Under the pieces are notes generated by a model, which worked only from the letters and a program-made list of their open reading frames with translations, was not told the origin of the DNA and made no database searches. Shown here in pieces: positions 1 to 64,000 of a stretch of DNA of 64,000 nucleotides (position 1 is the first letter of the stretch; each line of letters starts with the position of its first letter). Both the position numbers and the translations under genes were made by a program. This stretch comes from Macrostomum lignano (Eukaryota), in NCBI GenBank assembly GCA_002269645.1, contig NIVC01000525.1, positions 315,998 to 379,997 on the forward strand, written 5' to 3'.

Positions 1-398
1 TAATAAGTACGTTTTTGTAGTCTATGGCCGGACTCCAAGCCGGGAAAAATCATTTATATGCTCCTGTGTGTTTCGACTTTTTATTTTTTCATTAATTTTG
101 TTGCTCGATAAATATCTATTCAATCAGAACGAACACGCAGGCACTGTGTTTCCCTTTCTGTTAATTTTTGTTTTTAAACTTTCGTGTTCGTTTCGCTTTT
201 CTATGCTGCAAATTTGAGCCATTTTTTTTACTTGAAAACTATTTGCAAACCAATTCCTATTTCCAAGTGTAGTGCCGCTGCCTCTGCCTGTCTGTTTAAT
301 AAATTCTGCGTTCCAGAATGGTTGTTTATCTGTAAGGAAATTCCGAACTGCTTTAAAAGAAGCCAGGTTAACTTTGATGATGCAATTGAGAAATCCGT

Positions 399-1018
399 TG
401 ACTGACTGACTGACTGACTGACTGACTGACTGACTGACTGACTGACTGACTGACTGACTGACTGACTGACTGACTGACTGACTGACTGACTGACTGACTG
501 ACTGACTGACTGACTGACTGACTGACTGACTGACTGACTGACTGACTGACTGACTGACTGACTGACTGACTGACTGACTGACTGACTGACTGACTGACTG
601 ACTGACTGACTGACTGACTGACTGACTGACTGACTGACTGACTGACTGACTGACTGACTGACTGACTGACTGACTGACTGACTGACTGACTGACTGACTG
701 ACTGACTGACTGACTGACTGACTGACTGACTGACTGACTGACTGACTGACTGACTGACTGACTGACTGACTGACTGACTGACTGACTGACTGACTGACTG
801 ACTGACTGACTGACTGACTGACTGACTGACTGACTGACTGACTGACTGACTGACTGACTGACTGACTGACTGACTGACTGACTGACTGACTGACTGACTG
901 ACTGACTGACTGACTGACTGACTGACTGACTGACTGACTGACTGACTGACTGACTGACTGACTGACTGACTGACTGACTGACTGACTGACTGACTGACTG
1001 ACTGACTGACTGACTGAC
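399..1018. repeat. (ACTG)n tetranucleotide microsatellite, about 155 units
   Basis: Uninterrupted ACTG array. It explains the SQSV-repeat ORFs 124..1020 and 368..1030. Confidence 0.98.
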
Positions 1019-1904
1019 ATTTAACGTCAAAAGTTAGAAGAATGTAAATCTTTCAAATTGAACACCTCCCGTACAATTCAAGTAATTTCATATTCCATAG
1101 ATTTGCACGGACTGTTACAATGCAAGCAAGGCACATGTAGATTCAACACAGATCCTTGTCAACATAAGTGGGACATTCAACTGTGCAGATAAGCATTAAA
1201 CAGAAGAAACGTGAAGCAAAATATAAATCATTGTAGATGAGTGACCGTCAGCTTGTCAGCTGCCAAAAACAGCAATTTTGTCCATACCTTACTACTGTAG
1301 TAGTAGTCAGAAGACTGCCTTCATAGAAAATTTTACTGACCTACTGATTTTGCAAATTTAGTACATTTAGACTAGCCAGTTTGTGCCCCTTTTGGGGAAG
1401 ACACAGGATATCCCTTCTGTGAAATTTAAATCCCCTTTCTGCCATGTTCGCTCCCAATACCATTTTAAAATAGCAGTAAATTGACCAATTTCTACACAAT
1501 CTGAGCTATCCAGTTCAAAAATACTTTTTATGACCAAATTTGAAGCGCGACTTGAGTCCTCTCAACTACTGCAATTAGCGGTCCTGGCTACTAATTGCAC
1601 AACAGACAGACAGCTTGGGCAAAGACCGTAGAAGTAGACAGCGAGCTGTAAATCATAAGAAAATTAAAAATTAATTAATTAAAATGTCTGCGTGGGCAAG
1701 CAGCCGGCCTTTCTGTGCGCCCCTCGTTCTGTTGAAGAGTTTTGTCGATCACCGCCTCGGAAAGGTCGACCAGAATTCTGCAGTGTTGAAGATGGAAAAT
1801 GTTGCTGCAACTCTTTTTAGGACAATAGACAGCCACTTTCATGGTTGGGATCATTTTTCATAGATGGGATCTTCACTAGTAGTAGTTGATAGCATCTGAC
1901 TAGA

Positions 1905-2487
1905 GATAGGATCTGGAATTGGAGGATGGGATCTGGAATTTGAGGATGGGATGATGGGATTGGATAATGGGATCTGAGATTTGAGGATGGGATCTGGGAT
2001 CTGGGATTGCAGGACGGAATCTGAGATTGCAGGATGGAATCTGAGATTGGAGGATGGGATCTGGGATTGCAGGATGGGATCTGAGATTGGAGGATGGGAT
2101 CTGGGATTGCAGGATGGGATCTGAGATTGGAGGATGGGATCTGGGATTGCAGGATGGGATCTGAGATTGGAGGATGGGATCTGGGATTGCAGGATGGGAT
2201 CTGAGATTGGAGGATGGGATATTGGATTGAAGGATGAGATCTGGGATTGGAGGATGGGATATTGGATTGAAGGATGAGATCTGGGATTGGAGGATGGGAT
2301 ATTGGATTAGATAATGGGATCTGAAATTGCAGGATGGGATCTGGGATTGGAGAATGAGATGTGGGATTGCGGGATGGGATTTGAGATTAGAGAATGGGAT
2401 CTGGGATTGAAGGATGATATCTGGGATTGGAGGATGGGATATGGAATTGGATAATGGGATCTGAAATTGCAGGATGGGATCTGGAAT
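1905..2487. repeat. About 20-bp G-rich minisatellite (GGATGGGATCTGGGATTGCA-like)
   Basis: Direct tandem copies with variants; GGG tracts recur on the + strand. Confidence 0.93.
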
Positions 2488-2943
2488 CTAAAATAAATTT
2501 AATATCACTTGATGAAATCTTTACATAACAACATTTTAAAAGTCGATGTTGTCTGCAACTGCTTGTGCTATAGTCCTATAAAAATATAGGGATATTTGGT
2601 GCAAGTTAGAAATCAAAAGTGCATTGCTTTCGGCTAGCAGCAGCCTAGACTAGGGGCGTTCGTAAATGCAAAAGAGATTAGGAGAGTGGCACAGCCACTG
2701 CGAACCCATTAGTATTGAACTAAACAAGGTTAATTGCCTGTCTGCCAGCCACACTCACAAGCAGCTCATTGTGTTGTGTGGCAGCCTTCGAGCCTTCAAC
2801 GGGTTGTAGAAGAACCGAAAGCTCCTGCACCGCGACTGGTTAGTCAGCTATGATTGCTGTTGTTTTTAGAAGAAAACAAACAAAAATGCTTGATTAGGAT
2901 AAATTAGAGGGTTAGAGGTCCAGTTGTGCCAGCGGACTCAATG

Positions 2944-11138
<8,195 letters not shown>

Positions 11139-11276
11139 CTATGGGATCAAAGCTGCAAAGCAATCAATAATATTTCAATTTTTCGAATTTAGATCACTCT
11201 TGGAGCACTGAGATTCTGTCCGTTTTACGTGTGATTAATTTTGCTTCATCATCCAACCGCTGGTTCTACCCGGCTG

Positions 11277-11290
11277 GTTGTCATGGTTAC
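11277..11290 (-). promoter_or_regulatory. RFX X-box upstream of CDKL
   Basis: GTAACCATGACAAC matches GTHNYY-AT-RRNAAC perfectly, about 180 bp upstream of the ATG. A second, one-mismatch site GTTGCTATGGGATC lies at 11135..11148. Confidence 0.7.
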
Positions 11291-12065
11291 CAAAATCCGC
11301 GAAACCGATAGGAGCTCAGGGGGGGAAGAGAGGAGGGAGTGAGGGGGGATGGAGAGGAGAGCAACCTGGCTGAGCTCAAACCCAGCCTCCCCAAATCCCC
11401 CTAGCTGGCTAGGGGGATGCTGGAATTTCAGCTCAAAGATAATTTTTTCCAGATTGAAAGTTCACCGTCTTGCATTGTTAACACGGGGCTGGGGCTATTG
11501 AGAAAATCTCAGTCTATTTACGGTTGAACCGCCTGCCTTTAATTATGCATCTAATAGAGAGCCTGCAGGGACCATCTGGAGGCTTCAGCATTCTCGCGGG
11601 TCGGTGGTCTGCCGTGCCATTGTTGTTGAATGGGCCTTTTACGGAGCTGCCATACATATGCCAGCTATGGACCATAAAAACTTAATATAATGCAGACTGT
11701 AAGGATGCCGGGATTGAATAGAGTATGCATGCAGACACCTTCCGTTGTGTCATTAATCCTTTAGCGTAAGGGGAGAAAAGTAGATCGGTTTTAAAATGAC
11801 AAAGGATTGGCTCAAAGCACTTGAGGGAATCTGAAGGGTGTTGACCAATGCAGGAAAATGGCTGGAGTCTCGTGTCTCGTGTTCTCACTCTGAAGATGGA
11901 GGTGTCAACTCTGTACCCTGGCAGCAGTGTAGTGAGTTGCAGTATTATACGAGGGTATAGTTGCATTTTTGAGTCGGAGCGGCTTGTGACAAAGGAGGCA
12001 CCCTGGTGAGCTTTTAATGCGATTTTAGCGTATACCCTGACATCTGATGCCTAGGATTTAGAATG

Positions 12066-12441
12066 CCCTGACACCTGAGTTGGCACCCCTGACACCTGAG
12101 TTGGCACCCCTGACACCTGAGTTGGCACCCCTGACACCTGAGTTGGCACCCCTGACACCTGAGTTGGCACCCCTGACACCTGAGTTGGCACCCCTGACAC
12201 CTGAGTTGGCACCCCTGACACCTGAGTTGGCACCCCTGACACCTGAGTTGGCACCCCTGACACCTGAGTTGGCACCCCTGACACATGAGTTGGCACCCCT
12301 GACACCTGAGTTGGTGTGTCCTGACACCTGAGTTGGTGTGTCCTGACACCTGAGTTTGGTGTGTCCTGACACCTGAGTTTGGTGTGTCCTGACACCTGAG
12401 TTTGGTGTGTCCTGACACCTGAGTTTGGTGTGTCCTGACAC
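12066..12441. repeat. 21/23-bp minisatellite (CCTGACACCTGAGTTGGCACC changing to CCTGACACCTGAGTTTGGTGTGT)
   Basis: Tandem array whose unit changes part-way along. Confidence 0.96.
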
Positions 12442-14764
12442 CCAAATAAGTAGACACTTAAGTCCTGCATTGGATAGAGAACCCCAAGCTCCCCAAAGTT
12501 AAAAAAAATGATAACAGCAAGCCATAGCTATTGAGGTTCGTAGAGTAATAGTTTTGAGTACTCACTTCTAAACTGGACGTCTTGTCCGGCAATTTGGTCT
12601 CGTCCAACAACTTTCTTCGATTAGAAATAGAAATTTGCTTTTCAAGCGACAATAAGGTAATATTGAGTCAAAGAAGCAGTTTTATGGCGGCAGCTTGTGG
12701 CATAAGCTCCACCTGTCCAAACCATTCAAGCCCTGGCTCACCCTAGGCAACAGGCCGGGCTTGAATTTGCAGTGTGCAAACTGAGCTGTAGAGAACTGTG
12801 CAGATGCTGCTGTACACTGAACCATCAAAGTGAGTGCCAAGCCCCACAGCGGCTGCTCCTTCTGCTGTTGGAGAGAAATCTAACTAACTAGATGGTGAGA
12901 AAGGAAGAGACTCCTCCTAAGCCCGGTCATTTCATCAGTTCCATTGTTCGCAATGTTTGCTAGAAAATTTTAGCTTGCATGACCAGCTTTTATACATCTG
13001 AGCTACTTGTACAGCACTCGAAGCAGCTCATGCTTCAGCGCAGTTTTAATTTCTATTAGACTTCAAATCTAACAAAGCGCTGCGCAAGTTCTTCCCCAGC
13101 ATGGCCCATTCGGATATTTCGATGCGGTGTGACACTTTAGCAATGCGTGCGGCAGTTTTTTATTGCTACTGCCGTAGTCTTGCTAATATAAGCCGCGGTT
13201 ACAGGTAGAATGCATGCAATACAGAAGGTCCATTCATTTTATCAAGTAATTAATTCAAAACATTTGCAAAGCGGCACCCACCCCCGTTGCTGCTGCTACG
13301 ATATTTATCGAACCTTAATTATAGCTCTACGGTAATCGCTAATTACAGTAGTCAAAATTGATAATCGTTTATTCTACCAAGTGATCATCAATTAGCTATA
13401 CTCTGCTACCTTTCATTTTTAACTTTTTACAAGCTAACAAAGCATAGAATGCTTTTAACGCTTGTTCAACTATTTAATTTTCAATACTAGTGCCGCTGGG
13501 ATGTGTTGATTCGGGATCATGTACCAGTATCATAAACCAGGATCATGTGTCGGGATCATGTACTAGGAATATGCATGTACCAGTTTACAGTATGTGTCAT
13601 AAATCTGTTGTTTAAAGCGACAAAAATTATATGTATAGTACAGGTGTAATTATGCAGTGTAATCGGCAGATTAAATTAAAGAGGAGACAGTAATCATCTT
13701 TACATGAGAACTTAATTGTGTAAGTACTATTACTTTACATGCAGCAATAAAACATGTACATGTAGTGTTAGGTACTGAAAGTCGTCCTTCGTGGTACATG
13801 TACATGTAAATATAATCTACATGTACGGTCATATGTACTTGCGAAGTAAAATACGCTACATCGCATGTAACTTCGCATTTGTCCTTTTGATTTCGAGCTT
13901 CTGGGCTTACAAAAAGATTGAATTTCTCGTTTCCACTAACATACATGCTAAACGAGATTGTTGATGAATGCAAACAAAGCCACGCAACGGTTAAAAGGGA
14001 TTAAGCAAAGGACCATGCTTTTTACAGTCACGAATGTATAATCATAGGTGTACAATACATAAATGAAATTTTTGTCTAAGAATCAAAAAAATTAAAATTT
14101 ACTAATTAACCTAAGTAATTTTTAAAATATTTAGTTTTAATCGGTTAGTTATTTTATCGTGAGTTGAGGCACTAATTTAATACGTCACTTTTCATCATAT
14201 TAATGGATCATGCAGCAGGGCAGGATTGAATCGAATAGCCTTAGTTAAGTGTTAATGCAAATTTAGCTCTAAAGGAGTAAATTTTTTTATAAAGTCCTTA
14301 AGAAAGCAATATTCTGAAATAAAGTAATAGTATCACAGAACCAATATCCTTTTTTGACGAAGTATTGAGAAAATTATGCTCGACATTATATGTGTCTTGG
14401 TTTAGACTAGTGAAGGTCTTAATTGTAACTAATATATCAAATGGGCTAATTTAAGGCAAGTGTTGAATGAATTAGTCTAAAATTGTCATTCTGCCACTTT
14501 TAAAGTGACTGTGCCACAAATAAGTGTTGCGTGTTGGGTGAAAAATAATATTAGCAGAGTTCTGCTATTTTTGTAGGTATTTTTAGTTTTTAATACTATT
14601 TTTATAACAACTCTCGAAACAAAATAATGCTCTATCTTGTTTAGAAAATAAATACTTGCTTCTTAAAAGTGAAAACACCCATGAATTATATTTCCTAAAT
14701 TAATCCAAGGACAAATTGAATATTATTATTAAAAACAACAAAAATCACATTGTGATTTGGAGGG

Positions 14765-15123
14765 GCTATTATTTTTTTATTAGAGGCAGGGGGGTTGTGT
14801 GCACCCTGGCGCAATTTAAGCGACATTGTCACACAACCGGCGAGAGGCATTACTGCCCATTCCGCCGACTCCCCTGAGCAGGCATACAAGCGCGCGGATA
14901 CGTTACGCAGGCACACACTCACACAGGAGTGTACAGCGGCCCTAACTTTATCAATTGTTAGGCATGTACACTTCACTGCGCCTTGGGGGGGTTGGCTCTC
15001 AAGGCCGTTAAGCGAACCAAGCCAAGATTCCAATCCAGCCCCAAATTAATGTGGCTGCACTTGGAATCGAGCCTGGGTTGCGGCACACCAGAGCAGCTGC
15101 GCTACCGCTGGGCTACGGCCCCC
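14765..15123 (-). mobile_element. tRNA-derived SINE (family 2)
   Basis: The minus strand begins GGGGCCGTAGCCCAGCGGTAGCG (A box) ... GGCTCGATTCC (B box), followed by a GC-rich body and an AT-rich tail. The left boundary is approximate. Confidence 0.7.
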
Positions 15124-15187
15124 GGAGGGGCTAACAAAGATTTAATCAATTATGGGAGCTCAGATTAAAAAAGATGATAAAGCAAGC

Positions 15188-18100
15188 ATGATCGATAAAG
15201 TATTTGAACTCAGAGGAAAAGCAACTATTTTTCTATGTGGAGGTAAGTTTTATTATAAATTGTACATGATAAATCTAGTCTTAAAATATATAAGTTTAAT
15301 GAAGGCTTAAAGTTTATAATTTATATGAAAATCCAAAAAATTGGGCCATTCCTTTTTTCCTACAAATTTGCCAGGTCCATTTTCTAATATTAGATTATAT
15401 AGTGCTTGGTATAGCTTGCCTTTGCCCTAAAAAAATTCAAGATCTGTGCTTGATTTTTGCACCAGCTGGGCCTACTTGTTATTTTGGAGATGGTTGCTAT
15501 TCAAGGACTTGCCATTTAGGCATGTTTGCTATTGGAGGATGTTTGCTATCTATGGGAGGGGGTATTTGCTATCTAGAGAATGCTTGCTATTGGGAGGGGA
15601 AAGGGTTTTGCTATCTAAGGGAGGGGGTTCTTGCTATCTGTTGCTATCTAGGGGATGTTTGCTATGTGGGGATGCTTGCTGTCTAGAAGATGCTTTCTAT
15701 TTAGGGGGATGCTATCTTTGAGAGATGCTATCTTTGCAAAGGTTTTATTTTGTTGTGTCCTTTTATTACTCTAGAAAAAAAGAGATTTATAGCTAGCATA
15801 AGACTGCTAAAATATACTTTGAACTACTTAGGTATGGCTGGCTGCCTAGCCAAGACAACAGTTGCACCACTGGACCGAGTCAAAATCCTTCTCCAGACGC
15901 ACAATCATGCTCACGAATCTCATGGTAAGACCTGTCTTTGAAAATGTTTTATTGACTAAAGATTAATACTGTATAGAGAAATCAAAGTTTGCTTTGGTAG
16001 CAAACTTAATTGGCAATGACCTGCTCTCATAGTGCATTTGTATTCTCACTATTCTCAGGCATTTTCGGCACTCTTCGCCACATCTGGTCAGTTGAGGGCA
16101 TCGCTGGTTTCTATCGAAGCAATGGAGCTCAAATGATACGTATATTCCCCTACTCGGCTATACAATTTCTATCATTCGATGTGTACAATAATGTAAGCTT
16201 CTGGGGGACTGCTTGTGTTTCTTAGATTCATCTTCAGGCCTTGACGCTCTACTGTTGACCAATTTCAGAGTTTGTCAGCCTCGCTAGGCGAAGGCAATCT
16301 GACGCGACTGATAAGCGGGTCAATGGCTGGTGAGCGTTTAAGAAATCAACTTCAAACTGTTTGTGTGCATAGATGGGTTAATACAGGTAGTTGAATGATT
16401 GCGACAGAGCAGGTACAGACTGAAAATTCACGGGCACTAAAGTACGTCGCACTTAGCCAGACAGTAAGACGGTGAGATAATGGATAAGACACTGCGAGAG
16501 ACAAATAACGTAAAGACACTCTGTCACTGAAGACACTCTGTCACTGAAGACACTCTGTCACTGAAGACACTCTGTCACTGAAGACACTCTGTCACTGAAG
16601 ACACTCTGTCACTGAAGACACTCTGTCACTGAAGACACTCTGTCACTGAAGACACTCTGTCACTGAAGACACTCTGTCACTGAAGACACTCTGTCACTGA
16701 AGACACTCTGTCACTAAAGACACTTCAGACACTAAAGATAATTCAGACACTAAAGACACTCACAAACTAAAGATAAAGACAATAAAGACAGTCAGTCACC
16801 AAAAATACTCAGTCACTAATGACACCCAGGACACTAAGACATGCAGACAGACACCCAGGACACTAAGACATGCAGACAGACACCCAGGACACTAAGACAT
16901 GCAGACAGACACCAAGGGCACTAAGACATGCAGACAGACACCAAGGGCACTAAGACATGCAGACAGACACCCAGGACACTAAGGCATGCAGACAGACACC
17001 AGGGCACTAAGACATGCAGACAGACACCAAGGGCACTAAGACATGCAGACAGACACCAAGGGCACTAAGACATGAAGACAGACACCAAGGGCACTAAGAC
17101 ATGCAGACAGACACCCAGGACACTAAGACATGCAGACAGACACCAAGGGCACTAAGACATGCAGACAGGCACCAATGACACTAAGACACACAGACAGACA
17201 CCAAGGGCACTAAGACATGCAGACAGGCACCAAGGACACTAAGACACACAGACAGACACCAAGGGCACTAAGACATGCAGACAGACACCAAGGACACTAA
17301 GACATGCAGACAGACACCCAGGACACTAAGACACACAGACAGACACCAAGGGCACTAAGACATGCAGACAGACACCAAGGACACTAAGACATGCAGACAG
17401 ACACCAAGGACACTAAGACACACAGACAGACACCAAGGGCACTAAGACATGCAGACAGACACCCAGGACACTAAGACACACAGACAGACACCCAGGACAC
17501 TAAGACACACAGACAGACACCCAGGACACTAAGACATGCAGACAGACACCCAGGACACTAAGACACACAGACAGACACCCAGGACACTAAGACATGCAGA
17601 CAGACACCCAGGACACTAAGACATGCAGACAGACACCCAGGACACTAAGACATGCAGACAGACACCCAGGACACTAAGACATGCAGACAGACGCCCAGGA
17701 CACTAAGACATGCAGACAGACACCAAGACCCACAGCTCCTAATACACCGCAGGCATGACGGCAGTGTCGCTCACTTATCCACTGGACGTTGTTCGAACTC
17801 GACTGGCTTATCAGTCGGCCGGCTGCGCCGAGCATCCGCATAGCAACTATTCGGGCATCGCCGACTGTCTGCGCCACCTGCGCACCCAGCGCGCCCTGTT
17901 CGCCGGCCTGGCGCCCAGTCTGCTTGGCATGGCGCCTTACGCCGGCGTGAGCTTCTGCGCCTTCCACTGGCTTCAGAGGCAGGCCGTGGAGCGCTGGCCG
18001 GGTCTGTTCGCCGTGAGGGACGACGACGAGTCGCCTGCTCGACTGTGCACCTGGGCTCGACCCCTGATTGGTGGCCTGGCCGGAGCTGCCGCCCAGACAG

Positions 18101-18648
18101 TCAGCTACCCACTGGACTGCGCCCGGCGATACATGCAGGTCTGGCACTGACTGTGTGTGCGCGGGCACTTGCACTGTGTGTGCGCGGGCACTCGCACTGA
18201 CTGTGTGTGCGCGGGCACTGGCACTGACTTTGTGTGCGCGGGCACTGGCACTGACTGTGTGTGTGCGGGCACTGGCACTGACTGGTGTGTGTGTGTGCGG
18301 GCACTGGCACTGACTGCGTGTGTGCGGGCACTGGCACTGACTGTGTGTGCGCGGGCACTGGCACTGACTGTGTGTGTGCTGTCACTGTCACTCCATAACA
18401 AGGGCACTGTCACTCCATAACAAGGACACTGTCACTCTCAATTGCAGGTGGCGGGCGCTCCTGGCCGTTTCAGCTTGGCTGAAGTCCCGGCAGCGGGAGC
18501 CGCGGCCACGCTGTCGCAGCTGTACAGCCGCTACGGTGTGGCAGCCGGGCTGTACCGCGGCCTGTCGCTGAACTACGTGAGGGTGGTGCCGACCGCTGGC
18601 GTGTCATTTGCAGCCTACGAGACTTTGCGACAGGCGTTCGGGGTCTGA
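15188..18648 (+). CDS. SLC25A16: Mitochondrial carrier, Graves disease carrier / CoA transporter-like, 6 exons, 309 aa
   Basis: Exons: 15188-15242, 15832-15924, 16059-16192, 16269-16329, 17753-18138, 18448-18648 (930 nt, phases consistent). Three carrier signatures: PLDRVK, PLDVVR, PLDCAR. Also AGCLAKTTVAP, NGAQMIRIFPYSAIQF and GLYRGLSLNYVRVVP. The exon 1 start is less certain. Confidence 0.88.
16517..16715. repeat. 17-bp minisatellite (GAAGACACTCTGTCACT) in SLC25A16 intron 4
   Basis: About 12 near-perfect units. Confidence 0.96.
16825..17725. repeat. 29/30-bp minisatellite (GACACTAAGACATGCAGACAGACACCCAG) in SLC25A16 intron 4
   Basis: About 30 units ending about 27 nt before the acceptor. 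Confidence 0.96.
18143..18380. repeat. About 27-bp minisatellite (GCACTGACTGTGTGTGCGCGGGCACTG) in SLC25A16 intron 5
   Basis: Begins within about 5 nt of the donor. Confidence 0.93.
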
Positions 18649-18699
18649 GCTGGACTGGGAAACTCGTAGCATGGAGATGCCCTGTGCCCGCTGCCCTGG

Positions 18700-19560
18700 C
18701 CTTCAACCCTATGGGCCTCCCTTCGACCCTATCGGACTCCCTTCAATCCTATGGGCCTCCCTTCACCCTTCAACCTTTTCGCCCTCCCTTCAATCCTATG
18801 GGCCTCCCTTCAACCCTATGGGCCTCCCTTCAACCCTATGGGCCTACCTTTAACCCTTTCGGCCTCCCTTCAACCCTATCTGACTCCCTTCAACCCTATG
18901 GGCCTCCCTTCAACCCTATCGGCCTCCCTTAAACCCTATCGGCCTCCCTTCAACCCTATCGGCCTCCCTTCAACCCTTTGGGCCTCCCTTCAACCCTTTC
19001 GGCCTCCCTTCAACCCTAGACTCCCTTCAACCCTATCGGCCTCCCTTAAACCCTAGACTCCCTTCAACCCTATCGGCCTCCCTTAAACCCTATCGGACTC
19101 CCTTCAACCCTATGGGCCTCCCTTCAACCCTATGGGCCTCCCTTCAACCCTTTGGGCCTCCCTTCAACCCTTTCGGCCTCCCTTCAACCCTTTCGGCCTC
19201 CCTTCAACCCTATCGGTCTCCCTTAAACCCTATCGGACTCCCTTCAACCCTATCGGCCTCCCTTCAACCCTATCGGACTCCCTTAAACCCTATCGGCCTC
19301 CCTTCAACCCTATCGGACTCCCTTAAACCCTATCGGCCTCCCTTCAACCCTATCGGACTCCCTTAAACCCTATCGGCCTCCCTTCAACCCTATCGGCCCA
19401 CCTTCTACGCTATCTGACTCCCTTCAACCCTATGGGCCTCCCTTAAACCCTATGGGCCTACCTTTAACCCTTTCGGCCTCCCTTCAACCCTATCTGACTC
19501 CCTTCAACCCTTTGGGCCTCCCTTAAACCCTATCAACCTCTCTTCAACCCTACCGGACTC
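18700..19560. repeat. 20-bp minisatellite (CCCTTCAACCCTATGGGCCT) just 3' of the SLC25A16 stop codon
   Basis: About 42 variant units. Confidence 0.96.
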
Positions 19561-20659
19561 CCTTCTTGTATTTTTTGTAGGAAATAGGCCTCAAAAAATG
19601 CAAGATCTTTGAGTTTTTATTTATGTTATACTACAGTGGTCCTTGTCTTCATATCGGCCTCTAGATTGATATGCTTAACACTGGCTACTGTGAGTAGAGT
19701 TGCAAATTTCAGGAAAATTGTTTCCGCTAGCAAGTAATTCAGCTTTGCTGTGCTCCGAGTCTGAAAAAGAATTTTATATTCAATATTGGCACGCTCTCAG
19801 TTCTCGGGGTTAATCTGCACAAAAGTTTGACCCATTCATTGGACAAACTGTGTTTGTGTTGTTGCTTTCCGAAAGATTATTGTTTTTAACTGTTCGATTT
19901 CTGCTTTCAATTGTTGCTAAGAGCAATGGTGACTTTTTTATTTTCTCTTTAATTTTTCGATTTCGAAGGAATGTTTCTCTGGCCTGTAGAGGTAAGAGTT
20001 GAGCAAAGTATTTTTTGTTGTGCTTTTTAGTATTGATATTATTTTGCAGATTAGTTGCAATACAAATTTAGATGTTGTAAAATATCGAACTAATTTTTAC
20101 CTACACGAAGAAAAATGTCTGCTAGATGAGCATTGGTAGCCACACTGCTTTTGCCATGCCAAGTTAGAGAAGCGGACCTTCAAATCTGCAAGCCTGCAAA
20201 TCAGAGACAGGTTGGGCCAGAGACAACACGCTACGACTTCTGTAGCTGATTGGAAGGCTCTCTTGAATTATGCTGGCTCTCTGTCTCCGACAAAACTCTG
20301 AGGCCATAAGTATAAGATAATTTGCCGAGGCCTAGAAGCGCAGTCCTCAGCCGTCCCTAGGCCAACGAAACGAAATCAAGTGGGGATTAAAATATTTAAC
20401 TGCCGCAGCCAGCGGGAGGAAATGAGACTAAGCCTCGGCCATAGACTATTGGCTGTGTAAGATATTCTGTGTCATAGAATATAGAAGGCTCAGATAGAAG
20501 GCCATAGAAGGCCATACAATATTCTGTGTAAGATCAGAAAGCTTCAGTTGTGTGTAGCTTGGTACCGAATATGGGTGACATCTCTGCTGCTGTCGTTGTT
20601 GTTGTTGTTGTTGTTGTTGCTACTCACGCTACCAACGGTGAGGGCTGCTCTAGTGGTAG

Positions 20660-20929
20660 ATGACTGTCGTTGTTGAAGCCCCAGATATGGAGATTTCGCC
20701 GGACCTACTGGATTTCATCCTGAAGCCCGGGGATAACGCTGGACCTATTGAAGCCGCTCTCACTGGCCGGTTCGAGCAACTTTCGGAGAATGAAATTGCC
20801 AGACACATTGAAGAGACCGTGCCGAAGACCACCAAGAAAAAGGCGCAGTGGGCCTTTTCCGTCTTCCGCGAGTGGCATAACGAGAAGAAGCGAACAAAGA
20901 TGGTGAGCGCTACTCTGCGTCGACGCTGA
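20660..20929 (+). mobile_element. Crypton-like (DUF3504/KIAA1958-type) N-terminal fragment
   Basis: RFEQLSENEIARHIEETVPKTTKKKAQWAFSVFREW resembles the RF...E...P.NT...T.WA...F..W N-terminal segment of animal Crypton-derived proteins (recognised from memory). A possible GTGAGC donor follows KRTKM. No recombinase catalytic domain is seen. Confidence 0.55.
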
Positions 20930-21944
20930 AGGATCTGTATTCAATGCTACAGGATCACTGGCAAAACACGTTCAAGAAAAATTGGAGCTTCTGACTTGTT
21001 GTGAAACCGGTCTTGTTTCAAAAGTATAACAGCATCTGTGTTTCTACCATAGACAATTATTTCTTGGCCTCCAAGAAACGCCTGATGGAAGTCTCAACTC
21101 ATTTGAAAGAATGTTTTTTAGCCATAGACAATTATTTCTTGGAGTCCAAGAAATGAAAATACGAGCGTACACAGAGGAGATAGGCAGCTGGCCGGGCCAA
21201 AGCGGGGATTAAATTGCAAGTTTGCGTGTTGTCTATGGCCCAAACCTGTCTTTGCTCAGCAGGCTCTCAGTTTTGAATGACGACAAAAGCCATACTAATT
21301 TTAACAAATACTCCACGAGGAGCTTGTCTTTGTAGCAAGTCAAATCAAATCAATTTTATATCTTGATAGATTTTTTACTAGCTAGTGTGTTTCCGTTGCT
21401 ACCTGCCTGTATATTAATATTAAACTGTTTTTAACCGTTCAAATTGTGTAATAGATAATATATTAATATCCCGCGCGTAATACAGCTCGTACTACTGACA
21501 TAAGTAGACAGATTCTAGATTTTCATGCCCCAAAAAGAATAGCGGCAGTCAATATTCATAGAGAATATGACTTGTTGCTGGTTAACTGTACTTTTATAAG
21601 ATACTTTCTAACTTATTTTCGTTATTTTTGTACATTATCTACCTGCTAGCGCTGTAAGTTAAGCAAAGTTGGCCGCGGTTAGTACGTAAACGTGGCTTTT
21701 AATAGGCTTGAGAAGCTGAGATGCTTCCCATATTCACCCCGCTGAGCTTCTGAGCTGCCGCAGAAGCACGGAGGCAGGGTGGGAGTTGACACCCTTAAAG
21801 AATTCATGATAGTCTTGACCAGGATTTTGCGGGCATAAAAATGAGAGCAAAATTATACACTGTTTGATTAAGCTGACTCATTTCATTGATTCTGTCAATC
21901 GAGTGCCATTGATAATTGTCCCTTAGTAATTGAAAATTACCCCC

Positions 21945-22470
21945 CAATCATTGAGAATCGCCCCTTAGTCATTGAGAATCGCCCCTTAGTCATTGAGAAT
22001 CGCCCCTTAGTCATTGAGAATCGCCCCTTAATCATTGAGAATCGCCCCTTAATCATTGAGAATCGCCCCTTAGTCATTGAGAATTGCCCCTTAATCATTG
22101 AGAATTGCCCCTTAATCATTGAGAATCGCCCCTTAGTCATTGAGAATCGCCCCTTAATCATTGATAATCACCCCTTAGTCATTGAGAATTGCCCCTTAGT
22201 CAAGCATTGAGAATCGTCCCTTAGTCATTGAGAATCGTCCCTTAGTCATTGAGAATCGTCCCTTAGTCATTGAGAATCGTCCCTTAGTCATTGAAAATTG
22301 CCCCTTAGTTATTAAGAATCGCCTCTTAGTCATTCAGAATCGCCCCTCAATCATTGAGAATCGCCCCTTAGTCATTGAGAATCGCCCCTCAATCATTGAG
22401 AATCGCCCCTCAATCATTGAGAATCGCCCCTTAGTCATTGAGAATCGCCCCTTAATCATTGAGAATCGCC
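21945..22470. repeat. 21-bp minisatellite (CATTGAGAATCGCCCCTTAGT)
   Basis: About 25 units. Confidence 0.96.
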
Positions 22471-23030
22471 CTGAATGCTCGCTGATGATGAGAGCAGCCG
22501 GTAGCTGCTGATATTCGAGTAAGTAAGAAGCGAAAACGATGCTCTAAACTCGAACCAGGCGCTGGTTATAATTACAGGTGTAATTTCCGGTTTAAACGCA
22601 CCGCCTTTAGGCCTGCATTTGCGTCACTTGTGTGTTTGGCCTCTGCTGCTTGCAGGTTTCAAAAGTACAATCGAATTTTAGTCCTTACTTACAGGCAGGC
22701 GTCGCACTGCACTGCAGAATCGCGAAGCTGCTGCACTCAACCAACTCTCAAGTGTCCAAAGAAAAAAACTATTTCTCTAAGAAGCCCTTACAGCTGTCCC
22801 CATGCAACCTGGCAGTATAAGGTATTTGAGATGGAAAATGAAATTATCGATTTGCGTGCAAGAGTGGATTGAGTCAGGGACCCCAGGAAATTGCTCCGGA
22901 CTGGTAGCCGAACCGGGAAAATGGACCACAAAAGTAGAAGCAGAGGGACGCTACAGCAACTAAGAAATACGCGTAGCTTGATAAACTTGAGTGCGACTTG
23001 GATAAAGCATTTCGAATTCATAAGTCCATT

Positions 23031-23340
23031 TAATAATAATAATAATTGATTAAACCGGCCCCAATTGGGCCAGATGTGCAACCGACAGCTCAGCTGCAGC
23101 TATTGCGCAGCGCATCAGAAGGGTGCGTACGGCTGTTCAGTCCAAGGACTGGGGGGGGGTTGCCACACACACCCTCAATTACCCCAGCTAATGCTGGCAC
23201 CCATTTTACAGCTGGGTGAACTGCAGCAATGCAGTTTTAAGTGTCTTGCTCAAGGACACAAATTATTCCAGTGGTATCGGGAATCGAACCCCTGACCATT
23301 GAGTCCGAGTCCGACGCTCTAAACTCTCGGCTAAAGCCCC
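23031..23340 (-). mobile_element. tRNA-derived CORE-like SINE (family 1, copy b)
   Basis: Aligns along its length with 3228..3535 and has a (TTA)n tail on the minus strand at 23031-23046. Confidence 0.85.
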
Positions 23341-24270
23341 CTATCACATAAGTCTAAAAGATGTGATATTGCTAAAAAACAAAAATAGCTGCGATAACCG
23401 GCTTCCAGCCAAATTCACACGATTTTCAAGATGCTTTCCTTTATTTCAGTTGTCTATGGGACTTATTTAAAGCTGAATAAGCTGTTAATTTTTTGTAACT
23501 ACATTATAAAAAGTGGTCTCCAGTCCAGTCCAAGTATAGCCTTAGGCGTCCTTGGCATATGTAAATAAAAGTCGGCATCAAGCCAGCCTCAGCCTTGCTG
23601 TTTCCCTGCCGAGTAGTGTGCCGGATTCAATTTCCGGTAGAGAATCTGCAGGAGCCTCCCCGCAGCTGTTCAAATCTTCATATTTCACATTTATAAGAAT
23701 CTGGATGACCAACTTAAATACACGTCAGAGGGCCGACAGAAGGAACCTGCAGAAAGACAAATGCGCTTGAATACGAACAGGATCTGGCGTAGCTGGATGT
23801 ACGTCTGTAGATGGAACCGAACTTACAACCTTAGTTTTATATTAAGAATCCAGACTATGTCTATGGCTAGAACCCTCTAGGTCATCACAGACCTCATAGC
23901 CTTCTACGATTTCCATAGAGTTAGCACTCCAGATTCTTAGTTCATGGTCTCCTTGGCAACTAAATTATAAGCAGCAGATTCGATTCGTTACGCGCTGCGA
24001 GATTTCAAAGAAAAAGGATTTCCTAGAAATGCAAGCCTTCTCACATTTCCTCAATCCTCCTCGCAGATTCTCTGAAAAAATAGCAAAATTTAATTACATT
24101 AGCAGCTGAAGATTTGCCTTATTTACTCAACTTTGTTTATGAAGTCGGTCGGCAGAAAATCCTTAATCTCAATTTCTGAAGAAGGGAAAGTCTAAAGAAA
24201 ACCGTTACACAGATCTCAACAACTTTACAAGCCGGAAAATTTCATAGCGCCAAAATACGCTCGTAGCGGT

Positions 24271-24445
24271 TAGGTTCCAGGGTAGCTACAGAATGGGGTT
24301 CCAGGGTAGCTACAGAATGGGGTTCCAGGGTAGCTATAGAATGGGGTTCCAGGGTAGCTACAGAATGGGGTTCCAGGGTAGCTACAGAATGGGGTTCCAG
24401 GGTAGCTATAGAATGGGGTTCCAGGGTAGCTATAGAATGGGGATC
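24271..24445. repeat. 24-bp minisatellite (GGTTCCAGGGTAGCTACAGAATGG)
   Basis: About 7 units. Confidence 0.95.
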
Positions 24446-24962
24446 CAGAGTAGACAGATTAGCTATCAAGTGCACACAATGTACTACTTCAATACATGGT
24501 TATTTTCGCAGTCGCGCAAGAAAAAGCTCTTTCTCCTTTAACTGAGACTAATCTGTTAATTAGTGTAATTAGTTTTCCAGAGACACAAATTGCGGCAGTT
24601 GACTCGAACTGCGCACTGGACAGAGTTGAGTAAATGGCGCAGTGTGTATTTCAATCCGTGGCGCACAAAACTGTTTAGCCGGAGCCGTTGGGAGGATTAT
24701 AGTAGAGAATTAAATGTAGGTTGCCGAAAGGCTGTCAGCCAGGCAGAGGTATTAGTAATACTACTACTATTATCTATTAATTAGTATTATATGCATGCAG
24801 ATTTTTCTGGCCAGTTGGGACGTGCGTGATTAGTGAATATTATATGCAATCATCTTATACGGATTCGAATTCACGCCAGTCTGGTATTTCACAAATTTTG
24901 CATTTGTTAAAATCCAATCGGGATCACGTGGTCACTGACTTCTAAGAAAACGAACTCGAAGC

Positions 24963-26852
24963 TCAGATCAGCGTCTCGCGCGCGATCGGCGACTGCGAAC
25001 TGTCGCCATAGTAACGGCGCACAATGCGCGGCGGCCGGTAGGCGCCAAAATCGGCAACGCCGGCGTCACCGCTGCCGGTGGTGGCGCCGTCGTTGAAATC
25101 GTCGCCGCAGAAGCTGCTCTCGGCGTAGCGCGGGCCCAGCCGCCTGGCCCGTCGGCCGGAGTTCGAGCATCTCTCGCAGCCGTTGCAGCCGACCACCAGC
25201 CGCGCCGGCCCAGTGCTGTAGGGCGGGGGCGGCTGCCGCTGATCGGCGAGCAGATGAGGTCGGGGAGGCTGCCGAGCCAGCAGTGGCTCCTGCAGGCACA
25301 GCGGCGGCGGCGGCGGCGGATACGGCAGCGCCTTGGAGGCGACGCCAGCGGCGGCGAACTGCGGAAGCAGCGGCGATGGCGGAGTTCGCGACCTCTCCGG
25401 CTGCTGCTGCTGCTGCCATTGCCGGAGCACCGGCGAGCTGCCTTGGTTCAACTGACGGTGGCGTTGGCATCGCTGACGATGTCGACGCCTCCTCTGCTCC
25501 CGGTGGCACCGTCGGCGGCTGGCGCTGCGCGCCTCCTCCCCGGCGCTCTCCTCGTCGACATCCTCGCTGGACCGGCCCGACTGGTACTCCATCTCCAGCT
25601 CCTCCGGCGCTGCCTCGTCGTCCTCCTCGAACTCATCTTGGTCTTCTTCTTTCGACTCGTTCCCGTCTCTCTCGTCTTCCTTCTTAGTGCCGCCGGCGCT
25701 CCGTCGACGCCGACGCCCGACGTCGCAATAGTCGACGCGCGCCCGCTGCAGGCTGGCCCGCTGCTTCTGGCTGGCGATGCGCAGCAGGATGACGTCGCAC
25801 AGCATGGAGGACAGGCCGAACAGGGCCAGGCCGCTGCCCAGGTTCATCGACAGTCTGTAGAAATCGAACCGGCCGCCCTCGCCGCTGACCGTGACGAAGA
25901 TCTTGATGCCGTAGGCGTGCACCAGCATCCGACGGTCCTGGCCCTCGCTCCTGTAGTTGTAGGCGTACTGCACGGAGAAGCCCTCAATGTCCGTGCCTTT
26001 GCCGATGTCCAGCTCGCGGAAGTGGTACTTGGGCAGGCAGTGCTCCTCCGGCAGGTCGAAGTTGCACTGCCAGGAAATGTCGATGCCGAACGCGCCGCCG
26101 ATTTTGTAGACCTCCTCGCTGGTGGTGCCAGAATAGGCGAGGATGTCGCCGAGGCGGAACACTGGGCAGTAGGTGAGGTTTGGGTGCGCCTTGTCGTACA
26201 GGCAGGTGTTCAGGTACTCGCTGGTCATCCAGTCCAGGATGTTGCGCCGTTTCTTATCGAATGCTCGAAAATCGACGCTGTTTTTTAGCTGGACGGTGAA
26301 GTTCCTGGCACGGGTGAGCACCGAGCCGACTGGCAGGTTGAAGGCGTCCTGACTGGGCGCCGGGCACCAGCCGTAGCTGATGCAGGTTCTCGTGTCCGGG
26401 CTGCACCGGCCCGTGCGCCGGCCCTGACTGCTGATGCTGCCGGCCAGACAATCGCCGTCCTGATGGCAGTGTCCGACCGACTCCGGACACTCGCTCATGG
26501 CCTGCTTGTCGGTCACCCGAGCATTTGTTGTAATGAAAATGGCGCCATTCATGATCGGTGGTATGATGTAATCGGCCGAGTCCCACACTCTGGCGCCGTA
26601 GTCCGGATCTCCCGACCTGTTCACAAAGTCCAGGCCCTTCACTTTGAACACCACGCCGCCCTCCGGCGTCTCTATAACCTGGTAGCCTTTCTTGTGCCAG
26701 ATAATGTAGAACAGGAAGTAGACAATGACAGACAGCTGCACGCTGCGGTAGAACAGGCCGAACTTGACGCTGCGAATCACCACCACTTTCTGCAGGCGGT
26801 ACTCGAAGAACCCAGCCAGCATGCGGCTGAAGAACGATCTCAGGGAGCACAT
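24963..26852 (-). CDS. P2RX: P2X-family ion channel, intronless, atypical (629 aa from ATG 26852)
   Basis: FFEY N-terminus, TM1, WHKKGYQ, KVKG, WDSADY, ten ectodomain Cys, NFTVQLKN, CPVFRLG, AYG and TM2 GSGLALFG...LCD. It has a long acidic, Arg-rich and Pro-rich C-terminal tail. Confidence 0.95.
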   Translation of the reverse strand: MCSLRSFFSRMLAGFFEYRLQKVVVIRSVKFGLFYRSVQLSVIVYFLFYIIWHKKGYQVIETPEGGVVFKVKGLDFVNRSGDPDYGARVWDSADYIIPPIMNGAIFITTNARVTDKQAMSECPESVGHCHQDGDCLAGSISSQGRRTGRCSPDTRTCISYGWCPAPSQDAFNLPVGSVLTRARNFTVQLKNSVDFRAFDKKRRNILDWMTSEYLNTCLYDKAHPNLTYCPVFRLGDILAYSGTTSEEVYKIGGAFGIDISWQCNFDLPEEHCLPKYHFRELDIGKGTDIEGFSVQYAYNYRSEGQDRRMLVHAYGIKIFVTVSGEGGRFDFYRLSMNLGSGLALFGLSSMLCDVILLRIASQKQRASLQRARVDYCDVGRRRRRSAGGTKKEDERDGNESKEEDQDEFEEDDEAAPEELEMEYQSGRSSEDVDEESAGEEARSASRRRCHREQRRRRHRQRCQRHRQLNQGSSPVLRQWQQQQQPERSRTPPSPLLPQFAAAGVASKALPYPPPPPPLCLQEPLLARQPPRPHLLADQRQPPPPYSTGPARLVVGCNGCERCSNSGRRARRLGPRYAESSFCGDDFNDGATTGSGDAGVADFGAYRPPRIVRRYYGDSSQSPIARETLI

Positions 26853-28689
26853 CCTGGCCGGACTCTGGGAACCTGCCAACCGACTCTAGGAAAACCGGCC
26901 TTCCCTCCCGAGTAGAGCGTCTACCTTAAAGCGTCTACTGTCGCGTGGACGCGGAGGGAAGCTGCATGGAACTCGCGGATAGTGATTGGACAAGCAGCGC
27001 TGGCAACCCCCCTTCAAGCCCGTCCCCCCGGTCTCCTCCCTTCCATTCTCTCCAGAACCTTTTTCTCCAACTAGCGGCAGCTTCTCCCCATTGCCAATAA
27101 AATTCAACACACTGGCTGCATGAGGCCCGATGGTGACAGGGACAGCAGAGGAGAGCGATATTGCCTGAGCAGGGAGGGAGGGGAGGAACGGGCGAGGGGC
27201 GCTCGACTACAGAGAAGAAGCATGAAGGCCTCGGAGACAAGGGTAAAGGCGTTTGGCAGAGGCTAAAAGGGGAAGAAAGGGCCTTTCGGGCTTGCGGCGC
27301 CAGCCCGCGGGGCAAGGGCGCTGGAGATTAAAAAAATGACGGAAAAGGAAAGAAGGGAGCAGAGAGAGCTGGGCGGAGAGATTGGAGATCTGAAAGACGA
27401 GTATGGGAGGAACCGGCTAGAGGAAGAGAAAGTTCAGCCGATTTCGACCCGATATTTCCCCCTGTCTAATAAAGCTAGGGATGCCCCATCGAATCGCGGG
27501 CAAATCCCAGTCCGCCTGATCCCGACTCACAGGCTCACTCTGTTTCTGCTCCGCCGATCATCTTGGCTAGAGCCCGCGCCTCTGGGGAGCGCGCTCAACC
27601 CCCTGGCAGGCGATATAGGCTTCATCATCCATCCCGCTGATCAGCCTCCCCCTCCTCTGATCCCTGCCAGTATCTCTTCTACAGGGAGACTTATACTGAG
27701 GAGCTGATCCCATGCGAAGGGGAGAAGACAGGCAGACCGACGGCTAGATGACGAGAACCCCTGCCCCGCGGCCTGAGACAATACACGCACATAGACGGCA
27801 AGTTTACGAATGCGGCTACCATAGGACAGCTTCCAGATCGAATTAAACAAAAGCTCGATAGAGAAAGAGAGAAAGAATGGTTTAATAAAACCATGGGCTG
27901 CGTAGGCGGAGGCAAGGCGAAAGAAGTGTGGGAGTGAGGCATAGGCCAGCTAAAATCGACTGCTGCACGGCAATAACACGAACTATAAGCCCTGGAAACT
28001 CAGAACTTGGAGCAAAGTGGGCAAGCACTCCAAGGACAGGCAGATCTGAGCAGGGGGGGGGGGGGGTTCAGCAGGAAAGAGGCGGAGAAAGAGGAAGTAT
28101 ACTTGGCAGCAACGTGCAACCTGCATCTGTGTGTTGGGGTTGCTGATCGATGAATAGGCTGCGTTCCCCATTTTTCCTCAAAAAAGGAGGGCCTGAGGGA
28201 GACACTGGCTGCTGCTCCCCCAGTTTCCACCCAACCACTCCCCCGCTCCATCCCCTAGGGTTGGGTGGTGTATGATGCGAGAAAGAAAACTGGGGATTTT
28301 TCGCCCCCAATTCCCCTTTCCGATCCTGTTTCGTCAAGCCCAGCTGGCTGCATAGCGAGGCCGAGAATGCAGCGCGTGAGCAATGGGCTTGGCAGCTCAA
28401 TAGACAAAAACATAATCGGGAGAGACAAGTCTATCGTCAGGTGCAGACTCAGAGACAGAGGCAGCTCGCTCTAATGCACTGAAATGTTTGCATATATAAC
28501 ATTAATAGATGTTTGGATTCTATCGTAGAATCTCAATTCAAATTTCGGCAGGTACATTTTCCCCGGAGTACTGCTCCCAGCTGAAAATAATTCCCGCGCA
28601 GGCGAATCGATATCGCGCGACTAAATTCGCTAATTTCATTTCTTAGAAGTGTGCAGCACCAATTAGATAGCTGCCTATCAGACTGCCTA

Positions 28690-29850
28690 ATCTGCCTGTC
28701 TCAGCAGTTGCCCAGACTCTTAATCTCCTACCTGTCTCATTAGTACCCAGTCTCGCTAATCTATCTGCCTCATCAGTGCCCAGTCTCATCGATGTACTTG
28801 CCTCATCAGTGCCCAGTCTCCTCGATGTACCCGCCTCATCAGTGCCCAGTCTCCTCGATGTACTTGCCTCATCAGTAACCAGTCTTGCTAATCTACCTGC
28901 CTCACCAGTGCCCAGTCTCCTCAATGTACCTGCCTCATCAGTGCCCAGTCTCATCGATGTACTTGCCTCATCAGTGCCCAGTCTCCTCGATGTACTTGCC
29001 TCATCAGTAACCAGTCTTGCTAATCTACCTGCCTCACCAGTGCCCAGTCTCCTCAATGTACCTGCCTCATCAGTGCCCAGTCTCCTCGATGTACTTGCCT
29101 CATCAGTACCCAGTCTTGCTAATCTACCTGCCTCACCAGTGCCCAGTCTCCTCAATGTACCTGCCTCATCAGTGCCCAGTCTCCTCAATGTACCTGCCTC
29201 ACCAGTGCCCAGTCTCCTCAATGTACCTGCCTCATCAGTGCCCAGTCTCCTCGATGTACTTGCCTCATCAGTAACCAGTCTTGCTAATCTACCTGCCTCA
29301 CCAGTGCCCAGTCTCCTCAATGTACCTGCCTCATCAGTGCCCAGTCTCCTCGATGTACTTGCCTCATCAGTACCCAGTCTTGCTAATCTACCTGCCTCAC
29401 CAGTGCCCAGTCTCCTCAATGTACCTGCCTCATCAGTGCCCAGTCTCCTCAATGTACCTGCCTCATCAGTGCCCAGTCTCCTCAATGCACCTGCCTCATC
29501 AGTGCCCAGTCTGCTCGATGTACGCGTACTTGCCTCATCAGTGTCCAGTCTCCTCGATGTACCTGCCTCATCAGTGCCCAGTCTCCTCAATGTACCTGCC
29601 TCATCAGTGCCCAGTCTCCTCAATGCACCTGCCTCATCAGTGCCCAGTCTGCTCGATGTACGCGTACTTGCCTCATCAGTGTCCAGTCTCCTCGATGTAC
29701 CTGCCTCATCAGTGCCCAGTCTCCTCAATGTACCTGCCTCATCAGTGCCCAGTCTCCTCAATGTACCTGCCTCATCAGTGCCCAGTCTCCTCGATGTACC
29801 TGGCTCATCAGTGCCCAGTCTCCTCGATGGACTTGCCTCATCAGTGCCCA
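28690..29850. repeat. 33-bp complex minisatellite (CAGTGCCCAGTCTCCTCAATGTACCTGCCTCAT) with higher-order variant pattern
   Basis: About 35 units. It explains the RRLGTDEAG and VPSLL ORFs. Confidence 0.95.
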
Positions 29851-30106
29851 GTCCCGCTAATCCCTCGCAAATCTTTCAGACAAATTTGAATTACACTAGA
29901 GTTACAAGTCAAAAATGAAGACCTCTCTTGTTAAATTTTGTTTCCACTTCTCAAGCAACAATAAACAAACGATCAGACCAACTCATACAGTTTATTTCAG
30001 CTTCTGTCTCCATCTGATTTAACGCATTACCGAACTCATCCGTACACTCGACTAAACAAAACTGTCAATCAAGCTAACAGACACAACGGCACAGTTAGGC
30101 TAGCTT

Positions 30107-32032
30107 TTAAGCCTCCATCGCGTTGGCATCGGCCTCGGAGTACTTGCCCTTCTCGGCGCCTCGGGCCCTGCCGGCGGCTTTGCGGTCCAACAGGCCGCGC
30201 CTGTCCCGGTCCAGCTTGAGCTTCGTGATCACCACCTGAGGCGGAATTCATAGGTGAGGGTCTTTGAAGTGAAGACTGCGGCTCTTGAAAGTTTGGTTAT
30301 GGCGATTCTTAATGGGGCTGGGGGCGATTCCTAATGGGGTCGGGGCGATTCTTAATGGGGTTGGGGCGATTCTTAATGGGGTTGGGGCGATTCCTAATGG
30401 GGTTGGGGCGATTCTTAATGGGGTTGGGGCGATTCCTAATGGGGTTGGGGCAATTCCTAATGGGGTTGAGGGCGATTATTAATGGGGTTGGGGGCGATTC
30501 CTAATGGGGTTGAGGGCGACTCATAATGGGGTTGGGGGCGATTCCTAATGGGGCTGGGCGATTCCTAATGAGGGTTTGGGGGCGATTTTTAATAGGTATT
30601 TTGCAATGGGGTTCTTAAAATGTTTTTGAGCAGCATGTAAAAGTCAAAAATTGAAAGTCAATAGTTCAAGTCTATTAGTGGGAGAGAAAAACCAGCAGTC
30701 GAGTCGAGAACACGCTAACCATACTAAATAGCAGGAAGCTTAGTCTGCCTGATGAGTAAAATAGTACTCAAATGTCTGGCCTTACAAATTATCAAAAGAC
30801 TGGTTTCCAATCATTTTTGCTTCGCATGAGAGCAAGAGACGAAAAAAAGTTGCTTTTATATTAAAGAATTTCAGACGATGCAGTCAGGACAGGTGCATGC
30901 GTGTGTAGAAGCTAATATGGCAAAGGTGTGCGTTTCTAGATCCGAAAACAGCGTCATTGGAGGGGTGTTCTTCAAGCCGAAGGGAGCCGAGCCTAAGATG
31001 GGTGTCTGTGGAGCCTAAGATGGGTGTCTGTGGAGCCTAATATGGGTGTCTGTGGAGCCTAAGATGGGTGTCTGTGGAGCCTAAGATGGGTGTCTGTGGA
31101 GCCTAAGATGGGTGTCTGTGGAGCCTAAGATGGGTGTCTGTGGAGCCTAAGATGGGTGTCTGTGGAACCTAAGATGGGTGTCTGTGGAGCCTAAGATGGG
31201 TATCTGTGGAGCCTAAGATGGGTGTCTGTGGAGCCTAAGATGGGTGTCTGTGGAGCCTAAGATGGGTGTCTGTGGAGCCTAAGATGGGTGTCTGTGGAGC
31301 CTAAGATGGGTATCTGTGGAGCCTTAGATGGGTGTCTGTGGAGCCTAAGATGGGTGTCTGTGGAGCCTAAGATGGGTGTCTGTGGAGCCTAAGATGGGTG
31401 TCTGTGGAGCCTAAGATGGGTGTCCGGGAAGCCTAAGATGGGTGTTTGTGAAGGCTAAGTTGGGTGTCTGTAAAGGCTAAGATGGGTGTTTGTGGAGCCT
31501 AAGATGGGTGTCTGTGGAGCCTAAGATAGGTGTCCGGGAAGCCTAAGATGTGTTAGTGGAGCCTAAGATGGGTGTCCAGGCTAAGATGGTTGTCTGTAAA
31601 GGCTAAGATGGGTGTCCGGGAAGCCTAAATGCCTTACATCTTTTTTCGGTGAACTTGAAGCGAAATGGTGAACAGTAATAGAGGGGTCACGTCTAAAAAA
31701 GCAGAACTTCCGTCCATTATTACCTTGCTAGGATGCAGGTTAACATAGACGGTAGCACCGTTAGCCTTCTCCCTTTGAATCCGTTCCACGTGGATGACAT
31801 ACTTGGAACGATAGACTGCCACCACTTTGCCAGTCTGGGTGCCCTTGTGGTGACCCCGGACAAGTTGCACCTCGTCGTCTTTGCGGATGGGCATAGAGCG
31901 GACATTGTACTTGGTGCGCAGCTCCTTGGACAGCGGAGCCGACATCAGCTTGCGTCGAATGTGCGACGGCGCATTGAAATAGCGCTGGCGATTCTTCCGC
32001 TTGGAGCTGGTGACGCTCTTGTTGAACTTCAT
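30107..32032 (-). CDS. RPL26: 60S ribosomal protein L26 (uL24), 145 aa, 2 coding exons
   Basis: Exons 32032-31724 ([24 protein letters not shown]...HPSK) and 30235-30107 ([12 protein letters not shown]...MEA*). A probable non-coding first exon has its GTGAGT donor near 32092. Confidence 0.97.
30310..30590. repeat. About 21-bp minisatellite (GGGCGATTCCTAATGGGGTTG) in RPL26 intron
   Basis: Tandem G-rich units. Confidence 0.93.
31005..31625. repeat. 22-bp minisatellite (GCCTAAGATGGGTGTCTGTGGA) in RPL26 intron
   Basis: About 28 units. Confidence 0.96.
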
Positions 32033-32391
32033 CTCTGCTGCTGCAATAGTTAACAATTGCGATTTGATTATTGTTGAATCCGTTAACTCACATCAGTTCG
32101 CGATCTCCACGCAGCAGACAATACAACGATTTTCCCCCTCAAACTCAAAAGTGAATCAGTTCCCACTGTTAATAATTACGCAACTGATACTGCCATTTGA
32201 CTGCCGGGTAGTGTTGTTTGGTGGTATAAGGAATATGATTTCATCCTTTGACTTTGGACCTGTGATTCTAAAATATAATCGAGGTTTTTGTATACTACAA
32301 GTACATACTTTACGAGTATAAAAGATGCATAGCCATGAATTTTTATTAGGGATGGGGGCGTCATGGGGTAGGGGTGCCACCTCGGAGGCGT

Positions 32392-32880
32392 CAAGTTAGG
32401 GACGCTATCGTGGGGGCGCCATTTCGAGTACACAATCGTTAGGGACGCTATCGTGGGGGCGCCATTTCGAGTACACAATCGTTAGGGACGCTATCGTGGG
32501 GGCGCCATTTCGAGTACACAATCGTTAGGGACGCTATCGTGGGGGCGCCATTTTAAGTACACAATCGTTAGGGACGCTATCATGGGGGCGCCATTTTAAG
32601 TACACAATCGTTAGGGACGCTAACGTGGGGGCGCCATTTTAAGTACACAATCGTTAGGGACGCTATCGTGGGGCGCCATTTTAAGTACACAATCGTTAGG
32701 GACGCTATCATGGGGGCGCCATCTTGAGTACACAATCGTTAGGGACGCTATCATGGGGGCGCCATCTTGAGTACACAATCGTTAGGGACGCTATCATGGG
32801 GGCGCCATCTTGAGTACACAATCGTTAGAGACGCTATCATGGGGGCGCCATCTTGAGTACACAATCGTTAGGGACGCTAT
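32392..32880. repeat. 43-bp minisatellite (GTTAGGGACGCTATCGTGGGGGCGCCATTTCGAGTACACAATC) upstream of RPL26
   Basis: About 11 contiguous units with no spacers. Confidence 0.96.
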
Positions 32881-35311
32881 TGTGGTGGTGCAATATGCTC
32901 ATTCGAATCCTCAGCTACCAAGCCCCTACAAGTAATATCTCGCTATCGACACATCCCTAATAACAGATTTCTGATGATGTGAAGCGATGAAAGCTGTGTA
33001 AAAATAAGTAAAAACCGCGGTCCGCTGGATCACGCAGAAATTAGTCTCTGAACACAATGGCGATGTGAAAGAGCCTTAAGCCGTTAAAGTAATTGATTGA
33101 GGCGGCAAATGCCGAAATCTATTTTAAAAAGTTCTACTTTTAGCTGCTTTTTGAACTTTTCAGAAGTTCAGCACGCGGGAAAAAATTCTCGAAATTAATT
33201 GAATTAATTAACAACTCGCGGAATTTTCACATTTTTCACATTTTACTTCAACTTCAATCGCATATAATACAACTTTCTTGCCCGCAATTTTACAGATTTA
33301 AGTCTTCGAAAATAGCAGAAAATTTGTGAAAATTTAAATCAAATTCAAATAATTATCTAAAAGATAATTCAAATATATAAAAGAAACAAGTCAAAATTGA
33401 TATGCAGACTATTTTCTTCGCGAATTCACTGTACTTAGTGCTGAATAGGATATAAAAGTTGCAATACATCCTACTCGCTTCTGTTTATACCGTCTAGTCT
33501 CTAAATAAGGAGGCTTCATTATCAGCCAGAGCTTTATTCCCCAATGCAATCAAAAAGGACGAATCAAAAACCGAGAACAGAGCATCAAGTACTGATTGAT
33601 TTTCTGACTTAAGAAGTTTGTTATAGATTAGATTAACAAACAACTATAATTCAGCACTATAAGCCAGAGCACGCCCCTTTTAACATAGTTACTCAAGCAC
33701 CGATGCTTATAACTAATTAAATTTGCCGGCGGTTTATAAACTAACCGGCATAGCTAGAGCCAAGTCTACTTGATAGCTACTAGGCCTTAAAACCTTGATG
33801 TCAAGATTTCATCACCGCAGGCGATATATTTTAGGGTACATGACAGCCCATTTTCACTAGGAAGAGGGAGCAGCTAACGAGGGGAGGCATCTTGGCATCG
33901 CGGATATAAAAAACGCAGGTAAATAATGCAAAAATTTAATTTTCCCAGAATCAGACGCAAAGCAGGGCCTAAGAAGCTTTTGCGGTGGAAAATTGGCAAA
34001 CAGGTCTCCCAGGGGGAAGGGAAGCTACCAACCGAATTGGTTATTAAGCTACCAACTAGCAAGAGCAGCCACTCAGGCCCCCGCTTTTTGAGCAATAAAT
34101 CCCAAAGCTATATGGGAATATGGGAGCAGTCGGAGCAATCGGCCGGGATACAGGACCAACTGCGCAAAAATAGGGGAAGCCAAGAGCGGCAAATCGGGCA
34201 TGGAGTTTGGGATTGGCAGAGGGGAGGGGGAAATTAGAGCGAGGCCAAACCTTCTTGACTTACGCCCGCCAGATTATCAATAGGAGGAAAAATGAAGCTC
34301 GGGAGAGATGAAATTTGGCGTCGGACGGTTGCCAAGTTGAAATATAAGGATAGATTGGGCAAGTACGAATAATAAATTGGCAATGAACTGAGCATGTCTG
34401 CCCCGGCGAGTGTGGGGAAACTTGATTTGCATAGAAGTACAGAAAGCGGGGAAGGGAGACAGGGGAGGACGCGGCCAAGCAGAATTGGGGTGGGATGGGA
34501 GGCAAGTTTTAAGAAGACCGAGACAGACAAGTCACGGATGGTGGAGTCCAATTTCGAGGCGCAGGAGGCAACCGCTGCACTGCGGACAGGGCTGCGCTGT
34601 ACTTTCTGTTCAGTGAAAATGAGAACGGTGTGAAAGTACCCTTGTACTATGCTCATCTGAATTGTTAACGCAGAACAATCTAGTGAACAAAGAATCCTAG
34701 TTTTATTTATCTCTTCTAAATTGGCGGTTTTATTGGTGACTAAAAATTAGAGAAATTGCCTCAAACTGCTTTTAATTGGATAGCCATCGTTTAGAGGTAA
34801 ACTCTTGATAAAAATTATCACCAAGGAAGCTGATGGCCAAGCCTGCATCTGCTTTTGTACTGATTTTGGAATTTGAATCCTTATAAAAAACACGGCTAAG
34901 TGAGTTCAAACTTTGAGCTGTGCAGCGAAGGCAAAGTTAAAATCGAATCGATGGCCTTTATAAACATTGGCATGGTTAATCAATCGCTAGTTATAATTTG
35001 AGCAAACAGAGGTCGCCAATCAGAAAAAAATCAATTCGCCGAGGAACATGAAAAGCGGGACAAACTAATTCAAAGGACGGCAGGCAGGCGATTGTTGCCC
35101 CTTGCACCAAGTAGCAGAAGTTCAATAAGCATTTGAGCACGAAGGAAAATAGGGAAAAATGAACGATGACCACCCACCCTGACCCCGACTGGCTAAAGAG
35201 CACGCACGTAGCTTGATCATGGTCGCAGGCCCGAAAACTTATATTTGTCATAAAGTCTCAAATTAAAATTCATATCGAAGGTTTTGAAGGTCTATAATTC
35301 TAACGGTGAAC

Positions 35312-35759
35312 CACAGATACTAGAATAACTAGATGGGCCACTCAGCACATCTGCGTGTAAGCTACTTTCAGTTCAGTAGTATAGGTTAAACAAAAGCATT
35401 TTAATGTATTTTAATTTAAAGCGAAGGCTCATTGACTTTTACCCACCAGCCTCAGCCCTGCAACCGCGCCTTTCCACACAACCCCCCGCCCCGTCCCAAT
35501 TTTTATTGCCTTTCTCGGAACCCCAGCCTAAAGCTGCCATGTACATTTCAGTAGACTGGCTAATGTACATTATCGCTAAACCAATTAGCAAGTTGTTTAC
35601 GCCTTAAAGCTTGGGCTTCTAAACTTATCAGTCATTTCAGCTGCCTTACTTTCTTTAAAATAGCTTATGTATTCTTCTTTGCTACTGAACTGAAAGTAGA
35701 AAGCTGTTTTACTACGCATATATGCCTGAGTGGCCCATCTAGTTATTTTAGTATCTGTG
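35312..35759. mobile_element. MITE with CACAGATACT termini (copy b, inverted relative to copy a)
   Basis: Same TIRs and body as 8660..9095. Flanks are CGGTGAAC and CGGTGAAA. Confidence 0.88.
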
Positions 35760-35964
35760 CGGTGAAAAAGAAGCTCATCCAAGTCGCTCAAAAGCTCAAC
35801 TCAAAGAAATTAAAAGTTTTGTCAGTGCTTTACGAAAAAAAGCAGATCTTAACTAAGGAATTAGCTAATCAAGTTGGACAGTGGAAAGTCGACAAGAAAC
35901 AAGCGAATGCCATTTTAGCTACCTCTGAGTATGAGCACACATGGTCAAGGACAAGTTTACAGTG

Positions 35965-36162
35965 GCCCTGACTGACTTGTGCATCGTCAGGCATAAAGCC
36001 CGATACCTTACCAAGGTTGGCCTACCGGCACGCGAGTTGTACGACACGGTCTCTAGATTTAGTTCCGTGCACGAAGTCTTAACACCAAATTAATGCAGTC
36101 ACGCCAGGGATCGAACTCAGGTACGTTATTGCGACAGTCCAACGCGTTACCACTCATCGCCT
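35965..36162 (-). mobile_element. tRNA-derived SINE (family 3, related to family 2)
   Basis: Minus-strand head GGCGATGAGTGGTAACGCG ... GAGTTCGATCCC. It shares the CCAAATTAATG segment next to the head with 14765..15123. The left end is uncertain. Confidence 0.55.
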
Positions 36163-37269
36163 ACCCTTACCGAACGTGTAAAATTAAGTTCAAGAAAACT
36201 GAAAAACCCTAATTTTAAATGCTCAAGACGGATACACAGGGGCCAGTTGAGGTTAACACATCGTTAGCTTTGCACATAAATCAGAGATCTACCCTGCCTT
36301 ATATTGCTCAGGGAGCAGGCAGTCGGCCACCCACACAAGCACATTTTGCTGCTGCTCTAATAAATTATTAACAACTGCCTGTTCCCAAGAGAAAGTAAAA
36401 AAACGGAAGTAGAGCAGATGGAAGAATGCGCGTGAAACCGGGACTAAGATAGGCTAAGATTGATTGAGATTTGGTTGAGGAAGCTTTGCACCTCTGGCGA
36501 ACGGTAGGGAGCCAACCCCAAGCTGCCAATTAGTAACTAAGCTATAAACCGCGGCAAGCTCGCACATTAAACTCAATATACTGTAAACTAAAACTTCCCT
36601 TATAAATGAGGGGAAGGCATCAATCAACTCTGCAGAGCTCACAGACTTGATTGATTTTAAATCAAACTTTTAATCAGTCAACTTCCAATTCATGTTTCTT
36701 TTATTTAAGGTCCTTTTCTAATACCCAAGTAACTGTGAAGCGTTAATATTAGAAATACGTAATAACATTGGAAAAACAGTTCCTATAAGCAAAAGGGCCA
36801 CTTCAAAGAATATTTCTATAGGTGGCTGCTAAATTCCTAAGTACACCCTTTGAAGTTGAATTATTCGAATAGTTGACTGTCCCAAGTATTTAAAATTAAC
36901 ACAATTATTGCTACTTTCAGTAGTAAGTAAGACAAATAAAAGAGAATATAATCTGCAAATCTTCAATATATAGACCTAATATTTTTTTCTTGAATTAAGA
37001 AATGCATTAAAGGAAAAAACCTTTGCATGCCTAGAGGCAAAAGACAGCCCAATTTAATACGCTAAGAATACATGGCTTGTTGATAATACTCTGTGTGGGA
37101 AAGGGATGCAGGTCCAATGTTGATAGTGATAGATAACAACAAAAATTATAGTGAAAAGGAGCTGATGGACGAAGTTGAAAAGTTTCTAAAGATGGTAGTT
37201 GAAAGAATCATTGGCCCTGTTTAGAGCTAGAGAGGCTATTGCAAGAAGAAGACTGATGAATAGTTCATA

Positions 37270-37892
37270 AGTGTTCTGCTATAGCCATAGATCCTACAGC
37301 AAATATGGTAAAATAGGTGCCTACAGTAGCTATGGATATGCCTACGGTAGCTAGCTGCTCTTATGGCTAAAACTATGGAAATATAGTAGTTGCTGTCATA
37401 TTCTGTAGATTCCCGTAGCCATAGTTATTAATTTAAAAAATTGAAAAAATATTAGAAACAGGTAGAATAAAACAAAGATACTTTAGTAAATTGTATTATC
37501 AACTTAAAAACTTATTAAATATACACAATAAATTACAATAAAACACTAGCAAACTCTAATTTTTATTATTATGAAAAAGTTCAGCATAAGTACAGTAATT
37601 ATTACGTATTATTGCTCTGTAAAAAGACAAAATATAATCTTACAAAGGCAATTGAGTGTTTCTTTTATTTTCTAGCTTAATTTGCAATTGTTTAAGCACC
37701 AAGTTATCTTCTTGTTTCAAAATATTTTGTTTTCTAGACTTTTTGTTAAAACTACAGCTACAGCTATAGGAACTATGGGAATATGATAACATTGGGGTCC
37801 CTATGGCTATGGAATATGGATAATTAGAATATGCCATAGTTTTACTTACAGCTATGGCTACAGTACATAGACCCTCATTACAGCAGAACACT
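37270..37892. mobile_element. hAT-like MITE
   Basis: 11-bp TIR AGTGTTCTGCT, 8-bp TSD AGTTCATA/AGTTAATA, and CTATGG/CCATAG subterminal repeats. Confidence 0.7.
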
Positions 37893-39240
37893 AGTTAATA
37901 AGTCAGGAAGCTGGCCTTGGTCAGGCTATTAGAGAAGGCCTAGGCATTAGTCCAATGTCTTTCAAAAGGGCTTTAGGATAGGGCTTACCTAATTTGTACC
38001 TACTTTGTTATCTAATTAGTGTAATAGGAGTAAGGATTAAATTAAAAGCAAATATTAACTGCTTTAAATATAGCCTAACAAAGTAGCTTTGGTCAAAATA
38101 ATGTTTTACCTAAATTTTCTAGCAGTTCAATGTTCTAATTTGGTACAAAATTTATGCCATTATGCTTTGGGTTAAAATGCCTTAAATAATGACAATCAAA
38201 CAGTATTAATAAACATTAAACACACTTTTAATTTTTGCTATATATATTTGAAAATATTTTGTACAACAGATAATTTGAAATCCAAAGTGTATTCTTTTAA
38301 AACCTAATCATGTACCTTTAACAATTCTTAAATTCTGTCTTAATCTTAACACTGTGTTCCTACTTTTGCTTAGGAGTTTAATCTTTTAATAGCTATTCAA
38401 GGGCATAGCTACCATGTTTATATAGTGGTCTAAAATACTAGGGACATGGTAGCTATACATACAAACCTACTATAAATAAGGACAAGAAACTAAATTTCTT
38501 GAAAATTTTAGGCAGGTTTTTTTATCAAAAAATACACTATGAAGATAGTAGTTTTCATTTTTTTAGCAAAAAATGGTATTGCTTTTGCTTCTGATAGGCA
38601 GTGCTATGATTAGCAAAGGGCCATTTTTTTCATGCCTCAAAAAATTTTCATTAATATTTACTAGTTTAAATAACATGCTAACTACATATATATACATGTA
38701 GAAAACCTATATTTTTATGTTTTTTTGATACTTTTTCTAGCTCTAAGGTTCAATCCATGCTATAGCAATACTCTACTACTCATAAAAGTTTGGCTTGCAC
38801 AACTAAAAAAACTGAAAAGAAAGAAAAAAACCATCAACCATCAAGATTTTTTATCTAGAAGAGAACTATCAATCAATTAAGCTTGCAAAATAATCAATTG
38901 CAACCTTGTAAATACTTTTAGTCAGATTGATATATTTAGCTACTTGAAAAATATTGGGCTCATAACTACTACCCTAGACAATGCCAAAAAGCAGCTAAGG
39001 TATTGGTACATAAGTTTTTCAACCTCAGTGTGACTGGCAGAGTTGAAGCAGTCCAATTTTTGGCTTGTAGGCAAGATTGTGTCACAAAAAGTGCTTTGAC
39101 AATGTGCAAAGCAAGGTTAGTATGCTTTTTTATCTATATAATCTATGTAAAATATAATCTATAGAAAATACTACATTGATGTATATAAGTCCCACATTTG
39201 AGTTGGTAGCCATCTAGGAGAAAAGTTAGATAGGCCCTAT

Positions 39241-39505
39241 CAATGGTGTAGCCAAGAATTTCAATTGGGAGGGGGGCCAGGTTGGCCTGGCTAGTCATGC
39301 CTTTTGCCATTAAATGCCATTGCCACTTTTGGTGCCACAAGTGCTCATTTTAATGCCACAGGCATTCATTTTGATGCCGCAAGCATTCATTTTGGTGTCA
39401 CAGGCACTCAATTGCCTCCTGGTTTTGGTATCCACCATGCCCAACCCTACCCTCTAGGCGATTAGGGGGAGAAGGAAAGGGGTAGCCCCCTTGGTTATGC
39501 CACTA
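39241..39505. mobile_element. hAT-like MITE (decayed CAGTGGCGTAGCC-type TIR)
   Basis: Ends CAATGGTGTAGCCAAG and CTTGGTTATGCCACTA, with a perfect 8-bp TSD GGCCCTAT. Confidence 0.8.
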
Positions 39506-39817
39506 GGCCCTATATAAATTATACCAACATTTGCCTAGCTGGCTTGCTTAGCTTACTATTAATACCTATAAAAAGGCACTTGCCACTTGAAACTTTCTAT
39601 TGACCATTGATAGATAATTTGATTTTTACTAGCAAAAAAATTGCACTAGGCCTAGCCTAGTTGGCCATTGGCCCTAATAAGGGCTTAGTATTAGTACTAG
39701 CACTCATTATTTATATGGTACCATGTAAATAATACTGTTTTTATTCATTTGTAGATATAGAAAATTTTGAATGGGAGAGGCACAAACTACTAAGGTACAT
39801 ATTAGTGATGGATTTGA

Positions 39818-40160
39818 CAGTGGCAGCACAGGGGGGCAAGGGAGGCAGCTGCCCCTGGGTGACCACCTTACTATCCCCACAGCCTTGAAAAAGACCCTAG
39901 GAAAGGAGGGCAAATGGTCACCCCTGCCTTGCAACTTGTATCAATGATTAATAATACATTTTTATAAGAATTTTTAAGTTGTGCATTTGTTTTATAAGAA
40001 GTATAACATAAATTGTTTATAATTTTTTATTTTCTTAGAAAATAATCTGGTTTGTTCGAATTCAAATGTTTTTTTTGTTTAATTACAATTGGTAGGGGAA
40101 AGGGGATGACCACCTAATTACTGCACCCCCATCCTAACCAAAGATACTGCGCCGCCATTG
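39818..40160. mobile_element. Degenerate hAT-like MITE
   Basis: Ends CAGTGGCAGCAC and GCGCCGCCATTG; flanks GGATTTGA and GGATTCAA (6/8 match). Confidence 0.55.
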
Positions 40161-41054
40161 GGATTCAAATATTTAGATTTGGAATCTAAATCCAAAAAAT
40201 GTCTTACTTTTTTTAGAAATATGAAGGTTTTTGATTTGGATTTTTTGTACATTTAAATTCTGTTTTAAAAACTTGCAAAAATTCACATTCAGTCTATATC
40301 ATGTATCATATAATGTACAAATATTATATAGGCCTAATGATATATTTTTGTCTACATAAAAATTATAAATCTAATTTCATAGGGCCTGCGCCCTATGTGC
40401 CCTCTCTAAATCTACCACTATGGTTATTTACATTGTAATTAAAATATAGGATACAGTTGAAATTGTCATCTTTTTAAATTGTTATATGAATATGATGATA
40501 ACAACTTGGCCAATCTATAATACTTTACCATTTAATTTGAATATGACCAATTTATCAAATTTCTTGGAATTGAAACCAAATCAAACAAAGTAACATAGGA
40601 CCCTAGAATAAATTAAAGCTAAGGAATAATATCTTGAATAAAGTTTAAAAATAGACCCTACATATGCTTTTAATTATAGAGTTACCAAATCATTATAACA
40701 CTATTTTATATCATTCATTCCTAGTTAAACCTTGAATATTTAGCTCATTTAGGCCTATTAACTTTAATATAGAAATTAGGCCAAGGCTTTGCATCTTTTA
40801 AGTGGATGCTAGGCCTAGGCCTATGAATGTAATTTAAAGTTGAAAATCTTTTGTTGGCAAACAAGAATATATTGCCACTATGAGCCAAGATCCTTGCATA
40901 GCCAATGAAACATCTAGGACTATTTAACTAACATATCTAACTAAAAAAATTCAAGTTTTCTTTGTAAAACATAATATGATGATTTAGTGAATTCAACATT
41001 GTCTAAATGCAAAGACAATGACAATTTAGTTGTTTTTTTTGTAATCTACATATG

Positions 41055-41585
41055 ATGGCTTCCAAACAGTCTGGTGACAAGACAATCTGGCAATAAACGA
41101 TACAGCAACAGTCAATCTAGTGATAGACAATCTAGCAACAGATATTAAATCAATATATATTCAGCATATATAGGCCCCCTAACAATTTTTGGTTCTTTGA
41201 CTTTCGAATATTGTTGCAAATACAATATATACAATAATATTGATCATAGTCATACAAACTTGCTTTCCAAATAGATTAAATTGATTGTGCTTTGAAAATA
41301 ACATTTAAAAAATCAACAGCTAATGTCAGCTATATATAGCTGTGAAAATATAATTGCAACAATTATAGTTTATATAGGCCTAATTGTTTTTTAATTAATT
41401 CAATCAAAATAATCAAATTAATAAGTAATAATAAAGAGCTAAAAATAATAGCTCAACTAATCTATATATATGCTGATATATGTTGACTTAATATCTAACA
41501 CAGGATTGTTTGTTGCTGGATTGACTGTTGCCAGATTGTCTGTTGCCAGATTGTCTTGTTGCCAGAACCAGATTGACTAGATACC
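41055..41585. mobile_element. Degenerate foldback/MITE with inverted subterminal repeat arrays
   Basis: GACAATCTGGCAA-type repeats at 41065-41145 are mirrored by TTGCCAGATTGTC repeats at 41505-41580. Confidence 0.5.
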
Positions 41586-43095
41586 CATATGAGGATCTTG
41601 AAAATGATGACTTTGGTTGGAGCCAAAAATATATATACTATATATTTATAGGCCCTATCAATAACTTTAGGTGTTAGACCTAACTGTATTAGATTTTTGA
41701 ACTTTTTATATAGAACTACAAAAAATTAGTATTTTTGTTCAATTACGTTAAAATGAATCTGTTTAAAAACCATCTTTGTTTTCACTGTTTTACAAATCTT
41801 CCAAATAAACTACATGTATTGAATACTGAATAGTATCGAGTACTTTGTTAAAACTTTTTGTCATTAAAAGGGTTAATTTTAAATATTTGCTATGCTTAGC
41901 TGCCAGCTTTACTTAGAACAACCAAACAACCCAAAGTTCGAGGCGAATGAGACTTGCAAGATTCAACTTTCAATATATAATAATAATGATAACATTACTA
42001 ATAATAATGACAATATTGATTTAATGTCAGTACACAAAATTAAATACAAACAACTGCACAATTCTAGCCATGGGGATAAGCTGAAAATTATTGACACGGA
42101 TCCATGTGGATAAAATTGTAATTATTGACACGGCCTATATAGACTTGAATGGTGGCAGCTATTTCCATAACTTGAATAAGCTGCTGTGGGGACAAGCTAG
42201 AAATTATTGACACGGATCAGTGTGGATAAAATTGGAATTATCGGCACGGGACCGTGGGGATAAGCACTTCCTTTTTATAATCTTTAGGCCTAATAATAAC
42301 ATAAAATAATCTAAATAACGCCTTTTAATATAGCCATAGACTCATTAGCAACAGAAAAATTCCTAGGCTAGGGCGCTTCTGACGGATGTCGGATGACCAT
42401 CGAACTAGCTAGCCAGCCTAGCCTGCCGTTGCGAAACAATTAATACTGAATAGGAAATCGCCTCGGCGCAGCTCGGCTTGAGCGGCTCCGTACAGCCCTC
42501 CATCTATTATCAACATTGTTAATTGTTAGCTGTTAGATTTGGCGCTTGCGAAAAGCGAAGCATATAAACTAAAACAAACAGCATTTTACAATTAATAGTA
42601 AGAGTAAGAGAATTTGGCTCAGGCAATTAGCCTGTTTGGCCAATATATTATAGAGCTATGTATTTGGAATTTTCGAATATAGAAGTTTATAAAGACGATT
42701 TGACGACGATTTGCTAAGTTATTGTAAAAGATAAAGTATTTGAAAGCGCGCCAGAATTTTTACGGTATTTTTAGACGAAAAGTGACGACTAACAACTAAC
42801 AACGAGTATAAATATTAATACAAAAATGAGTACAAATTACGAGGTATAGCTTTAATTGCGAGATTACTTTGGTAAGCGAGTTTGTAAAAAAAAAAAAAGA
42901 CTTTTAGTATTTTTGAAAGCGCGTGATATTTCAAAGCGTGAAAAACGAACATAAACAATACTTCGAAAGAATTTTACTTTTAACGAATAACGACGATTTA
43001 AATATAGGAAATTAAAAAAGACAGTAAATGAATAAACAACTGAAAAGCGGATTTGTTACACTGCTGATGTATCTGATTCAGTTTGTTTAACTGTT

Positions 43096-44153
43096 TTAGC
43101 TATTCATGACTTCATATATTTTAGCTACACCAGTGAGCTCTTTTCTGACTCTTTTTTCATTAGTAGCATATCCTATCTTGTGTATTTGATTGCTATTTAA
43201 GAGGTATTGACAGAAGTATTTTTTCCTGATCTCTTCAGTTTGTGGACATTCGGTCAAGTAGTGTAGAATGTCAGAACCATTTCGCGCTCCACACATTTTA
43301 CATGGTTCTTGAGAAAAAAAGTTGGGTGTAATCTCGCATTTCAGTTTTAGGAGGGTTGTTAAGAATTTTTTGTTTCTAAATGTACATGGAAAGAAATCTG
43401 AAAGGTCGGGCCTGCAGATTTTTTTGTAGAGATAGGCGTTTTTGTAGAGTTTAATATGTTGCTGATTCTCTAGCTTTTGGCTAAGTTCTCTTTCTCTGTG
43501 TATCTTGAGGTGCTTTTTCACTAGGTATTTCTCGTTATTAAAGCTTTGGGAAAGTTTATCTTCAGTTAGTGCTTTTAGGTCTATACTTTCTAGTTTCTTT
43601 AGTACATTCATTTTCCATGGATTTTTTTGGCCGGTGTTTGAGTAGAAAATTTCTAGAGTCGTTTGGCAGAGTTTTTTGTGTCTAATCTTCAGCCAGTAGA
43701 TGAGGTAGGTTTTAGCGATTCGTTGAGAGATTGGAGTAAGCTCAAGTTCTGATGATACCACACTGTTGCTAGCAAATTTTGGTAGATTGAGGAGATATTT
43801 GTAGAATTTCAGCTGAATATTATCAATAGCTTTTGTATCAGACATGGTAGCCAGAGGGCCCCAGAGCTCACAACCGTAAGTGATAACGGGGGTAACAAGC
43901 GCGTCAAATAGTCTGCGAATGAGTGTGATGTCTAGGGACGTATTCTTTACCCTATGGAGTAGGGAAAACATGGCTGTATATCCCTGCTTAGTTTGGTGTT
44001 CAATACATTTTTTAAAGCTGTTTTTTGGTTCAAAAATAATTCCCAGGTATTTAAATTCATTTACTTCCTCTATTTCTTGGTTGTCGTAGTATATTTTTGT
44101 AGCAATGCTTTCTGTGTCGTTTTTTTGTCTGGTATTGCCCGCAATACCAGACA
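43096..44153 (-). mobile_element. 5'-truncated non-LTR retrotransposon (LINE), ORF2 C-terminal part
   Basis: An open frame of about 350 codons contains EEVNEFKYLGIIF (RT thumb), LFDALVTPVITYGCELWG and FYKYLLNLPK, and a C-terminal CKMC...H...C zinc knuckle. No YADD motif or endonuclease domain is retained. Confidence 0.88.
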
Positions 44154-45001
44154 GCAGTCAGTCTGCGGACCAAATTCAAAAGTTGTGTTTATTATACGAG
44201 TAAAGCAAATTAAATATCTGATTGAATATCATCATTTGATCATTGTCTACTATAATAAAACAATAGAAGGGTTTTTTGCTAAAAATGTTTTATCAACTGA
44301 CAAATAATTTTTATATCTCCATTACTTTAAAACTCAGCTTCCGAGTTTTTTACTATAATAGCCTTATGCAATCGCTTTAAGGTTGTATGAAGGGCTCCCT
44401 GTAATCTAGAATCAGAAAAATCGTAGAATAGAATCAATGTTAGCTAGTAGGTCTACTAAAGCACGAATATTTTTATTTTGTGAGGAACTCAGGTTTTCAA
44501 TGGCAATAACAATTAGTAAATTAGAATTGCTTTTTCTGATAAAAAGTAGAACCGTGGCTTTATGTTTTCGATCTTTACTTACATACAGTTTTACACGTAG
44601 CCACAGGAATTTTTTCACGCATTTTTTAAAAACTCTTCCAATTTCCATCCTCGACTTCTTCTATTCAAAGAATGGTTTCGCGTGTTGTACAGATTGTGTA
44701 GCTATACATTTAGGTAAAAAAATATAGAAAATCTATTTCGTTTTGTAGTCATTAAATTATTCCAAGTGCTATTTAAAATTTCTGCAATATCTTTCGCAAT
44801 AGCTAGGTGAAAGCCACTAAGCAGTGAGTGGCGTTTATAGCAGTTTAAAGAGGTGGGGCTACAACCCACTTGGGTCAATTTGGCTCATTGTCATTACTTG
44901 TTCCCGTCTCATCGATAGCTAGAGATTTGAGGGCGGGCTAAACCGTAAAGGCAAAATAACTGAAGGGCGAGACTGCGAGAGCAAATGGCGAAGCGTCATT
45001 C

Positions 45002-45035
45002 CAGGGACTACTCAAACATGTTTGAGTAGTCCCTG
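45002..45035. mobile_element. 34-bp perfect palindrome with 8-bp TSD (minimal hAT-like element)
   Basis: CAGGGACTACTCAAACA|TGTTTGAGTAGTCCCTG, flanked on both sides by CGTCATTC. Confidence 0.8.
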
Positions 45036-46053
45036 CGTCATTCTTGATTGAATTGTACATGTACAAGGTTTTTATTGGAATTTATATTACATGTTCGTGC
45101 AGTTACTACAGTAGCTACACATGGAAGTTTATCTAGTTACATAGAAAAAATTTACTACATTAAAGGCCTTGTTGTACTGTTAACTATTACATGTACATTT
45201 ATGTATGTACTCTAAAACGAGTAAATCAAGGTGATAAGAACACAATTTAAAAACGATCAACTTGTGTGTAGTACATGTAATATTATTGCTTCAGTATATT
45301 TTATTATTACGATTGCTACAACGCAATTAAGCGATTAAATGTTTGCAAAACAATTAGAAATATTCAAATATAACATAAAACAAAGGACTTCGATGGTCCC
45401 ACGATAAAACTTCTTTTTTTATCTACTTTAACTTTTCTTTCAAAGCGATCGAGACATATTGGGAGAATTGTACAGTAATAAAAGTGCAGCTTTAATTTGA
45501 TGTTTAAAAAAATTAATTTTTATATTACAGAAATAATTAATCAAATTAAAACACTGTCAAAAAGTACGAACAAAAGTCTAAGAAGACTAATTATAGTAGC
45601 TAAAACATAACAGTATATAATTGCAACACGGCTTGAACAGGTAAACAAATAGGTCAAATGAATTAGGCAATCGCTTAACACAATAAAAAGTAACAAAATA
45701 AATTTAATGCTTAGTATTTCTGTAATCTTTTGAGAATTTTTCAAAACGCACATGTAAGACTGAACCACATCGAAAAAAATTAAAAATAAAAAAACCGCTC
45801 GCATACTCAAAATGCAGCACTTTTTGCTGAGACGATATCGACTGCCCACTCTTCCAATGCATACCAATAAACCATAAATTCAGTTAACCAACTTTTATCA
45901 AAAAATCAATCCAAGGGTATACAAAAGCATCAACGAGGGGTTAAAATCAATAAAATTCGCTTCCTAAACTGATTTGTTAACAGGGGATATTTGATGGATT
46001 CAAGATCGAAAATAGAATATGCAAATGGAAATATCGGTAAAAATTATACTGCT

Positions 46054-46605
46054 CAACTGCGGTCTATCCTACCCGTTCTATCCCTGCTCATTAGTTTTCA
46101 CAACTGCGGTCTATCCTACCCGTTCTATCCCTGTTCATTAGTATTCACAACTGCGGTCTATCCTACCCGTTCTATCCCTGTTCATTAGTATTCACAACTG
46201 CGGTCTATCCTACCCGTTCTATCCCTGTTCATTACTATTCACAACTGCAGTCTATCCTACCCGTTCTATCCCTGTTCATTAGTATTCACAACTGCGGTCT
46301 ATCCTACCCGTTCTATCCCTGTTCATTAGTTTTCACAACTGCGGTCTATCCTACCCGTTCTATCCCTGTTCATTAGTTTTCACAACTGCGGTCTATCCTA
46401 CCCGTTCTATCCCTGTTCATTAGTATTCACAACTGCGGTCTATCCTACCCGTTCTATCCCTGTTCATTAGTTTTCACAACTGCGGTCTATCCTACCCGTT
46501 CTATCCCTGTTCATTAGTATTCGCAACTGCGGTCTATCCTACCCGTTCTATCCCTGTTCATTAGTATTCACAACTGCGGTCCATCCTACCCGTTTTATCC
46601 CAGCT
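46054..46605. repeat. 47-bp minisatellite downstream of the nanos stop codon
   Basis: About 12 units of CAACTGCGGTCTATCCTACCCGTTCTATCCCTGTTCATTAGTATTCA. Confidence 0.96.
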
Positions 46606-46695
46606 CACTATTCTTCACTCTGATAAACAAAAAACGCACTTAACAAAGTTCTGATAAGCCAGTTTGCAGACCAATGAATGAATCGATCAAATCAG

Positions 46696-49600
46696 TCAGA
46701 ATCCGGACACGGACTGCAGACGATGGCGCTGCTGCTGATTGGTGCCGTTGCCAAGCGGGCAGTACTTGATGGTGTGCGCCTTGCTGCCCGAGACGCCACA
46801 AATTGGGCACACGTACCTGGATTTTTTCAGGCAGGGACAAAATAGTAAAGATTATATTATTCTGAATAAATTTGTGCTCTTGTCACTAAAAAGTCGGTCA
46901 TATTTTATCTTCTCTACTGTTAGTAGCTTAAATGAAGTGATTATATACCGGTATATCTAGAGGCTGGTGCAGGATTTTTTTAGGCTAGGTCAGCGGTTTT
47001 ACAGGGGTCCTGACTTGTGTATAAATTTTTAATCACAGCAGGCAGACCGAGCTCACCTGAACAGCACTGGGCAGGTAACATTGCCGTTGATGTCGGCCAG
47101 TCGGTGGCTGGTGTACACGTGGAACGGTTCCTGATTCTGTCGGCAGAATGCGCACAATTCGATGCCAATTTCGCGTTTCTTCTGATGATGCATCTTCAGC
47201 TTGGCCAGGAAGCTGAGCAGGGTAGCTTTGTCAACTAGGATCCGGTTCGGGCCAAGCTGATTCGGCCTGGTTTTCATGTTGCTAGGCAACGAGGCGCAAC
47301 AGCTGACCGAGGCGATCCACTTGTCAATCTCGTGGCCGATGCTCAGTTTAGGCTGCTGATGCTGATGATGCACAGCTGGTTGAGCTGCAGGCGTGCCGAT
47401 TGGCATTGGCAGGTGCTGCTGCTGGTTGCCACGCTGTCTCAGACTCAGCGATGCAGCTGCAGGGCGATTCTGATGACGAAGAATGCCAACGGATTCGTCG
47501 GTTGTGCGAGACTCGTCCGTCAGTGTTGAGCACAGCAGATGTTGACGGTGCACCTCAGCCTCTCCTGTGTTTTGTATTTTGAGATGAAATAGTTTTTTAC
47601 GAGTATTGCGTTTTGTTGCAACTACATGTAGCAGCTCCCTGGGATTCCTCAGTGGGTCAATATAGCTCTCCCTGGGATTCCTCAGTGGGTCAATATAGCT
47701 CCCTGGGATTCCTCAGTGGGTCAATATAGCTCCCTGGGATTCCTCAGTGGGTCAATATAGCTCTCCCTGGGATTCCTCAGTGGGTCAATATAGCTCCCTG
47801 GGATTCCTCAGTGGGTCAATATAGCTCCCTGGGATTCCTCAGTGGGTCAATATAGCTCCCTGGGATTCCTCAGTGGGTCAATATAGCTCCCTGGGATTCC
47901 TCAGTGGGTCAATATAGCTCCCTGGGATTCCTCAGTGGGTCAATATAGCTCTCCCTGGGATTCCTCAGTGGGTCAATATAGCTCCCTGGGATTCCTCAGT
48001 GGGTCAATATAGCTCCCTGGGATTCCTCAGTGGGTCAATATAGCTCCCTGGGATTCCTCAGTGGGTCAATATAGCTCCCTGGGATTCCTCAGTGGGTCAA
48101 TATAGCTCCCTGGGATTCCTCAGTGGGTCAATATAGCTCCCTGGGATTCCTCAGTGGGTCAATATAGCTCCCTGGGATTCCTCAGTGGGTCAATATAGCT
48201 CCCTGGATATGGGATTCCTCAGTGGGTCAATATAGCTCCCTGGGATTCCTCAGTGGGTCAATAGCTCCCTGGGATTCCTCAGTGGGTCAATATAGCTCCC
48301 TGGGATTCCTCAGTGGGTCAATAGCTCCCTGGGATTCATCAGTGGGTCAATATAGCTCTCCCTGGGATTCCTCAGTGGGTCAATAGCTCCCTGGGATTCA
48401 TCAGTGGGTCAATATAGCTCCCTGGGATTCCTCAGTGGGTCAATATAGCTCCCTGGGATTCCTCAGTGGGTCAATATAGCTCCCTGGGATTCCTCAGTGG
48501 GTCAATATAGCTCTCCCTGGGATTCCTCAGTGGGTCAATATAGCTCCCTGGGATTCCTCAGTGGGTCAATATAGCTCCCTGGGATTCCTCAGTGGGTCAA
48601 TATAGCTCCCTGGGATTCCTCAGTGGGTCAATATAGCTCCCTGGATATGGGATTCCTCAGTGGGTCAATATAGCTCCCTGGGATTCCTCAGTGGGTCAAT
48701 AGCTCCCTGGGATTCCTCAGTGGGTCAATATAGCTCCCTGGGATTCCTCAGTGGGTCAATAGCTCCCTGGGATTCCTCAGTGGGTCAATATAGCTCTCCC
48801 TGGGATTCCTCAGTGGGTCAATAGCTCCCTGGGATTCATCAGTGGGTCAATATAGCTCCCTGGGATTCCTCAGTGGGTCAATATAGCTCCCTGGGATTCC
48901 TCAGTGGGTCAATATAGCTCCCTGGGATTCCTCAGTGGGTCAATATAGCTCCCTGGGATTCCTCAGTGGGTCAATATAGCTCCCTGGGATTCCTCAGTGG
49001 GTCAATATAGCTCCCTGGATATGGGATTCCTCAGTGGGTCAATATAGCTCCCTGGGATTCCTCAGTGGGTCAATAGCTCCCTGGGATTCCTCAGTGGGTC
49101 AATATAGCTCCCTGGGATTCCTCAGTGGGTCAATAGCTCCCTGGGATTCATCAGTGGGTCAATATAGCTCTCCCTGGGATTCCTCAGTGGGTCAATAGCT
49201 CCCTGGGATTCATCAGTGGGTCAATATAGCTCCCTGGGATTCCTCAGTGGGTCAATATTGTTCCCTGGGATTCCTCAGTGGGTCAATATAGCTCCCTGGA
49301 ATTCCTCAGTGGGTCAATATAGCTCCCTGGGATTCCTCAGTGGGTCAATGCATGTATAGCTCCCTGGGAGGCTGGGCTCGAGACTTTGGGAGAATTAGTA
49401 ACCGTGTAGAAACGAGACATCTAGATTCAGAATCAAAGAAATCGCCTTAAACAGAATAAATAGCTACAGAGTGTAAGCTGTGACTGTGACCCTCTGATCC
49501 TGGTAACAGCCGCGGACTGAGAAATAAATCCTCAATAGGAGCGAATACAGAGATTGAAATAGGGGGGAAATACATGAAATAGGATAGGATAGGTGCCATA

Positions 49601-50278
49601 AGACCGCTCAGACCAATAATACATGATACGCAACAGAGTAATACATAATACGATATTAGAACTAGAAGTACATCAAGTGCTACTCAGATCTGTCACAACT
49701 TTGGTGGCAGCAAGTGGAATATTTTAAGAGACAGAGAAAGACCCTAATTACAAAAAACTTTGTGGCCACCTAGTAGCGGGATAGCAACAGACCCACTGCG
49801 CCAACTCGACCTCGTCAACTTTTGGTGACAACGGCGGGATAATAAAAGATTAAAATATCACAAACAGAGAAAGAGCCCTATATCATAGATGCATGCACGC
49901 ACTCGTGCACTCACCAAAAGCGTCGTAAGAAAAGAGTTTTTGCTGATGTTCAGGAATGCCACTAGCGCCGCCTCCGCCGTCGCAGACTCCATTCCAGCCT
50001 TCGGCAGCGGGCGACACCGGAGCCCGATGGTTTTGCTCAGCAGAGTCGCTCATGCAGCCCGAGTCAAAGTCAATCAGAGGCTTCACTGTGCTCCAGCTCC
50101 AGCCTAGCTGGCCCGAGCTGCCAAATGCCTCGCTTTTGTGTCCGGCCTTATCTGGAGACGAGTTCGACGAGATTGATAACGAGGACAACAATGGCTCAGC
50201 AGACAGCTGGGCTGGTTTCAACAGCTTCCAGCTGCTGTGATCAGTAAGCCAGGTGCTGCTTTCAAGAAGGTGTTGCAT
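46696..50278 (-). CDS. nanos: Nanos (tandem CCHC zinc fingers), 3 exons, 330 aa
   Basis: Exons 50278-49915, 47564-47057 and 46816-46696 (993 nt, phases 1 and 2 consistent). ZF1 is CAFC-x12-H-x10-C and ZF2 is CPIC-x7-H-x4-C (HTIKYCP). The linkage of exon 1 is inferred from phase and the upstream promoter. Confidence 0.9.
47633..49365. repeat. 31-bp minisatellite (TAGCTCCCTGGGATTCCTCAGTGGGTCAATA) in nanos intron 1
   Basis: About 55 units with 29-, 33- and 38-bp variants in a recurring order. Confidence 0.97.
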
Positions 50279-50363
50279 TGTGGCTTCTTGATTCAAGATT
50301 GTGTATTATGAATATGAAGTAACTTAGTTGACTTTCTAGCTTCTTTCCTAGACTCTGGGCTCG

Positions 50364-50481
50364 TATTTATACTGGCGTCGGTTCCCTGGCCTAAAAGGGG
50401 GCTATTAAAATTGTCTCAGCCAATTAAATTCAGTCTAAGGATTGGTGGGGTGGTGCAATTGAAAAATTGGGCTCAGCCAAT
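50364..50481 (-). promoter_or_regulatory. nanos core promoter: TATAAATA plus four CCAAT motifs
   Basis: TATA at 50364-50371 (minus strand). CCAAT/ATTGG at 50420, 50441, 50466 and 50477, within about 200 bp upstream of the ATG. Confidence 0.65.
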
Positions 50482-51249
50482 CAGAACCGGTGTAGAGAAA
50501 CGGGGTGCTGTCTAGCTAGCAATTTGAGGTGGTTGTCGCCGGGCTTGCTTCGGCGGTTCCCTCTCCGCGGGGGTTCGTCTGGGCGTCGGGTGTTAGTTTG
50601 TAGCGCAGGAAACAAGCTTTAGATAGATAACCATTAATTTGTATTAAAATCGTAAAACGAGAGCCAGTGCCTATCAGTTATGTTATCTCTAAACGAATAA
50701 GTTACTCGTATTGCAATTCAATAAGTAAGGGAGCTTTGGGGATGGCAGCAAGCAACCAATGTTGGCATAGTAATTGCGTCTGTCTGATAATAAACTACGA
50801 CCGTAATCGCGTTGCCAGCAGCAGCACCGAGTGAAGCAATAAAACTTATTTGAATCATTAGATACAAGCTTATTTAACTATTTTATGTAAAACTTTTTTT
50901 AAACTCACAAAGTTTGTAAGGTATGAGAAAATGATAATTGATAATATGCGGTACCTTTTTTAAAGCTTTTTTTAGAATGAAGCGGATTTGGGAAAGAAAA
51001 GTGACGTGATTAGAAGGGGAGAGTGAAAGTGGAGTTGAGAGAGAAACAAGAGAATTTCGGGTATGAGATGAGAGTAAAAGAGAAGGGCGAAGAAGTTAAT
51101 ACACAAGCCAAAATAATCGATCTTATCACCATTATTTCTAAACCTCTGCTAATTGCATTCCTTCCTGCCGGCAAAGAGCCCGAGGGTAGCTTAATTTAGC
51201 AATTCTACACTGCTGATATTTGATTTATGGCTAAATAAGGGGAGCACGA

Positions 51250-51455
51250 AAATTTCCCGCAGGAATTTTTCCCGCCGAGCTATCCCCGCACGAGATTCTC
51301 CCGCAGCGAGTTTTTATCACAGCGAGAGTTTCCCGCAGGAAATTTTCCCGTCGAGATTTTCCTGCCGAGATTTTACCACCGAGATTTTCCCACACGAATT
51401 TTCCCCGCACAGACTTTTTCCAGCAGAAAGATTTTCCCGCAAGAAATTTCTCTTG
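51250..51455. repeat. Cluster of TTTCCCGC-like motifs
   Basis: Exact TTTCCCGC at 51252, 51267, 51329 and 51433, plus about 6 near matches. Confidence 0.85.
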
Positions 51456-51539
51456 ATTGCCTGTTTACCTTAAGAAAGAACTTATAAAAAGGAAAGCTAT
51501 TAGCAGAGACGCGATTTTCTTTGATAAATTCGACACAGG

Positions 51540-52400
<861 letters not shown>

Positions 52401-53181
52401 ACAGAAGAGGTGCCATCATGGCAATCAAAAGGCAAAAATAACTAAGCCATGCACCGCAAGAAATGCATGGATCATTTCAGTCGGAAATATCCAGACAAAG
52501 TACTTTACTTTTCAACAAAGTAAATTTAGCTGCATTTCTTGGGTGTATAATTAAGAGAAATTCAGTCCAAATGGCTGTTTATTTTAGTGGAGTTTCAGGT
52601 TTCGCTATTAAAAGTACCATTTATTGGCGAAACCACCATAGAGATGTTAATAATGAATGTTTAAATAGGTATCTTTTTGACACAATACACGCTTGGAAAA
52701 GATTCGTACACGTGTTTCTAGTTAATCAGATAGAAAAGAACTGTCGGGCTCAAGTAAGATTACTTCCGCCGTTTCTTTGACTTCGAAGCAGCCTCATCAT
52801 CCCAATTGGTGTTCTCCAACGTTCTCCGGATCCGGCAGGTCGTTGATCCCGTCAGCCTCCGACTCGGTCAGGTAGTTGTCGGACTCGTCGTCATCCATCA
52901 TCTCGGAGGCTGAGATTTGAACCGCAGCAAAGCAGGAAGGTCAGGAAGAACTGTCACTTCATGTTTTTGGCTGTCCTCTCGTTAACTCGTGAGACGTGTC
53001 TGTCTATACAGCTGAGGCTATACAGTGAGGCTCCTGAGGCTGCACAGCTTTATATACACTTTTTCATTCGCAGTCTGAAAACGTGCCGTGAGCAATATAG
53101 AAGTCTTGTTTTGCCACGAGAATCACGAACACGTGAGCCTGGGGCACTGGAGAGGTCACGTTTTTCAGCTGGCCCGAGTCC

Positions 53182-53894
53182 CAGTAGCGGATCCAGAAAA
53201 TTTTGAACGGGGGGGGCGCAGATAGGGATTGCAAAATGAGCAATCATCATTTGTGATTGGCCCGGAATTTGGCCAATCCCGGGATCAGAATAATACAGAT
53301 TTTTATGCTTCTAGGTTGAAATTTTAAGGCAAAATATGCGCTAAACGCTTTTTTGCTTACTTTTTTGATTGTTATAGAGATAATGATCTATTTGTAGATG
53401 ATAAACAGCATTATCTTGTGACCTATTGAAGTAAGTAGTATAAATGTACTAATTAGTAGTAAAGAAGCAAATCATATCAAAATTTAAATTGGAATTAATT
53501 TCACATTTAAATCTGTGACGCGGGGTTTAAAAAGGAGCAACACGACGTGAGGCAATAACGGAAATTAGCGCAGTATAATAAACTAGTTGTGGGCCTAATT
53601 ATGTTTATATTACAGCACTTTTTGTAAAAATATTAACAAACATTAGTCCCGGGATTTGGGGTCCCGAATCCCGGGACTGGAAATCCCGGGATTTAGGCCC
53701 AATCCCGGGATTTCGGGATCCCGGGATCCCGGGATTGCAATCCCTAGGCGCAGACTACTAAGGTACATGTATATTCATATCATGTACAAGTATATGTACA
53801 TGGTAATGTGTATTTTCCATATAAAAAATACAAAAAATAAAACTCAACGGGGGGGGCGCGCGCCCTGTGCGCCCCCCCTCTAAATCCGCGACTG
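53182..53894. mobile_element. MITE with CAGT(A/C)GCGGAT termini that hosts a nested element
   Basis: Ends CAGTAGCGGATCCAGA and TAAATCCGCGACTG. The TSD is not clean. A decayed right end of the same family lies near 40380-40420. Confidence 0.65.
53223..53746. mobile_element. Nested hAT-like MITE
   Basis: Perfect 12-bp TIR TAGGGATTGCAA, perfect 8-bp TSD GGCGCAGA, and ATCCCGGGAT subterminal palindromes. Confidence 0.9.
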
Positions 53895-55164
53895 GGCCCG
53901 ACTGGCACACAGATACAAAAGAAACAATTAATTTGCTATTAAAGGTGTGTCTCCATCTCCAACTTGGTTGATTAAGTGCATTCCCGCAACAACAGTGTCA
54001 TTTGTTTTTGCAGTTGAAGCCTCTAAAAAGCCCAACCACATGCAGCAGCCAGCAAGTAAGAGACTTAGACTCAAGCTGCTGGAACTTAACTAAGCATACA
54101 CACTGTGCACTGCAGAAACCGAGAGCCAAGCAGGCAGAATGCAGACATCAGGATCTGCATTTGCATTGAATCAGTGCTGGTCGGGGTCCCAAATCCCGTA
54201 GATTCCTCAATCAGCGGGATCCCAGACCGAACGAGTCCCAAGATTGCATGGGATAACAAAAAGACGCAAAAATACAAGCAGTCAAGCTGTAAAAGTACGC
54301 ATCGGCCTAATTGATTTTCTTCTGACGAGCAATTCAAAGAACTTCCTCTATATCACTGTCTTGGACCGATAAACAGAACAATGGGAATAGGAACTATACG
54401 CTCGAAGAGTGTAGAAAAATGCCTGTAACACTGCACATGCTGTGCAAAAGCGAATCATGCTATCACATAAAGAGCACGTGAGGCATTCAAAACATGCTGG
54501 AAGCCTGAAACCTATGCAGAGAGAGGTTACCGCATGTACTGTGTACGGGGATGATGGTAGAATTCAAAATTCATACCATAAAGAGTATAACAAACGCTTT
54601 GCATCTAAATTTTATTCAGCATCATTTCAGTTAGTGCTACCATCTACCATTCAGTCCTTGGTAGATGCACTTTGTCAGAATACGTTAAAGATGTACGCTT
54701 GATTTTTAATTAGGAATTGATTTGAAAGGATTGCAAAACTTTTGAATTCAAGCAAGTCTCTCCTGCTTCCGCAAGAGTCGTCCTATCCTTTTCTTTGTAG
54801 TACATGCGATCGAAGTGAATACAGTTAATTTTGCTAAACCACTAAATTTTCCAACATGGAAGATATACAATGCTAGTTCAATTGAATTTTTGGCAGGTTT
54901 TTTTTCGCCAAGCAGCCCTAAAATAGGGAATACAGAATCCTGAGTTTTGCCAATCCCGGGATTCTCGGGATCGGGTTATCCCGGACTTTGCTAATCCCGC
55001 GGGATCCCGACGAATTGGGCCGGCATCCCGGGATTGATAAGGTTTCTATTTTTTGTTGGTGCAATTTGGTTTACGAAGCCATCTAATATGATTTTAAAGG
55101 GCTTTCAATGATAAAAGAACAACAGAATAAAAGATTTTGCAAGCAAGAAACAGACAGTGAGCTC

Positions 55165-55700
55165 TGATCATCTAGAAGCACCCCAGATCATCTAGTGCCA
55201 TCCCAGATCATCTAGTGCCACCCCAGATCATCTAGTGCCACCCCAGATCATCTAGTGTCACCCCAGATCATCTAGTGTCACCCCAGATCATCTAGTGCCA
55301 CCCCAGATCATCTAGTGTCACCCCAGATCATCTAGTGTCACCCCAGATCATCTAGTGCCATCCCAGATCATCTAGTGTCACCCCAGATCATCTAGTGCCA
55401 TCCCAGATCATCTAGTAGCACCCCAGATCATCTAGTAGCACCCCAGATCATCTAGTGCCACCCCAGATCATCTAGTGCCACCCCATATCATCTAGTGCCA
55501 CCCCATATCATCTAGTGCCACCCCATATCATCTAGTGCCACCCCATATCATCTAGTGCCTCCCCAGATCATCTAGTGCCACCCCAGATCATCTAGTGCCA
55601 CCCCAGATCATCTAGTGCCACCCCAGATCATCTAGTGCCACCCCAAATCATCTAGTGCCACCCCAAATCATCTAGTGTCACCTCGGATCATCTAGTGCTT
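55165..55700. repeat. 20-bp minisatellite (CCCCAGATCATCTAGTGCCA)
   Basis: About 26 units. Confidence 0.96.
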
Positions 55701-56349
55701 TCTTACCGAAGCAAGTTCGCAATTCATACTCATCTAGCCATCTAATATCTTATCATAGCCTTTATTTTGCACCATGCGGGACACAAGGCCTCATCAAGCT
55801 AAACTCAGATACGAGTAAGGACAGGTTTGCTTGAGTGATGCAGGCACTGCAGTGGCCCTGCTGTGAAGTGCGCACACTCAGACAGGCACTGAGACACTGA
55901 GAATGCCCCCACGGTGAACTGCACAATCTGCCCAAAGTGGCTATAGTATGGCTGCCTATTTTACAATCTCTTATCATCCATCAATTTCAGCAATAAAATA
56001 TAGCCTATTTACGCATACCTGTACAGAGCGCTGAGAGCGTGACCCAGTAGGGTCATAAAAAATAAATTCTGGCTAGAGTTTGTGGTATATAGGTTAGTAA
56101 AGCTCAGGGAGTCCATATATTTGTGGATTTCCAATAATACTTAGGAATTTCAATCTTGTTTTCTATTCATTATCACAGCCCTAATTTGCCAACCTATAAA
56201 ACTTTAAAAACATTGCGTTCTCTGAAAGAATTACCAACGGAAAGCTAAATCTGACGATTTTCACACACGACTGCTTCATCACACAATTGAAGCTAAGGTG
56301 AGATTGTATTCAGTTCAATAGGATCGTTTGCTTATTACAATTACCGGCT

Positions 56350-57380
56350 TTATACCCGCTCCTGATCATTCAGTGGGGCTCTGATACCCGCTCCAGATCA
56401 TTCAGTGGGTCTCTGATACCCGCTCCAGATCATTCAGTGGGGCTCTGCTACCCACTCCAGATCATTCAGTGAGGCTCTGCTACCCGCTCCAGGTCATTCA
56501 GTGCATGGGACTCTGCTCAAGGACCCCTGTATATAACTATATACTAGCAATATACAGTGGTCCTTGGCTCTGCTACCCCTTCCTGATCATTCAGTGGGGG
56601 TCTGCTACCCGCTCCAGATCATTCAGTGGGGCTCTGCTACCCGCTCCAGATCATTCAGTGGGGCTCTGCTACCCGCTCCAGATCATTCAGTGAGGCTCTG
56701 CTACCCGCTCCAGATCATTCAGTGAGGCTCTGCTACCCACTCCAAATCATTCAGTGGGGCTCTGCTACCCACTCCAAATCATTCAGTGAGGCTCTGCTAC
56801 CCACTCCAAATCATTCAGTGGGGCTCTGCTACCCACTCCAGATCATTCAGTGAGGCTCTGCTACCCGCTCCAGATCATTCAGTGGGGCTCTGCTACCCGC
56901 TCCAGATCATTCAGTGGGGCTCTGCTACCCGCTCCAGATCATTCAGTGGGGCTCTGCTACCCGCTCCAGATCATTCAGTGGGGCTCTGCTACCCGCTCCA
57001 GATCATTCAGTGCATGGGACTCTGCTCAAGGACTCCTGTATATAACTATATACTAGCAATATACAGTGGTCCTTGGCTCTGCTACCCCTTCCTGATCATT
57101 CAGTGGGGCTCTGCTACCCGCTCCAGATCATTCAGTGGGGCTCTGCTACCCACTCCAGATCATTCAGTGGGGCTCTGCTACCCACTCCAAATCATTCAGT
57201 GGGGCTCTGCTACCCACTCCAAATCATTCAGTGGGGCTCTGCTACCCACTCCAAATCATTCAGTGGGGCTCTGCTACCCACTCCAGATCATTCAGTGGGG
57301 CTCTGCTACCCGCTCCAGATCATTCAGTGGGGCTCTGCTACCCGCTCCAGATCATTCAGTGGGGTTCTGCTACCCCTCTC
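56350..57380. repeat. 32-bp minisatellite (GCTCTGCTACCCGCTCCAGATCATTCAGTGGG) with a duplicated 75-bp insert
   Basis: The insert occurs at about 56504 and about 57013, giving a higher-order period of about 509 bp. Confidence 0.95.
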
Positions 57381-58011
57381 TTATCTCAAACTCAAATGAA
57401 ATGAAAAGGAAAATCTCATAGATTTTTTGGGATATCCAAATTTCCAAGAGGTTGAATAGCTGAATTTAATGGATTTAATGGCTAATATGATTAGCGAACA
57501 GATGCTAATGGATTTCATGCACTAAACTTAATCTTGTGATATTTCGAATTGTGTACGAGTTTAATTTAGCTCAAAGTCCTTAGTTTCCAGATGAATACAT
57601 ATACTTACTTTACTCTGTTCTGTTCCATAGTAGAGTTTCTAAAATTCTTTCAAGCTGCTTTATAATCGATTGGATAGAGGCGCGAACCTATAGGGCGTCA
57701 GCGAGGCGTAAAAATTGCCTATACTGTCGCGGCTGATAGAGGCAGACAATTTCACGCCAGGGAACAAACATCGATATTGACATTCACATGTAACCCTAAG
57801 AAAGCAGAAAACGCGAAAAGTTTCGAATTTAAAGAATCCACTTGAATATTTCTTCTTTCTTAGCTTGGCTTGACTTGATAAATCATTTTGGTCCACTACT
57901 ATACTCTCCTACTATATGTAAGCATGCTAATCCTTAATCCACTCAGGATGGAAGCCGAATTCTCGGGCCTCATCTTTGTGCCTGTCTAGGCGAATTAGTT
58001 TGCGAGGATTA

Positions 58012-59321
58012 CGAGGGTCACTCAGAAAGTCTTTAGCCTGAGTAGGATCCACGAGACGTAGAAGCATGAAATTTGTCTATGGTAAAGACCAACTTTTAAA
58101 AGTATTGCAACAAAAATTTCAAACAGAAGCAGCCACTTTTGAGTCCACTGCAGCGAGTTAAAGTCAGTTCACCCCCTGAGTTCTTCAATTCAACAATGAA
58201 GCTGGAAAATCGCGACTTCAGAGCAATGATGTACTTGCACTTCAAGCAAGGCAAGTCGCCGGCCGAATCGTATCAAAGTTTACAGAACGTTTTTACTCAT
58301 GTATGTCCTTCATACGCAACCGTCAAAAACTGGTTCGCTGAGTTTCGCCGAGGTCGAGAAAGCCTCGAAGATGAACATCGATCCGGGAGACCCTGTGACG
58401 CAGTGACTCCAGAAAATATCTGCGCTGTGACCAGCATGATTGCCGCTGACCGGCGAGTGACCTACCAGCAGATCCAGCAGGAGATCGGTATTGGATCGGG
58501 GAGTGTGCACGCCATTCTGCACGAACACCTTGGAGTGCGGAAGCTGGCTTCCCGGTGGATCCCCCATCAGCTGTCGGACGTGCAGAAGGACACCAGGGTG
58601 GCTTGGTGCCGATTCATGCTGCAGAAATTCGAATCTGGGACCAGCCGGCGTATCTGGGACATCCTCACTGGCGATGAGACCTGGATTTATCAATACGACC
58701 CCGAAAGCAAGCGCCAGTCAGCCATGTGGACCTTTGGAGACGAGGACAGCCCCACCAAGTTTCGACGCAGCCGGAGTGTCGGCAAGCAGATGGTGGCCTG
58801 TTTCTTCATGCGCACTGGGCATGTGGCTTCCGTTTCACTTGAAGATCGCCAGACAGTCACCGCTGACTGGTACACAACGGTTTGCCTGCCCAAAGTCTTT
58901 TCTGCTGTGAGCCAGAGGCGCCCAAGGTGCGGAATGCGCGGGGTGCTGCTGCACCACGACAACGCCAGCGCGCACACGGCGGCTCAAACTCTGGAGTTTC
59001 TGGCTGACTGTGAGGTCCAGCTGATGACTCACCCTGCTTACAGTCCAGACCTGGCACCGTGCGACTTTTTTCTGTTTCCGAAGTGCAAGGAGATTCTGAA
59101 GGGCCAGGTCTTTTCTTCACCGGAAGAAGCTGTGAATGAGTTCAAAAACAGGAGCGAGGAGCTCCGGGATGAGGATTGGCGGCAGTGCTTTGACAGCTGG
59201 TTTCACAGGATGCAAGCCTGTATCAATGCCGGTGGAGAGTATTTTGAGCACTTGTAGTCGTTTTTTAGTTCATTTGTTGCTGTTTTCGTGTTCAGGCTAA
59301 GAACTTTCTGAGTGACCCTCG
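58012..59321 (+). mobile_element. Full-length mariner (Tc1/mariner) DNA transposon, 1310 bp
   Basis: 30-bp TIRs CGAGGGTCACTCAGAAAGT(CT/TC)TTAGCCTGA with 2 mismatches, TA target duplication at both ends, and an intact transposase ORF. Confidence 0.97.
58196..59257 (+). CDS. Mariner transposase, 353 aa, D,D34D
   Basis: HTH region, WIPHQL, TGDETW, HHDNA and YSPDLAPCD, with 34 residues between the second and third Asp. Confidence 0.96.
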   Translation: MKLENRDFRAMMYLHFKQGKSPAESYQSLQNVFTHVCPSYATVKNWFAEFRRGRESLEDEHRSGRPCDAVTPENICAVTSMIAADRRVTYQQIQQEIGIGSGSVHAILHEHLGVRKLASRWIPHQLSDVQKDTRVAWCRFMLQKFESGTSRRIWDILTGDETWIYQYDPESKRQSAMWTFGDEDSPTKFRRSRSVGKQMVACFFMRTGHVASVSLEDRQTVTADWYTTVCLPKVFSAVSQRRPRCGMRGVLLHHDNASAHTAAQTLEFLADCEVQLMTHPAYSPDLAPCDFFLFPKCKEILKGQVFSSPEEAVNEFKNRSEELRDEDWRQCFDSWFHRMQACINAGGEYFEHL

Positions 59322-59694
59322 TAGCGGCCGGCATATGCTCGGATTATATATAGAGCTTGTATTGCCAACTGAATGCGCCAGCTGCGTCTTTTATGTAGTA
59401 GGCGCTTTCCACTGGGGCTACTATTGCCATTGGCTACTGCCTACTCATTAGTGCAATGCTTAGTGGGTATTGCACAACTGGCTACATGGATGGCAGACAG
59501 GCTGCCAGCTAAAGTTCACTAAGTAACGCAACTTGTTGGCAGACGGAACGGTACAGACCACAGAATATCTGCACAGACTGCAGCACTCTGGAATGCAGTT
59601 AACTACTTTTGTGCTTTTGCGGTTGAAGAAGAACTGCGTAATTTTGCACTCTGCAAGGTCTGTCTTGAGACTAAGGACCACGAAACTGCAGTAA

Positions 59695-60324
<630 letters not shown>

Positions 60325-60684
60325 CGACATGTACTTTTACGACTAGTCCGAGCTACGCTCGCATTTCGGCGAAAAAGCTCAGGCAGAGGCAGGCAGCATG
60401 GCCCTCCCCTCTCGATTATTAATGGATTATGCCCTGCTGTTGAGTTCCGCCCACAGGAAGTGTCGAATGCTGCACAGCCGGCTGTGCGTGTGGCCCGAGG
60501 AGCTGTCCGTCCGCGCTTTGAACTGAAACGCATAGCCACGAAGGTCTGAGATAATTGCGGCCTGTAGGGTTTTAGGGTTTAATAGATAAAATGCGAACTG
60601 TGACACCATTCTCTAATCTGAGACTGATTCGGTGGAGTACACATGTGGTTGGCCCTCTTTGGCTATCAAAAAAGAGTTGTATCT

Positions 60685-60930
60685 ACTGACACCCCGCTTG
60701 TCTTCTTGGGTTATCAGGGAGGGGTTGTGGCTCCTGACACCCCGCTTGTCCTCTTGGTTTATCAGGGAGGGGTTGTGGCTCCTGACACCCCGCTTGTCCT
60801 CTTGGGTTATCAGGGAGGGGTTGTGGCTCCTGACACCCCATTTGTCTTCGTGGGTTATCAGGGAGGGGTTGTGGCTCCTGACACCCCGCTTGTCCTCTTG
60901 GTTTATCAGGGAGGGGTTGTGGCTACTGAC
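60685..60930. repeat. 48-bp minisatellite
   Basis: About 5 units of CTGACACCCCGCTTGTCCTCTTGGGTTATCAGGGAGGGGTTGTGGCTC. Confidence 0.93.
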
Positions 60931-61260
60931 AATTACTATTGACATTTAAGCTGCGTATCTGCGTGATATACGCAAAAAAAATCGAAGATGCGAAGGAAAA
61001 CAGCAAACAAAACAGGCTCAGTTCAAGCGCGAGTAGCACTGATGAACAGCATGATGTGGTGAGCTGCACCAAATCGATGCTAGCTCAGCCTCCCAAGCAC
61101 TCCAAAGCTTGAGTTGAGAGAGTTCCTTGAGTCCTTGACTGAGTTACTTTATTAGCTTCATTTGGGGTCAGTCAGTCATCCCGATATATTCATATCTAGT
61201 CTGGGTGATTGTTGTGTACTTTTAAGTGTTGGCACCCATATTCATGTAAGATATTCGATT

Positions 61261-61625
61261 GTAAATATGCTGTCTGTAAGTATGCTCTCTGTAAGTATGC
61301 TGTCTGTAAGTATGCTGTCTGTAAGTATGCTGTCTGCAAGTATACTGTCTGTAAGTATGCTATCTGTAAGTATGCTGTCTGTAAGTATGCTGTCTGCAAG
61401 TATGCTGTCTGTAAGTATGCTGTCTGCAAGTATGCTGTCTGCAAGTATGCTGTCTGTAAGTATGCTGTCTGCAAGTATGCTGTCTGTAAGTATGCTGTCT
61501 GCAAGTATGCTGTCTGTAAGTATGCTGTCTGCAAGTATGCTGTCTGTAAGTATGCTGTCTGCAAGTATGCTGTCTGTAAGTATGCTGTCTGCAAGTATGC
61601 TGTCTGTAAGCATGCTGTCTGTAGA
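61261..61625. repeat. 15-bp minisatellite (GTAAGTATGCTGTCT / GCAAGTATGCTGTCT)
   Basis: About 24 units. Confidence 0.96.
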
Positions 61626-62311
61626 TGTACCTGCATACCTGTCGGCAGTCTGTACAGTAGCTCTTGTGTGCATGTAGAAAATTTCTGAAAAACATTTTCA
61701 CAAGCCATTGCTCCTATAGGCCACGTCGGCATGAAAAGCAAATGTTTATTTTTCAAGCTACAATCTCGCCTATTCGAGTTTATCAAGCCGCAACCAGAAA
61801 TGCTGATGGCTCGTGTCTTCTTGTAGTTTGAAGTAAAAAATCAGAAATCTACCAAAAGAGAGATTTAATCAGCTATTTTTCATCTAGACCACTTCATCTT
61901 CAGAATATCTACATCAGCCTATGCGTACAGGAATTTTGTGCTTTCAGCGAGAAACAAAAATTAATAATTGCCACGATCCTGTCATCGCTTAATGCATATT
62001 TCAATGTTTGTGCTGCTGCTTTCAGCAGCGGTTCAGCAATAAGCATCTGCTTGTCAGTATCTGTGAGAAACTGCGTATATGCCAGAAGTTCGACTGCACT
62101 GTGTAGCGAATGCTTACAGACTTGTAGATATTCTGATTGTGTAGAGAGCCACTGTACTCGTATATTATATTGTAGCTTACTCGATTATGGAAATACTAAA
62201 TTCGAATTTCTCCTATTTAATTTGTGTGTTGAGTTTCTGGTTCACAATTATTATTGTTTCTAAGAATACTACATATAAAATATAATTAAACGCTATATTA
62301 ATAATATAACG

Positions 62312-62410
62312 CAGGGTCTGCGAACTCCGGCCTGTGGGCCACATGCGGCCCGCAAAGCCTCTCTATCCGGCCCTCGGGTCCTTTAAAACTTCACAATAGC
62401 ATCCGGCCTG
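62312..62410 (+). mobile_element. Left end of a hAT (Charlie-like) element
   Basis: CAGGGTCTGCGAACTCCGGCCTGTGGGCCACATGCGGCCCGC resembles the common CAGGG...CGGCCCGCGGGCCACATGCGGCCCG terminal pattern. The other end is not in the window. Confidence 0.6.
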
Positions 62411-62424
62411 CTCAAGGTTTGTGT

Positions 62425-64000
62425 CTCTTCTCTTTCACCCCTCTCCTCTCCTCTCCTCTCCTCTCCTCTCCTCTCCTCTCCTCTCCTCTCCTCTCCTCTC
62501 CTCTCCTCTCCTCTCCTCTCCTCTCCTCTCCTCTCCTCTCCTCTCTCTCCTCTCCTCTCTCTCTCTCCTCTCCTCTCCTCTCCTCTCCTCCCTCCTCTCT
62601 CTCTCTCCTCTCCTCTCCTCTCCTCCCTCTCCTCTCCTCTCCTCTCCTCTCCTCCTCCTCTCCTCCTCTCCTCTCCTCTCCTCTCCTCTCTCTCCTCTCC
62701 TCTCCTCTCTCTCCTCTCCTCTCCTCTCCTCTCCTCTCTCTTCCTCTCCTCTCTCTCCTCTCCTCTCCTCTCGCCTCTCTCCCTCCTCTCCTCTCCTCTC
62801 TCTCTCCTCTCCTCTCCTCTCCTCTCCCCTTCTCCTCTCCTCTCCTCTCCTCTCCTCTCCTCTCCTCTCCTCTCCTCTCCTCTCCTCTCCTCTCTCTCCT
62901 CTTTCTCCTCTCCTCTCCTCTCCCTCTCCTCTCCTCTCCTTCCTCTCCTCTCGCTCTCTCTCCTCTCCTCTCCTCTCCTCTCCTCTCTTCCTCTCCTCTC
63001 TCTCCTCTCCTCTCCTCTCCTCTCCTCTCCTCTCCTCCTCTCCTCTCCTCTCCTCTCCTCTCCCTCTTCCTCTCCTCTCCTCCCTCTCCATCTCCTCTCT
63101 CTCTCTCCTCTCCTCTCCTCTCCTCTCCTCTCCTCTCCTCTCCTCTCCTCTCTCTCCTCTCCTCTCCTCTCTCTCCCTCCCTCCTCTCCTCTCCTCTCTC
63201 TCTCCTCTCCTCCTCTCTTCCTCTCCTCTCCTCTCCTCTCCTCTCCTCTCCTCTCCTCTCCGCTCTCCTCTCCTCTCCTCTCCTCTCCTCCTCCTCTCCT
63301 CTCCTCTCCTCTCCTCTCCTCTCCCTCTCTCTCTCCTCTCCTCTCCTCTCTCTCCTCTCCTCTCTCTCCTCTCCTCTCCTCTCCTCTCCTCTCCTCTCCT
63401 CTCCTCTCCTCTCCTCTCCTCTCTCCTCTCTCTCCTCCTCTCCTCTCCTCTCCTCTCCTCTCCTCTCCTCTCCTCCCCCTCCTCTCCTCTCCTCTCCCTC
63501 TCTCCCTCTCCTCTCCTTCTCTCTCCTCTCTCTCCTCTCCTCTCCTCTCCTCTCCTCTCCTCTCCTCTCCTCTCCTCTCCTCTCTCCTCATCCTCCCTCT
63601 CCTCTCTCTCTCCTCTCCTCTCCTCTTCCTCTCCTCTCCTCTCTCTCCTCCTCCTCCCTCTCCTCTCCTCCTCCTCTCTCTTTTCTCCTCTCCTCTCCTC
63701 TCCTCTCTCTCCTTCTCCTCTCCTCTCCTCTCCTCTCCTCTGCCTCTCCTCTCCTCTCCTCTCCTCTCCTTTCTCTCCTCTCCTCTCCTCTCCTCTCCTC
63801 TCCTCTCTCCTCTCCTACTCCTCTCCTCTCCTCTCTTCATTCCTCTCCTCTCCTCTCCTCTCCTCTCCTCTCTCTCCTTCCTCTCCTCTCCTCTCCCTCC
63901 TCTCTCTTTCTCTCTCCTCTCCTCTCCTCTCCTCTCCTCTCGCTCTGCCTCTCTTCTCTCTCCTCTCCTCTCCTCCCCCTTCCTCTCTCCTCTCCTCTTC
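62425..64000. repeat. Degenerate (CTCCT)n polypyrimidine satellite, more than 1.5 kb, running off the window
   Basis: Almost pure C/T on the + strand. It explains the EERRG ORFs. Confidence 0.97.

What the first reader, a model, noticed from the sequence alone, without database searches (positions are those of the whole stretch)
24963..26852. P2X channel that has lost half of the canonical ATP-binding site
Seen: the fold is well preserved (10 Cys, both TMs, KVK, NFT..K). However, the conserved GYNFRFAKY motif reads GFSVQYAYN (about 25960-25982), and the lysine of RTLIKAYG (K313 in human P2X4) is His (RMLVHAYG, about 25918). The N-terminal Y-x-T-x-K/R motif has Leu in place of Thr (YRLQK), and the post-TM2 YxxxK motif is absent. 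Established: the N and R of NFR and this Lys contact ATP phosphates from the neighbouring subunit, and mutating them sharply reduces ATP potency. Inference: an intact 629-codon ORF with these changes suggests a functional channel gated by another ligand or by protons, or a modulatory subunit that supplies only one face of the inter-subunit pocket in heterotrimers.
Basis: partly seen in the sequence, partly recalled or inferred. Interest (0 to 1): 0.72.

Follow-up and report, generated by a model that had tools for sequence, protein, structure and literature searches.

The report
Flatworm P2X subunit missing ATP-clamp face
This is a real, transcribed and selectively maintained gene of the flatworm Macrostomum lignano for a P2X-type ion-channel subunit that keeps the whole channel architecture but has replaced one face of the ATP-binding pocket, so it probably no longer works as an ordinary ATP-gated channel on its own.

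Summary
Window 24963-26852 (-) is an intact, intronless 629-codon P2X gene of Macrostomum lignano (transcript cluster Mlig019017; Pfam PF00864 E=1e-98; 40% identical to human P2X4).

Among 67 columns at least 80% conserved in about 170 family representatives, it deviates at only seven:
- N293S, F294V, R295Q and K312H, the lower-body face of the ATP pocket.
- E166P, the equivalent of rat P2X2 E167, which forms a salt bridge with the NFR arginine.
- E158I.
- T20L.

KxK, FT..K, the ten cysteines and the TM2 pore motif are kept.

It is not a decaying pseudogene. Three 99%-identical genomic copies differ by 10 synonymous and 5 non-synonymous changes (omega about 0.16, p=0.0005). The GenBank gene models are transcript-based.

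A second M. lignano paralogue, 63% identical, shares all seven changes. The two have near-identical TM helices (88-89%) but only 56% identical ectodomains.

The clade is separate from another degenerate-site P2X clade in parasitic flatworms.

Function is untested. I favour an accessory subunit of heterotrimers (about 0.4) over a homomeric channel with non-ATP gating (about 0.3). It is a new variant of a known kind, of moderate interest.

The parts
24963..26852 (-). Complete intronless CDS of a divergent P2X subunit (629 codons plus stop at 24963-24965). It is one of three ~99% identical genomic copies of M. lignano transcript cluster Mlig019017.
25761..26807 (-). P2X_receptor domain (residues 16-364)
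   Evidence: Pfam PF00864 E=1.2e-98. AF2 model pLDDT 78, with TM-score 0.74 normalised to the query and 0.86 to the target against human P2X1, and 0.74/0.76 against human P2X4.
26787..26801 (-). N-terminal YRLQK, where the family has Y-x-T-x-K/R. Thr20 is replaced by Leu, also in the paralogue P0031.
26691..26765 (-). TM1 (residues 30-54). It is 88% identical to paralogue P0031 but only 28% identical to canonical flatworm P2X.
26637..26645 (-). KVK (K70, K72), which is the KxK phosphate-binding lysines of the upper-body face; retained.
26355..26357 (-). Pro166 in WCPAP, where 90% of family members have Glu. This is the equivalent of rat P2X2 E167, the closed-state salt-bridge partner of the NFR arginine.
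26283..26303 (-). NFTVQLK. The FT motif and K190 are retained. The adenine-contacting Leu/Phe position (188) is Gln.
25968..25976 (-). SVQ in place of the NFR motif (N293S, F294V, R295Q).
25917..25919 (-). His312 in place of the phosphate-binding Lys (human P2X4 K313, zebrafish P2X4 K316).
25779..25862 (-). TM2 / pore helix (residues 331-358) with NLGSGLAL and the conserved Asp353. It is 89% identical to paralogue P0031.
25737..25751 (-). LQRAR in place of the post-TM2 YxxxK motif.
24966..25736 (-). C-terminal tail of 257 residues, low in complexity and rich in R, P, E, S and Q. It has no Pfam domain. Among the three copies it shows 6 synonymous and 2 non-synonymous differences. Copy L003 carries a 1-bp deletion at codon 387 that changes and shortens the tail.
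26883..26900 (-). Polypyrimidine tract plus AG (ggttttcctagAG|T) immediately before the first base of the annotated transcript-derived CDS. It is a putative spliced-leader trans-splice acceptor (inference only).

Best explanation
Shown:
- The ORF is a transcribed, selectively maintained, intronless paralogue of the P2X channel family in Macrostomum lignano.
- It keeps the trimeric-channel architecture: two TM helices, ten disulfide cysteines, the TM2 pore motif with the conserved Asp, and the upper-body KxK/FT..K face.
- In it and in a 63%-identical sister paralogue, the lower-body face of the inter-subunit ATP pocket (NFR and the K313-equivalent Lys) has been replaced, together with the Glu that pairs with the NFR arginine in the closed state.

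Inferred:
- Two copies of this subunit side by side cannot form a canonical ATP-phosphate clamp, so homotrimers should be insensitive, or very poorly sensitive, to ATP.
- Most likely mechanism: it acts as an accessory subunit that co-assembles with the canonical, multi-exon M. lignano P2X subunits (Mlig014818 and Mlig027460 types).
- In such a heterotrimer its intact KxK/FT..K face completes one ATP site with a canonical neighbour, and its SVQ/His face kills the adjacent site.
- The receptor would then have two ATP sites (one divergent subunit) or one (two divergent subunits), and altered gating, desensitisation and trafficking. The altered trafficking would follow from the missing N-terminal Thr, the missing YxxxK and the long tail.
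For: Family, fold and architecture.

The deviations are focused. Only 7 of 67 highly conserved columns change. Four are the lower-body ATP face and one is the E167-equivalent (p=4.6e-5). Loss of R295 and loss of E166 are associated across the family (odds ratio 34, p=8e-7).

Purifying selection: 10 synonymous versus 5 non-synonymous differences among three copies, omega 0.16, p=0.0005. Non-synonymous sites are 3-fold less variable than the flanks, p=0.008.

The clade is conserved. Paralogue P0031 shares all seven changes, with TM1 88% and TM2 89% identical against 56% for the ectodomain, and the two form a 100%-bootstrap clade.

Expression: the GenBank models of this assembly derive from RNA-seq transcripts (PMC5730564), and the models BOX15_Mlig019017g1/g2 exist.

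Canonical partners exist in the same genome.

Literature (PMC3874471):
- The ATP site is inter-subunit.
- K69A and K308A P2X2 mutants complement each other.
- Two ATP sites suffice for opening.
- R295K and K313R make rat P2X4 non-functional.

Precedent: Dictyostelium dP2XC and dP2XD give no nucleotide currents and suppress dP2XB currents when co-expressed (PMC2787382).
Against: - There is no functional, co-expression or localisation data.
- Keeping the KxK/FT..K face is expected by default, since 90% of conserved columns are kept, so it does not specifically support heteromerisation.
- The sister paralogue's gene model lacks the KxK strand altogether, although that model is of doubtful quality.
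- TM1 is only 28% identical to the canonical paralogues, so compatibility for co-assembly is unproven.
- L188Q on the retained face would also weaken adenine contact in a mixed site.
- The selection test rests on only 15 substitutions.
Confidence: 0.4

Rival explanations
1. It is a homomeric P2X-derived channel gated by something other than ATP: another small ligand, protons (His312 is titratable) or constitutive/leak activity after loss of the R-E closed-state lock. It may sit in an intracellular membrane, because the YxxxK surface-retention motif is absent.
For: - The changes hit both phosphate contacts and the adenine contact L188Q, which is unique among about 170 sequences. The whole ligand specificity looks altered, not just one face.
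- The sister paralogue also lacks KxK, suggesting that no ATP face is constrained in this clade.
- The TM1/TM2 sequences are very strongly conserved and clade-specific, which argues for a clade-specific pore or gating function.
- The E166/R295 pair is lost together.
- OtP2X also lacks YxxxK, and Dictyostelium P2X proteins are intracellular (PMC3853471; PMC2787382).
- The authors of the dP2XC/D work raise non-nucleotide gating as a possibility.
Against: - No P2X-family member with a proven non-nucleotide agonist is known to me or was found in the literature searches.
- No candidate ligand can be derived from the sequence.
- His312 is Arg in the paralogue, so a titratable residue is not conserved.
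Confidence: 0.3
2. It is still an ATP-gated homomeric channel, but with very low potency (high micromolar to millimolar), using K70, K72, K190 and His/Arg312 for the phosphates.
For: - Dictyostelium P2XA lacks NFR and the K68 equivalent yet is ATP-gated (PMC2633282).
- OtP2X has NIR and an EC50 of about 250 uM (PMC3853471).
- The pocket keeps three lysines, Thr186 and a basic or titratable residue at 312.
Against: - Single substitutions at the NFR Arg and at the K313-equivalent Lys already cost 90-1400-fold in potency in human P2X1, and they abolish function in rat P2X4, even for conservative R295K or K313R (PMC3874471). Here N, F, R and K are all replaced, along with L188.
- dP2XA still needs its K309-equivalent Lys, and that residue is missing here.
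Confidence: 0.15
3. It is a non-functional relic: a retroposed P2X copy that is transcribed but drifting.
For: - The gene is intronless, whereas the canonical paralogues have six or more coding exons.
- The stem branch is long.
- Several functional motifs are lost at once.
- One of the three copies has a frameshift in the tail.
- No orthologue outside M. lignano was found.
Against: - Omega is about 0.16 (p=0.0005), and non-synonymous sites are less variable than the flanks.
- 60 of 67 highly conserved columns, and all ten Cys, are kept despite about 55% overall divergence.
- A 629-codon ORF is intact in a GC-rich context.
- The divergent paralogue has 88-89% identical TM helices.
- The frameshift lies after TM2, and could be a long-read indel error.
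Confidence: 0.07

Closest known systems
Canonical flatworm and vertebrate P2X receptors (e.g. Schistosoma mansoni P2X, human P2X4/P2X1; Pfam PF00864)
   Same: - 43-45% identity to flatworm P2X and 40% to human P2X4 over the whole domain.
- Same fold (TM-score up to 0.86).
- Two TM helices, ten Cys, KxKG, FT..K and the TM2 NxGSG...D pore motif.
   Different: - NFR is SVQ and K313 is His.
- The E167-equivalent is Pro and L188 is Gln.
- The N-terminal Thr is Leu and there is no YxxxK.
- The gene is intronless and encodes a 257-residue low-complexity tail.
M. lignano paralogue UniProt A0A1I8ISC6 (P0031)
   Same: - Sister in a 100%-bootstrap clade.
- It shares all seven deviations from the family consensus and Gln188.
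- TM1 and TM2 are 88-89% identical.
   Different: - 63% identity overall.
- VVE/Arg instead of SVQ/His.
- The gene model lacks the KxK beta-strand and carries a doubtful 270-residue N-terminal extension.
- Its DNA could not be retrieved.
Divergent P2X clade of parasitic flatworms (Trichobilharzia, Schistosoma margrebowiei, Opisthorchis/Clonorchis, Fasciola, Dibothriocephalus; P0050, P0082, P0075, P0067, P0093, P0055)
   Same: - It also has degenerate ATP residues, for example schistosomatids with S-M/L-R and His at the Lys position, and Opisthorchis with S-Q-Q and Gln.
- Members that lost the Arg also lost the E167-equivalent.
   Different: - It forms a separate group in the NJ tree.
- It carries three large ectodomain inserts, MPKVV instead of ETQKV and a CDDKTL motif, none of which the window protein has.
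- The degeneration is therefore most likely independent.
Dictyostelium dP2XC / dP2XD
   Same: They are P2X-family proteins that give no nucleotide-evoked currents on their own, and they abolish currents of an ATP-gated paralogue when co-expressed (PMC2787382).
   Different: - They are very distant amoebozoan, intracellular (contractile-vacuole) proteins.
- Their ATP-site residues were not compared here.
Mammalian P2X6 (heteromer-dependent subunit)
   Same: It is a subunit that functions essentially only in heterotrimers (own knowledge; the review PMC3866589 was listed but not read).
   Different: P2X6 keeps the canonical ATP-binding residues. Its limitation is in assembly and trafficking, not in the pocket (own knowledge).

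Membership tests
P2X receptor family (structural family, Pfam PF00864) | Significant match to the P2X_receptor profile over the full domain | tested here: met
   E=1.2e-98, 331 bits against a cut-off of 27, profile positions 1-352 of 361
P2X receptor family (structural family, Pfam PF00864) | P2X subunit fold: two TM helices flanking a beta-rich ectodomain | tested here: met
   AF2 model pLDDT 78 with helices 29-53 and 331-385. Foldseek top hits are all P2X1/2/3/4/7, E about 1e-35, TM-score 0.74 normalised to the query and up to 0.86 to the target.
P2X receptor family (structural family, Pfam PF00864) | Ten conserved ectodomain cysteines | tested here: met
   C122, 129, 135, 150, 157, 163, 217, 229, 263 and 272 fall in invariant or near-invariant columns
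P2X receptor family (structural family, Pfam PF00864) | TM2 pore motif (N-x-G-S-G-L-A ... conserved Asp) | tested here: met
   SMNLGSGLALFGLSSMLCD; N337, G339, S340 and D353 fall in invariant columns
ATP-gated P2X receptor (functional class) | KxKG lysines (zebrafish P2X4 K70/K72) | tested here: met
   FKVKG
ATP-gated P2X receptor (functional class) | FT motif and K193-equivalent lysine | tested here: met
   NFTVQLK. The neighbouring adenine-contact Leu is Gln.
ATP-gated P2X receptor (functional class) | NFR motif (N296/R298 of zebrafish P2X4 contact the beta/gamma phosphates) | tested here: not met
   SVQ. N is conserved in 87%, F in 81% and R in 94% of family representatives.
ATP-gated P2X receptor (functional class) | Lys equivalent to zebrafish P2X4 K316 / human P2X4 K313 | tested here: not met
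   His312; Lys is present in 93% of representatives
ATP-gated P2X receptor (functional class) | N-terminal YxTxK/R and C-terminal YxxxK motifs | tested here: not met
   YRLQK and LQRAR. YxxxK is also absent from the functional OtP2X, so this feature is not strictly defining.
ATP-gated P2X receptor (functional class) | ATP-evoked cation current | not testable with these tools
   Requires electrophysiology
Retrogene (retroposed copy of a multi-exon parent) | Intronless CDS while the parental paralogues are multi-exonic | tested here: met
   The window CDS is a single 1.9-kb ORF. Mlig014818g1 spans 12.8 kb with six or more coding blocks, and Mlig027460g1 spans 4.9 kb with several blocks.
Retrogene (retroposed copy of a multi-exon parent) | Poly(A) remnant or target-site duplications | tested here: inconclusive
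   None is visible by eye in the 800 bp downstream or the 550 bp upstream. They would be expected to have eroded at this divergence.

The most novel reading that the evidence does not exclude
Flatworms have evolved P2X-derived 'orphan' channels at least twice: the Macrostomum Mlig019017/A0A1I8ISC6 clade, and a clade spanning trematodes and a cestode. These channels kept the trimeric pore and the gating scaffold but gave up ATP as agonist, and are gated by a different stimulus such as protons or another ligand. They would be the first P2X-family channels with a non-nucleotide agonist.
Probability: 0.25. Interest if true: 0.8.

Novelty: new variant of a known kind. Interest (0 to 1): 0.52.

Why it matters
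P2X receptors are defined by ATP gating, and the lysines and the NFR motif are treated as universal. A selectively maintained subunit with one pocket face replaced is a natural experiment on two questions. The first is how many intact ATP sites a trimer needs. The second is whether the P2X scaffold can be re-used for another stimulus.

M. lignano is transgenic- and RNAi-tractable, so the question can be tested in vivo.

A parallel degenerate-site clade in schistosomes, liver flukes and a tapeworm suggests an unstudied class of parasite ion channels. If the subunit turns out to be only a silent or dominant-negative partner, it is a modest addition to P2X heteromer biology.

Tried and rejected
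1. The search for homologous proteins with the P0031 domain and with a two-sequence alignment of the C-terminal halves returned nothing, not even the query's own cluster.

2. The look-up of encoding contigs for P0031 reported 'not on record'. I therefore could not compute dN/dS between the two divergent paralogues, and could not check its KxK deletion or its intron content.

3. The first whole-locus BLAST was swamped by tandem repeats, and a full MAFFT run timed out. Both were redone with trimmed regions or faster settings.

4. I looked for a second P2X copy in the window and found none.

5. I considered that the window protein belongs to the neodermatan degenerate-site clade. I rejected this because it lacks that clade's three inserts and signature motifs, and groups apart from it in the NJ tree. 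The deep nodes of that tree are weak (47% support), and NJ is prone to long-branch artefacts.

6. I considered a pseudogene and rejected it on omega and on the conservation pattern.

7. I looked for retrogene hallmarks (poly(A) remnant, target-site duplications) and saw none.

8. Literature searches for this gene, for M. lignano P2X or for ATP-site-less flatworm P2X found nothing specific. A sponge paper notes P2X-like sequences that lack the motifs, without functional data.

9. The structure tool returns no coordinates and no multimer, so neither the pocket nor the trimer could be modelled.
Full report
**Source and gene.** The window is Macrostomum lignano, a free-living flatworm (assembly Mlig_3_7, GCA_002269645.1, contig NIVC01000525.1). 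The protein of this ORF is recorded on that contig, and the fetched locus L001 is identical to window 14963-36882.
- The ORF runs 24963-26879 on the minus strand. The first ATG is at 26852, giving 629 codons.
- An in-frame TAG lies just upstream.
- The transcript-derived GenBank CDS starts at 26882, directly after a polypyrimidine tract and an AG. That looks like a spliced-leader acceptor, but this is inference only.
- Neighbouring genes are RPL26 (window about 30107-32038, minus strand) and a mitochondrial carrier (about 15152-18648, plus strand).
- The rest of the window is dominated by tandem repeats, with 31 TRF rows.

- Pfam P2X_receptor matches at E=1.2e-98.
- Human P2X4 matches at E=3.7e-74 and about 40% identity over residues 11-365.
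- An AlphaFold2 model (pLDDT 78) matches solved P2X1/P2X4 chains, with TM-score 0.74 normalised to the query and up to 0.86 to the target.
- KVK, NFT..K, the ten cysteines and the TM2 motif are present.
- NFR reads SVQ, and the K313-equivalent is His. The N-terminal Thr is Leu, and YxxxK reads LQRAR.

**How specific the loss is.** I aligned the protein with about 170 P2X representatives from an exhaustive HMMER search. Among 67 columns conserved in at least 80% of them, the protein deviates at only seven: T20L, E158I, E166P, N293S, F294V, R295Q and K312H.
- All four lower-body pocket columns are among the seven (hypergeometric p=4.6e-5). This test is post hoc.
- E166 corresponds to rat P2X2 E167. 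That residue forms a closed-state salt bridge with the NFR arginine, which switches to ATP on activation (Hausmann 2013, as summarised in PMC3874471).
- Across the family, loss of the Arg and loss of this Glu go together (odds ratio 34, p=8e-7). This figure is not corrected for phylogeny, and I count about 4-5 independent events.
- The adenine-contacting position 188 (Leu, Phe or Met elsewhere) is Gln. Gln occurs there in no other representative except the sister paralogue.
- The protein has therefore lost the ATP clamp rather than diverged generally.

**What the literature says about the lost residues (PMC3874471).**
- zfP2X4 K70, K72, N296, R298 and K316 coordinate the triphosphate.
- The pocket is formed by the upper body of one chain and by the lower body and dorsal fin of the neighbouring chain.
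- Alanine or cysteine substitutions at the NFR Arg and at the K316-equivalent cost 17-1400-fold in potency in human P2X1. R295K and K313R abolish function in rat P2X4.
- K69A and K308A P2X2 subunits complement each other, and two occupied sites are reported to suffice for opening.

**It is not a decaying pseudogene.** The genome holds three syntenic copies (L001/window, L002, L003), each with RPL26 upstream. They are about 99% identical across coding sequence and flanks.
- Their coding sequences differ at 15 substitution sites, 10 synonymous and 5 non-synonymous.
- With 447 synonymous and 1440 non-synonymous sites, omega is about 0.16 (binomial p=0.0005). Non-synonymous sites vary 3-fold less than the flanks (p=0.008).
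- The numbers are small, but sequencing error would bias this test towards neutrality.
- Copy L003 has a 1-bp deletion at codon 387, after TM2, which replaces the tail. It could be real or a long-read indel error.
- The GenBank annotation of this assembly was built only from RNA-seq-supported transcripts. Names are shared by transcripts at least 95% identical (PMC5730564), so the models Mlig019017g1/g2 imply transcription. Expression of individual copies cannot be resolved.

**The changes define a clade.**
- The exhaustive search found one closer relative, P0031 (63% identity, E=3e-128). It is also from M. lignano (UniProt A0A1I8ISC6).
- It shares all seven deviations and Gln188, with VVE/Arg in place of SVQ/His.
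- The two group with 100% bootstrap support on a long stem, inside a weakly supported (47%) flatworm group.
- TM1 is 88% and TM2 89% identical between them, against 56% for the ectodomain. TM1 is only 28% identical to canonical paralogues. Canonical pairs with the same ectodomain divergence show 48-68% identity in TM1.
- This indicates strong, clade-specific constraint on the membrane and pore part, and weaker constraint on the former ligand site.
- P0031's gene model also lacks the KxK strand and has an implausible 270-residue N-terminal extension. I could not obtain its DNA to check either.
- No orthologue outside M. lignano was seen. The word-based search missed even P0031, so absence is weak evidence.

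**Origin.** The canonical M. lignano P2X genes are multi-exonic. Mlig014818g1 has six or more coding blocks over 12.8 kb, and Mlig027460g1 spans 4.9 kb. This gene is a single exon. Retroposition followed by divergence is plausible, but no poly(A) remnant or target-site duplications remain.

**Comparison with other degenerate-site P2X proteins.** About ten of the roughly 170 representatives have three or more of the five phosphate-contact residues replaced.
- Six of them form a clade of parasitic flatworms: Trichobilharzia, Schistosoma margrebowiei, Opisthorchis/Clonorchis, Fasciola (two genes) and Dibothriocephalus.
- That clade has three large ectodomain inserts and its own signature motifs. 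The window protein lacks these and does not group with it, so the degeneration is probably convergent.
- Others come from hagfish, from Littorina and from an unnamed Logan contig.
- Functional precedents are Dictyostelium dP2XC and dP2XD, which give no nucleotide currents and are dominant-negative on dP2XB (PMC2787382).
- Counter-examples are Dictyostelium P2XA, which lacks NFR and the K68 equivalent yet is ATP-gated, and OtP2X, which has NIR, no YxxxK and an EC50 of about 250 uM (PMC2633282; PMC3853471).
- A sponge study noted P2X-like sequences without the motifs but did not test them.
- I found no paper on this gene or on flatworm degenerate-site P2X proteins.

**Mechanism.**
- Shown: this is a conserved P2X channel scaffold under purifying selection, and the lower-body ATP face and its Glu partner are gone.
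- Inferred: homotrimers cannot form a canonical ATP site.
- I favour an accessory subunit in heterotrimers with canonical paralogues (0.4). This is the usual fate of subunits that lose one face of an inter-subunit site, two sites suffice for P2X opening, and the Dictyostelium precedent exists.
- The alternatives are a homomeric channel with non-ATP gating (0.3), residual low-potency ATP gating (0.15), and a transcribed relic (0.07).
- Keeping the KxK face does not discriminate between these, because 90% of conserved columns are kept anyway.

**Verdict.** The gene is a new variant of a known kind. Interest is moderate (0.52), and would be higher if a non-nucleotide agonist were found.

Noticed in passing
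Proteins P0050, P0082, P0075, P0067, P0093, P0055 (not in the window): A clade of divergent P2X paralogues occurs in parasitic flatworms: Trichobilharzia szidati, Schistosoma margrebowiei, Opisthorchis/Clonorchis, Fasciola hepatica/gigantica (two genes) and Dibothriocephalus latus. Their ATP-contact residues are degenerate, for example S-M-R with His, or S-Q-Q with Gln. They also have three large ectodomain inserts. I found no literature on them.
   Followed up: partly
Family-wide alignment (columns of window residues 295 and 166): Loss of the NFR arginine is strongly associated with loss of the Glu equivalent to rat P2X2 E167, its closed-state salt-bridge partner. Eight of 12 sequences without the Arg also lack the Glu, against 8 of 143 with the Arg (p=8e-7, not corrected for phylogeny).
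   Followed up: partly
Proteins P0076 (Eptatretus/Myxine 'P2X3-like'), P0053 (Littorina saxatilis), P0070 (unnamed Logan contig): Further P2X-family proteins outside flatworms have three or more phosphate-contact residues replaced. The hagfish protein, for example, has S-F-K and Gln at the Lys position.
   Followed up: no
L003:7160 region (codon 387 of the copy on NIVC01000441.1): One of the three genomic copies has a 1-bp deletion just after TM2. It gives a 467-residue product with an unrelated Arg-rich tail. This is either a real truncation allele or a long-read indel error.
   Followed up: partly
P0031 (UniProt A0A1I8ISC6), residues 1-270 and around residue 320: The sister paralogue's gene model has a 270-residue N-terminal extension that looks like read-through or antisense translation. 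It also lacks the roughly 26 residues holding the KxK strand. The model needs checking against the Mlig_3_7 genome.
   Followed up: no
window 24273-24453, 28729-29853 and 29 other arrays: The window is packed with tandem repeats of 4-47 bp units, giving 31 TRF rows with score at least 200. Examples are a 24-bp array about 500 bp downstream of the P2X stop codon and a 33-bp array of 34 copies between P2X and RPL26. Most long ORFs in the window other than P2X lie in such arrays.
   Followed up: no
window ~30107-32038 (-) and ~15152-18648 (+): The flanking genes are ribosomal protein L26 upstream and a mitochondrial carrier downstream on the opposite strand. RPL26 is syntenic in all three genomic copies, consistent with segmental or whole-genome duplication of the block.
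   Followed up: partly
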